From contig NC_089177.1 in NCBI RefSeq assembly GCF_947507565.1, forward strand, positions 426,648-490,647: a DNA stretch of 64,000 bases, in the 5' to 3' direction. This document shows, in pieces, positions 1-64,000 of this stretch. Source of the DNA: Oscarella lobularis (taxonomy: Eukaryota). The notes beneath the pieces were generated by a model. It saw only the letters and a program-made list of their open reading frames with translations. It was not told the origin of the DNA and did not search any database. Made by a program: the position numbers and the translations under genes. Within the stretch, counting starts at the first letter, position 1. Each line of letters starts with the position of its first letter.

Positions 1-3000
1 TCTTGGAGTGCGAGTAGATTCCTTTGGCCCATTCCGCGCTTTTTCTCGCCGTTTCTAGCTGAACGTCGGGCGTGTACGCGACGCCGGGAATGTCTAAGCC
101 CATAGAGGGATACAGCCAAAGAGGATTGAGCGAGGAGCCAAATTTATGACCGCTCAGACTAAGAACGCCGTCTAAGAAAAGAAAAATCAGATGTACTAAT
201 TTCACAAGACGGTTCGTACGTTCTCTGTTGAAACCGATCCGACGGACAAGTAGTCCTGTGATATCATCGTAGTCGTGATTAATGGAAATTTCCAGCGCTC
301 TTTGCAAATTAGCGACGCTCTATAAAGAAAAGGACAATCGGAAAAATGCATCGTTTAGAAAACGAAATTTCGCGTGATCTTACGTGTTTCAGAAGAAGTC
401 GAACCATGGGAACGTCGTGACGACTCGCAGCGACGCAAATAGGAGAGTTTCCTTCCAAGGAGTTGACATCGGCTCCCATCGACTCGATAAGACATCGAAC
501 AACCTGTACAATTAGAAAATAAAGTCAATTCCAACGCGCGCTCTCGTCGCAAACACGCACCGGTATCAGCCCCTCGGCAACGGCATATTGAAGCATCAGC
601 GTATTGAGATCGCGAAACAAGTAAAGACATTCAGTTGCTGCCTCCTGAAGATCTGTGAGGAGAAAGAGCCGTTTACACAGAGAACTTTAAAAACCACGAA
701 TAGGAGGACTGCGGATCTTATTACCGAATAACTGCCTGGTCTCCGTTCGCCCGTCGAGCTCGTTGAGTATGTTGAAGAAAATCAAATGAACCTTGTGCTC
801 GACAAATATTTTTCCCATGTTTTCGTCGTGCTGGGTCAACGCTAGAACAGTGAGGCAGCCCTGGGAATACAGGATAGCACGTTTTACGTCGCACTCCACT
901 TTATGTATACCTCGTGCTGAACGTCGTCACTGTCCTTGTGTCTCTCCATCGCCTTCTGTATTGCACTGGCAACTTTGTTCAAATGCGTAAGGCGCTCCTT
1001 TCCCATAGGATCGCGCAAATGGCACAGTGCTAGGCATCCGTTCTTCTGCACGACTGCTCAGAGAGAAAAACAATAATTTCTCATTCGGAAAAGGAATTCG
1101 CGAAGTACCCGAGCTGTTGAGATTCTTCTCCATCGACGTCAGAACGCATCGTTGCGCTCCGGCCTCGTTTAGCTTGTGAATGAAATAAGCGCCGTGGTTT
1201 TCTCGTTTGCCGCGTTTGCTTCCTTTCTCTTTATCATCGTCCTTCTCTTCTTCGCCTCCGTCTTCCTCCGCCTCCTCGTCGATCAATTTGCGCGCCGTTA
1301 CAGCCATAGCGGAGAGCGCTTCTAGTGCCATCTCCTGCAAACGTCGAACGTCTTGAAATTTCAACATGACATCGAGAATAGAGGTGTATAGAAGAGGACC
1401 AAAGCCATCAATAGCTGTCAAAAAAAAAAAGGAGAAATGATTGCGACGCACGACATTGCTTCTATATGTCCCTACAATGCTCGGCGAGGCAGGCTATTCC
1501 TCCTATAGCTTCTTCAAGGACAATCGGGTCGTCGCAAAAACGCTTGAGCACTTTCTTAAATTGATCCAAAGCGCCGCATTCGCACAAAAAGCGTTTTGAT
1601 TCCGAACTATAGTAGAGCGTAGACGGCACGCGCTTTCATGCCCCCGTGTCCCCCTACAGTACCTGCCAACGGACAGTCCTCTGAGCGCTCGACAACCCCA
1701 CTCCTGCGCTTCGCGATCTTTCTTGTGCCATTTCATGCCGACTATGACGGAGAGCTGCGCCCCGGATTTCACAAGCAAATTCTGCAATCGAGCTATATAG
1801 AGACAAGGAGTGAGACTCCGGTTTCGCTTTCTGGGCGGCCTTACAACAGCCAACAGTCATATTGAAAAGGGCGCTGCATGCCGCTTTGAAGATGTGCACG
1901 TCTTCGCTGTACGACATGATTGCGTACATCAACGTGCGATGCAGAAGGAACCTGAAGTATCGACTCTCGATGATCGGACCGCGCAAAAATTGAACGAAAC
2001 TTACTGCAAATCGTCCTCGTTCTCGTCGCCTTCGTCTTCCCCGCTTCTGTCGTTATCGGTAAAACTAACGTCGCCTATTGAAGGCAGAGTGTCTTCTCCT
2101 ATAAATTCGGTGAGGTCCGGGCGGAGATTGAGCACTTTTGCTAGTGCCCTACACGCCGCTTCCTAAATTCAAATCTCATAAGGCGAACATCAGTTCGGAT
2201 TTCCTCAAACAAATAAACGCCGTCCGACCGACAGAGGCTACGGCGTTTAGTCGAGGATGCACGGCGCGCGCGTGTACCTGCACTCGCAAGCATTCATTTT
2301 CGAGACCACGATTACGATTCATCGCTTCGTAGACGACACTCAAGACGTCTTTGTCTGCCATTCCAACTTCCTTGTCCGCCTCCGCTAATTAGGGACACCC
2401 CCGCATCGAAAAAGCGTCCCATAGACGAAAAACAACTTACCCAAGTAGTCAATAAGACTGCAACCGAACTCCTGAATCTGAGACTCGTCTGGAAACTCCT
2501 TCATTGCATTCAGGACGACCTCCATCGCGCGACGATCGTCGACCAGATACATTAGCTGACAGAAATGCTGGGACACTAGACAAAATCCGCGGTCAATATA
2601 AAAAGACCGTGGGGGATTCTGTTCCTCTTAAACGTCTAAGTACTTTCAACATTGCAGCACAACGCTTCGAGTAATCCGCATCCGGCTGCGACAACTTTCT
2701 TCGAGCTTCCAAACTGCTCCTGTTCCAACGTGTCGATGACGAGAGCGTGAGTGCTCTCGTCTCGAAGTCCGTCGACGTCCAAATAGAGCGTCTGAGATCG
2801 TTCTGTATAAAAAAAATCATATAGCAAAAATTAACATGCTAATTACATAAGCTAATTACACAACTACTAATGCTCGTGGGGTACGCTATTTAGCGGGGTC
2901 TGGCCCTCGTGCTCTTATCCCACTCGCCGTAGTTGTGTAACATATACTTATTATATCTTGCCTGAGGACACGAGCGCTCTTAGGGCCCAGCAGATTTGCT

Positions 3001-3937
3001 CTACGACTTCCTCAACGGCTATATACTCTCGAAACACGTCGAGGATAACTTTACGATGGTCGGAACGAATCCATCTCTTTTGCAAGGGAACGTCTACGCA
3101 AATAGATTAATTTTTTGGCTAGGGTTTTTCGAATTATTGTTTTTTTTTCGCCTTCGTCTATGAGATAGGCGATCGCCTTGCAGGCGTTCGACACCACCGT
3201 CGAATTGGTGCCGTGTTTTTGAAGGGCGACGAAGGCCAAATCGGCGACCGAAGCGTCGATCATGTGACTTCGATTTGTCGGCGCGACGGAGAGACAGGCG
3301 AGCGCTTCGCATGCGAGCGCCTGGAGGCTTTCGTTATCGGCAAAACGTTCCATGCAACAAACCACGTTTCTGCGAAGAAATATCGAAAAATTTCGATTAA
3401 TAATTATTCGTATTAAATTTATTCATTTTTGTTTATTCATTCATTCCGCCCTCTCCCCACCCACTCAAGTCCCCTTTTACCGATATCCTTTCAGGGTCTC
3501 CATTCGATCGCGTAGATCTTCGTTCGCTTGAATTAGCTCGGCAATTGCGTAACAAGCGGCCTAAAATCGCAAAAAATAGCTAAAGAAATGCGACAACGGG
3601 GTCCCCGCCCGGCCTGACCCGTTGCACGGTCATGTCGAATTCATTCTGATTCATTGCCTTTAGTATGAGCTCATCGGCCGGGCTGCGGCCGCGGCTTTCT
3701 CTTTGATCCGCGTTGTACGCCGCTATGACGCCAACGCTGTCCTCTGTAGAAAAGAGCGCGCGCGCGAACTCACCTCGCGACCGCGGCGAACCCATTTCTT
3801 TTCTTACCGTTCGATGCGAATTCGGCAAGTGCCTGAATTGCTGCTGCAAGTCTCGTTGCGTTGTCGTCGTTCGCGTAGACGGAGAATTCGAGTATTGAGA
3901 GCGCTTCGCGAGCGCTTTTGATGTCGTGGTGCGTCAT
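1..3937 (-). CDS. Armadillo/HEAT-repeat protein, multi-exon (8 or more exons). The start codon is near 3937, and the 3' end may run past the window start.
   Basis: The minus-strand exon series has ARM-like helical repeats. Exon 1 reads MTHHDIKSAREALSILEFSVYANDDNATRLAAAIQALAEFASNG and is followed by gtaag. The 3051..3365 ORF holds LQALACEALACLSVAP...KAIAYLIDEGEKK. The 2385..2576 ORF holds AMEVVLNAMKEFPDESQIQEFGCSLIDYLGK. The 1654..1986 ORF holds ALFNMTVGCCKAAQKAKPE. An acidic linker covers 1200-1300. Short GT-AG introns sit between the exons. No specific family was recognised. Confidence 0.4.
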
Positions 3938-4678
3938 TTCGCCTCGACGGCTCGTGTAGTGTTTCCGTTGCGGTGACGCTAGACGCCTAAGGTCTTATAT
4001 GAGCGGCTCCTCGAGTTTTCGATCCGGATTTGCACTCGATTGAAACTTTAGCGCGCTAGGTTCCGTTGACTTCTCTTGGGAGTCTGCTGTCGAAAGTGAA
4101 GAGCGAGTTCTTCGGATACCCTGTCGTGACGCTCGTTGTTCTGATTTGATTTCGACTGTCAGAGTCTGTATACTTGTAGCATAGGTCACCCGATGAAAGC
4201 TCACGTGCCGCACTCACGTGCGTCTGTGTGCACAGCCAGAACGAATTCGAAACTGGGAACAGAAGAAGAGCAATTTTCCACGCATCTTGGAGTTACCAAC
4301 TAGCTTTCTATTCGTCGGCAGATAATTAGGCCGGGAGGCGGGAGTCCCCTCTTGTTCTAGTTCGTATCACGTGCCTGACTACAGTTGCGCAACCATTTCC
4401 GTTTTCGATATTGGTTCACAGGAAAAAGAAATTGCAAATGTCAGTGTAGCAATCCTTCGCGTAGTCTGTCTTTGCAACAACGATTTTCCCCCTATTGCAA
4501 AAAGAAATTCTAAGCGCTAAAAGCGCAGAGCTACCAAGACTTCCCCTAAACGCTACAACAATTAAAACTAATAGTATCATAATGACCAGAAACATTAGAC
4601 GTCCGTTTCAGATGGAGTGGCGTTTCCTCGTACGGATTTCCTACCACCCTAAAATATTTCTCCCATGTCATTGGTACA

Positions 4679-7600
4679 CTAGTAGCGTTTGGCCCCTCTT
4701 ACCGATGGCGAAGTCTTTCCACTAAAGAGAACGAGTCGACTTGCTACGTTTCCCTTGGGAGGAAGCTCCGGTGACTTCGATGATCTGGATTTCTCGTTGG
4801 ATTTTGGACTAAATGCCTCCATTCTACTGTCGGACGCTCGTTGACTACGAGGAGATGCCGACAAACTGCGACGGCTGTCCGCATTATTGCACGCCACCCC
4901 CGTCACCGTCGCCGCCGCTGCCGCCGTCTCCTTCACCGGACTCAATTCTTCCGGTAGAATCGACTCAACGCGAAACTTCGGCACGACGTCCGGCTTCTGT
5001 TCGGCAATCTCGATGACGAGTTCCGTCAGGCATTGAGACGTCGCGACACCGACGACCGGAGTTTTTCCAAACGTTAAGTCGGCGACGTCGAGAGACGACG
5101 GCGCTCGCTGACGTTTCGGCGTATCCGTTTCCCGCGGCGGCTTCGGCGGCGGCGGCGGCGTTTCCTCAACCGACGACGGTTCCGGCGACATGGCCATGAC
5201 GTAGGACGGCGGTCGAGGAGGCTTTGGCGGTTTCTCCTGCATGTCGTCGCCAGAGCCGTCGTTCTTTGATCGTAATTGCACAGTGACGTCGGTCACCGGC
5301 TGATAAAGCGGCGACGTTGCCGGATTAATAGACGAACTGGATCGATTTTGGGACTTGGGCGGTAGCGCGGGAACGCCGCCGCCCTCCGCCGACGGGAGAG
5401 GAAGACGAGTGCTCTGATCTGTCGTTTGACGACGCAACAGCTTCGGCGATGGATTGCCTTCGCTGCCGTGGGGAATTGGCGGCAACGGATCAATGGGTCT
5501 TCGACGCACACTCTCCCCACGACCGACGCTCTGGTCGTCGTGAAAGGAGAGGTACTGTTTACTACACGAGACGAGAAACGTCGACTGAAATAAAAGTACC
5601 GGCAAAATACGTATCATAAGCCCATGAGCGTATTAAAACAGAAAGGAATAAGGAAAAGCTTGTATGTATGTATACACTACATCATGGGCTTATTGGGAGA
5701 ATAGCTTACCTATCAGGACGCGAAGCGGTTGAAAATGTCATGCTGCTCCGAGTGATTCCGGCACCACCACTTCCGCCTTCGTGACTCTCCGGCGCTCGAA
5801 AGCGCATCGACTGACCTTGTCTGCTCAACACCGTCCCGCGATCACGAAACTCCTGAGAAAAAGAGATCGTCCCAAGCGAATGCGACGCTGTCGCCGCAGT
5901 GGCTTACGACGCTCTGACGACTAATACTGCTGGTGCGACCGCCGTACTTGCGTTTCACTTTGCCGTACATCTCTTCCATCTTATTCTGCAACGGCATGAG
6001 GGTCTCCGGCGCGTGTCGACTGTGGACAACTAAGCCTTCGCCCAGAATCTTAACCTAAAACCACTCTAGTCCGACAACTTCTCAAAGCGTTTAGTCTACC
6101 AACCTGTTCCGTAATGACTGTTGTTAGGACGTTGATGTACTCGATGTGCTCGGGGCGAGCGCGATGATATTCTCGAACCAAGAACGCCTGTTCGTATTTG
6201 GCAACGCCGCCGTTGACGGCCGCGTCGATGACGCCGTTGAGTTTCATTCCGAGCGACTTGATGCCTTGTTCCGGGTCGGCCTCGCACTGATCGATGTCGC
6301 GTCGCAATTCCTGATTGCGATTTGCAACCGATTCAATTGCATTTTCGATGGGACATATTTCCACCTTTGGAGGACAAAGAGAATTGAAAAAGAGCTTACC
6401 TCAAGAAAATAAAAATACCGTTTTAAAAGGATGATGCACTTCTGACCATCGAAGAATGCCGGGCAAACTTTCCATTGTCTGATACGTCGTCCTTTCAATC
6501 CATAGCGTCTAAAAGAAAGGTGCATACAACGTGCGAAAAATTTCGTTTCGTTTCTCCTACAGCGAATTCGTTTTCCTTGTCTTTAGTGCCGCGATGAAAG
6601 GGTCGATCGACTTGGAAGTGGTCAACGTTGATAGCAGCGTGGAATCTAAGAAAGAAAGGATGGAAATTGATGCCTTCCCCCCTTAAACACCGTTTCAAAA
6701 TAGGTACTCTCGAATCGTCTCCGGCACGATAACGTCGAGTCGATCCTCGTGAACCGGATCCACAGTGCACGTTTGAATGACTAAAAAGGGAAAGAGAATC
6801 GTGACAAATCCGGCACGAAGTTTTTAGCTCACATTGGCCAGCCGAAGCCATTGTGTCCTCTCCAGGCGGACCGCTTCTCTTCATCAACTAAACGTACGCG
6901 TGACGCACGTATCGCATCTATAATAAGACAACACTTGCCTGAGCGTGGGGAAATTCGGCTAGAAGTCGATGATTGAAGTCGCCGATTTTCTCGTACTCCC
7001 CTCCGCGGTATATAAAAATTTTGTTCTATAATGAAAATTTTGTTTTACACCAAGTCACAGACACGACTGGCCCTTCTACACAACATACCCGCAAAATTGA
7101 CGGAAATCCTTTCCCGAAAAATCCAACTCTGTAATAGGCCGACGGAGCTCTAACGTTACCCGCAATTTTGTCGTAGAAATCCGCTACATTGCGCTGAAGA
7201 AACAAAGTTAGACAGCATATACGGTACTAAGATTTTTCTCACGTAAATCTTGCTGAGTCGAGCGTAATCAAAAACCGTTTCGTAGTGCTCGGCGACTTCT
7301 TTGCTTCGAGCAATGCTGTGTTCCCACAGCTACGGATAGAAAGTGAGAGAGAAACGTGCGAGTGCCGCGTAGCCTCTTACCTTTCCCTTGTCCAAATAGT
7401 CGATTATGTCGTGGTAGAGCATCTCTTTGAGTTCGCCCTCCGTCGTCGCTGACTGATACTTTCCGGGTGGTCGGGAGGTGAGAACTGCCGCGGACCACTA
7501 GAGATGCCGGCGTTGAGAGCGTAAGTAAAGCAACATAAAGTTCGTTTCGTACTTCGAGTTTTTTCGCGTGAAGCAGAAGGGTAAACGCCGCCTCGCTGAA

Positions 7601-10600
7601 GTGTCCAAATTTGAGATGCATGTCGCACAATTTGTAGATGTATCTGACGAGAGAAACAGAATGAGGTAGAAACGACTTCACTGAGCGCCCAAGTACTCAC
7701 CTGATGTACATCTCTTCTCTTTCCATTTCTCGATACAATTGCTTGAAAAGAAAATCAGAGAAAGTCAGCAGAAAAAATGCGCTCAAAACGTACCAACAAA
7801 TTAAATATGGTCGACATGCGCAGATTGCGATGCTCGTCTCCATCTGGCACGTTTCTGAACAGAGAGCGACGATTACAAATGCATAGTAGAAAAGCGTCAA
7901 TCTACCGAAAGTCAAGAAGCCTTGAAAGCAGCTGCGTAATAGAATCAATGGACTGCTGAAGCCCCGCCTTGAGCAAGCCTGAATACCGCTTACTTTCGCT
8001 CGTCAATCTTTTAGTCAAAGATAGAGACTCGGAAAATCACTACCACTACGACTTCTACTACATTTCGCTGAGAAGATCCTTGTAGTGATCATCGGCGCGG
8101 CCAGCTGTGCTGACGTAGGTGTCCAACTTGTCGATGAGCTCCGTCTCGACTTTACGAAAATCTCCCGTCGATCGAAGCTCGCAGTCGAGCGTGTCTAAAA
8201 ACACTCGTATCGTTCTGCGACGAATATCTAGAGGAAAACATAGCAAAAAACGTCCGCGCGAAAGTCGTTTGCAAGAACTCGCCCGCGTGTTGGATAAGAG
8301 ACATCTCGACGAACGGACCAACCAATTCAGGAACGAAATTAATTTTGTAATCGCCTAGAGAACTAGAGTAAGAACGTCCCCCCCTCTTCCTCTACCACTT
8401 TACCGAGTCGATCCCAAATATTCAAAATTTGACGATTCATGACGACGCGCATGTCGCCATAGCGCTGAAGAAGACGACTCGCCTTGGGCGACGTCATCGT
8501 TTCGATTTGAAGCGACTCCTGCGTCACGAAGGCGACTCCCAAGTGAAAGTACTTGTTCCACACCGTACAGTTGAACTTCTCGCCGACCATGAAATGAATC
8601 AGCAGAGCCTCGGACAGATACGTGATCGACGTCAGAAGAGTGCTGAAAGTCAGGGCGGTGAGCGCGGTTTTTCGAGAGAGATCTCGTCCTCTGCCACCAA
8701 CCTGTTCTGCAACATGCTCATCGTGAACCAATCGTGCGGAAACGGCGATCGCGAAACGAGGTCGTAAAACACGTCGAAGATCAAGCTAACGAATTCCTAA
8801 AGAGCCGATCGTTACAGAGCAGGGAACGAGAAGTCCGACGATGCATACCCTCAATTCGACAGGCGACGAGAAGCGGCGAACGTAGTCGTGAAAATGCTGA
8901 GAGTCCATCAGTTTGAGAAGAGCCAAAAGAACCGAGGTAAGTTGAACCTACACGGAGCGAGAGCTTATAAAATCATGCGATCGCAACTAATGAACTAAAT
9001 GAAGGAGAGCAACAAGGCAAACTCACAGACAAGCTGCTGCTGCGCTCCATCCCAGCCAGTGTTCTCAAGATCGTTTTTAAGAGACACTGAACGACGACTG
9101 TCACGTTGTCGCGAACCGGTCCCTTAATTAAAAATAATCAAAAACATTCTACCCGGCGATTATGAACGTACGACGTCTCTGCTCTGAAACGTTGTCAACA
9201 TTTCGGCCAGGATGTCGATGCACTGAGGCAGTTCTTCGCGCTGATCCAACCGAGCGTCCAATTGAACGACGACCATGGGCATGAGAATCTCGCGAGCGTC
9301 TTTGAAGGAAATAACGTCAAGAAAGTAAGAAAGGTCCAGAGAAGCTCGTCGACTACCTGGATTACGAAAGAGTTCGTTGCTGACTATGAATCGTACTGAA
9401 AGCATTTTGAATCGAGTCATTCGATGGCGAGGAATGCTGCTGATGAAGTCGACGACAACTTTGCTAAATGAAAAAATTAGACGCTTTAATTTTTCCGTCT
9501 TTCTTTTTTACCTTAGTTCAGGAACGTCCATCACCTGCTTAAGATCTTGGAACGTCGACGGAAAATGTTGCAGTGCTGCAGCCTGCAGAAAAAGTTTGGT
9601 GGGTTTTTGTCTCCCAGGCAATCTTTCTCTGTACCTGAATCGGTGTGATGTATTCTTTCTCTTTTGTATCTGAATCGAGCAGCATCATCGCGGTGAAGCT
9701 GTGGAAGAAGGCGTGCAAAGCGTGTTTGAATTCTGCTAAGCCTCTGCCACGTGTCGCTCTAAAAAACAGCAGTGATATATCGAAGCTACTACCTCTTGAG
9801 AGTAAATCTCTCACTTGTCAAAAAGAATTCTTGATCGCACCACGAAGCGGAAGATGTACTCCAGAGCCTACAGGACAGTAAAGACACTACCAGATTTCAA
9901 TAGTAACAGTACTCTCATAGTCTTCAATAAAGATGCCGATCGAAATGGCTCGTCAGAACAATCAACCTGATGTCTCAAGAACTTGAGCAATTTCCTTGGA
10001 AAAAAATATTGTTGAGAAAACAGAGTCTCTCTACGTTCTCATCCACAACTCACATGTTCGCCGTCGCGTTGCTAAATAGTTTATCTATGTACGATTCCAA
10101 GACCGGTCGGAAGTGATGATACTTCCGATCAGAAAGAAGGCCAATGATGTAAACCTAGACAAAGCAGGTTTCTCAGAATTCGGACTGTATGCCGAAAACA
10201 ACGTGACGAACATCCGATGCCGTAATCAACGTGACGGACATCCGGACTAGATCACAAACCGAAGGGAAGTACGAGAGATCAGGTCAAGCATCCCTTCCTC
10301 TCGCGTTCTCGCTTAAATAATCGTCAATCGACGACCGCGAGCACAACTCTCTCACAACCATGAAGACCCTATCCGGTCTCGTCCTAATCTCCGTCGCGAC
10401 TCTTATTTGCGACGCGAGCGACCAATGCGATGTTGATAGCTACTTTTACGGCCAGAACAAAGGCAAGTATGGCAAATTGGCGAAGAAAGTGTCGTTTGTC
10501 GCCACAGTTAGAGTCAGTAATATCACGGACAACAGGGGCAAGGTGGACAACAGGGGCAAGGTGGACAACAGGGGCAAGGTGGAACTGTTGTGCCTCATCC

Positions 10601-13600
10601 ACGGCATTAGGCCGCCGTTACAGTTTACTGCAACACTTCTTATTGATTATGCAAAAGCCTGTGGCCACGGTTTTCCAACAATCGAAATTGCGTTCGTCGC
10701 GATAGACAGCGCGACCGATTACACGGTTAGAGTCGGTGTGCCGCTTACGGTACGTGCGCCCGGCGCTGAAACAATTACAAATATAACTTTTGAACGAAAC
10801 GTATAGGAAGAACAAACGATCAAATCGGAAATTCGATCAAATGCAGCCGACACGACCGTCGTCGTTCGACGACCGGATGCTCGCGAGTGTCGCGGGGCCC
10901 CAATGGGAAACGACTGGTTTCTCGTTATTGGCGACTGCGTCAAGCCCTACAACGCGTCCGCGTTACGCGTTCGCGTTGACGGTTCGGAAGACGAAAGCAA
11001 CGTTACGCAAGTGGAGCGGCGATCGACTGGAAAGCGACACTTTGCCTTAGTCAAAGCGACGCTGAACGTGTACGTGTGGCCCAAGTGCATAGCGAGAGAC
11101 TTCCGTTCGTTGCACGCGTGCGAGACAATTTATCCGCGGAGTGTGAACTCTAGCGGTTCCTGTCTCGACGGAGCGGAACAAGGGGAGGGGAAACAGCTTA
11201 ACGGCAGCTGCCGAAAACCGTGCTCCCGTTCGGCGGTGTGTTGCAGCAGAGACGGCGAGAATTCCGCATCGTCGCAGAAAGACTGGCCCCTTCTCGTCTG
11301 CAACAACCTCCTTCACGGGCTCGGCAAAGTGACTAAGAGGAGTACTTGCATGCGATTCATGAAGATAGCCAACGGCGATCGCCGATGGATCAAAAATATC
11401 GTGGGCGAGTGACGTACTGTATGCGTATGCGTGTGCGTGTGTGGAAACGAAATATTGACTTACGATCGCTTCAAAGACGAGGTGCCCGTAATTGTCCGTG
11501 TGCTCGTCGAGGATAGCGAATAGAGCGTCGAATGTGTCTTGCAAAAACTAAAGCCCGTTGTGGTATCTTATATCCCACTTCTCTCCCCTCCGTACCTTGA
11601 CGATCTCTTCTCCGCCGACTTTCATCAGTGCTCTCAGGTTATTCTCCAACTTCTTCGGCTCGTTTCTCCACTTGAGCAATCCCAACAGATCGACTATAAT
11701 CATTAGACTTTTTTTATCTACGCATTTCTTTCAAAACTCTCGTACCGTTGTGGGTGAGTTTCGTCGAGCAGACGAGCGTCGCGATCGAAAACGTCTCCCG
11801 CATGCTCACCTGCATGCCGCTGGGCAATTCTCCGAGCAACGTTTTCCCAATCAAATCGTCTTTCAAGAAGCGAAGACGCAAGTAGGACACGTCCTTCAGC
11901 TTGACCTTATTTTCGCTCTAGAGAGAAAAAAACCCCGCTAGTCGATGACGTCGAAAACAGACGCGAGAAACTCACTCTGACGTTGTAGACGATCAAATCG
12001 TGACGAGTGTCTTGCAGCGTCGTTCCGTCCAAGTTCATGAGCTTGACGAACGCCAACGAATAGCCGTGCTTTTCGTTTTTACCTGAAGAGACGTCGCTAA
12101 AAGAAGACGCAACGTCTCCCGAAGTCAAAAAAACCTGGCCCAGAAGGATTCGTCGGTCGATGCCGAAAGGTAAAACGAAGATGACACGAGTAGAAGAGAT
12201 TGATGGGAATGGCAAGCTGAAAGAAGATCGCGTTATCCCGCCTCATCCCCGACCTACGTCCACCCTACCTTAACCGTCTCATTCCACTTGGGACTGTTGT
12301 TATGATACAAGATCAACGACTTGTATTGATCAACGAAGCCTTCGCCCTCGCCGGGACAAATGCAATGCTAGATTAACGTAGGTGTTTTTGGACTCTGCTT
12401 CCTAGGTGTATACTTGGTTTACCTGCATGACGTCTCCCGTTTCTGAAGAGACTATTTCTAGCGTCGCTTCGATGTTTTTCTCTGACGTTTTGCTGCCCTG
12501 CTGGAAGTCTCCGCCTTCCAGTGTTATATACAAATCGTTTCTGGATTCGTCTGAAGAGGAAATGCTATATGTTTGATGCGATTGTCGTCATCTCTTGTCG
12601 AGCGCACCGGGCATGATCACTTCGGGAAAGCCGAGCTTTCTCACAATAGCTGCATTTTCCTGAACCAGGTGCGGATAATCGTCTTTGACCGAAGACAACG
12701 AACCGTGAAGAAGTTTCAAAGACACAAACACTCCTAATAGGGAAAAATCGCGAAATAGAAACAATGGACACCTATCGGATACCGGAGCCGGACTGCTGCA
12801 GTGGCTTGTACTTATTTTGCACTTTCTTGATAATGTTCATATGGAGTTGAGAAAAAGAGTCTTCGTCAGCAGCTCTGAGAAGAGAGGCAGTTAGAAGTGT
12901 GTGGATATTTCTATCTTCTAATACTTACTGGAAAACGGGCAATCGGTGCTCTTTTTCTTCCTCCGCCGGACCGCCATCTCCGCCAACGAGAAAGTGTGAC
13001 ACATCCAAAACTAGAGCCATCCGCTCTATCCAAGTCTTACATATATATAATAGCGTGATTACCTGCACAAGCAAATGGACGCCTGTAGCCGGGTGAAAAT
13101 TGACGGACGTTAGATCGCGGATCCGAGCTTCCGCTGTATTGCATTTTGCCTGTACGAGAATAAAAAAATTATTCGGACCAATCTCGTACTTCTCTCCCTT
13201 CATACCAACTCGAATGATGTGACACACAAGATAGACGTCTGTTCGCAAATCCGAATTGCCAAGATCCTAATAAAGCCAAGCAGTCAAAACTCCAAATCTT
13301 CTTCTCATCATAGAACGACGCACAGTGAAAAGCGCACGCATTTTCCCCAGCTTGTCCATGTCCTTCGGAGATCCATTTCGACTCAGCTTCACAACGTAAC
13401 GCTCGCTGATAAAAAGGAATTAGAAAGCCCCCCCCAAAAGTTTTATATTGTTTTTAATATTTGGTCTCTAACCTGATATAGGATTGTTGATGGAGATCGA
13501 AGAGAGACAAAAAGACCTCCATGTCTTCGCCGATGATGCACACAACGCCGTTGAGATTCACCAAGAGATGATGCAACGCCGTCGATCTCATCTGCGGATT

Positions 13601-14718
13601 CTTTATCGTTCCAGTTGGCGTCTTTCGTAACATTTAAAAAGAAAATTGGGAGGAGCGTGCTAGCGTTACGTACAGCCGTTGCCATGGACTCGGCACATCT
13701 CTGATGAACTTTGTAAAGACTGATGACGCTCGTGTTGTCTTCGTTAACGACTCGGCCTTCCTCGTCGCGAGGAATCAAGTCGAGACCCAAAGCCCTAGAC
13801 ACCTAAACCATGGAATACGGGTTCGTGTATGAAAGCCAGTCGTGCCTGTTTCCCCAGTCAATTTTCGACGTCACTCTCTTCTTGACTTTTTGAATTTCTC
13901 CCTGTGGAGACGTAGACTCAGTTATTTGCTCGCGGCTCTTTGCTCAACAAACCGCTGGAATAGTCCCCGACATGATTTGAGTTCTCCAGCCCATCAATTG
14001 AGCCATGATCGATCGAAGTTTCTGCTGCTGGTTCTCAGACTTGTTTTCCTAAGAAACCGAATTATTTCAAAAATTAGAAAAAAACGGCTCTATCGCGACG
14101 AAGACAAAAAAGGTCTCATTCTACCTTATAAAGCTGTTTCAATATTGTGTTCCACTCCCGCAGAACGAAGGCGACTTCCTGAGCGACAGGATCCTCGGCG
14201 CTCTCCACCGTCTCGCCGATTCTAAGGCAATGGATCGAAGTGAGCGACGGAGCAAGAGCGTGCGACGGGGAGGGGGGGCGGCCCTACTCGGTCACTCGAA
14301 CGATGCATTCCTTGAGGTGAATGAACGAGGCTGGAAAAATGCCCTGCGCGCGTCGAATCGCGTTCGGTGAGAGACGTTCGTCGGGGGGTGCGTTTTACGT
14401 TCGACGTCACCTTTTTCGTTGGATTGTTGGTGCAAAAGCCGCGATACCAGCCTAAAAGATTCGCAGGGTCCCCTCTCGTTTAGAGGAATCGTTTTTCTCT
14501 CTCGGCGACTTTTTTCCTACCCGAGTTCTGTTCGACGATTCGCACGACTTCGCCGAATTTGAGCGGTAGATAGTGAGCGTTGTCCGACCTTCCTGGATAG
14601 TCGTAGACGACTTGTTGTGGAACGAGAGGATTCTCTTAGGCGAATTCGGTGAAAAAATCGCGAGCGTCGACTCACCGACGCCGAGCTTGGCGTCCGTTGT
14701 CGGGCGCCAGCGAGACAT
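4679..14718 (-). CDS. DOCK1-like: DOCK1/DOCK180-like (DOCK-A) Rac guanine-nucleotide exchange factor, with many exons
   Basis: The N-terminus MSRWRPTTDAKLGVG (ATG at 14718) matches DOCK180 MTRWVPTKREEKYGV. An SH3-like exon follows at about 14560-14680 (QVVYDYPGRSDNAHYLPLKFGEVVRIVEQNSGWYRGF). The DHR-1 exon at 11907..12215 (AFVKLMNLDGTTLQDTRHDLIVYN) matches DOCK180 AFVKLMRYDGTTLRDGEHDLIVYK. MQDTFDALFAILDEH sits at 11467-11544. NKYFHLGVAFVTQESLQIE sits in 8363..8731. KYIYKLCDMHLKFGHFSEAAFTLLLHAKKLE sits in 7268..7681. DHR-2 sequence ISPLENAIE...LNGVIDAAVNGGVAKYEQAF sits in 6050..6364. The C-terminal exon 4679..5617 is Pro-rich with PPKPPRPP and PPPPPKPP, as in the DOCK180 tail. Confidence 0.7.
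10360..10806 (+). CDS. Small secreted protein with a 3x DNRGKV tandem repeat, nested inside the long intron of the DOCK gene on the opposite strand
   Basis: The 148-aa ORF has a predicted signal peptide, MKTLSGLVLISVATLICDA. An 18-nt unit, gacaacaggggcaaggtg, repeats three times at 10529-10582. The ORF lies entirely in the interval between DOCK minus-strand exons, with the upstream DOCK donor GTAAGT at about 11467. Confidence 0.4.
   Translation: MKTLSGLVLISVATLICDASDQCDVDSYFYGQNKGKYGKLAKKVSFVATVRVSNITDNRGKVDNRGKVDNRGKVELLCLIHGIRPPLQFTATLLIDYAKACGHGFPTIEIAFVAIDSATDYTVRVGVPLTVRAPGAETITNITFERNV
10529..10582 (+). repeat. Perfect 18-nt x3 tandem repeat (gacaacaggggcaaggtg) encoding DNRGKV x3
   Basis: The repeat can be read directly in the sequence. 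Confidence 0.95.
10903..11412 (+). CDS. Cys-rich ORF of 169 aa. It may be a second exon or a separate nested gene downstream of the secreted repeat protein.
   Basis: The ORF is open, same-sense and Cys-rich (17 Cys), and lies in the same DOCK intron. It overlaps the antisense 11047..11544 ORF, of which only about the first 26 codons are real DOCK exon. Confidence 0.2.
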   Translation: MGNDWFLVIGDCVKPYNASALRVRVDGSEDESNVTQVERRSTGKRHFALVKATLNVYVWPKCIARDFRSLHACETIYPRSVNSSGSCLDGAEQGEGKQLNGSCRKPCSRSAVCCSRDGENSASSQKDWPLLVCNNLLHGLGKVTKRSTCMRFMKIANGDRRWIKNIVGE

Positions 14719-15149
14719 TCGTTTCAAACGCAAGCCAAGCCCTTGTTCTTCGGTGAAGAGAAGACGTAACGTGCGGTAACGATTTTCGATCTACACGTAC
14801 TCACGCCCACGCGAAATTTAACCATAAACACTGACCTGACTGGCTAAAAGCGTGTGATTGTTTCTTCTTCGAGCCTTTCTAGCTTCTTCCAAAATTTTTG
14901 CTCTACCCCACATTTCTCCAGTAAGACAACGCTGGCCAACACTCAACGACAAAAGCCTATTCAAAAAAAAAGAAAATGAGAAAGTTCCTATCGCTGATCA
15001 AGTGCTAAAAATAAATGATATCTCTAAAAAAGCTCGGCTGAAGGCTAAAGAAGCGAAACGATGCCACGTCTAGCCACAGAAACTGCCTATAGCTACGTGC
15101 ACAGCTATTTTTACCTGGCCACGTTTAAAAGATGATGCAGTGTTTCTCC

Positions 15150-17620
15150 GTTTACGCTATCGGGATCTTCCCTTCGCATTGCAACGAAATCATCCTGGAC
15201 CATCTGTCATCGTAATTATTTTGATTTAGACGGCAACTACACGCTTTTTCAGTTGCGATCACCTGCTGCTGTTCTTCGGCTATTTCGTACTCGACCCGTT
15301 TCATCAGACCCAAGTAGAGACGAAATTTCTGCAAGACGTCTTCGGAAATTGCAACGTCTTCGTCTGGTGTCGTCATCCGAAGAGGAATACTGCAATCAAC
15401 CTGAACAGATACGAATCAAAAATGAACTTGCAGGCCAATATCTGTACTGGTAACAGCGATTTTCCTTCGGACAAAGCCAATACAACCTAAACAATTTCTT
15501 AGTACATAGCTCAATTTCTAAACGTCTAGGATAAGACCATACTATATTGCAGAGAAAGTCGGCGCTGTGATAGCTAAAATCGTACTCGACTTTCTGCCAA
15601 CGAAGAACGTTTCCTAAAGCAGTTAAATTGCGCAACCCTTCGGTATCCAATTGTCCGGCGGCCAACGCCGTTTCGTCGAGAACCAAAGAAGTATCTGGAC
15701 ACATACAAAGTTTCCCACCCACACGAGAATGTTGAGACTTCGCGTTACCATCAGTCAGCTGAAGAATTCCTGATTTAAGACAATTCGCTGCGTAATCTTT
15801 CTTGGGGCGAAATCGAAACGAATTCAAATTTTCGAGAGTTAGAGACAGGAAGAAGCTCTAGGCAAAACAGTGAGACCCTGCTATATACAGCACTCTGGGT
15901 GCCCCCTACCTTAGATGTGACAGCATTGACTAGACCATATATTTTCTGAGTGAAAATACCGCTCGGACAACCCGTCAAACCCAAGGAAAATTTCCCCAAA
16001 GCCACCGAATCTTTTCTGGCGTGACTAGAGTACAAAAGAGTCACACTACGTCAATCGAATTTATACAGAGTACACATACACTCCTGATAGGAGATGTAAG
16101 AGAAGATATTCCGCAGCCAATTCATCGCCCATAAGCAAACGACTCAAACACTTAATAAATTCCTCCCGAATACGCGGAACGTCAGACGCGATATTCTCCG
16201 CTACTGCACAACATAGTCGTTACAAGAACAAAGTCGAACGTCGCCTCTATTTATATATTTTATACCGACTCGTTCTCCTACACTCGTCAAATCGTTGCCT
16301 ATTAGTGGATGGGTGTGCTGCAGTCGTCGAGTTAGAATAACGTGAATGCGTGGAACAAGCGACGGAGGCGGCGAGTGAGCCGCTACCTCCTCGCGAGTTT
16401 CTATACCGTCGTTTTGCTCGTCGCTACTACATAGCACGGCACACGTCTAGAGCACCTGTGCTGATTGATCTCCCCCTTATCTCTTACCTCGCTAGCTGAG
16501 CTAGGACTGGATCGACTGACAAAATTCCGTACACTTCTAACATTTCGTTGACTTTGTAATCACTTACTTCACCGTACATCTGACGTATATATATCGTGGA
16601 TATATACGTGTATTGTGGCAATACTGACTGACCTTGACTAAGCATGCTGGGCCCTTTTCTCCTGGTAAGGGAAAGTTTAGATCGTGATGAGCGAGTTGAG
16701 GTCGAGACGCTTCATTCTCAGCGAGTCGTCTCCTCTTAGAAGCATCCCCATCCCCTTCATCAGCTATCCGTATAATATAAGTTGAGTTTATTGATTTTAT
16801 GCTTTCGTGCCTTCCATTGGTTCTTCTCCTTCTTTGGAATCATCTGGCGAGACGGCGTCAATTGATCTTTTTAATTTTTGCAATTTTGGAGTGGTCTGTT
16901 GTGGATGGAAACGTGACTGCTGTCGATAAGCCTATATAAATAAAAGTCATCATCACCACACATCGTCTATACACAATACGATGCTTTCCTCTTTAGCCCA
17001 GTCGGATTCTCCCGGTATTGGAACGCAGTAAAAGGTCTGTCGTTCGGAAATAACTGATCCAGGAGACTGTGCACTGACTTCGTGATCTGAGCACTCCGTA
17101 ACGTCTCGAAATTTTCCACTTTTGACAGTCTATAAGAATTTGTCACGCTGATTTTTTCTCAATATCCTTTGCACAAACACCTTCTCCTTTGTCGTGGGAA
17201 CAATTGTCTCATATCTTTCCAGATAATATTCAGGATCGAACATGTCCTGTATCATGCATCTGTATCGAACGAGCCCATTCGGCTTTAGCAAATGCAATGG
17301 AACGTCATTGATAGAGGGAACCTAGGAAAAAGATGACGAGTGGAATATACCAGTCCCAGTCTAACTAGGCTACGTACCCACGCCCAACCGTTTTTCTCGA
17401 GAAATCTCTCTCGGAAATACTCTTCGACGCCCCAATCCTGACTTCGTTCTTCTCCTTCCAGCTCTCTTTGCCTTGACAGACCTGAAAATTGTGGCGCTAG
17501 TCTTAGCGAGAGCTTAGCTGAGAAAATCACGCGTCTCTGCTTACCAAAGAGTCGGTCAACAACGCCAAGAGGATTCTCTATCCAATTGTCGCCGACGGAA
17601 GGCATATTCGAGCACATCGA
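15150..17620 (-). CDS. MCMBP: MCM-binding protein (MCMBP) ortholog, multi-exon
   Basis: Segment matches to human MCMBP follow. The N-terminus [16 protein letters not shown] matches [48 protein letters not shown] matches [52 protein letters not shown] is present. [12 protein letters not shown]...[20 protein letters not shown] is present. [15 protein letters not shown] is present. [42 protein letters not shown] matches [42 protein letters not shown]. Confidence 0.8.
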
Positions 17621-17762
17621 AAAAGTCGCGTATACTTTGCGCAGATGTGCGCAGGTATCGTTAAGGGGGTGGCATTTAATTAATTAATTAATCTGATCAA
17701 GGTGTAATAACGCTGTGCTGCAACATAAAGCTAAAAGATCGGTTCACGTCACATAGGGTCAG

Positions 17763-20700
17763 TCAAATGAGACCTGAGCCCTTTTGTCTGATAGGAATAC
17801 TTCCACGTATTTTTTGGAAGTCGAGGTTCTTGAGAAAGCGCCAGCACTCTTGTCGCCATTGAATGCTGTGCTGAATCATCTTCGCTAGCATTAGCCGATT
17901 TCCATTTGTCAGCATGACTTCGTGAGAACCTCCTTCTGTCTTTCCCATCATTTTTTTCAGAATTTCCGGAAAACGAGTAGGAGTCGTTGTAGAGAGTCGA
18001 CGAAATTTGCTTTGATTCGTCTCGTTCAACGATGTCCTTACCCAGATGCTGATTGGCAGCAGACTCAAATTTTCGTTTACCTAGAGGCTAAGTGCACGCC
18101 ACAATCAGCCAAATTTTAACTAATTAAATCAAAACCAACCCACTTCGTCAAGATATTCCCCGCAATCTTGAATCGAATGTTTGTTATTGTGATTAGAAAA
18201 AACGTGATTCGATTTTGGCTCCTGGAGACGAGATACAAGGTCAAGGTCAAATTAGCTCTCCGCTATTTTACAGAATGTACTGTCTTACGCCTGATTTTGC
18301 ATCAAATTCTTTCGTCGCCGACATTGTGGGCGAGGCAATGCATTGGGGATCGACTGGGTGTCGAAACTGCGGTAGAAAAGGTCACGAGGCTCCTCTAAGA
18401 ACGTACGTATAAAATTCGCACCCACAAGCCGTCGTTCGTAGTAGAAGGGTGGAAATTCCGACCTTTCGGCATGATAGGGAACACAGAAAGCAGAACGCAG
18501 AACTGGTTGCTAAGAACGCGCACGCGCGCGAGCTCCTAAACCAACACCTTTGCCACACCCACTTCACATCAGTTCTCATAGGAGGTCCATGCAAAGTAGC
18601 CTGTCCAGCTGTCGCCTCTGTGGCTGTACTTTTCCTGTAGTTTGCTAATCTCTTTTAAAGATGCTGATCTTTCCATATTCAAAACAATTTGAGCCCACTG
18701 AAAAAAATACATTTGAATCACCAAATATTAATAATTTTGCGCTGCTTTGCCTGTCGATGCCATTCTCGTCTTGTTTCTGCCACGGCTTCATATGTGTTAC
18801 CCATCATGGCAATGAGCATGTTGACAAGAACGACGAACATAAAAATCATCATCAAGACAAAGAAGAACTAAGAAGAACCCATTTACTATGTTCAACTGCA
18901 GATCATTAAGATATACCTTTGCCAATGCTGGATACTTGGAATGTTTATCCAAATCAACATAGTGACTCTAAAGAAATTCTATTGCATAGTTCTACTTGTA
19001 GAAACGGTACTCACTCCAAACTCCCCCAGAGTCATGTGAAATAGGCCAAGCATAGAGCCTACAGGATGATCGAAAATTTCGTGATTCGTGCCAATAAACG
19101 TGACGTAGAGACCTATATTTGTCTGCAAGTTAGGACAACGCATCCTTCTCTACTAAAGCCCTACCTTGTGAAAAGCCCATAAGAAAGATGGCATAGATAA
19201 CGATGAATCGAACAAGATCACTCTTACACATCTTTGATATCATTACAACAAACGACCCGACGAGCTTGAAACCCCTATACGTAGCACAGAAAGACGTCGT
19301 TGGGAGCAACTAAAATATTTAATCACCTGTAGAAGAACAAGAAGCGAGGCCATGCCAGCACGACCGCTAAAACAATAAAGACGTCTTCGTATGCAGCAAC
19401 GCAAGCTATTCGACCAGGCACGGCGGCTACGAGGCAAAAACACGAGAGGAGAAACATGATAGTAGCTGGAGACTGCATCTGGAAAAAAATAACGTGTCGT
19501 TGGATATATAAAAAGTTGAAGAATTTTTTACGAGAATAACTCCGTTTTTCTTCCAGCCCAGCGAATAACCGGACAAAATCCGCGACATCAAAAATGCAAT
19601 AGCAAAAAGGAGTGCAAATGCTTCGCAAACACAGCGAGCCTGATTGAAAACAGGAATTGGTTAGACTAAGATCTGTGTGTCTTTCCTTGGCTTACTATTC
19701 CACTTGAGCCTTTGCTGCAGTCTCTCAGATAGCAGCCGTTTTCAACATTAACATTACTTTTATTGGTTGAGTTGCAGTCAATGAATGTTTCATTAGCTAA
19801 GACGCGCGTCTGGTTGCAGACAAAGGAGCCATTGACATTACTACGATTCGGATCCTACGAGCAAAATATCCAACACCACAGTCAGCCCAATGCATGATAT
19901 CCTTACGTGAGCAGGACGTAGAATGAGAGCTGTAGTCAGTATAAGAACGTAGAAGCCAAAGGCTAATAGATGCTGAAAGAATCTAAGAAACAGTCTTTCT
20001 CTTAGGCCAATACAAAAAGGGGGAAAGTACCGTACATTCGTCGCGCATAGTGCTTCCATTTGGCTGAGAGTATTTCATAGACAAGTCCCTCTGTCATTTC
20101 TGCATGAACCAATGTATGCTAGGAAAGACAGAGCTAAGGTAACATATGTAGCTACTAGAGAATTTACCTTGTTCACCATCAAATTGATAGCTGACAATTC
20201 ATTTATCTCATTTCTACCGGGAACAATCTAGAATGAGACAAAGTTGCACACATACAGGTAGATGCAGAGGAAAGGTTTTTCTACAGTGTCAATTTCTTTG
20301 AGTGGATAGAGAGCACTTGATGCACGTCCATACGTCCACTGTGGAACTTTCTTAAGGCTCAGGATGAAATTAAACATTTCTTTTTTTCCCAAATACACGG
20401 CAAGAGTAAGAGGAGTGAAGCCATTCTTATTTTTGCATTGGTCACTGCACCCAAACTCGGTAAACAAAAACCGATACATATCCTAGATGCAGATTTGAGA
20501 TAACGAAGAAGGAATTTCTTTTATCGTACCTTGAGTCCGTAGATGACCATCATATGCAAGACGTTGTTCCCATTCGAGTCGGTCCAATCTTTCATGTGAG
20601 TATCGTGATGAAGACGAGTTTGATCAGAAAACTCCATGAGAAGACGAACAATTTGGAAGTGATTGTGACAGGCAGCGAACGAAAGGGGATACTCACCAAA

Positions 20701-21543
20701 ATAGCATGGCCTAAAAAACCACTAACGTCAGACTAATTCAAATCTTGGTGAGTTTCTACCCTTCGTAGTTCGTCTCTTTAGGAAGCACGACTCCCTCTCC
20801 GTCACTATCGTCAGTCCTGTCCTTTTCCTGATCAGTCGGATAAAAGAAACTTCCGACGGCAGCCGCGTCAACCCAAGCGCCCTTCGCCAATAGCAACTTG
20901 ACCATCTCCAAGTCACCATTAACAATAGCAATGTGAAGAGGCGCTTCACCTTTGGAAGACGATTAAAAATCTAAAGAAATAACACTGCCTATACACAGAT
21001 ACCATAGTATAAATCGCCAGCGTAGATATCGTTGACGAGACATGGAAACACGTTGACGATTTCCACCGCCAGTTCGCGATAAAGCGAACCGTTATTCAAC
21101 AAGCACAGATGAAGCGCCGTCTCGCCGACGGCACCGCGTCGATCGACGCTCCACCAAACGCGACGTCGACGATCTTGTCTCGTTGCTAGGCAACGACGAG
21201 ACGCGTTGACCGATTCGCGTTCGTTCGCGCTTAGGCGGCTGAGACGTTGTTTTCGGCGTCGTCGCACCATGTCGTCGACGTCGACCTCGTAGCCGTCGAT
21301 GCCGTTCGTGAGAAAGGCGGAGAGTTCGTTGCGAACGAGTCGACGCGTGTCGGCGACGAGATCCGCGCCGTTTCCGTGTTCGTGAGCGCGTCGGAGTGCG
21401 TCGACGAGTAGGCCGCCGCCTTTGAGCTTGACTAGGCGGTAGATGCTGTTGGGATCTTCGTCGTTTGCCGCTTGCTCGACGTTCGATCGATCGGCGACTT
21501 TTGACGGACCTGTCGATCTGTGATGCGAGAATACATCGCCCAT
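17763..21543 (-). CDS. TRPV-like cation channel with N-terminal ankyrin repeats, six TM segments and a pore loop, multi-exon
   Basis: The N-terminal exon 20989..21543 ([24 protein letters not shown]) is ankyrin-like. A second ankyrin exon reads [24 protein letters not shown] at about 20880-20950. [22 protein letters not shown]...[11 protein letters not shown] in 20228..20479 matches the TRPV pre-S1 region. TM exons lie in 19323..20059. The pore helix [10 protein letters not shown] is followed by TM6 [25 protein letters not shown] at about 18820-19030, which matches TRPV1 LLNMLIALMGE. Confidence 0.65.
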
Positions 21544-21884
21544 TGTTATGGAAGCACGCTAAGCAGGAAGTTACAGCTGCTTCCTATTCAAGTTGCAATC
21601 AACAACGTTTCACTTGGTGGTCAGATGGCGCTGCGATTTTTTGTCATTTCAGCTTTGCTCCTTTGGTTGGCCTTGACTAGATCTTTCGCCGACTGGAAGC
21701 TAGAAGAAATGGACGAAGTAGCAGGTAGTAGCTCCAGTGCACCGCGTCGCGGCTTACTATAAGTGACTAGATACGGCAGTGCAATCAATTTCCTGACGTT
21801 GGAGCTCCCTTAGTCGCACTGCCAACCACCTGCTAAGCTCTTTTAGAAGTAGTTTCGATTTCCGAATTTGGCTGCGGATCTGTT

Positions 21885-21912
21885 ACAGTTTTACAGTTTT
21901 ACAGTTTTACTT
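21885..21912. repeat. Microsatellite (cagtttta)n, about 3.5 units
   Basis: The run cagttttacagttttacagttttac can be read directly. Confidence 0.9.
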
Positions 21913-22039
21913 TCGATTTCCTGTAGACTATCCTAATCTAAAAGTCCTCTCATCTCGCGACAATTCGTGAACTTTGCTAGCTTCGCGCAGCCGTCCCAGC
22001 GGTTATTTTTGCCGCGACGGTGCATGACATAACATTTAG

Positions 22040-25000
22040 TTGCGAAGTAATTCAATTTTGGTTTTAGACTACACTCTCTCAGAAACGCTGTCAGGGAAAG
22101 CAAGGGAATCGTTTTTGCTGCAATCAGGTGCAACGCCTATAGAACAACTTGAAAGAAACGAACTGCCGCGCAACCTTGAATCTGGCGATTCCTGCTACAA
22201 AAGCGTTTCTTACCTTACCAGCGAGCAGATCAGAGAAAGAAAAATTCTGTTGGAGTTTTTTCAAGCGTTGAATGGTACTAAGTGGTTGGCCAACAAACAC
22301 TGGGACGAAGATGATAAGCCCCATTGTGACTGCTGGACCGGAATTTCTTGCTACAAAGCAGGAAACTATACTGGACTCGTACAAACGATTGATCTCAAAG
22401 AAAACAATCTTACTGGTCAATGTCCGAAATCGCTTTTGGATCTCACTGTTCTGGAGGAACTTCGTTTATCAAAAAACAGTATACGTATGAATCTTTCTAA
22501 ATTTCTTGGAGACAGTACAACTAAATGGTCACTTCTGCAAAGGTTTGATATGGCAACTTGTGAACTCTTTGGTCATATACCTTGGCACATTTTTGCAAGC
22601 TGGCCTTCTCTTCGCAAAATACAGCTAGGCGACAATACGAATCTAACAGGCAGCATCGGTGAAAACATCGGGGAAATAACGAACCTGGGAGTATTGAGTT
22701 TAGGTCATTCTGGAATTCGCGGCAGCCTTCCGCAGAGTTTTGAAAAACTCGTCAACCTTTGGTTTTTGGACTTGCAGTTTCTACAGTTGGTCGGAGACTT
22801 TTCCCAACTCCTACATTTTACTAAACTTCAATATTTTCACGCAGTTCAAAATAACTTAACGGGAAACATACCGACAGACTTTAGTAGCAGATATCGTTCT
22901 TTGGTGGAGTTTTCAATTCCGGAAAACAGTCTGAGTGGGACTCTTCCAAATTTTGATCAGCCTCTTGTAAACCTGACTGTTTTGAATTTGAGACACAATC
23001 ATTTTTCAGGACCCGTTCTTCCTCTGGTACTAAATTCAAGTACGCTTCGATACGTGGACTTGTCACATAATCAATTTACGTCAATTTTGCCCGGCTTTAA
23101 TATGAGTTCAATAGGCCTTTTTATTGCTGAAAACAATCTCCTGAATTTAACTGTCAATGACCTAGATGAACTGTTCGTATGCTTTGTGCGAAAGTGCCCT
23201 CAAAGATTGTCAATTAAGGTTTTAGATTTTAGCTCAACTGGCCTTCGTGGAGACTTTTTGCCTACACTTTGGATGATGACAAATATTTTTTCGATTGATC
23301 TGTCTAACAACAGCATAAGTGGAGTATGCAAAAGCCCTTACCTTATGATGCTGTACTTGCAAGTATTAGACCTGTCTGACAATGATCTAGAAGGTGAAAT
23401 ACCTTCTAGAATGAGTATGTTTCAGTCCGTCTTAATAATGAACTTTACTGGAAACGAAAATATGCGATCCTCTGCGTCTTCAACGCCCTGGTTTGTTAAG
23501 CCTGATTATCAACACATGAGTAAGGAAAGCGAAACAGACAATTTTACGTGTCCTGCACTTGTAATGAAACACACTAAAGGATGGCTAAAAGTTGACAGCA
23601 AGTACTACAACCGAAGCGTTTGCCATTGTCTTCCGGGATTTTATGGGTTTAATGGTTTCTGCAAACGTTGTCCGGCAAACGGTTCGCATTGCCCAGGAAA
23701 ACAAATTAACAGTAAACTACAAATGTTTTCTAACTATTATCCTTCTCCTAGTCCTGACGACTTTTCCAATCTCATCTTATGCAGTTCTATTTATCAAGAC
23801 ACCTTTCGTTGCAACCCGTCTAACAACTGTACTTGCTGGCTATCTGGCGATGGCGTATCTAGGTGTGATAAGTCTTGCATTTGTCAAAATAATGCAACGG
23901 GACGAGTGTGCTCTCTGTGCAACGATGGCTGCTACGATGACGGAAACAAATGTAGGCAGTGCTCCTCTGAGCCTACCTGGTCAAAAGTTGTCTACGTGGT
24001 TGTTGGACTACTTGTTGCTTTGGCTCCACTACTGTGGATAATAAACATGATCATTAAATACAAATATCCCCAATGGAAGCATCAGAAGCTCGCTTCCTGG
24101 ATAATAGTGTTTGCTACTGTTGGAGGTCTTAGCGTTTTTGTCTTTGCTTTACTCTTTGTTCGCGTCATTCCAACTTACGTGGCAGAAATTTATTTCCTCT
24201 TTATTCTTATTGCGACAATTGATTTCGCCAGAGATGTCAAAGTACTAGTCGTCATTTTCGTGTTCTATCTTCAAGTTTTGGATGCCATGCACGTTACACT
24301 TGTGGAAGTGCAATGTCCTGATTGCTCTTTCGTGAACTCTTTCAAGGATCTCCATTTCTATCAGTTTTACACAAAGCTGGGCAGCATTTTCAATTTTCGA
24401 TTTAGTGGGCTAGCTTGTTTAGTCCCAATAATGTTTGAGCCAATACCCCATCTCCTCTTATTAGCCGCTCTTCCTTTGGTGTTTGGATTGTTCTTGCTGA
24501 TTGTTCACCTAATAGACTACGGGTTCTTTCTATGTCTGAGAAAACCAACGGAAGACTCTGCGGACAGTGAGCGTACCAACAAAAAGCTAAGAGCGATAAA
24601 CAGTGTAAAAAGACATTTTGTGTCTGTTCTGAACTTGTTCTTTTTTCCGACCAGCAAAAGTACCCTCAAAGTATTTGCCGGCTGTTATACCAGCGAGGAT
24701 AATTCGTATATGAAGGCCTTTCCTTGGATTCCTTGTTCTTCGTCTCAGTATCATTGGCTCGAAATGCAAGCCTCTATAACATTTGTGTTCTATGGAATTA
24801 TTACGTTAATCGTGTTTCTCGTTTCTTTACGTCTCCACGCCAACAAATGCAATTGTCAAAAGAAGGACTTTTCGTGGCGTCATACCGCTCGTATCGTTTG
24901 TGGTCAAAATGCCACAGATAACGGAGACGAAGAGAAGGAAAACGATAATAACGATTCAGTTATGTGCCACTACTGCATTCCTTATAAGTCTCCATACAAC

Positions 25001-25447
25001 CGTTTTATGGCCTTGCTGGTGATGCTTCGACGACTTTTAACTGCTGCCATACTAGCACTGTTTACTTGGGACAACCGCGACCTTCAGTCCCTTGCATTCA
25101 ATGGACTATTGCTGTTGTATCTTACTATCGTATGTTCAACGAGGCCATACAATGATGTGTGGGAAAACGTAATGGAAATAACGGCCAACACCATGGTTCT
25201 CGTGACTTTCAACTGCATGACTAATCGAGACTACGAAAACAAAGTTGCTTCGGATATCGTCACGATTACAAATTTTGTTTTTGGTATCATTCTAGTACTC
25301 TCTGCACTAACGAAAGCATTTCTTCTTTGGAAATACTACCGCGCTAAAACAGCTGCCAGACAAGGTCAAGGTCAAGGTCAAGGTCAACGTCGAGGCAGCA
25401 ATGAACCGTTACTCGGAGATCAGTCAGCAAAAAAGAAAGAAACGTAG
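22040..25447 (+). CDS. Intronless gene of 1135 aa: plant-type LRR ectodomain, then a Cys-rich EGF/TNFR-like module, then a polytopic membrane domain of 9 or more predicted TM segments, then a GQGQGQGQ tail
   Basis: A single uninterrupted ORF spans the gene. The LRRNT_2-like cap LLEFFQALNGTKW...CDCWTGISC is followed by about 12 LRRs of the plant-specific LxxLxLxxNxLxGxIP type (NNLTGNIPTDF, NSLSGTLPNF, NHFSGPVLP). A Cys-rich block CHCLPGFYGFNGFCKRCPANGSHCPG...CICQNNATGRVCSLCNDGCYDDGNKCRQC follows. Multiple hydrophobic helices run from VVYVVVGLLVALAPLLWIINMII to IVTITNFVFGIILVLSALT. A (ggtcaa)4 repeat sits at 25367-25390. The gene is about 42% GC against about 55-58% in flanking genes. No N-terminal signal peptide was found in the ORF, so an upstream exon is possible. 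Confidence 0.75.
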   Translation: MRSNSILVLDYTLSETLSGKARESFLLQSGATPIEQLERNELPRNLESGDSCYKSVSYLTSEQIRERKILLEFFQALNGTKWLANKHWDEDDKPHCDCWTGISCYKAGNYTGLVQTIDLKENNLTGQCPKSLLDLTVLEELRLSKNSIRMNLSKFLGDSTTKWSLLQRFDMATCELFGHIPWHIFASWPSLRKIQLGDNTNLTGSIGENIGEITNLGVLSLGHSGIRGSLPQSFEKLVNLWFLDLQFLQLVGDFSQLLHFTKLQYFHAVQNNLTGNIPTDFSSRYRSLVEFSIPENSLSGTLPNFDQPLVNLTVLNLRHNHFSGPVLPLVLNSSTLRYVDLSHNQFTSILPGFNMSSIGLFIAENNLLNLTVNDLDELFVCFVRKCPQRLSIKVLDFSSTGLRGDFLPTLWMMTNIFSIDLSNNSISGVCKSPYLMMLYLQVLDLSDNDLEGEIPSRMSMFQSVLIMNFTGNENMRSSASSTPWFVKPDYQHMSKESETDNFTCPALVMKHTKGWLKVDSKYYNRSVCHCLPGFYGFNGFCKRCPANGSHCPGKQINSKLQMFSNYYPSPSPDDFSNLILCSSIYQDTFRCNPSNNCTCWLSGDGVSRCDKSCICQNNATGRVCSLCNDGCYDDGNKCRQCSSEPTWSKVVYVVVGLLVALAPLLWIINMIIKYKYPQWKHQKLASWIIVFATVGGLSVFVFALLFVRVIPTYVAEIYFLFILIATIDFARDVKVLVVIFVFYLQVLDAMHVTLVEVQCPDCSFVNSFKDLHFYQFYTKLGSIFNFRFSGLACLVPIMFEPIPHLLLLAALPLVFGLFLLIVHLIDYGFFLCLRKPTEDSADSERTNKKLRAINSVKRHFVSVLNLFFFPTSKSTLKVFAGCYTSEDNSYMKAFPWIPCSSSQYHWLEMQASITFVFYGIITLIVFLVSLRLHANKCNCQKKDFSWRHTARIVCGQNATDNGDEEKENDNNDSVMCHYCIPYKSPYNRFMALLVMLRRLLTAAILALFTWDNRDLQSLAFNGLLLLYLTIVCSTRPYNDVWENVMEITANTMVLVTFNCMTNRDYENKVASDIVTITNFVFGIILVLSALTKAFLLWKYYRAKTAARQGQGQGQGQRRGSNEPLLGDQSAKKKET

Positions 25448-25899
25448 TCTCACACGAATATGTCTATGCTGACACCAAATAGAGGCGTTAGCGCAATTTG
25501 AGTTTCACTTGTCCGTGTGTCTGGGAAGTTAGTTTTCTAACCTCTGTCTGACTGGGCCCCAATTATCTTTGTCGTTACTCAACTAGCAAAACAGATTTGA
25601 AATATACGCGTCTTCAAACAAAAGCAGCGTTTCTGTGGCTCCGTGCCAGATTCTCCTATATACCACGTAGCCTAATTAAGCCTTACCAATCAACCTTAAC
25701 TGCCGTTCCTAGACTTGCGGGTCACACTTACAGCTAAACGCAACGGGTGGCCCTTTCCTACTTATTACAAGGCTAACGAATGTAGAGCTAAGCTATAGAC
25801 GATATTATAGTTAATCAACAGCCTACCAAAGCTAATACGGGAGGGGATATAACAAAATAGCCGAGAACGCGTACAAACCCATATCGATACCATTTCATC

Positions 25900-27330
25900 G
25901 CAGTAAACTTACAGCTGCACCAGTCCTTCAGCTGAAGCCAGATTGAATAGAAAGTTTTCCATGGCCGGCGTCAGCTTGCGTGCCTGCAAACTCTCCAGCG
26001 TTATGCCAGCCACACCGTCATCTCCGACTGTCGCCATTTTCTTTAGATTGCCTACAAGCTCTTTCGTTTTGAACGCTAATTCCTAGACAAGAATAATCCC
26101 CAAACCGCGCCCCCAATCTAATGCGAGTCTACTTTGATAAAGAGCTGTTCAGACAGCGAGTCGTCCGCGGCCTGTTGAACCATCTGCATGGCAATGTCTT
26201 TGTGAATCTTACCCATTCCAAAAGACTCTACGGTACATAGGAATACGACGTTAGAATCTATCATCGAAAACTACCTTTTGCATGGCTTGCAATAGAGATA
26301 GAATTTCCAGGAACTAAACCCAATACGTTACTTACTTCGTTCTTCTAACAAAACGATTCTCCTTTTCTTACCGTTAACAAAGACGTCGTAGAGCTCGGCG
26401 CGTGATTCCACTGCCGGATCGGTAAATCCGGCAACGTACGTCGACATCGATTTCAAATCATTCAACTCCGCTTCGTCAATATCGACGTGCGGATAGAGGA
26501 CATTCCAATTCTGTCTCTGCCACACCAGCACCGGCAAAGCTCTAAAGATGAGGTGGGAGTAAAGACCAAGAGATTGCGTTCGGTTTACCTGGTAATTTTC
26601 AGTAGTTCAGGTAGTCTTGGATGATAAACGGCCACCCGTTTCTTTAGCAACAAAGCTGTATACACAAGTATCGTCTCCACCCCGAATTGATTGACAAAAT
26701 CTATAGAAGAACAGAAAAAATGCCCATTTTAAATACAATCCTATATCGGCTTTTTATTACCTTTGATTGATGCTGCAATATAGGCTCGACGCACGTCATA
26801 CGACTTCACTTGAAATTGCCCAGTACATTGTCCCGTAGTAAGAACTTTGAGATACGGTTCGAGGAGCTTAGCCGCGCTGCCTGATGACGCGTACGCCGAC
26901 GCAAGAATAGACATCAACGTCTGATATTTCTCGGGATTGAAATCCTAAGGAGAAGGTTCCATGAGATAGAAGTCGCTGAGCTAGAGTCCAATAGGCAACC
27001 TTTGTTAGAAGAACAACAGAGAAATAGGTCACCTAGGAGATCAGTGGAGCTGAGACGCCCAAGGAAAATATGTTTTGAAATCGGATACTTTGGGGAGGAC
27101 TTCTGATTCGTCGACTTTTGTCGTGTGAATGTAGTGCCACGTTTTGCTGAAATGGCCAAATGTGAAGGGTATTGCAGCGTCTTCGGCCCCTTCTGCAGAG
27201 TCTCCCGAGCTCAGAAGACATTTTCTCCTTAGCCTTTCCATCGTTTCGGAATCGATCGTCGGATAGGACCACGTCCACAAGACGTCCTTGTTCTCGTCTT
27301 TCTCTGCAGCAGCAAAAGTGCATAAACTAA
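25900..27330 (-). CDS. Multi-exon gene for a conserved protein of unidentified family
   Basis: The minus-strand exons are joined by short GT-AG introns. The exon sequences are [181 protein letters not shown] and [57 protein letters not shown], with a stop near 25920. Confidence 0.35.
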
Positions 27331-27401
27331 CATTCGAAACGACGAGAAAGGCGCCCTACCGATCAGTCCAGCGGCAATGAGATCCGTCCCTGCCATCGTG
27401 C

Positions 27402-28135
27402 GTGATGCTAGGGCGTGCGCTAGGCGAAGTAACGCCAACGAAAAACCGTTTCACGATGAGCGTTGGACTGTCATCGGCCGGCGATCGAACAAAACGACGT
27501 CGACGCCGAGAGCTGACCGAAGAACAGAAGCAGGAGATACGCGAAGCGTTCGAACTCTTCGACACGGACAAAGACGACGCGATTGACTATCACGAGCTCA
27601 AGGCATAGCTAAACACTAAACACTCTGCTTCTCAACGTGTCGCGTAACGATGGACTCTCAATCAGGTCGCCATGAAAGCTCTAGGCTTCGACGTAAAGAA
27701 ACAAGACGTTCTCAAAGTCCTTCGCGATTACGATCGCGATGGAAATGGTAAAATAACGTACACGGATTTTTTTGAAGTCAGTAAGTAATTTTTAATTAAA
27801 TAAATATTTAATTAAACAGTATTTAATTTTAATTTTTATAGTGAAAGATTGGATTATGGAACGCGATCCGCAGGAGGAGATTCAAAAGGCGTTCAATCTT
27901 TTTGACGACGACAATACGGGAAAGATCAGTTTACGAAATTTGAGACGCGTAGCTCGTGATCTGGGTGAAAACATTTCAGAGGAAGAACTTCGAGCGATGA
28001 TAGATGAATTTGACAAAGACGGTGATGGAGAAAGTAAGTTCGAATACTCGTGTGAGGAGAATTTAAAAAGAAAATTATTTTTTAGTTAATAGGGATGAGT
28101 TCCTGTCCATAATGACTGGAGATGTAGACTATTAG
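27402..28135 (+). CDS. CETN: Centrin (caltractin), an EF-hand protein with 4 exons
   Basis: Exon 1 at 27402-27601 reads ...[36 protein letters not shown]. Exon 2 at 27666-27780 reads [38 protein letters not shown]. Exon 3 at 27842-28033 reads [64 protein letters not shown]. Exon 4 at 28086-28135 reads [16 protein letters not shown] followed by a stop. Introns 2 and 3 are gtaagt...ag. Intron 1 (27602-27665) begins GC, so it appears to be a GC-AG intron. Confidence 0.8.
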
Positions 28136-28292
28136 ATAATTTCGTCGTTTAGTCGTAAATGCTGCTCTGCGTATTTTATCGATGCTGTTATCGTTAATTA
28201 AATCAACTATGGGCTTTTTCGTGTGTGCACGCGTATCCGGGGTGTGGGTCCGCCCAAACACGTGACATCATCACTCGTTCACCACTCGCTTC

Positions 28293-29498
28293 ATGGGAAA
28301 GGTGAAAGGCTTCGCGATTTTACTCTCGACCGACAAGCCCGTCTACTTTCCGGGCCAGACGATATGCGGCAGCGTCAGATTGGAACTTACGAAGCCGCTC
28401 AAAGCGACAAAAATCATACTCGTCGTGAACGGATTCGCTTCGGTTCGATGGAAAGCGAATCACGCTGAATACAAGGACTCGACGACCTACATCGATCACC
28501 AGATCGTCTTATGGACGCGAGACCGAGCGACCAATTTGACTTCGGGTGCGAACGAATTCGATTTCGCTTACCAATTGCCACGCAACATCCCGTCGTCTTT
28601 CGAATCCCATCAGCGTCATCACGCGCACGTGCGCTATCTTCTCACGGCGAAAGTCGTTCGACCGTGGAAATTCGACGTCAAGTCGAAGAAACCGTTCACT
28701 ATCGTCGAACACGCCGACGTGAATCGGCCCGAGTATCTCGTGCCGCTCCAAAGCGAGAATTCGGTCGCCTTGCGTCGATGTCTCGGCTGCGCATCCGGGA
28801 CGGTGACCCTGAGCGCCAGTCTCGATCGTCGCGCTTACTGCGCCGGCGAGCGCATCAACGGCTTTATCGCAATCGAAAACGCGAGCACTCGTCGTCTCAA
28901 AGGCGTAGTCGTGCGCATCGTCGCGTACAAGACGCTGCACGCGCGACGACGCGAGCAACGCACGTGCGAGACGATCTCGCGCGTTAAACTCGTCGATCAC
29001 GTGGCGCCGCGTAAACGAGCGCGATGGGTGAGCCGGGACTTTGACATACCACCCGTCGTCCCGTCGATACGCACGTGCCGCCTCATTTCCTTGGACTATT
29101 ACTTTGAAGTGCTCGTACTCGGAGCCAATCGACTCTCGCTTTCGTTTCCTATTCTCATTGGCACGGTGCCCTTGGAGGAAGGGAGGGAGGAGGGAGATAG
29201 GGGCGGGGGTATGGTGAGGCCATCGGCATCGTATGTCGATAATCGAACGGCGTCCACGCTACAACGAGGACTGCCCAGACCGTCCCTCTACTTGCCTCCA
29301 ACTTCGACGTCGCCCAACGCTCCCGTGCCGTCTGAGCCGCCGTCCTATGCCGAGGCCGTGGGCGGGTTGGTTAACATAGCGGACGGCGACAGCGATCAGT
29401 TCACGAGAGGCGAGTTGGAGTATGCGCCGATGTATCCGTTTGTGATGACTCTCGTGCCGAGTGCGCCGCCGCCGCCGTACAGCGAGGAGGACTTCTAG
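28293..29498 (+). CDS. ARRDC: Alpha-arrestin (arrestin-domain-containing protein, ARRDC/TXNIP family) with C-terminal PPxY motifs, on a single exon
   Basis: The 401-aa ORF has arrestin_N-like PVYFPGQTICGSVRLELTKPLKATKIILVVNGFASVRW. A second lobe reads GERINGFIAIENASTRRLKGVVVRIVAYKT. The C-terminus carries PPSYAEA and PPPPYSEEDF, the PPxY ligands for NEDD4-family WW domains. Confidence 0.8.
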   Translation: MGKVKGFAILLSTDKPVYFPGQTICGSVRLELTKPLKATKIILVVNGFASVRWKANHAEYKDSTTYIDHQIVLWTRDRATNLTSGANEFDFAYQLPRNIPSSFESHQRHHAHVRYLLTAKVVRPWKFDVKSKKPFTIVEHADVNRPEYLVPLQSENSVALRRCLGCASGTVTLSASLDRRAYCAGERINGFIAIENASTRRLKGVVVRIVAYKTLHARRREQRTCETISRVKLVDHVAPRKRARWVSRDFDIPPVVPSIRTCRLISLDYYFEVLVLGANRLSLSFPILIGTVPLEEGREEGDRGGGMVRPSASYVDNRTASTLQRGLPRPSLYLPPTSTSPNAPVPSEPPSYAEAVGGLVNIADGDSDQFTRGELEYAPMYPFVMTLVPSAPPPPYSEEDF

Positions 29499-29649
29499 CT
29501 TAGTGCGTAGTTAAGATACTTGCTCCTAGAGTTTCACTTTTTTTGGAGAGAATTTGTAAATGCGATTCTATCTCTATTTTCTTCCTCTTACTACTCTCGT
29601 TTGTCGCACGCGACGCGGTTATGTGAAGGAAATGTCGGCAGGCGAAAGT

Positions 29650-31940
29650 GGCATGTCTTCTGCTGACGTCTCTTTAGTCGCTCCGGCACTTAGTTGACTA
29701 ATTTCTTGCAAGAAGCTCTTACCTTCTTGCATGGTCTAGAAGAAAAAAACACATGCAAGGGCTCCCCTAGTCAAAAAGTCCTGTACAAACCTCCGCAAGT
29801 TCGCAACACTTGAGAGCAAACGCTTCGGCTGCCGTCCAATTCTTCGTCACTCTCATATGATAAATTACCAGAAAGCGATAGCAATGGCTCACGTCATTCG
29901 CTGAAGCAACAGACTAAGAGATCACCGATTTAATTAGAACATACCAGCTTCTAATTATTGCTACCCCTGTCTCTTCCCAACGACGAGCGAGTCTCGTATA
30001 AACCTCGGCAGCATTGCTATCTTCGTCCAAAAACTCGTAGAGCCTAAAAGGAGTCGTGTCGTCAGGATGGCTCTCATAAAATTTTAATTAATTGACGTCT
30101 ACTTTGCTAACTGCAGTGCCGCGACATCTTCAACGTCACCATCAGCCACAGCTCGCGAGTAGTACTGCACGAGAACGTGCCAAATTTATCTAGCAAGTAT
30201 CTGTATTGGTAAACCTTCTCAGCGAGATGATATTTCTTCAGCCTTTCGTATGTTCCTCCTAGAGCAATGAGCATTCTGGAGTCCTGCGGCCTGTACTCAG
30301 GAAATGCAAATGCGGAAGATGCAATAGAACAATAAAAACCTACTGTAGAAAGTACGCCTTTTGGTAATAGTGCAAGGAATAAAGAGGCATTTTTAGAACT
30401 TCGTAGGTCTGACCCAAACCGTACCAGGCCTTGAATTCTCGCGGATCAAGATCTGACAGACTGTGTAAATCAATTGGGCTATATATTTTCTTCGATTTCC
30501 TACGCACCAACCGCCTTTCGATACGTCTCAACCGCCGCCGCTATGTTCTTTAGCTCCATGTACTCGTGTCCGAGGAGAGTCCAAGCGGTGGAGAAGCCAG
30601 AATCAAGCGATAGGGCTCGTTTGAAGTACTGCACGGCCTTTTCGTGGTCGCCTCTTAAACTGCAATAGTTTCCTGACAAAAAAAAACACAGCAGTACGAA
30701 AGGGAAGAAATAGAAAAGACCTTCTATCTCTGTACCGACTATACAGCATGTCTGTGGACGATACTTATCTACGATGACGACGTGATGAGCCAAATGGCTA
30801 AGATCTGATTTCATATCCTGTACTCCCCAACAATAAAAAATGCTACAAGAGGTCACAATAGATGCTTACTAGAACAAAGAGAACATTCGAATAAATGTCC
30901 ATGTTGTCCAATCTATAAGGATCCTGGGAAGATATCTCTTTGAAAAGTTGACGCGACTCGTGAAATTCTACGAAAAAGTGAAATCTCAACGAATTGGCTG
31001 ACGTTACGTTACTTCGCCTTCCGTAGTGCGCAATCGCCATTTGGCTCTTCAAGTGCAGCCAATCCTTGGAAACGTTTTCCGTCGCGACGAGCGTCTTATA
31101 CACATCTAGGGCCTTCACAAAGGAGCGCAGATGAACGAGGGCGTACGCCTTGAATACATTCGCCATCCAATGAGAGGGCAAATCGAGATTGTCCAACTAA
31201 CGACGAGCGAATCACGCAATGGGGGAAAAGCAATGACGTGCACGCCCTACGTCCTCCTGCGTCTCGCACGCGTCAGCTAGTTCTTGCCAGGCGGACCACA
31301 GATAGGGTGTCGAGTGCACCGATTTGAGAAAGATCGATGCCGATTCTCCTTTGATACCAAGCTCCTTTAGAATGATACCGTACCTACAAGATTTTGATTG
31401 TGTCCACTAGACGCTTTTGAAAACAAAGTGACGTACAGATAAAGACCATAGCCGTCGAGTTCGCCTTTTTCGTAGAAAGTGCCAAATTCGGCTTTTAGTG
31501 ACTCCAACATGGAATCAGAATCAAGATTATCTAAAGTTGAGACTGCGCTAGATTCACGGCTTCTACTAGAATACTAAACCTTGGTAACAATTTTTAAAAC
31601 CTCGTGCAAATTTTCGAGCCAAATTACTACTCTCTTACCTTTAGAATTGCACGCGCCCTCTACTATCCTCTTCTTATGTCCCTATGGTCCGCATAAGAAA
31701 AACTTTCTTTGTGCATGCACGCTTCCTTACCAAAAAAGCCGAATAGCCTCTCAAGAAGACGCACGGCAGAGACGTGCAGCCTTTCAGGTAAAAGGCAGCG
31801 CGATCGAATTCCTTGCAGTCGAAGCACGACTTCGACAGGCTGTACGAGTCGTATTCGTCCAAATCGTTCCAGTCGTCGAGCTGAGACTGTCGCCAGCCGT
31901 CCGGAGGCGCCGTGCGAGGGAGCGTGATCGCCAATTCGGA
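29650..31940 (-). CDS. CDC23: CDC23 / APC8, the anaphase-promoting complex TPR subunit, multi-exon
   Basis: DEYDSYSLSKSCFDCKEFDRAAFYLKGC (31674..31934) matches human DMDAYTLAKAYFDVKEYDRAAHFLHGC. SHWMANVFKAYALVHL...DPYRLDNMDIYSNVLFV is present. CSLRGDHEKAVQYFKRALSLDSGFSTAWTLLGHEYMELKN is present. [31 protein letters not shown] matches human [28 protein letters not shown]. The C-terminal exon reads RPQDSRMLIALGGTYERL. Confidence 0.8.
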
Positions 31941-32160
31941 CGCCCTGGGAAAAATCGACGAGCAACGGTTCTATTTTAGTCTTCGCATCGGTTTGTTACG
32001 CACCAGCGCGCACTTTTTACTAAGCCGCGATCGTTCATTTCTCTCGCTGCGCGAAGCAGGTCCCATTTTCGAACTGCGGTATTCATTGCCGCCCCGTTTT
32101 CGTTACGCCTACCAAGTTAGCGCGCGAGTGGCATCTTCGAGGACGAAGTTCTCGACGAAC
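31941..32160. promoter_or_regulatory. Putative bidirectional promoter interval between divergent CDC23 (-) and NUP107 (+)
   Basis: A 220-bp head-to-head intergenic gap separates the two genes. The call is an inference from gene arrangement only. Confidence 0.3.
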
Positions 32161-35100
32161 ATGGCCGAATTTCTGCGCGAAAGCGATTTCGATGACGAGG
32201 AAAGTGCACTGGACCGCCTATTTGACCCCGATATCTCGGTAACCAGGTCGAATTCGTATGAAAACCCCTAAAAGAGCCTGAACTCTTTAGGAATTCGACG
32301 AATCAGGAGTAAAGAGTTCAAGACATAAGTAAATTTGCTAGCCTACTGTAGAAATTTTCATAAGAGAATGTACATGCACGCACCGACTGCATTCTCTCGC
32401 GAGTTTTTGAGTGTGAAGGATTGCAGGCAGGCAGGCAGACACTGTAGTACCTGTAGTTACAACTAAAAAAGTGTAAACAGACACAAGCAAAGGTCTGAAA
32501 TGGGAGTAGAACGAAATATTTTCTGTCTAAATCTAACATCTGACGTTATCTCACTGTCTTGCAAGGCCTTTCGACATTTTTTCGCCAAGTCCTATGGTCG
32601 AAAAAGAGGCTCCTATTTCTAATTTTTCACGACGTCAAAGTGGCCTGACAGTCAGCCAAACGCCCGTTCCTCTGTCCAGAGACGTCAATCCGTACCTGTG
32701 GAGTGCTTTGAAACGTTCAACTCCAGGCAAGAAAGTCTTGCCATGAATCATACACATAGTCTATTTTCTCAAATGTGCAGGTCATTCCTTACACCCCACA
32801 AAGAAGACCTCTGCGAATTTGTTGAGTCCGGCAGAAGAAAGAGCTGTATGGTCACAGGACTTGGGACGGATCTGTTTATGATATGTTTTTGTGCGAAGCC
32901 CGCCGTGTCTCGTCATCATCGTCGAAGTAGAGGCAGCTCATTTTCAGCTGAAGTTCGAAGTGCGTTGAAGCCAATGTCTCCGGGTAAGAAGACCTCAAAA
33001 CGCGGTCTTTTCTTGGGAATTATTTTTGCACGTGAAGTTCCGAAGCATTCAAAGCTTGAGCATCTATCTACAACAAAGAAACCCGCAGAAGTACGCACGG
33101 CAAATAGTGTGAGTGATGATGAGTGAGGTTTCCCTATCTGTTCTTTTCAGAAAGTGAGATTTTTGCTGGATGAAAGTATTTTGGACTCTTCTATGCCGAA
33201 ACTTCAATTTCCGGTAGAAATCTCTCGGGGAAATAGGTCGATTCATATGTGACTTGCATTGGTACCAATGCGCAGGATCTAGAGACGGAAAGCAACGCTG
33301 ACACGATGAGCGTTGCATCTGAAGTTCCCATGGAAGAGGAAACAGAAAGAAAAGGAGGAGAAAGAAAACAGCCAACAATTTCTTCTATGTCATTCAAAGC
33401 GGAACGACATCCTGCTCTTGCAGGTGTTTAATTAATACTTGTTAAAAAAGGGGGGAAAACGTACAGGGTTTGTTTATCAGTTGCGCAGGATTTATTTACG
33501 CAATTCCATACTCACTTTGATGCCTGTCAAGATCCGGACAGAATGTTTGATCTGGCCGATAGATACGAGCAGGTTTCCGTCCCAACAAACGTCAACTGAT
33601 CTAAATAGTATTGAATCTGGCTCCCAGAGTTGCCTTGACGCTGAGAAGATTATCAACAAGAAGGCGACCATGAAGCAGTCTCGACGGTCATTTGTCGACC
33701 CGTCAAGGTACGGTAGAGTCATTATCATACGCAGCTCGGTCTTACATTTTTAGGTCTGCTTCGTTTGAACTCTCTCTTATTGTTCGAGAAGAGAAATACA
33801 CGTGGCGCCTTGTGTCGAGCCTTTATAGGTCAGCAGACAATAGTAGCAGTAGTAGGATGAGCAAAATGATAAGAACAAAATTAGGGATAGGATTTCATCG
33901 TACGGCGAAGACGACGAAGACAAAGTTATTGTTCGGTATTTTTACTACCTGCAATTAATCGCGCACTTAATAGATCATTGGATATGATGAGAAGAGGATT
34001 GCTAGGTCCTTGTTTAAATCTGTACCCTTTCTCAGAGAACAACAGGCGGGTTTATAGGATTTACATCACATTGATGAAATAGGTGTCGTTCTTCATAACA
34101 GATTGTCATTGACTGGCTCGAGAAAAACGAAGAAGATAATTTGGAGACTTTGCTGGGACTCAATCAAGTGGGATTTTCAACGGAAAAAGTCCGCTGGTAC
34201 GTCTAAATTACGGAGAGTCGTTCATCTCTAAAATACACTTTTCTTCTCAAGGGAACACACGTTGCACGAGTTAAAGAAAAAGAAGAGAGATCAAGTCTCT
34301 GATCGTCTAGTGACGGAAATGGTGCAACTGACTGGTTATCACGCTATGGTTTCTCTAACATGTGTTTCCCTTAGGATCCGGACGCACCAGCTAGACAGGG
34401 AAGGGATCTACATCCCGAAGACAATGTCAGACAGATAGATCTCTTTCCTCTAGTTCATCGGCTATCTCTTTGATTATTTCAGGAAGAAGAGGCAAGTCTT
34501 TTGAGAGATATGTTTCTTCTGGTCAGAGCTGGACAAGTCAACAAGGCATGATGCCACTGATGCGTACATGTTTATGTAAAAGGGGGACGCGCTTTTAGGC
34601 CCAGCAATTGTGCATAGATTGTGGCCAGCCGTGGCGTGCTGCTACACTGGAAGGTTGGCGATTGTGGCACGATCCAAACTACTGTATGGTATCGTAGAAC
34701 TTTAGACAGGCGGTCCACTAACGCTTGATTGGATAGATATAGATATTTCGAACGAGGAGGACATTCAGCCCGTCGAAGGGAATCCTAATCGCGACATATG
34801 GAAAAGAACGTGTTGGCTGATGACTGACGAAGTGAAAACAGAGCTCTTTTAGAGCGTTTAACGATTTCGTTGTTTTTTTTGCTAGGTACGGTACGGAAAC
34901 TATCAAAAGGCAATCTACGCAGCTCTAACGGGAAACCTCAAGCACGTAAATGAGATTTTTAAATAACTGAAACGTTGTTGTGAAAAGGTTTCTTCTATTA
35001 CATGTAGCTGCTTCCTTTTCTTCACAGCTGGTCGGACGGCGTGTGGGGATACTATAAGGTCATGGTAGACGTTGCCGTTGAAAAAGTACTGAGGGGGGTC

Positions 35101-37460
35101 TCTTTTGACTGACTGGGGGCGAGGATTGATAAGACGCGATTTTTTTAGGAGCTGAGGAACCATCCTCGACCAAGACGACGTCACGTCGACTTGCCTGAAT
35201 CCTACTGGAATCAAAAGTACGCTCACTTCACGTCATGTCTAAGAAATCATTTCTTTTGCTGCAGCTTTACACCTGAGGAAGTCTTCAGAAGAATTGAGCA
35301 GAATATGGTACAGTAGTAGAAAAAATAACCCGGAAATTGAAGAATACTTTTCTGTTTTGCTAGGATGATAGTCACGATATGGTCAACAAATTCCATGTCG
35401 TTCAGAAGCACATTATTCTTGATGACATACCAGGTTCTCCTTGATTTAATGTATTTTTATGCCCAGATTTTATGTTGTGTTAGGACTGCTTAGTGTATTT
35501 GAAGACTGGTTGACGCAGAATTCTGCGTCCGCGTACATGCTACGCTTTATGGTGAAACCGTTTCCTCGTTTGCTTTAATTAATTCGTGCCAAGCTCTATG
35601 TATTATAGACTCATTTGGTACTCTTTCTTCGGGTCATGCAAGCGGATTTTGGGGTGAGTAATAGCAAAGCCCGTGTACGGTGTGGCAAAACGTTTCCTGC
35701 AGGATGAGCTGATTGTGTCGGATATAATCAGGCACTATATCAAGGTACGATAAAGTACTACTTGCTCACTGCACCTTCTATATTGGATTACCTTCAGAGC
35801 TTGATCAGTGAAAAGCATTCGACTTTGGTGAATAAAGAGTGCTCGAGTGCCTAGATGTTATAGACTTCGTTTTCATAGGTGGCAACCTACACTACTCATT
35901 TGCGACCGGAATATCAGACTGAAGTTTACGCGGAACTTCTTCAAAGTCAGTCTAAAGTTGTCCTGATTTGCGCCGGTGATGACTTTCTGCAGGTATCATG
36001 GACAGCGAAGAAAAGCAGACCTGCTTGAAGTTAGCTGGCACCGCTGGTAACCTTATTGTGCACAGAACATCTATTACGCACTCTTGAGTGCTTTTTCTCG
36101 TCTACAGGACTTGACGTCTCTGAGATAACAAAAGCCGTTGTCGAAAACGTTCACCGCATGGCCGAGGATACCTTTACCATGGACGCGACATTTACTCCCG
36201 GCGTCGATGCATCGAACTTATCAGAGGTCTGTTGTAGACTAAACGCGATTTTTGATGTGTTTTTACGTCTGCTTTTTGCGTAGAATGACAAGAAGAAAAT
36301 TGGAGCTATAGATTGGCTTGTCTTCGAACCACGGCAGCGAGCCGAAGCGTTGAAGCAAGCCAACTCGTTGATGCGCTACTTCTTGGCTGTTGGTAAATTG
36401 ATGGCAGTCAGGGAAGTGCTGCTGAAGATTCCGCGCGATTCGATAGCTCTAATACACGACGATTGGAATAAGAGGGCGAGTAGCACCGTTCAAAAATTAG
36501 ACGTCGTAGAAAACAGTTGTGTATAGGCTGGTGGACTTCCTTTGGAAAGCCAAACGGCAAATGCTATCAAAGAGTACTTGAGCATCAAAGCATACGCAGT
36601 AAAAAGAAATCCGAAGCTTTTTTTCTGAGCTGCACTGCTCTGTTTCTCAGGATGCCTATGACGCCTTTGATGAGTGGAACCATCACCTGTATCGGGAGAA
36701 ACCCGTAAGTACCGTACTCGTTGGCCCAGTGAACCGAAAATATTTTTATGTCAGCTTAAGCCTGCTTTGGTGAACAAGATGGGCTCTTTTCACGAAGGAG
36801 TCGTTCTCGAGCAGCAAATGAAGAAATATGCTGTACGTAATACAGTGTTACAACTATCGTATAATAGATTGTGTGCATACAGGGAGATTATGAAGTCTGG
36901 AGTTCTGTTCAGGCCACTCTTACTAGAGTACGTATTCTTTCCTAGAGTCCAGATTTTGTATCTTTTTCACCTAGACTACCGCTGACAAGATTTACAACGT
37001 TCTCATGTTTGTCAACGGCGGTTGGCTCGTTGATGAAATTGAAGACGAGGTACAGTATGAGCGTGACGTGTAGCAGATCAATAGAATTGCTGGGGTAGTC
37101 AAATCCAATGCGGAGCCAACAAATGCGCGAGTTGAGAAAGCTGTGTCTTCCCGGCTTGACCGACTTGTTGCACAAAGTTCTGCACGAGAGCGAAATGTAC
37201 CAAGAAGTGAGACTAAATACTATGTCTGTCACGCCCTTCAGGGATGTTTTTCTCTACTAAGGCCATGCAGATCGCTGACATTGTTGCGTCGCAGAAATAT
37301 GAGCTTTTGGAGGTGAGTCTGCCGACTCAGTGGCTTTGCTAACGTAACGACATCCCGTGTAGGTATTCACAAAGGATGAGCAAGAAAAGCTGTTGCAGTT
37401 GATCCGAAAATCCGGTATTCAACTGCTTCTACAGAAGGCGCAAACTATAGACTCTAAATG
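32161..37460 (+). CDS. NUP107: NUP107 nucleoporin with many small exons. The 5' part is assigned with less certainty.
   Basis: [14 protein letters not shown] (near 33790) matches human [69 protein letters not shown] (36290-36460) matches human [71 protein letters not shown] is present. [23 protein letters not shown] is present. The C-terminus reads [46 protein letters not shown] with a stop at 37458-37460. A putative exon 1 reads [26 protein letters not shown] with donor gtaacc at about 32240. Confidence 0.65.
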
Positions 37461-37699
37461 AATCTCATAGTGTAGTTGAACTGATAATTAAGATCAGTTG
37501 GATGCTAATTAGAAAGGCTAACTGCACACTGTCTCTCTCTCCCTCTCTACAATTTCTAGAAGCCAAGTTCTGCTAGCAAACTTGATACTTGCTTCCAGTA
37601 GACTTTAGGTCCTTCAATGACAACAGATGACGTCGTTTCATTGATTTGCACTCTTGCCTTTTCAGGAAGTCTTTCCTGCACCAAGTCAGCCAACTTCTA

Positions 37700-38130
37700 A
37701 AAGATTACCAGTCACAACAACGAGTGTCAATCAATCGGCTACCCACCCCCAGATTTCCTTCGACTTTCCGAACGACGGTTATCTTTATGCTTCGTCCGTG
37801 TCGATACTCTGTATATACAGGCAAATTATTGAACTTTGAGCGGCGAACAAAGAAACCCAGATTAGCACCACTGCCGTCGCCTCCTACTCGCAAAGATCAT
37901 CATGAGAAGCAAATTTCTTGCACTATAGATTTACCCTCTGGCGGCATTCGCTCTCTGACCGTTTCCACGCCATCGGATATCAATCGAATTCCTCGGATAG
38001 CAACTGGATGCCATTTTGCCCCAGCAGCCAACAATTTTACCAAAGCCATCGTCGTAAATTTACCGTGCAAACACGCTCTGTTCGCATGAAAAGTCAAAAA
38101 AAGGCAGAGAAAGCCGTATTTCGTCAAAAC
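37700..38130 (-). CDS. Possible small 2-exon gene of unidentified family. The alternative is the 147-aa + strand ORF.
   Basis: Minus-strand ORFs 37900..38127 (MALVKLLAAGAKWHPVAIRGIRLISDGVETVRERMPPEGKSIVQE) and 37705..37893 (GANLGFFVRRSKFNNLPVYTEYRHGRSIKITVVRKVEGNLGVG) look more protein-like than the overlapping + ORF 37646..38089. Confidence 0.2.
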
Positions 38131-38261
38131 CTGGCGTGCGTTAGGTTCGACGTTCGAGAATGCAAAGTACCCTTTTCCTCTCGTTTCTAAGTATTGCAGT
38201 CAGACTAGCTGTTTTCTAAGAGTCTCTTTCATCGCTTCAAAGCGACCAAGCAGCGAAAGAG

Positions 38262-41200
38262 ATGTCGACAGAGTGGAGCGTACGCGAACGGCTTATTCTC
38301 GCCTCGTCCGTTCTCAATAGCGGCGATCAGAACTGGTAGGAGTCGACCTCAGTACATTCTGCCAAGTCTTCTCACTCTGCGCGCTCTCAACAGGGTCTCA
38401 GTCAGCAGAGCCGTAAAACCTTTGCTGGAACAGACGCGTCCATCTGAAGACTTTTCGCAGAAGGTGCAGGAATTTCGTGCCTGCAGAATTAATACAGTAC
38501 TCGCTTAATTCTAGAATTGCGCGATACAGTACTCGGAGATGCTAGAAAAAGTGGGCACATCGAAGTAGGATTTAAACTCGTAAACCGCGCACCATTTTTA
38601 TTCGAATCCTCGCTGTAGGAGAAAGAGAAGCACTGATATGGGAATGGGAGGTTAGTTGATTGCTACATAATGTAGTGGTGATCAGAGTTTGATTTTCTTG
38701 GCAGGGGAGACTCCTGGAGAGCAGATAGTACGCAAATTGACGTATGAGCGCATAGACGAGCTAAAGAAGTCAATCAAAGCTCAACACGCATTATACAAGT
38801 GAGTTGACGACTTCTACGTATTGCCACTGGTAGCACGTCTTTGTTTATAGGAAACTCAAGCAGGAAGTCAAATTGATTGCAGAAGGTAAGATGGATGACT
38901 CATTGGAGCAGATGTGGCAAGAAATTCAGGCGTGAGTCGTTGAAACGTTGGACCCCTTCTAAAAAATAAATTACTTTTTGTGGACGAAAAGGGAGAAAGC
39001 TGCCGCTGCAGAAAAGGACGGTGAAACACAGCGGATCGAAACTGAGCCAACGGCGACAGAAAAGATTGTAGTAGGTGAAACGACGACATCAGATTCGAGT
39101 TCTAGTGAAAAGAAAAATGACGAAAGCGGTTCCGTGTTGACTGCCGAGAAAGAGTCGGGTGTGATTGAGAAAGATGCTCAGGAGAAAGTTGTGGTTATGG
39201 AAGTGGAAAGAAATGAAGATCCAAAGAAGGGTACTAGCGATGAAGAGACGGAAATGGTTGAAGTGGAGACGGTTGAGGAAGAGAAAAAAACTGAAGTCGA
39301 AGAGACTGGTGCAAGAGAGGAGAAACAAGATGACGAGACCCCAATGGAGGTCGATGAGAAAGTAGACGTTGAAAGCGTTAAAACTAAAGAGGATCTCGAT
39401 GAAAAGAGCGCACCTGGTATTGATGATGTGGAAATGGGAGAGAAAGAGAAGGAGGAGGAACGTGAGGAGAAAAACGAGGCAGGCGTGGAAAGAGCAGAAG
39501 CGATTAATAAGGAAGACGAAGAACAAGAGACAGACAAAGATAATAAGCATGAACCGCAGCCACAATCAGAAGAAAAGGAAGAAGAAAAAGATGAGAAAGA
39601 AGACGTTGAGGTCAAAGACGTTGACATTGAGGCGAAGGCAACGACTGACAAAAGCGAGGACGAGCTAAAAAGCGAGAATGGTGACGACAACGAGACAAAA
39701 TGCAATAAAGTAGACGACGAAGGCGATAACAATGACGATGATCGCCAAAAGGATGATATCGAGCCGGACGATGCGAGCAAAGCGGAAATAACGGAGTCCA
39801 AAGTCAAAGAGGCTGCACCAGCGGAAAGCGAAGAAAAACAGGAGGAAGAAAAAGTAGAAATGGACGAAGAAGATGGCAAAGAAGACAAAATTTCGAGTGT
39901 TGAGGACCAACGCAAATCTGAGGAACCAACGGTGTCTCCGCCAGCTCAAGAGAAGGAAGAGCCGCTCAAAGAAGAAAAGACGACAGAAAAAGATGACGAA
40001 GAGGAAGAGAAAAAAGAAGAGATGGAAGAGGAGGAGGACGAGAAGAAGGGTGCTAACGATGATAATAATATGGCAGACGAGAGTAGCGACATTCCGGCTG
40101 AGCCATCCTCGCCTGTCAAATCTGTTTCACCGACTTCCCATCGATCCTCCAAGGTGCGCTACCTTGTTCCCGTGATATCCCCAATAAAGAGCCCCGAAGC
40201 GACTAAAGCTGATGTCACCAAAACGACTTCAGAAGCGGTGCCGGTTAAAGAAGAGAAACGGGAGGAGGACAGCGCTGCGGCTGGAACCAAAGAGATCAAA
40301 TCTTCCGGGGACGAAATCGTCTCTCCGGCGGCGCCACCGCCGACGGTCACTCCAGCTCGAGGAGGACGAGGAAAGGCGAGCAGGAGACGATCGTCTGAAA
40401 GAGAAGTCGGGTACGGAAGCGTTGAAAGAAAGGCGGTAGTAACTCGATCTGGAAGAAAAATCAAAGGCAGGGGGGAAGATGCTTAGTTTTGAAATATAGA
40501 GTTTAGTGTCTGTATTAGCGTCGGCAAAGGCTTCTGGTATGTATGGAACGACAGTGAGGTCTTATCGAAGTCGACGACGAAGTCAGCGGGAGTCAGAAGA
40601 GAAAGCCGAGGAGGTGCGTGAGGCGGTGGATGTGTTGGGCGCTAAAATTGTCCCTTTGAGTGCAGGTGGAAACCGCTACGACGTCGAAACGAGAAGATCC
40701 GGACGAGGAGGAGGACGAAGAGGACGAAGAGGAGGGCGATGACGAGCAAGGGAAAGACGGGGGCGAGGGCGAAGGAAACGCGGAGGACGAGGAAGTAGAC
40801 GTCAAGGATTCTGACGTTGAAAGTCCTCTCGTCGAAGTGGAGAAGAGGGACGTTGCCGATGAGGCGTCGCCGCGGGTGACGTCGGCCGGCTCTAGCACCC
40901 CGTCGTCTCCTCCAATCGGGTAAAACGAAGGGTTGTGAGATTGATGTGTTTGTTTGTTTGTTACGATATCGATGTAGAGATTTTGATCAGAAAGCTTGGC
41001 GAAAGACGATTATGGTCGTTTGGAAGAAAATAGCTGAGCATCGGTAAATTTAAGATTTAATAGTTAAATAATTAAATGTGGCGAATTTAGGAACGCTAAC
41101 CTATTTCTTCGTTCCGTGTCCGAAAAGGAAGCACCGGGCTATTATGACGTCGTTTGCCGGCCGATGGATTTAGCGACAATTAAGAATCGGGTGGATAAAG

Positions 41201-41750
41201 GAGTGAGTTTACTTGCTGTGCCGTGTCATCTGTCCGCAACCTTATGTCTTTGTACAGCTAATCAAGACAACAGAGGACTTCCAACGGGACGTTCTGCTCA
41301 TGTTTCAGAACGCGTTGATGTACAACAGTAGTGATCATGACGTGTAAGAATACAGTTGCTAATAACGCTATAATATAAAGACATTTTTTATTCTTAGATA
41401 TCAAATGACGCAAGAAATGCGTTCCGATTACGTTGAATTTATGGACGTACGTTTTAATTAATTTTGCGGTCAAATTTTGAGCTTTTTTTGTAGTCTCATC
41501 TGTCTTTGCAACTCAAGTGGACACAGCGAAGCGCAAAGGACGAGTTTGCCTCTGCCATATCTGTTCGCCAAGTGAGTGATTCTTATAGTATCTATCATCT
41601 TGCGCTTGCAAATGAGAGGTTTTGCCTTCTGGCAGGGAAGTGGCGGTGGTGAAGAAACTGAGCTTGGGAGTCGTCGAGGAAGTCGCCACGACGTAACAGC
41701 AGATCAACCTCCAGCAAAGAAGAGAAAAACGCGCGGTGACGACAGCTGAG
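38262..41750 (+). CDS. BRD8: BRD8-like bromodomain protein (NuA4/TIP60 subunit) with a roughly 450-aa hyper-acidic E/D/K low-complexity exon and a basic RGG/NLS C-terminus
   Basis: The N-terminus MSTEWSVRERLILASSVLNSGDQNWVSVSRAVKPL matches human BRD8 EPWSIREKLCLASSVMRSGDQNWVSVSRAIKPF. The large exon 38978..40486 is E/K/D-rich (EKEEEKDEKEDVEVKDVDIEAKATTDK...). The bromodomain is split by an intron: EAPGYYDVVCRPMDLATIKNRVDKG then LIKTTEDFQRDVLLMFQNALMYNSSDHDV, against human APGYHSIVQRPMDLSTIKKNIENGLIRSTAEFQRDIMLMFQNAVMYNSSDHDV. The tail carries ARGGRGKASRRRSS and ends ...PAKKRKTRGDDS followed by a stop. Confidence 0.8.
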
Positions 41751-41879
41751 TAGATATATACATATATATATCTTGGTTACGTATGCGCATGACGTCGATG
41801 CATGACGTCAATGTAACAGTGTGCGCGTGCGCATTAGCTGTTATCACACCGCGCTCTGGTTTAAATTCGACCCTCATTC

Positions 41880-44238
41880 ATGGAAAGCCCGTTTATCGTC
41901 TCAAGCGAGAACGATTGTGGAACCCAGCAGTCTCAATCCAAATCGTCGAGGCAGACGTTCGTAGATCTGCTCAACGACCCGATTCCCGACTCGGTGACGC
42001 ACGCTAGCCTAAAACCGACGTCGATCTTGAAGCCGTCGCACCGCGACAATCGTTCGGCGCCTATCAGACGAAAGGTATCTCATCGCGTCGACGCGTCCGC
42101 CGATTGACTCGTAAATCGGGGGCTCCCGCGCAGCTTCGCGTCGTAACTTTCCGAGGCGAAAACGACGATTCGTCGAGCGATCAACGCTGGAACTCCATTC
42201 GCGATCTCGACGAGGTCGAAAAGTGGAGCGAGCGAACGAGCGTCGTCACAAAAGCCGATCATCTCGTTCATTTTGATTACGGCAAGGTAATGTTGACAGT
42301 TTCTCAAAGGGGGGCCCCAGTCCGCGTCCCTCGAGCTCTGATTTTTCTATAGGAGCTGGTTGACGAACTTATCAACAGTTTATCCTGTTTTGGGTATGCA
42401 GTTTATCATAGTTACACTGTACCCTGAAAACGTTCACTTGTGTGCGCTGTAGGAAGGAGAATTGCAAGGAGGTGATGGATCAAGACGAATTTAGGCCTGC
42501 TTCAGAAGGTAAATTTCACCCTCTCATTTCATACAACTAATCTAGTTAGTTGACTTCTTAGTTCTGGGTGGTACTGAGCTGGAGTTTCTTGAGAAGCTTG
42601 AGTCCAATTCAGACGCCAATGCGGTAGGTGCTTCTATTAGAAATTTACTTATTATTGATTCTTATTTTAATTTGTAGAGAGACATTGCCTTGGCTCGACA
42701 ATCACTTTTTGTGAAATTCGATCCTCTAGTAAAAGGTGCTTCAATGGCGAGAGCAGGTGAAAAAACCCAGAAATTCTTTTAACCACTGTAAACAGACTGT
42801 AAGCAGATTGTCTTCCTATGCCAGTTCGGCCTGAAAGCGAGGGAAATCTACTTGTATTGGATACACCTGAAAAAATTGCTAAAAAAAGATCAACCAAAGC
42901 TCCTTCGCCTTCTGCACCTGATATTCCATCCGCAGTTCCTCCACGCCTGCAGGAAAATTTGATGGGATCTGCTAGTCCGGTCTTAGCTTCGGTACCGGTT
43001 CCACAACCAAGCAAGAATGTTCAATCTCCTAAGGGCATTGATCGTCTTCTATTTCAACGTTTGGAAGACGGAGCTGTGGCACAGGAGGATCACGTAGGGA
43101 TGGAGGATGGAAAGGAGGAGCCAGTCGGCGCCAGCGAACTGATTGACGTACGAAAGAGGGTCTCAATACTTGGGATTTTGATTATGGTGCGTATAGGTTT
43201 TGATGTATACAAGAAATGATTTAGAGAGAAGGGTCGAGGAAGCCGTCAAAGAGGCCATTGAAGAAATGAAGAAAAAGGTACAAGAACAATCACGGCTTTT
43301 GATTCATGGGTACATACACGTATTTATTTTGTACAGCATCTCGCCGACAAAGACCAGTTGCAAAAGGAGATTGACACGTTGAACGAAGAACGTCTTAAGC
43401 TCGGCAAGGAGCTGGAGAAAACCAAAGACTTCAACGAGTGTAGGTGCGTGAGATTACTCGTAATTGTCTCTCAAAACTACGTCCTATACTTTTAGAAAAG
43501 CCCTTTCTAAGTACAAGAAAACTGTGACAGAATTCACAAGTAACCCCTCGACCAGTAGTAGTACGCCGTTGGCGAGGGAATCTTCTGCTTGTAGAACTAC
43601 AGGAGAAGAACGTAAAGGCTCTCGTGACTGCCAAGGAGACACAGGAGAGTTCCAAGGCCGAGTTTGATTCCGTTGAGACGTCCTTCTCTGATTTGCACAA
43701 GAGATACGAGCGTGTGAAGGCACTACACGAAGACTCTGTCAAGGTAAAGAATAGAGGACCCTGGCCTTCTGTTTGAGAGTACTGGAAACATTTTAGGACG
43801 GAGACGAGATGAGGAGCATATTGACTGACTACAAGGACAGGTTGAGCAAATCTGAACAAAAGTACAGGACCATCAAAGCGCAGGCCGAAGAAAAACTTGC
43901 AAGGTGACCAATCTAAAAAAAAACCCAATCAAAGCGCAGGGTAGCCTCTCCTGATCAGAGGCATCTCTCTCACATCCCCTATTCTTCTCCAGCTGTTCTG
44001 CTGAAGTAGAACGCGTTCAGAAGGCCAAGGATTCGGAGATGGCCTTCTTACAGACTCACTTGAAGAAGGAACAGCTGAAAATCGCTCGCCTCGAAAAGGA
44101 TCTCTTATCAAAAGTGCACCGTCATCGTCATCACATAGAATAGAAAGCTGACAGGTGCGCTTTAGGATCAAGAAATGAAAGAAATGAGTTCTATTTGCGA
44201 CGAGCTGATGAAGCAGCTAGGAGAGAGACAAGGGTGAG
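41880..44238 (+). CDS. TACC: TACC (transforming acidic coiled-coil) family protein, multi-exon
   Basis: The C-terminal TACC domain reads SFSDLHKRYERVKALHEDSVK against human SFSDLFKRFEKQKE, then DYKDRLSKSEQKYRTIKAQAEEKLA and AFLQTHLKKEQLKIARLEKDLLSK, ending ...MKQLGERQG with stop TGA near 44236. The N-terminal region is Ser/Pro-rich (41880..43200). Confidence 0.7.
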
Positions 44239-44364
44239 TGATTTCCCTCGCGCAGTCTCATGAACAGGATGCAACACAGAATTTTTTTTTCTGTACCACG
44301 CGCATTGGCTTGTGTTCAATACCGGTAATTTATGTTGTTCAATAGCACTGTAGTGAAATCATTG

Positions 44365-45990
44365 CTAGAGCCCTTTGTTGTAGTAGAGGAATTCTTCAGA
44401 ACTTTTCTCCTGTAGCTCCTTTTCCAAAGCCAGTCTTTTGATCTAAAGTTAGTGTGAGAAGTAGGTTGAAGTAGAGGGCTCAATGTACCTGCCCCTCTTG
44501 AGGGAATAGACTTATAGCAAGAGGAAGAGCAAACGCAAATGCGGTCGTAACGGTCAGCACTTGGAAAGGTAGATTGAGTCGAGGATTGTTTTTCAGTAGT
44601 CTCGTTCTAAGAACAGCAGCATAGCGCACAGCGCACACCCACCCACCTACAACCGACCTTTCCAAAACAGTCATTGCAATAGGCGGAAGCACTAGAATAG
44701 GCAGCGGGAGGAAAGCTCGAGTTAAGGCTGTCTGATAGATAGCCTAAACAAGGGAATAGATAGATAGATAGGTTGAAGAGATACGCAGTTCCCTTGCCTC
44801 TTTGGCGGCGACTTTTGACACGCCTACAACTTGCTTGTCCTTGTCGTACACTTCAATTCCAGTCCCAGCTTCGTGCATTCTCATTAGCAGTAGATTGCAA
44901 GTGCTTGCCGTTACTAAATTGATATAATCTATCCCAGAGGATTGTATAGATCTGCTTTCTCTTACCCACGGCTGGAGTAGGAATAAAACGCTGAATGAGG
45001 ATCCTCTGGGTAGGGGGTAGAGTCTTTGCACGATTGACAAGAACGTTCAGCCCCGCCTTAATTAATTAATAGAAAAAATGTGGCTAGGAAGGTTAATTAA
45101 ATAAGATGGGGACTTCGCTTACAGCTATTCCCACTGCACTGGTTACTGCTCCTAGATAGCCTTGTATAAACTTGCTCGTTGGTGTAGGCTTAGTAACGGT
45201 TTTTCATAAGGAGAACTGTGTAGTTCTAGAACATACTTGACTGGCGTTTCTGTTAGCGTAATTGATGCAAGCATTGTGACTCTGATTAATCCACTAGAGA
45301 GACAGACGAAAAATTGCATACGCGGACCTTAAATATTTTGACTTGCCTGCCAGAAAATGATCTTGGCAAGGCTCTGTCCGGGCAAAAGCAGACCAACTAC
45401 CTATAGCAACATTTCTGGTGTAATATTGGTACTGTACATAAACTGTACAATAGGAGATCCAAAAGGCACAAAGCCTGACATTCGAAATGGCATTAAAATC
45501 TTCTCCCCTGTATCCGGATGTATAATAGCCTATTGGCAAGTTTTTTTCCTGAGTTTCTCAGAAGAAAAAAACAATATCAGTTATTACTTGAACTACTTTC
45601 TTAGCGTCCCACAACTAAAAGATGGGAGAACATTAATAAATAACTAATAGGATTCTCTCACGTGTTTACGTTACAGTACCTCTTTGTCTGTTACGGCAGG
45701 CGGTAGAGCCCCTTGTTTGTAGTTTTCTAACAGCGTTTGACATTCCTCCAATCTTTTCTGATACAATAATGATGCAGTAGAACTTCTGAGCATGAAAGGG
45801 CTCACTGTTGATGTGAAGAGCGTCGTGGGATCGACGATATCGAGAAAGTGTCGAAAACGTCCCCAGAACGTTTGCTGCACGACGCTGTGCAATCCGGAAA
45901 GTGCAAAATAAGACGTTTACCTGATCGAAGCGCGACTTATCGAGCGCGAACGGAGGATAGCTGCCCATAGCGTCGACGGAATCACGTGTG
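44365..45990 (-). CDS. SFXN: Sideroflexin (SFXN mitochondrial carrier), multi-exon
   Basis: Exon 1 reads ...[13 protein letters not shown]. Next comes [21 protein letters not shown]...[16 protein letters not shown], which matches human SFXN1 [23 protein letters not shown]...[33 protein letters not shown] matches [35 protein letters not shown] matches VACGLFPQKCEL. The final exon reads [14 protein letters not shown] with a stop, matching EPYVYFNKGL. Confidence 0.75.
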
Positions 45991-46090
45991 TGAGAGTGGA
46001 GACGTGACGACGTCATAGCTGGATACTCATAGAGGTGAGCAAAAGAGGTAAGTAAACAAACAATCAATAAGAGAAATTTTTCAGTCAATT

Positions 46091-47525
46091 TTAGTCCTCG
46101 TCGCCAAACAGTTTTGTCTTCAATACCCTAGCTCTTGATCGTGCTTCGTCCCAACCGACGTAGACAACATTCATGTGACTTTTTCCTTCTCCCGCTATTT
46201 CCATTCGCTCGACACCGTCAAGAATGCGAAAGTTGTCCTTGACAATCAGCTGTCCCGGCTCGAAATCGTGACGCAAAACGAACTGGGTGTCTTCAATGAT
46301 GTCCATGAATTCGTAGTAGGCATCATACCAGTCACAGAGTTGATCTTGAAAATCAACAGCAACGTGCGGAGTTCGCATTCCGTCATTGACACACACTTGC
46401 AAAATATGTCCATCTTCATCTACACTAAAACAAGAAAGTAGAGAAAACACATGCAATATTGATATTGTATTATTTACATTATAGTTGGATGCCATGTCTC
46501 CGTTGCATGTTTGAACTCCGGGCCAGGATCATCTTTGAAATATATAGGCATTTCACTAAGCAATCTAAACGCTTCAGGATTTCTTTTCCGCAGCAATTCA
46601 GCAGCTCGAAAACCGTCACTGAACAGATACGTGCCCCCAGTTACGTTCTCGCGAGCAATGCAGTGAATACCACTTATCTAGAAACGCCAAGTGATCTATG
46701 GTAAAAGCAGGTGCGCAGCGGCTTACCGGTGGAACATATTGATATGAGGGTAAGTGAGTACGAAGTCCTGTTCCATCTCTGGTGCCATGAGCCACGAAAG
46801 ACCGTTTATTCCTAATAAAAAAATTAATTTCAGACGCCCCTCCTCCCTGTGCACGCTACGCGAATGGGTGTGGTTTCTAGACAAAAATTCTCTGCCGCGT
46901 GACCCACGTACCCGTAAGTCGTCGTAAATGGATATCCGGCGGCGACGTTGGCGAACTCCTCGACAAAATCGTCGCTCTCGCCGCAATTGCGCACGATCGC
47001 GAGACCGTGCGTTTCCAAGCTGAGCAGCATGTCCAAGAGCTTCGTCGAATCGTCGCGAATCGTCGCGTAATCGAACGCGGGCAAACGCGCCGCGCTTTTC
47101 GTTTGCGTTGTCCACAGCTCCTTCGTCGTCAAGCGCGCCGTGCAGTCGGTTTCGCCGTCGCAGCGCTCGGCGAGCCACGACGCGGTGTAATTGCTTCGAT
47201 GATCGTCCGACCACGTGATCGTCACCTTCTTCCCGTCGGGCGCAACAATAGCCTCTTTCGCCGTCAGATTCAGATCTACATCGAACGCGGGATTGAATAA
47301 ACGCTGACGCGACGACTTGTCGAACGATTCTGGCTCCGTGCAGTTGTCGCGCAGAAAAAGATAGAGAACGTCGCTCGGCCGACGATCGGAATCTCTCCAA
47401 TGCAGGCGCAAGTCGCGTTCTTTTAGTTCGACGTCGCGTATCGTTGCCGTCGTCGCCATCGAGGCGAGACTGAATCTCGCTAAAGGCTTCAAGTAAGCAG
47501 CACGAAGTCCGCGAAGCAAAGCCAT
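46091..47525 (-). CDS. Gamma-butyrobetaine/trimethyllysine dioxygenase-like (TauD/BBOX family) paralog A, with an Arg-rich putative mitochondrial presequence
   Basis: The N-terminus reads MALLRGLRAAYLKPLARFSLAS. The DUF971-like Zn region reads RLHWRDSDRRPSDVLYLFLRDNCTEPESF. The middle reads LLSLETHGLAIVRNCGESDDFVEEFANVAAGYPFTTTYG. The C-terminal exon 46091..46495 carries the double-stranded beta-helix part, ...VDFQDQLCDWYDAYYEFMDIIED...VVYVGWDEARSRARV, resembling the TMLHE/BBOX1 C-terminus. Confidence 0.6.
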
Positions 47526-47654
47526 GTAAGAGAGAGAAAACCTACGGCGAACAGAGTAAGCAAAGCCGGATCTCGTGAGACTCCGTGCGCTACTGAAACT
47601 GAAAGACAACTTCACCGCGCATGTCTATATGCGTCGAAGATTAGCGTTAATTAA

Positions 47655-49058
47655 TTAAGATAATTTCTTTTCCAGTGTTCGGCCCTTGGCTCTCACTCCA
47701 TCCCAATCGAAGTAGATTGTGTTCAAGACTCGTCGTTTACCGTTATCCAGTCTCATCTGACTTCTCCCATGCAGTACGCGATGATTATCGACAACTATTG
47801 CAGAGCCAGGTGTTAGGAGGCGCTTGAACGTGAGCGGGTTCGATTCCCTCTGAATTTGATGGGCAAGTCTGTAGAAGGCTTTGTACCAGTCGCCAAGCCG
47901 GTCTTTGTGCTTCAATGCAATTCGGGGAGCACGTGAATTGTTAAAGCACAGTTGAACCAATTGTCCTAATTTGCCTGTCCTAATGCAGAAATTATCACAT
48001 CAAGAAACGTTTAGGTGAGCTTACCTGATAATGGGATGCCAGGCTTCCAAGTAAAAATCAACGTATTCATTGCCTGTTCCTCGAAATGGAATGGGAATTT
48101 CACAGAGCAAATTGAATGCCGACGGATCAGCCTGTCGCAATTGTTCCGCAGCAAGAAAACCGTCTAAAGCCAAGCTTTCTCCTCCCCAATCAGCCGTCTC
48201 AATTGAATGCATGACGAGTACCTACATATGGCAAGTCATCCCAACAGATATAACAAAGCAGAGATGTACTTACTGGTGGAACGTTCCTGTAAACAGGCAA
48301 ATCAGTATGAAGAAGAATCTCGTTGGCTGTGTATATGAAGTCGCTGTAGTGGCCTGACTGCATGCTTATTACTGGTGCTACAGCAGGACTATGAAAACCA
48401 CACACAATCAAAATATACAGTGAAAGCCTTACTATACCTACCCAAAAACAGAGGGATATGGGCCCGCTGCCATCAGGTTGGCGAGCTCTAAGACAAAGTT
48501 TCCTTCTGTACCACAGTTTCTTAGCAGGATTAGTCCGTGTTTTTCGAGCGATAGGATAGCGTCGTGTATCTGCCGGTCGTTCGATTTCATCGCCTGGAAA
48601 TCATATTCGGGAGGATTCTGAGCCGACTCTTCTGTCCAAAGCTTCTTCTCAGCTAATGGTGAGAACAAATGGTGTTTCTCGTGTCTGAGCCAGGCGGTTT
48701 GAAAACGGTTTCTTTGTACCGCACTAAATCGTCGTAACAGGGTCTGCCTTTGACATTCACATCGGAGGAAGAGATTGCCTTTGCTAATGGCGAGCATTAT
48801 CCTGAGACACTCCCCTGGGAACCTCAGCGGTCTGTCCCGTATCTCGCGTTGCACCAGAAGGAGGAAATTGTCGTTGCGAATGGCGGCCGAAGAGCATCCG
48901 CGTCTCACGACGGCTCTGAGAGCGTTTGGAAGCATCAGCGAGTCGTCGGCGGATGCGACTTCGACGCGCGAAGTCGCGGAGATGGTGCAAGCGAAGAAAC
49001 GCCGACGGCGGGACAAAGAAGTTACCCTGAACTGGAAGGAAATGACGGAATTCTTCAA
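47655..49058 (-). CDS. BBOX/TMLH-like dioxygenase paralog B, a tandem duplicate. Its 5' end is uncertain.
   Basis: ILSLEKHGLILLRNCGTEGNFVLELANLMAAGPYPSVFG is parallel to paralog A. The core reads ...ILLHTDLPVY..., an HxD iron-binding context. The C-terminal exon 47655..47960, KHKDRLGDWYKAFYRLAHQIQ...IVVDNHRVLHGRSQMRLDNGKRRVLNTIYFDWDGVRAKGRTL, is parallel to the paralog A C-terminus. Confidence 0.55.
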
Positions 49059-49376
49059 GAAGAATTGCGAACAGCAGTCTTTTAGAGAGGTATGCCACGT
49101 GTGTGGAGAGAAACGAAAGTGAAAAAAAAACGATCGATTTGATAGGCCGAAAAACTTTTCAACGATCTTTGCGAGTCAGCCTCACACATAGGTAAGATTC
49201 AAGTCAACCCAAGTTGAGTTCCGATAAGATAGCTTGAGAGCCTCTCTACATTAGAATACAGTGTATAGTAAAGACAGTAAGGCAAAAACGTGCATGCTAA
49301 TAAACTAAGCAGGGGACAATCAACTATCATTTTCAACTGACTCGTTTTCTCAGTTGGTGCTGAGGCTGAACGAGAC

Positions 49377-51867
49377 GTGGTCCGCGAGGCATCTGCATTT
49401 CTTTTCCGTCTCCTACGAAACAGCGATCACGTGGGTCGAGCAGAGTCAATGGAAGTCAAGCGAATGTTCGGACCTTTTCCGGCGGCTCAAGTCTCCAAGG
49501 CTCATTCGACGGTGACCCGTCTTGTTGCTCTTCTACCGAGCAGCGTCATCCACGCAGATGAGAAAAATCTAAGCGAGGACAAATCTATCGGCGATAGCGA
49601 CGGCGTGGAATTCGGAGCAAAAATTCGCTTTTCATTTGAATCGACAGATTGTCACTGGCTCGGCAACGGCATAACGGAAGAATATTTGAAACGACTCGAT
49701 GAAGTGGACAAGGAAGCGACAACAGCAAAGACAAAAGTCGCGGATTTACTGACGCCAGAATTCATATCACAAGCTATCAACACGTCTCTGGCGAAGACAA
49801 CGGAGAAAAAGGCAGAAAAAAAGACGAATGGAACTTTACCTACGGTGGCGACTCCTGCTGCCGCCGCTTCTTCCATGGACGCGTCGTGGCTGAGACGATG
49901 CTGTGAGGAGCATTTCGTCGGGGGAACGAGTGGCATGTCGGTTCACGATATGTTTGCTGTGCTGTTTGATATGTTGAGCTCGTTGAGAAGCAACGACGAG
50001 ATACAGAATGAAGTAACCTTCTAGGGCTTATTTTATTATTTATCTAACGTTTTGCTTTTGACTTTGTAGCTGTTTGATTTGCTCGGTTTCGAAAAATTTG
50101 ACCTTATTCAAGAGATGTTGACTAGGAGGCAGGAAATTGTGCACTCAACTCTGAGTGGATCTGCAGAGGAAATGACTGCAGGTAGATACTACAGTTCTGT
50201 AAGAAAATCTTTTATTTTTTGCTTGGTGTCAGGTTTTAGTGGCAAAGGAAAAAAACACGCTGGCTCTAAAGGACCGTCGATTTCATCACAAGTCATTATA
50301 CAGGTTAGCGTGAGAGGTAGTTTTGCGTCTGTGTGTCGTCGAGTCGGATTTTTTTTCAGTCGCAAGAAGAGAAAGAACTGCGAAAGTGGCAGCGGAAAGA
50401 GGAGAAAAAACAGGCGAGACGAGAAGCGGCCATCGCCAAGCACATCCCAAACGAAGAGATGGAAGACAGGGAGAAATATTTGAAAGCACTTGGCATCGAT
50501 CCCGACCAACTTAGAACAGAAAGGTAACGCAACTTCGAACTAGGAAAATTTTAGTCAATCGTTTTCTTACCAGAGAGGCGTCTCTGATAGCAGCCGCCAA
50601 TGCGCCACTGTTCAGTAACAAAGGAAAGGCGACGGCGTCAGCGGGTCCTATTTATCCGCACGTTTACGACGCCCAGTTGGAGGCGAGAAGGGCCGGTGCC
50701 TATATTGGAGGAAACAAGGTAAGATCTTAATAATGGTTCTCTCGACGTTTTTTTATTCCTTTCAGTTTCTTTTACCCGAAAATGTCACGAGAACGAATAT
50801 GAGGCAATGGGAAGAAGTGAGAATACCGGCACTCGATCCCTTCCCGTTCGACAAACGACTTTCGCCGCTCGTTCGCATATCCGACTTGGACGACGTGATT
50901 CGAATCGCGTTTCAATCGACGAAGAAACTGAATCGGATTCAATCGATCGTCTATCCGGCGGCGTACGAAACGAACGAGAATCTGCTCGTGTCGGCGCCAA
51001 CGGGCGCCGGCAAGACGAACGTCGCCATGCTGACCGTTCTACGCGAGTTACGCTGCAACATGGAGTCGAGTGTAATCAAGAAGGACGAGTTCAAGGTGAT
51101 CTACGTGGCGCCGATGAAGGCGCTCGCCGCCGAAATGGTGCGCACGTTCGGCGAAAGGCTCGCGCCGCTTGGCATCGTCGTGCGCGAGTTGACCGGAGAC
51201 ATGCAGATGACCAAGGCGGAGATTCAAAAAACACAGGTAAGGAATTTAAAAATGTGACGTCATCATAATTTTTTTTCCCCTAGATGATTGTGACGACGCC
51301 GGAGAAGTGGGACGTCGTGACGCGCAAAGGCCAAGGCGACGTTTCCCTAACGAACGCCGTCAAGCTTCTCATCATCGACGAAGTCCATCTACTCCACGAA
51401 AATCGCGGCGCCGTCATCGAGAGTCTCGTCGCTCGCACGCTTCGCCAAGTCGAATCGTCTCAGACGATGATACGCATCGTCGGCCTCTCGGCGACGCTGC
51501 CCAATTACGTCGACGTCGCGCGCTTTTTGCGCGTCAATCCCTACGTCGGACTCTTCTACTTCGACGCGCGCTTTCGTCCGGTGCCGCTCAATCAGACGTT
51601 CATCGGCGTCAAGTCGCCGAATGCGCTTCAACGCATGAAGGATACGGATCGCGTTTGCTTCGAGAAGGTTCGCGATCAAATCGGCGACGGACACCAGGTG
51701 ATGGTGTTCGTGCACGCGCGCAATGCCACCGTCAAAACGGCGGAAACGCTACGGGATTTGGCTTTGAACGAGGGCGAAAGTGGCGCTTTCTTACCGGATC
51801 AAGGCCCAGAGTGGGGCAGTGCCGAGAAGCAGGTATCGAATCACCAAATTATTGATTTTGCACCATT

Positions 51868-51914
<47 letters not shown>

Positions 51915-54900
51915 CTCAGGTTGCGAAGTCTCGCAATCGTGCCGTGCGAGAGCTCTTCCAGTTCGGCTTTGGAATTCACCATGCCGGCATGTTGCGAAGC
52001 GATCGGAATTTAGTTGAGAGCCTCTTCGCGCGCGGCCTCATACGAGTGCTCGTGTGCACGGCGACGTTGGCGTGGGGAGTCAATCTGCCAGCTCACGCCG
52101 TCATCATAAAGGTTATAGAGGCATTGTGGACGGTTACATAGGTTATATATATTTCTCTCCTTAGGGAACTCAACTGTATGATTCGACCAAGGGCGCTTTC
52201 GTTGATTTAGGGATACTCGACGTGCTGCAGATCTTTGGCCGCGCTGGCCGTCCTCAATACGACAGCGTCGGCGAAGGAATGATCATCACAGCGCACGACA
52301 AGCTGTCCCATTATCTTTCTCTTTTGACGCAACAACACCCAATCGAAAGTCAATTCACCGGTCGCCTCATCGATAATCTCAATGCGGAGGTAAATTGCTT
52401 CCTATTGACCAATGAGAGGAGTTACAATTTTTTGTACACCAGATCGCTTTGGGAACGGTGGGAAACGTTGAAGAAGCCGTGCAGTGGCTCAGTTACACGT
52501 ATTTCTTCGTTCGCATGCATCTCAATCCAATGGTCTATGGGATACCATACGGAGCGAAAAAGGTACAGGGACCCCCTAGCATGCGACTTAAAAGAGAAAA
52601 GAAAGTACTATTAGTCGTATTGCAGAATGATCCCGAGCTGGAGAAGTATCGGACGGACTTAATTGTGAGTGAAGCGAAGAAGCTCGACGCGGCTCGCATG
52701 GTCCGCTTCGATCCTCGCACTCGCTCCCTAAACATAACCGATCTCGGTCGCACGGCGAGTCACTTCTACATCCAATACGCGACCGTGGAAGTCTTCAACG
52801 AACTCTTTCGTTCTCAAATGACCGAAGGCGACGTATTGGCGATGGTCGCAAAGGCGAGCGAATTCGAACAGGTCAAAGTGCGCGAGGAGGAGGCGAACGA
52901 ACTGAAGGATCTTCTCGAAGGCGTCTGCGTGATGCGCGTCAAAGGGGGAACGGAGAATAGCTACGGTAAAGTGAACATTCTCATGCAGACGCACATATCT
53001 CGTGCTCCCGTGGAGACGTTTTCGTTGGTTTCCGACATGGCCTACGCGGCTCAAGTACGAGAAATTAATTGAGAGATGTCTTTTGGGAAAAAATAATTGA
53101 CTTCGCTTTAGAATGGAGCGCGAATACTTCGCGCTCTGTTTGAAATTGCGCTTCGACGCGGTTGGCCCACGATGACCTATCGGCTCTTGACTCTGTGCAA
53201 GAGCTTGGATCGTCGACTGTGGTCGTTCGAAAATTCGCTTCGCCAATTCACGTCGCTTTCGCACGAGATTCACGTGAAGCTCCAGACGCAGAAGTTGACC
53301 GTCGACAAGATGAGAGACATGAGAGCCGAAGACATAGGTAAAAAAACGTATTTCTGTACGACGTTTCAACTTAGTCATTTTTTCATCAAGGTCATATGAT
53401 TCGTTATGTTCGCATGGGCGATCAAGTGAAGCGTTGCGTCGATCAGTTTCCCTTTATCGGGCTCGCCGCGTCAATCCAGCCCATTACGCGTACGGTGCTA
53501 CGCGTGCGGCTCACCGTCGAGCCGCTCTTTGACTGGAACGATCGCGTGCACGGCACGACGGCCGATCCGTGGTGGATATGGGTCGAAGACGCCGAAAACG
53601 ATCACATGTACTATTCGGAATATTTTCTTCTACAAAGAAAACAGGTGCAGTATGAAAAGCCATACGCGCCGCCGTTGATCGCAATGTTTTCGATTTTTCA
53701 GGTCATTGAAAAGACGTCGCAAACGCTCGTCTTTACGATACCGATTTTCGAGCCGCTACCGCCGCAATACTTCGTCCGCGCCGTGTCGGATCGTTGGCTC
53801 GGCGCCGAAGCGGTCGCCGCTATATCGTTTCAGCATCTCATCCTTCCCGAACGCCATCCGCCGCACACGGACCTTCTCAACTTGCAGCCGCTGCCCGTGA
53901 CGGCGCTCGCCGATCCCTACCTAGAACGGCTCTATCCGTACACGCACTTCAATCCCATACAAACGCAGATCTTTCACACGATGTACCACGCCGATACGAA
54001 CGTTCTGTTGGGAGCGCCGACCGGCAGTGGCAAGACGGTCGCCGCCGAATTGGCCATGTATCGCGTCTTTCGCGAATACCCCGGCCAAAAGGTCGTCTAT
54101 ATTGCTCCGCTGAAAGCGTTGGTGAGAGAGCGCATGAGCGACTGGCGAAATCGATTGCAAAAACATTTGGGGAAAAAGTGCACTATTGATGATGACGTCA
54201 AAAAGTATTAATTATTCGATACTTTTTTAGAATTGTTGAATTGACCGGCGACTTTTCGCCGGACGTGCGAGCCATCGCCGCCGCCGACGTAATCGTCACT
54301 ACGCCGGAAAAGTGGGACGGCATCAGTCGCAGTTGGCAGAGTCGCTCCTACGTGCAAAGCGTCGCTCTGCTCGTAATCGACGAAATTCACCTGCTCGGCG
54401 ACGAACGCGGTCCCGTTCTCGAAGTGATCGTCTCGCGAACGAATTTCATATCGTCGCACACGGAGCGAAGCGTTCGAGTCGTCGGCCTATCGACAGCGTT
54501 AGCGAACGCTCGTGACCTCGCCGATTGGCTCGGAATTGAAGAAGTACGATATATTCATAGATATAGAATAACGATAATTTATTGTGTTTTAGAATGGATT
54601 GTTTAATTTTCGACCTTCGGTGCGGCCCGTTCCGTTGGACGTTCACATTCACGGTTTCCCTGGGAAGCACTATTGTCCGCGCATGGCCACGATGAACAAG
54701 CCGACGTTCGACGCTATTCGCACTCACTCGCCGGCCAAACCGACGCTCGTGTTCGTCGCGTCGCGTCGTCAGACGCGACTCACTGCCCTCGATCTCATCT
54801 CGTATTTGGCCGCGTCTGAAAATCCGAAGCAGTGGCTTCATTTGCCGGAGAGAGAGGTAAGTGGTTGAGGGGCTCGCGATACGGCGTGTTTCCTATCGAT

Positions 54901-57068
54901 GTTTGTCTCTGAGATGGGAGAATTGGTCACGAATGTTAGAGATAGTAATCTGAAATTGACTCTCGCTTTTGGCATTGGCCTCCATCACGCCGGTTTGCAC
55001 GAGAGAGATAGGAAGATCGTCGAGGAGTTGTTCGTGAATCAAAAGATACAGGTACGGTAACTTCCCAAAGAAAAAAATAACCCTCTCGCTTTTCCTTCTC
55101 CCGTTAGATTTTAGTAGCCACAAGCACTCTCGCCTGGGGAGTCAATTTTCCCGCTCATCTAGTCGTCGTTAAGGGCACCGAGTACTATGACGGCAAAACG
55201 CATCGCTACGTCGATTTTCCCATAACCGATGTTCTGCAAATGATGGGTCGAGCCGGGCGTCCGCAGTTCGACGACAAGGGCGTCGCTGCCATCTTCGTTC
55301 ACGACATCAAGAAGCACTTCTATAAAAAGTTTCTCTACGAGCCGTTTCCCGTCGAGTCAAAGTGAGTTAGAGCAAACAGGCCCTCTCTCCAACGTGTAAA
55401 CAAACGTCTACGGCTCTTCTTTTCTCTCCTCTTTGTAGTCTCTTGGAAGTTCTGCCTGATCATTTGAATGCTGAAATTGTTGCTGGAACGATCACGTCGA
55501 AGCAGGACTGCATGGATTACATAACGTGGACGTATTTCTTCCGAAGACTGATAGTGAATCCAAGGCAAGACAAAACGAGAAAAACGACTTAAGGGCTTAC
55601 GTTCTTATTTCTTTACAGCTTCTACGAATTGGACGATATTCGAAACGATTCCATGAACGACTACCTGTCTAATCTCGTTCAGAAAGCCTTAGGGGAGCTC
55701 GAAACGTCGCACTGCGTTGAAGTAGCTGAGGTATGGTCATCAGCGGTTTTGAAACCGTTTCAACGGTTCATTCATTATCTTCTAAGGATGATCGCACTCT
55801 TCTTCCCACTGCACTCGGACGAATCGCGTCCTTCTATTACTTGCACAACGGTACGGTAAAACTATTCAGTGAACGTCTGGACGATGATATGAGCTTGGAC
55901 GACTTGCTTCTCGTTCTAACTGTAAGACAGACACGACAGGGGGGTACAGTGAATTTTGACCGTTGTTTTATAGGATGCTCGCGAGTATGACGATCTGCCT
56001 GTTCGACACAACGAGGACAACGTGAACGAGACTCTTGCTCGGGAATTACCTATCGACGTTGGCTACCAAGGCTACGACAGTCCCCACACAAAAACGCATC
56101 TTCTTCTTCAAGCTCATTACTCCCGAGCAGACCTACCCATGACAGATTACGTAACCGATACGAAATCGGTTCTTGATCAAGCAATTCGAATTCTACAGGT
56201 AGACATCCTACAGGGAACGTCCTAGCTTGATACCTATTTCTCTTTAGGCAATGATAGACGTTGTTTCCTACAAGGGGTGGCTTTCGACGGCTCTCAGGGC
56301 AATGCAGCTGATTCAGATGACTGTTCAAGGTCGATGGGTTCACGACTCGTCGCTTTTGACCCTTCCCGGTGTGGAGCATTATCATATGCAATACTTTATC
56401 AGTTCACGTCGCCGGCTAATTGAATGCCTGCCGGAATTGATGGCTGAGGCGAGTGGAAAGCCAAGCGTCTTGCGCGGCATTCTTGACAAAGTGCTCGCAA
56501 AGCAGCAGATCAGCGATGTGAGCTACGAGCGAGAAAGAGAAGGGGGAAACGTTTTAATACCAGTTCTCTACATAGATGTATAGCGTTTTGATGGAATTAC
56601 CACAAGTGGAAGTATCAATTCGCCTGAAAGGGGAAGCCACGTTCAATGGCAAAGCCCACGACATCGATCTAACGAGTCGCGAAGGCTCGAAAAGGAACTG
56701 GCTTCGTCTCCAGCCTGATAAAGAATGCGTAAGTCAAATCACTTTAACTCGACTAGGCAAGGTAGGACAAGGGAATCCTCATTCAAACCGGAATTAACGT
56801 TCTTTTTTTAGAAAGCAGATTCTAAGGCTCACTCGCCTCGCTTTCCAAAACCAAAAGACGAAGGTTGGTGGCTCGTTCTTGGTGACGTCGAATCGGGCGA
56901 GTTGGTTGCCATGAAACGGGTGGGATTCGTTCGGAGGCGAATGCAAGTCAATCTCGCCTTTTACACGTCCGAAACGTCGTGTCGAAAGATCTACACGCTC
57001 TATGTTATGAGCGACAGCTATCTGGGACTCGATCAGCAGTACGACATTTCCGTGGAAGTCGAAATCTA
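49377..57068 (+). CDS. ASCC3: ASCC3 (activating signal cointegrator 1 complex subunit 3), a Brr2/Ski2-like dual-cassette DExH helicase with Sec63 domains and about 25 or more exons
   Basis: Near-colinear matches to human ASCC3 run across the whole length. The N-terminus [31 protein letters not shown] matches GAAFLFMTFHLKDSVGHKETKAIKQMFGPFP. Cassette 1 reads [32 protein letters not shown] and [48 protein letters not shown]. Cassette 2 reads [43 protein letters not shown] and [50 protein letters not shown] is present. The C-terminus reads [25 protein letters not shown] with a stop at 57066-57068. Introns are 45-90 nt, for example gtaaggaatttaaaaatg...cccctag. Confidence 0.92.
51866..51915. repeat. 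(TTTC)n microsatellite, about 12-13 units, inside an ASCC3 intron
   Basis: The run tttctttctttc... can be read directly. It lies within the intron at 51833-51918, which ends ...tctctcag. Confidence 0.95.
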
Positions 57069-57731
57069 ACGCAAAATTCGCGTTGGGGAGAAGGTAAGCG
57101 TGGCTAAGGCAACGTAAAGCGAATTTCTTTGCGATTTTATTTTTTGCTTGTGTTGAATAATGTATAACGCGTCAGAGAACAACGTCTGTGCCGTGCTTAG
57201 GACTGTACAGGAGACGAACTTGAAGACTGCAATGATGGAAGTGCCTTTTTGAATGACGGCAAGAGGTGGCTTCCCGTTGCAAAGTCCATCGCCCTGTGAA
57301 CTCCCTCGAGATTTTGCGTCCCTTCAGTGAGAGTATCGAGGGTTTCCTATATCAAGGGAAGGGGGGAGTGGAGGCTTCAGGTTTCAAATAATATTTGCTA
57401 GGTTGAGTGGGAGGTTTATAAAAGATGCGTTCTGTACTATCCGTAAAGTAGGACCCAAGAAGTACCTCTCCCATCGTCTGCAGTTTACTGAGATGATCCG
57501 TTGATATAGCAACTCCTTTTGTGCACTTCTCGTATACAGCTGTTACCTGCCTCCGAACCTGGTGTCCAAGTTTCAAGTTGAACTCCCCTGTTTTTAACAT
57601 AAGTCACAAATCAAACTGGCAGATAGACATTACTGAGTTTTCTGTGCAGTGGCCTAAAAACAGAGACAACCATGTGTTAGCAGCCGGAGTGAGACATCCG
57701 GGAGGTCGAAGAAGTTTCTCTACGACGTGAC

Positions 57732-57959
57732 TCACGTATCGTATTCAGGTCTTCGAACCGTCGTCGCCTGCGGATCGCGAGAGGACGACGGCGACTCCAA
57801 TTCGATTGGAACGTTGTCGCTCGGCGTTTCCTCGTCCTCCTCGTCCGATTCCGACGCTTCTCCTGGAACGACCTGAGCCGATACGACGGCGGCCGGTGCC
57901 CTACCGGAACCGTAGACCTCCTCGTCCGATTCGTCGTCTTCTCCCTGGACTACGGACAT
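57732..57959 (-). CDS. Possible small acidic protein ORF of 75 aa. It is weak and may be UTR or noise.
   Basis: The ORF is rich in SDEE and DEEDEE CK2-like acidic motifs. It has no homology anchor and lies in the 3' intergenic region after ASCC3. Confidence 0.15.
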   Translation of the reverse strand: MSVVQGEDDESDEEVYGSGRAPAAVVSAQVVPGEASESDEEDEETPSDNVPIELESPSSSRDPQATTVRRPEYDT

Positions 57960-58141
57960 GATTGGATCTGCACAATGCGCAAAAGGATACGCGGTTCTGC
58001 GAATCGCTTGGCATCATGTGATGTACCGTAAGTCAGTTCAACAGACTCGAACACAGAACACAGACAGACTCAGACACAAACAATAGAACGCTGACAGACA
58101 AATCACGCCAACATCTACCGTGACATTAGATCAAGTTCTGT

Positions 58142-58624
58142 TCATCCAATATTAATAGTCTTGACTATGATATTATAAGTCTTACGTTTGCAGCAAAGAA
58201 TTCCAGTTGTGACGCCCGATGTGAACGTTGAGCAGGCTCTGTTTTTCAAGTCGATTCTTCCCGAGGCCAGGCACGAACTCTGGCCGCTCTTCAAATTGCA
58301 GCTCTTTCCCACTGCTCCCAAATCATTGTTATTCTGTTTGCTGCAATCCAACGGCCGACACTGCCCAAAATCATTTGAAGCCTTGTAGGGAAAGCATCCG
58401 CTCGGCTTCGATGCTTCACTAAACGAGATCTTCTTCAGCAACGCCGCATGGAACGAAACGTCAACCGGCGAGCAGATGTCCCAGCCAGGAGCGCACAACT
58501 GCAACCCGGCAAAATCGATTGCGCCAATCCACTTGCCGGCACAACCTTGGACGAGATCGGTGGACGGGAATGTCGCTTCGGTCGACGCGTCCTTGCACCC
58601 AGACTCGGAATAGGAAGAAACCAC
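58142..58624 (-). CDS. Cys-rich secreted-type domain protein, paralog 1 of a tandem pair. The signal exon was not resolved.
   Basis: The 160-aa ORF carries the shared motif C-A-G-x-W-x-G...C-A-x-G-W-x-x-C-S-P...NNDFGxCR.L.C...N.NDxGAVGK.CNLKSGQ.SCL..GRIDLK.RAC..F..G.T.G.LCCK. An acceptor-like tttag sits immediately 5' of the ORF, so an upstream exon is likely. Confidence 0.4.
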   Translation of the reverse strand: MVSSYSESGCKDASTEATFPSTDLVQGCAGKWIGAIDFAGLQLCAPGWDICSPVDVSFHAALLKKISFSEASKPSGCFPYKASNDFGQCRPLDCSKQNNNDLGAVGKSCNLKSGQSSCLASGRIDLKNRACSTFTSGVTTGILCCKRKTYNIIVKTINIG

Positions 58625-58639
58625 ATCTAAACACGCAAA

Positions 58640-59155
58640 TTATGGTAAAAGAATCGATTTTGGGCCTGGCGGAAGGGCGGCGTCCGCCCCTGAACCTTTG
58701 CAACACAGCAGACCATCCGTTTCCCCTTCCTTGAAAAATCCGCACGCCCTTCCCTTTAGATCGATACGTCCAGTGTTGAGACAGGATTTCTGTCCGCTCT
58801 TCAAATTGCACTTCTTTCCCACGGCTCCCATGTCGTTAGCGTTGCTTTCATCGCAGTTGAGATGACGGCACTTTCCGAAGTCGTTGTTCGCGTTGTACGC
58901 ATAGCAACCGTCGACGTTTTTACCGTCGACGAAGTCGATCGTGCCTACGAGAACGGCGTCGCGAGCGTTTCCGCCGTTCTCCGCCGGCGAGCAGACGTGC
59001 CATCCGTCGGCGCAGATCTGGTCGGACGCGTCGGCGATGTGACCCGTCCACTCGCCGGCGCACGCCTGGACGTTGCACGAAACGGGAAAGCGGCCTTCGA
59101 CCGTTCCGTCTCGGCACCCCGCTATGATAAACAGTAAACATAACACTACGTACAT
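58640..59155 (-). CDS. Cys-rich secreted protein, paralog 2 of the tandem pair, 171 aa with an N-terminal hydrophobic signal-like segment
   Basis: MYVVLCLLFIIAG is followed by ...CNVQACAGEWTGHIADASDQICADGWHVCSPAENGG...NNDFGKCRHLNCDESNANDMGAVGKKCNLKSGQKSCLNTGRIDLKGRACGFFKEGETDGLLCCKG. It is co-linear with paralog 1, with 11 or more conserved Cys. An upstream minus-strand ORF (59338..59484) begins MKTLAALLLLSLCGGWNVAA and may be an alternative signal exon. Confidence 0.5.
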   Translation of the reverse strand: MYVVLCLLFIIAGCRDGTVEGRFPVSCNVQACAGEWTGHIADASDQICADGWHVCSPAENGGNARDAVLVGTIDFVDGKNVDGCYAYNANNDFGKCRHLNCDESNANDMGAVGKKCNLKSGQKSCLNTGRIDLKGRACGFFKEGETDGLLCCKGSGADAALPPGPKSILLP

Positions 59156-59746
59156 TCTTTAGCACCGCACCTTCGCTTTGAGCGTCGCCGAGTTTCTCAA
59201 GTATCGCGTCAGCTATTTCCTTTGTTAGAGGAAGCTGTCAGGCGAAAAAACATCATAACGTTCGGACGTCTACCTTTGCTGAAGGTCCTTTGTGCGGCTC
59301 GACGTTTCCGAGAGCCGCGGCAACAATTTCCTTAGAATTAAGTGCTAGTGGCAAAACGTTCTGCTTTATTCGTGTATTGAAGCAATACCTCTTCTAGTGT
59401 AGCCCGTTTAGCCAACGACGTAGCAGCCACGTTCCAGCCACCACACAGCGACAAAAGAAGCAAGGCAGCGAGCGTCTTCATAATGTAAGGCGAGAAGACT
59501 GAATGTCCGGGCAGGCGTGAAGCGGGCGTATAAGAGTTAATGCGAAGGAAAGGAAATGCTTGTGTACGCCCAACATGGGCGTGGTTTTCAGTCCATTTAG
59601 ACATTGAGAGCAAGCCTAGGGCTACATTGCTCGAGATCACACATGCATCGCCGAACGGATAAGGAAACGGTGCTACAACTTCAAGGAACACAGCGTCACA
59701 GATACAATATACTTTAGGCTATGTCAATATAACACTATTGGCGAAG

Positions 59747-60424
59747 TCATGCTCTGTCGACTCCTCGTATACGTCGAGCTAGCTGGATGTCCTTCGGCAT
59801 TATCGTCACTCTCTTGGCATGAATAGCGCACAGATTACTGGAAAAGAATCTAAAAATTGGATAAAGCAATAAAAATGCTGTCTGCTCACGTGTCTTCGAA
59901 GAGGTGGATTAAGTATGCTTCTGAAGCTTCCTGGAGTGCTTCGATGGCATTTGACCTCCATTTCAGCGCCGTACGAGTGCATTCAATCGCTATTTCCCTT
60001 ACCTTCAATTAGCACTAATTAGGTAGTGAATTTCCAATACCAATAACGATAATTATTTTCCATGCGAAATTTTTTATCTCTAGCCCATTCTGCAGGCTTA
60101 CCAGTCTCGCAAATGGAAGTTTTCGTATAAGGAGATGATAAGAATGTTGAAAAGCCCGTATCTCCTTCAGAGCTTTGACGCCCGGTCGATACCGGCGCTT
60201 TCGCTTGGAAATTGCGCCGGCCATGCGGTCCATGGCCTCTGCATACAACTAGTTAGCCGGCTAGAACTTCGGAGGAGGGCTCGTCTTGCGCGCTTACGAC
60301 TCTTGGGAGTTCGTCCGCGATGTTTCGGGGTGGTGCGTGGCGTCGCTGGCTCGGACGTGGCCGGAGACGCGGGAAGACGTCCATGAGACCGCAACTGCGA
60401 CTGGGGCACCTTGCTTCGCGGCAT
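59747..60424 (-). CDS. Divergent histone H3 variant (candidate centromeric H3, CENP-A/cenH3-like) with 3 or more exons and an Arg/Pro/Ser/Thr-rich N-tail
   Basis: The histone-fold exon at 60102-60248 reads [38 protein letters not shown] against H3 [34 protein letters not shown]. The exon at 59890-60002 reads [38 protein letters not shown], with loop 1 one residue longer than H3. The exon at 59747-59837 reads [29 protein letters not shown] with a stop. The introns are 99 and 52 nt (gtaagc...ag and gtgagc...ag). The tail frame reads [48 protein letters not shown] at 60300-60424, and its junction to the fold frame is unresolved. Confidence 0.6.
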
Positions 60425-60926
60425 TTCGGTTGCAAGTGTTGGTTGCAAGGGCGGCGCGCGCACGAGAATGCGCAGTAGGTTTGTTTGTGACGTCGGAACC
60501 ACGAACAAGCACGGCTCCGGGTCTGTCTCGTGTCACTGGCGGGTCTGCCGTTGGAGAAGCAATCGCAAGAGTCACGGATAACCACTAGCAGGATATTGCG
60601 CTATAAAACTCCGCGATCTTTCTCTCGAAGAATGCCCTGGGTTCTCCCCGTCGAAGCGACAGCCAGTCGGGCGCTTGTTCTTGGTCGTTAACGATAACCC
60701 TGCTCCCATTTCCGACGAAAATACGCGCTAAATGTTATTTTGAGGCTAATTAGGGCTCTCAAGAGTTACATCTTTGGATTGGAGTCTCTGTGCTGGTTCG
60801 TGATTTTAATCAACAGTTTGCTCAATCCCAACATAAAAAAGAAGAGGAGACGTGTCGACTGTCAGTGCTACGCTCGCAATGGTAAAGAAATGGAAAAAGA
60901 AAAAGAAGACGAACGCCACCCAATAT

Positions 60927-63105
60927 CTACTTATTCAAAAAGTCTATCGAAGCGTGCGCTTTCCGCTGACTGGTCAAGTCCATCGCTTCGACTTTGATCT
61001 CGGTATCGCCGAACATCATGCTCATCTGAAGCTCGCGATCCTTTCCGCCTCTCGTATCCGGCATATCCAAATGAAGCTCGCCGCATCGTCGAACGCCGGG
61101 ATCCGTCGTATAACGCACGTGCTCCTTGTCGCTGCAGAAAATACTGATAATCGTGCTCGTCTGATCGGCACGCGCCGGCGTGTAGCTCCGCACGACAATG
61201 TCGCCGAGCGCGACGCACTGATCGACGACGACGAACGTGTCGAAGACGTCCGTGCACCAGGCGAGTCCGCCTTTGATCGTCTTCTTCTCCGTCGGATGTT
61301 TCCCGTCGACGAACGCGTTCAAGACGCCGACACCGTACGTCAGCGCCGATCGGCGCACGCGCACGACGGTCGGATCGAGTCCGAACAGGACGGCACCTTT
61401 GAGGATCGCGAGACCGGGATCCTGCGGGATGATGACGCGCACGCCGCGCTCGCTTCCGCTTCCGAACGTGCGTCGAATCTCGGACTGGAGCAACGGCGAC
61501 TCGGCGAAACCGCCGACGAGAAATAGAAATCGAACGCCGGCTAAATCCGGCTTGGCGAGCATGTCGCTCACGTGATTGATCGCCTTGCGAACGACCGGTT
61601 CGAACAGCTCCTGCATGGCGCCGGGAGCGAGACGAAGCATTCCTTGAGACGACCATCGGATGTCCTTGTTTCCGTAGCGTTTGATTGCCTCCTCGACCGT
61701 TTCGCCGCGCACCTTGAGATAGTGATCGATGAACGAAAAGGGCAATGATATGTTGAGGGGATTCGATTTCGTCATCGTGACGGCACGCTTTTTCGCTTCG
61801 AACGCAATCATCAAATCGACCCAGCCGGCCGGCTTTGTTATTTGAAAGTCGGCAATGAAAGCGTGGCCGAATATTTGACGAAGTAGCTGCTCGAATTCGT
61901 GATCGACGCCGATTGCGCCCCACGCGCCGCCCGACGCCTTGTGGAGTTCTTTCAGCGTGCCGCGCTCTTCTGTTTCGTGCACCGTGACGTCGACTGTGCC
62001 GCCGCCGCAATCTACGACGATGTACTGCGTGCCGGCGGGAAAGTCGGCAGCGACCGGTGGAGCGGCGAACGTTTCCGCTTCTTCCGGGACAGTTTCGCGC
62101 TGTTTTAACTTTCGGCAGTGTATCGATGCCGCTTCTGGTTCGAGAGCAATGAGAAGTTGCTCCGGATTGTCCGGATGAGCTAAGCCCGCCTAGGAGAGGA
62201 GATAGAGAGGATTTAGATAGCACCACTTGCTAAGGAACTTAGAAACTCTGCATGCAAGGGTACAAAAAGCGAGAAAGACCACTTCTCTTTAGATCTGTAC
62301 ATGTACTTAGGAACCTTTCAATAGTGCGGTACAGAGGTCTAGCAGAGGAGAACGGCACACAATTTACAGTAGGTACCTTTGGGTTCATGTAGGGGGAGGA
62401 CAGATACAACAAAACCTCTTTTCTTTCTCTTTTTAATGTCTTGCTTGCAGGTTGAAATTTACCTCGTATGCCGCTTGGCGCATGAATTGCTTTGCTGGTT
62501 GTTTCCATATAGCCGGCACGGTGATCACCCATCGGATGTCGTCGTTCAGTATTTGCGTCGACGACTGATCAGACAATTCTTGGAGGCAGTGCTCCTTGAA
62601 AAATTCGAGAGCGTGAGCGAAGACTTTCAATGCGAGGACGCGTTTTCCATTGGCCGCTTCGATCTCGACGCCCTTGTGGAGATCCTGTGCAGCAGAAAAA
62701 AAGGGGGAGGTATACTGTTACACCAACAAAGGAATAGCTAATCTATCTATTCGAAGGTCAGGGATCCACCACCGTGTGTACCTGAGTCGAATGCAAATTC
62801 ATTTTGAATTTTTCGAAGTAGAGCCACTTGCGTGCCTCGACTTCGTCCAAGTCGTGATAGTTGTCGCGTGCGCCGAAGCCGAACGAGTGAAATTCGCCGT
62901 CGGGCTTGAGCAGGAGCGTCGTCGGCGTCTTCTGATTCGAGACGCCCGGGTCGCCACCCTCCCATTTGCGCATCATGTGAATCGAGTCGGGATCGCGCGT
63001 GAATGAGAACGCGTAGCCGCTGAACGTCGTTCCGAAATCGATTGCAGCAACGACGAAGTGCGACGGGCGACTTGCTGCCCCTTCGCCGGCGGTGCCGCCG
63101 CTCAT
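60927..63105 (-). CDS. HSPA12: HSPA12-type atypical Hsp70 (heat shock 70 kDa protein 12A/B-like), 3 or more exons
   Basis: [18 protein letters not shown]...[43 protein letters not shown] matches human HSPA12A VVVAIDFGTTSSGYAYSF...[68 protein letters not shown] is present. The large exon 60927..61982 reads [20 protein letters not shown]...[13 protein letters not shown]...[15 protein letters not shown]...[20 protein letters not shown]...[14 protein letters not shown]...[29 protein letters not shown] and is near-colinear with HSPA12A. Confidence 0.85.
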
Positions 63106-64000
63106 GTTTTGCAGGAAGTCCTGACACGCCTCCCGAAATCGGATTTATGTTTATTTCGCGCATGCTACGCTCTCTCAGAGTCTCCTTTTGCTTCGGAATG
63201 ACTGAAAGAGCTGAAGAAACCCGGCGACTGTCTGTCAAAGTAGGAGCCTTAATGAAAAAACGTACATTTTGACAGGTGAGGCCCCTTTTGGGGTTCGCAA
63301 CATTTCCGTGTTCGTAGCGTCGTCCTCCCGACACGGATAGCGACGAAAGCGACGGGGAAGATTACCGGCCGTACGTTTCGCTGAAACAACGGCGAAAACA
63401 GATGGTAGGGAGACAAGAAGTCGTTCGAGGAAGACGATCGTACAAACAGGGCTCGTTTTCAGCACGAAAAACGCGGAAAAATCTTTCGTCCGGGGCAGAA
63501 ACAAGACAACGAGAGTGCAAACAGAACGGAAGATGAGGTCGATTAGAGCAAAAGAGTATGAATCGCGTAAACGTCGACGTTTTCAATAGATTTTGGCAGC
63601 AGAACGATCGAGAGCGGCTCTCTCGCTTCTCGATCAGCACAGCGAGCTGAAGAAAGTCGCTGAGGGTAACTGAAGCCAAAATGCATAGTATTGATGCCAC
63701 CTGTACATTTCCTCTTCATCCAACAGCTCAGAAAGAATCCGCATTGGAAAAACAGGCAAAAGAAGAGGAGAAAATATTAGAGAACATCTCGGAACGAACA
63801 GGTGTGTAGTTGCGAGGGAATGTTCGCTACCAATTCCGAATCTAATAATATCTTGATTATCGATATCCCAAGCTAGATCAGACTTTCTGACCTAAACATT
63901 TTTAGCTCTGATGGCTGCAAGCGAATTAGCTAAAGGAATCCAATACACGAAGAGCTTAGAAACAAGGTAGAAACTCTAACTAACTAGGAACACTTTTTTT

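Follow-up and report, generated by a model that had tools for sequence, protein, structure and literature searches.

What is encoded by the single uninterrupted open reading frame at 22040..25447 (+) in a 64,000-nt stretch of the Oscarella lobularis genome (hereafter the window), and where did it come from? A preliminary description had read this frame (1135 codons counted from an in-frame TTG) as an intronless gene of distinct composition, in which a plant-type leucine-rich repeat (LRR) ectodomain is joined to a polytopic membrane domain assignable to no known family, and had offered horizontal acquisition, a retrogene or a lineage-specific sensor as candidate explanations. The answer that we favour, with moderate confidence, is a native, vertically inherited O. 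lobularis gene from an ancient, uncharacterised eukaryotic family that combines LRRs with a PF06011-like membrane module, the product being a putative one-chain receptor-channel.

The gene extends beyond this frame and contains an intron. Aligning the RefSeq model P0121 (XP_065828195.1) onto the window by tblastn, together with direct reading of the sequence, defined a first coding exon at 21625..21724 (+; 100 nt), which ends after base 1 of codon 34 and encodes the signal peptide MALRFFVISALLLWLALTRSFA followed by 11 residues, with a hydrophobic segment at residues 1-23. An upstream signal-peptide exon had been foreseen as possible; the claim that the gene is intronless fails, since this exon is followed by a 343-nt phase-1 GT..AG intron (21725..22067, +), whose boundaries, gtagta...ttttag, were read directly. 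Splicing joins g to ac to give Asp34, in agreement with the RefSeq protein. Coding exon 2 (22068..25447, +; 3380 nt including the TAG stop) supplies residues 34-1159, the whole mature protein, and its translation matches XP_065828195.1 at every residue (0 mismatches); the window protein clusters with this O. lobularis entry at >90% identity. Upstream, an intergenic gap of 81 nt (21544..21624, no strand assigned) separates the divergent start codons of the LRR gene, with its plus-strand ATG at 21625, and of a TRPV-like ORF that starts at 21543 on the minus strand. GC content peaks locally at 0.58 in positions 21200-21599, and the gap is probably a shared bidirectional promoter or 5'UTR region.

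Domain and fold searches bore out the proposed order of a plant-type LRR ectodomain, a Cys-rich spacer and a polytopic domain. The ORF gives Pfam matches to LRR_8 (3.5e-16), LRR_1 and LRR_4, and the solenoid (22355..23482, +) comprises ~15 repeats whose period, judged by motif spacing, is mostly 24 residues, with the LxGxIP/LP motifs described earlier and abundant N-glycosylation sequons (17 over the entire ectodomain). It is preceded by an N-terminal cap with an HCxCWxGIxC motif (residues 88-129; 22229..22354, +). When tested alone, this cap, ERKILLEFFQALNGTKW...HCDCWTGISC, scores 20.9 bits on Pfam LRRNT_2, whose cutoff is 20.7 bits (E=4e-4; model positions 4-40 of 41), and so is of the plant LRRNT_2 type rather than the animal Cys-knot LRRNT type, as had been proposed; residues W106, W112, H119, C120, W123, G125 and C128 do not vary in the family alignment. 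The AF2 model of the ectodomain (pLDDT 90.3) retrieved plant LRR receptor ectodomains (MIK2, FLS2, PSKR, ERL1, RGFR1, HAESA) for all 50 of its 50 best PDB matches in Foldseek, with no animal TLR, LGR or Slit among them.

The spacer is a juxtamembrane module of 18 Cys (residues 525-668; 23540..23971, +), all-beta in the AF2 model, in which 11 Cys are invariant over 50 family members, including those of amoebozoans and the malawimonad. Its sole Pfam signal is a sub-threshold match to EGF_laminin (laminin-EGF; E=0.07), and DUF7630 is matched in this region in 6 of 48 relatives.

The polytopic membrane module follows (residues 670-1138; 23975..25381, +). Where 9 or more TM helices had been expected, hydropathy and the AF2 model (pLDDT 84.2, pTM 0.86) predict 11, with two Cys-containing extracellular loops, preceding TM5 and TM7, and a disordered cytoplasmic loop of 55 residues ahead of TM8. 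Given its signal peptide and glycosylated ectodomain, and with an odd number of helices, the protein probably has its N-terminus outside and its C-terminus in the cytoplasm. In the predicted cytoplasmic tail, the GQ repeat noticed earlier is the product of a (CAAGGT)n microsatellite (25361..25395, +; TRF period 6, 5.8 copies), which encodes QGQGQGQGQ and was not found in other aligned family members. Close to the C-terminus lies an EPLL motif (25403..25414, +), kept as EP[LIM][LIF] in the aligned sponge and cnidarian members; E1146 is nearly invariant, and EPLL, EPIL and EPLI align with one another. Taken as a whole, the family members are best explained as type-I-oriented polytopic surface proteins with a signal peptide, an LRRNT_2 cap, ~15 LRRs of the plant-specific type, a conserved Cys-rich stalk, an 11-helix module and a short cytoplasmic tail.

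That the architecture fits no known family proved only half true. The window protein itself stays below PF06011, with no match at E<=1 for the whole protein or at E<=10 for the TM module, yet the module is linked to proteins that pass this Pfam 'TRP' family (Flc/Pkd2 type). In a library of 1.8 billion proteins, hmmsearch with a profile of the membrane-module family yielded 6557 matches at E<=1e-3 and 1242 at E<=1e-10, which places the module in a superfamily numbering over 6,500 representative proteins. Among the proteins retrieved with this profile are P0253, P0256 and P0295 (E of about 1e-22 to 1e-26), which score 43, 33.9 and 35.7 bits, respectively, against PF06011, all above its gathering threshold of 28.5 bits. 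Profile-profile comparison by hhalign of the module with PF06011-passing proteins gave a probability of 99.9% (E=2e-34) over 315 columns, and 11 of 48 members match PF06011 themselves (best E=3.5e-11). The alignable part spans 24101..25216 (+) and contains the motifs FYxQ, NFxFSGxxC, FFP...C, YMKAFPWIPCSS, RRLL.A and RPY...EN. These comparisons point to a transitive homology of the module with PF06011 members, one that runs via environmental or protist sequences rather than by direct comparison with a characterised fungal Flc/Pkd2 sequence, and in which the PF06011 matches span only the C-terminal half of the domain (about 210-410 of 426). The best explanation makes the module a divergent, putative member of the PF06011-containing superfamily (fungal Flc/Pkd2/TrpR, 'TRP-like'). 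One family member also carries a cNMP-binding domain (E=1e-8), a channel-like accessory domain. Foldseek turned up no solved structure like that of the module and no significant match to a GPCR, TRP or polycystin; its fold is not that of a GPCR or of a canonical TRP channel.

The family as a whole is widely distributed. Full-length homologues, spanning 86-94% of the query, and with conservation that extends over the entire protein, Cys-rich and TM modules included, are present in homoscleromorph sponges (four in O. lobularis, together with O. pearsei and Corticium candelabrum), octocorals and jellyfish (Paramuricea, Xenia and Sanderia, the last with 4 consecutively numbered gene models), a nemertean (Tubulanus, two), a dictyostelid amoebozoan (Heterostelium) and a malawimonad (Gefionella). 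The gene is thus no lineage-specific sensor, as had been suggested, because its family is not confined to one lineage; a sensor role as such is plausible.

What might such a protein do? The best reading is a receptor of the cell surface whose LRR ectodomain is linked to a membrane module that is putatively permeable to Ca2+ and modulated by stretch or ligand. The protein would reside in the plasma membrane, where its glycosylated LRR solenoid may bind an extracellular partner, which could be a peptide, a microbial ligand or a component of the matrix. Either this binding or a mechanical load could then be passed on from the ectodomain through the rigid stalk, rich in disulfides, and the extracellular loops with their Cys bonds, and would modulate the cation (Ca2+) conductance of the membrane module. 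If this mechanism holds, receptor and channel would be united in one chain. The model for the channel part is S. pombe Pkd2, whose N-terminal domain is extracellular and whose tail is cytoplasmic; once reconstituted, it passes Ca2+ upon membrane stretch, and it is the only PF06011 protein for which Ca2+ permeability and stretch activation have been described (PMC9727806). In fungi, PF06011 proteins are also reported to have a role in Ca2+ homeostasis (PMC8618638; PMC9600462). The evidence for channel activity in this family comes from few experiments, and for some of its members (Flc) the role described is that of a flavin carrier in the ER.

Within the same family, a different activity is the strongest competitor, which we judge unlikely without dismissing it: the membrane module may be an intracellular transporter or carrier of the ER, Golgi or endolysosomal system, or a structural or trafficking module, with the LRR domain facing the lumen or serving in adhesion or matrix binding. 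The flavin-carrier role proposed for the yeast Flc proteins provides a model, and PF06011 members are reported at the ER, Golgi and plasma membrane and as FAD carriers (PMC8618638; PMC9600462; PMC11333956). The structure searches recognised no pore-like fold in the module, and the conserved EPLL-type motif could, from its sequence, be a sorting signal. Against this, the large LRR ectodomain with its many sequons and the disulfide-rich stalk are typical of cell-surface receptors, and the best-tested PF06011 protein is a stretch-activated, Ca2+-permeable protein of the plasma membrane, neither point being decisive.

A 3.4-kb exon beside a TRPV-like gene that is cut into many short exons might be a processed retrocopy of an intron-rich parent. 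The preliminary description had the neighbours split every 100-200 nt, which is true only in part: the exons of the adjacent TRPV-like gene are short, but the arrestin-domain gene is a single ORF of 410 codons. The genome has other long single-exon genes, namely a NACHT gene (970 aa) and a giant ORF of at least 2,591 codons (called product 5588 aa). In the LRR gene, a phase-1 intron lies between the exon for the signal peptide and the main body, and the O. lobularis paralogue P0123 is laid out likewise, with one giant exon after that for the signal peptide. The ORFs of the paralogues and of the cnidarian-type genes are uninterrupted as well, so that no intron-rich parent is evident; therefore, the big exon is ancestral and not a recent retrocopy. 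Nor is there a poly(A) tract, or an AATAAA or ATTAAA signal, within 750 nt past the stop. Taken together, these observations leave a retrogene very improbable, although the family may conceivably have arisen by retroposition long ago.

Still harder to sustain is a recent acquisition of the gene, or at least of its LRR ectodomain, from a plant, alga or oomycete, which would account at once for LRRs of plant type, a low GC content and a lack of introns. Most named sequence matches outside the family are plant LRR-RLKs and RLPs, and the top structural matches of the ectodomain and the LRRNT_2 cap have the same plant-type character. However, the plant sequence matches span just 25-39% of the query, its LRR part, at 25-31% identity; the protein has no Pkinase match in Pfam and so lacks the kinase domain. 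The full architecture is common to sponges, cnidarians, a nemertean, a dictyostelid and a malawimonad. The window protein falls among the sponge sequences, with O. pearsei and Corticium, and the amoebozoan sequences outside them, in an NJ tree that is a quick distance tree with no support values and with most leaves unlabelled. At least four paralogues exist in O. lobularis, and the two that were looked at sit at loci apart from the LRR gene with the same composition. The spliceosomal intron and the head-to-head arrangement with a sponge TRPV gene also argue for a native gene.

The low GC content is itself real: exon 2 has a GC of 0.413 (~41%, against the earlier figure of about 42%) and a GC3 of 0.41, whereas several neighbouring coding ORFs have a GC3 of 0.60-0.70. 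The contrast with neighbours of 55-58% GC, as first described, stands for the GC-rich arrestin-domain gene but not for the internal exons of the TRPV-like gene (GC 0.44, GC3 0.475), and the LRR gene's GC lies at the level of the local non-coding background (0.42-0.45). Similar GC3 values are found in other O. lobularis genes (paralogues 0.43, the NACHT gene 0.40, the giant ORF 0.45). The RSCU of the LRR gene correlates with that of unrelated native GC3-poor genes (r = 0.71-0.75) and not with that of the GC3-rich neighbours (r = -0.07 to -0.23). The low GC3 thus reflects membership in a native GC3-poor class, made up mostly of long-exon genes in the small sample compared, and not a foreign origin.

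The superficial likeness of an LRR ectodomain followed by several TM helices to an ordinary animal LRR-GPCR (LGR or relaxin-receptor type) or to a polycystin-1-like protein carries next to no weight, since the LRR protein has 11 helices and not 7, an LRRNT_2 cap and an ectodomain that fits plant rather than animal LRR folds. Polycystin-1 likewise has N-terminal LRRs and 11 TM helices, but the LRR protein lacks its PKD_channel, REJ, GPS and PLAT domains, for which, as for 7tm, the TM module gave no Pfam match even at E<=10; the ordinary animal LGR affinity against which the preliminary description had set its own reading was accordingly not found. The GPCR rows in Foldseek were non-significant (E>=0.3, TM<=0.16) and represent noise. 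A canonical TRP channel or polycystin was also rejected, with no Ion_trans or PKD_channel match in Pfam and no 6TM fold match.

The native LRR family can be compared with several known systems. With the fungal PF06011 proteins considered here (S. pombe Pkd2, Trp1322 and Trp663, S. cerevisiae Flc1-3, A. nidulans TrpR and C. neoformans Flc1) it appears to share a homologous polytopic module, as judged by transitive HMM and profile-profile comparison, and the overall layout, in which a signal peptide and an extracellular N-terminal domain precede a multi-helix module and a cytoplasmic tail (PMC9727806). It differs from them in its ectodomain, which consists of LRRNT_2, LRRs and a Cys-rich stalk where theirs is an ML-like/TRP_N lipid-binding domain (PMC8618638), in its 11 predicted helices, in that the window protein does not reach the Pfam threshold, and in its occurrence in animals, amoebozoans and a malawimonad, not fungi. 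With plant LRR receptor kinases and RLPs (FLS2, MIK2, PSKR, ERL1, HAESA) it shares the LRRNT_2 cap, the 24-residue plant-specific-type LRRs and the ectodomain fold (Foldseek E down to 8e-19), a likeness that does not extend beyond the LRRs, where structural alignments give 19-25% identity; in place of their single-pass TM helix with a Ser/Thr kinase, or in RLPs with a short tail, it has the Cys-rich stalk and the 11-helix module. The tripartite plan recurs in Heterostelium album EFA84670.1 (P0260), with LRRs, a Cys-rich module with a sub-threshold DUF7630 match and a homologous TM module, although identity is only about 20-27% and the NJ tree places it outside the animal clade. Our literature search found no published function for this protein or for DDB_G0281931, the SwissProt dictyostelid LRR protein from which the RefSeq name of the LRR gene was transferred. 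With canonical TRP channels the LRR protein shares only the 'TRP' label, by Pfam family name. By contrast, its head-to-head neighbour is a sponge Nanchung-like TRPV gene (Nanchung match, E=2.5e-58).

The protein encoded by the LRR gene of the window is already in RefSeq under an uninformative transferred name: an identical protein was found, in a >90% identity cluster with XP_065828195.1 of the homoscleromorph sponge Oscarella lobularis, a 1159-aa entry called 'putative leucine-rich repeat-containing protein DDB_G0281931'. An ORF scan of the window identified a single uninterrupted plus-strand frame at 22040..25447 (1135 codons from an in-frame TTG, ~41% GC), and the preliminary description had presented the gene as intronless. 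Mapping the XP_065828195.1 model onto the window shows, however, that a 343-nt GT..AG phase-1 intron (21725-22067, plus strand) separates exon 1 (21625-21724, plus strand), encoding a classic signal peptide (MALRFFVISALLLWLALTRSFA), from exon 2 (22068-25447, plus strand), which encodes the remainder of the protein and whose translation has 0 mismatches to the RefSeq protein. The intron contains a perfect (TTACAGTT)3.5 tandem repeat at 21883-21910. A +1-frame ORF overlapping the coding exon (23592-24041) was taken as a chance ORF.

The proposed plant-type character of the LRR cap and repeats was confirmed. Pfam matches LRR_8, LRR_1 and LRR_4 in the protein, and the N-terminal cap alone barely passes LRRNT_2 (20.9 bits against a threshold of 20.7, E=4e-4); the repeats, which bear LxGxIP-type motifs, have a period of mostly 24 residues, and 17 N-glycosylation sequons lie within the ectodomain. 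Its AlphaFold2 model is confident (pLDDT 90.3), and the best 50 PDB matches to this model are all plant LRR receptor-kinase ectodomains (MIK2, FLS2, PSKR, ERL1, RGFR1, HAESA), with no animal TLR, LGR or Slit-type fold among them. The LRRs are followed by a 144-residue Cys-rich module, predicted to be all-beta, in which 11 of 18 cysteines are invariant across 50 relatives; in Pfam the module of the window protein yields a sub-threshold laminin-EGF match only, and some relatives match DUF7630.

Even at E<=10, Pfam recognises nothing in the membrane module of the window protein, and word-index homology searches, a method unsuited to this module, returned 2 matches with the Cys-rich and TM half as query and none with a 23-sequence TM alignment. 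Weak, sub-threshold matches to CD20 and HbrB were dismissed as noise on TM segments. When a TM-only profile built from 11 animal sequences was run in an exhaustive hmmsearch, by comparison, 6557 representative proteins reached E<=1e-3 and 1242 reached E<=1e-10, with many of the superfamily members having different ectodomains or none. When 48 members were scanned singly, 11 matched Pfam PF06011 'TRP', always on the region aligning with TM6-TM11 of the window protein, and three passed the gathering threshold (P0253 with 43 bits, P0295 with 35.7 and P0256 with 33.9). In profile-profile comparison, the animal profile aligned with the PF06011-positive proteins at 99.9% probability (E=2e-34, 315 columns), and the two share the motifs FYxQ, NFxFSGxxC, YFPI...C, YMxxxPWIxCS, RRxLLA and RPF...EN. 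This PF06011 link appears to have been unannotated until now, since the Pfam lists precomputed for members of the family contain LRR families only. In one of the 48 relatives scanned, the homologous TM module is accompanied by a cyclic-nucleotide-binding domain (E=1e-8). The fungal proteins Flc1-3, Pkd2/Trp1322/Trp663 and TrpR belong to PF06011, and a part in Ca2+ homeostasis is ascribed to them (PMC8618638, PMC9600462).

The AlphaFold2 model of the membrane module contains 11 helices (pLDDT 84.2, pTM 0.86), in line with the earlier count of nine or more, and provides a confident model for a fold without a solved structure. Nothing meaningfully similar emerged among solved structures, either with Foldseek (best E 0.22, TM-score 0.16) or when both TM profiles were searched against PDB sequences; on this basis the module is not a 7TM GPCR, nor does it have the canonical 6TM core of a TRP channel or polycystin. 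Because the protein has a signal peptide and a glycosylated ectodomain, its N-terminus is implied to lie outside and its tail in the cytoplasm, an inferred arrangement like that of S. pombe Pkd2, with its extracellular N-terminal domain and cytoplasmic tail (PMC9727806). In the model, this topology fits Cys-bearing loops preceding TM5 and TM7 that would be extracellular, and a charged, disordered 55-residue loop preceding TM8 that would be cytoplasmic. The GQ repeat noted earlier at the protein end is indeed present in the tail, where it is encoded by a (CAAGGT)5.8 microsatellite, and homologues lack it. A C-terminal EP[LIM][LIF] motif (EPLL, EPIL, EPLI; window 25403-25414) is kept in sponge and cnidarian members and is a candidate signal for sorting or adaptor binding, although it departs from canonical [DE]xxxL[LI] spacing.

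The window protein is a type-I-oriented protein of the secreted pathway. Its plant-type LRR solenoid is followed by a rigid stalk, rich in disulfides, that runs directly into a polytopic module. On sequence comparison, this module is homologous to proteins that are putatively stretch-activated and Ca2+-permeable; S. pombe Pkd2, once reconstituted, lets Ca2+ through on membrane stretch (PMC9727806). We tentatively suggest that it could act as a single-chain receptor-channel, in which a ligand bound by the ectodomain, or mechanical load upon it, would act via the stalk and the disulfide-bonded extracellular loops to modulate cation flux. The main rival reading is that the membrane module serves as an intracellular carrier or trafficking module, as yeast Flc proteins are described, with an LRR domain that would be luminal or have an adhesive role. 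Were the receptor-channel mechanism correct, the plant-type LRR ectodomain would be an ancestral eukaryotic sensing module whose output varies by lineage, being a kinase in plants and a polytopic TRP-like module here, and early-branching animals would gain a candidate device for direct receptor-to-calcium signalling. More speculatively, and on balance improbably, such proteins might form an unrecognised pre-metazoan class of one-chain 'receptor-channels', whose plant-style LRR ectodomain directly gates or mechanically loads an Flc/Pkd2-type Ca2+-permeable module, and which sponges, cnidarians and a few bilaterians kept as environmental, microbial or matrix-tension sensors, in Oscarella perhaps co-regulated with the Nanchung-like TRPV channel gene at the same promoter region.

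Relatives with the full architecture were found in the sponges O. pearsei and Corticium candelabrum, the cnidarians Paramuricea clavata, Xenia sp. and Sanderia malayensis, the nemertean Tubulanus polymorphus, the dictyostelid Heterostelium album and the malawimonad Gefionella okellyi, a range from amoebozoans and malawimonads to animals that is at odds with a lineage-specific gene. This conserved LRR/Cys-rich/TRP-like architecture appears to have been unannotated until now; we found no literature description of such a family, and the poorly understood Flc/Pkd2 superfamily now reaches into animals. O. lobularis itself has at least four paralogues, and the two examined, compared through their ENA single-ORF versions, are each a single uninterrupted ORF at a locus separate from the window gene. 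In the jellyfish S. malayensis four family gene models are numbered consecutively, and at least two copies are present in Tubulanus. A neighbour-joining tree of the membrane module, which has no support values and mostly unnamed leaves and so corroborates rather than proves, places the window protein as sister to an O. pearsei sequence within a sponge clade, with nemertean and cnidarian groups adjacent and amoebozoan sequences outside. The shared architecture, the paralogues and this sponge-nested position argue against recent horizontal transfer, the most eye-catching suggestion of the preliminary description, and, together with native codon usage, remove a tempting but wrong call. A recent retrocopy does not fit the layout of the paralogue P0123 (small signal-peptide exon, short intron, giant exon, as in the window gene) or the uninterrupted ORFs of the paralogues and of octocoral-type genes (~3.1 kb). 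The overall pattern is consistent with an old eukaryotic family that was inherited vertically and patchily retained in animals, and we consider these statements on family identity and origin very likely to be correct.

The compositional distinctness reported earlier is real as a contrast with several GC3-rich neighbours, but it is not a foreign signature. Exon 2 has a GC of 0.413 and a GC3 of 0.41, against 0.60-0.70 in several neighbouring GC3-rich coding ORFs (an arrestin-domain gene, Brr2-like helicase exons and an Hsp70-like ORF). Elsewhere in O. lobularis, GC3 is similarly low in the paralogues (0.43), an unrelated 970-aa NACHT gene (0.40) and a giant ORF (0.45), as well as in internal exons of the adjoining TRPV-like gene (0.475), and the local non-coding background has a GC of 0.42-0.45. 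Furthermore, exon 2 RSCU correlates with that of the NACHT gene, giant ORF and paralogues (r = 0.71-0.75), as against r = -0.07 to -0.23 with the GC3-rich genes. Two native codon-usage classes are therefore present in the O. lobularis genome, with the LRR gene in the GC3-poor one; low GC3 and a giant exon mark a native Oscarella gene class that includes an NLR-like gene. The GC3-rich class has values of 0.65-0.70; the GC3-poor class (0.40-0.48) consists mostly of long exons, in the LRR-TM paralogues, NACHT gene and giant ORF, but takes in the TRPV gene's short internal exons as well, and RSCU correlation between the two classes is negative across the window and the paralogue-bearing contigs L001 and L003. 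GC peaks occur at 5' ends and promoters, for example at window 21200-21599.

The multi-exon TRPV-family channel gene (window ~18700-21543, minus strand) has insect Nanchung as its nearest solved relative (E=2.5e-58), followed by Inactive and TRPV6/5/3, and a Nanchung-like gene in a sponge may merit attention by itself. It lies head-to-head with the LRR gene, and the start codons are only 81 nt apart, which suggests a shared bidirectional promoter. At the paralogue loci, the single-exon NACHT ORF (L001:2148-5400, minus strand) lies ~5 kb upstream of the paralogue P0002 and is directly preceded by a CARD ORF; the two constitute an NLR-like gene, with low GC3 like the LRR gene, flanked by several mitochondrial-carrier ORF fragments. 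The giant uninterrupted ORF (L003:1-7774, plus strand; called product 5588 aa), ~2 kb upstream of the paralogue P0003, has a faint AAA_22 match. Both paralogue loci are present twice in one assembly, on a pair of ENA contigs each (L001/L002 and L003/L004), with identical upstream and slightly divergent downstream flanks, and these pairs are probably haplotigs. Finally, a 502-codon ORF at window 38978-40486 (plus strand), without a Pfam match, encodes an extremely acidic, Glu/Asp/Lys-rich low-complexity segment, which accounts for the strong purine skew at 39-41 kb (AT skew 0.53, GC skew 0.36).
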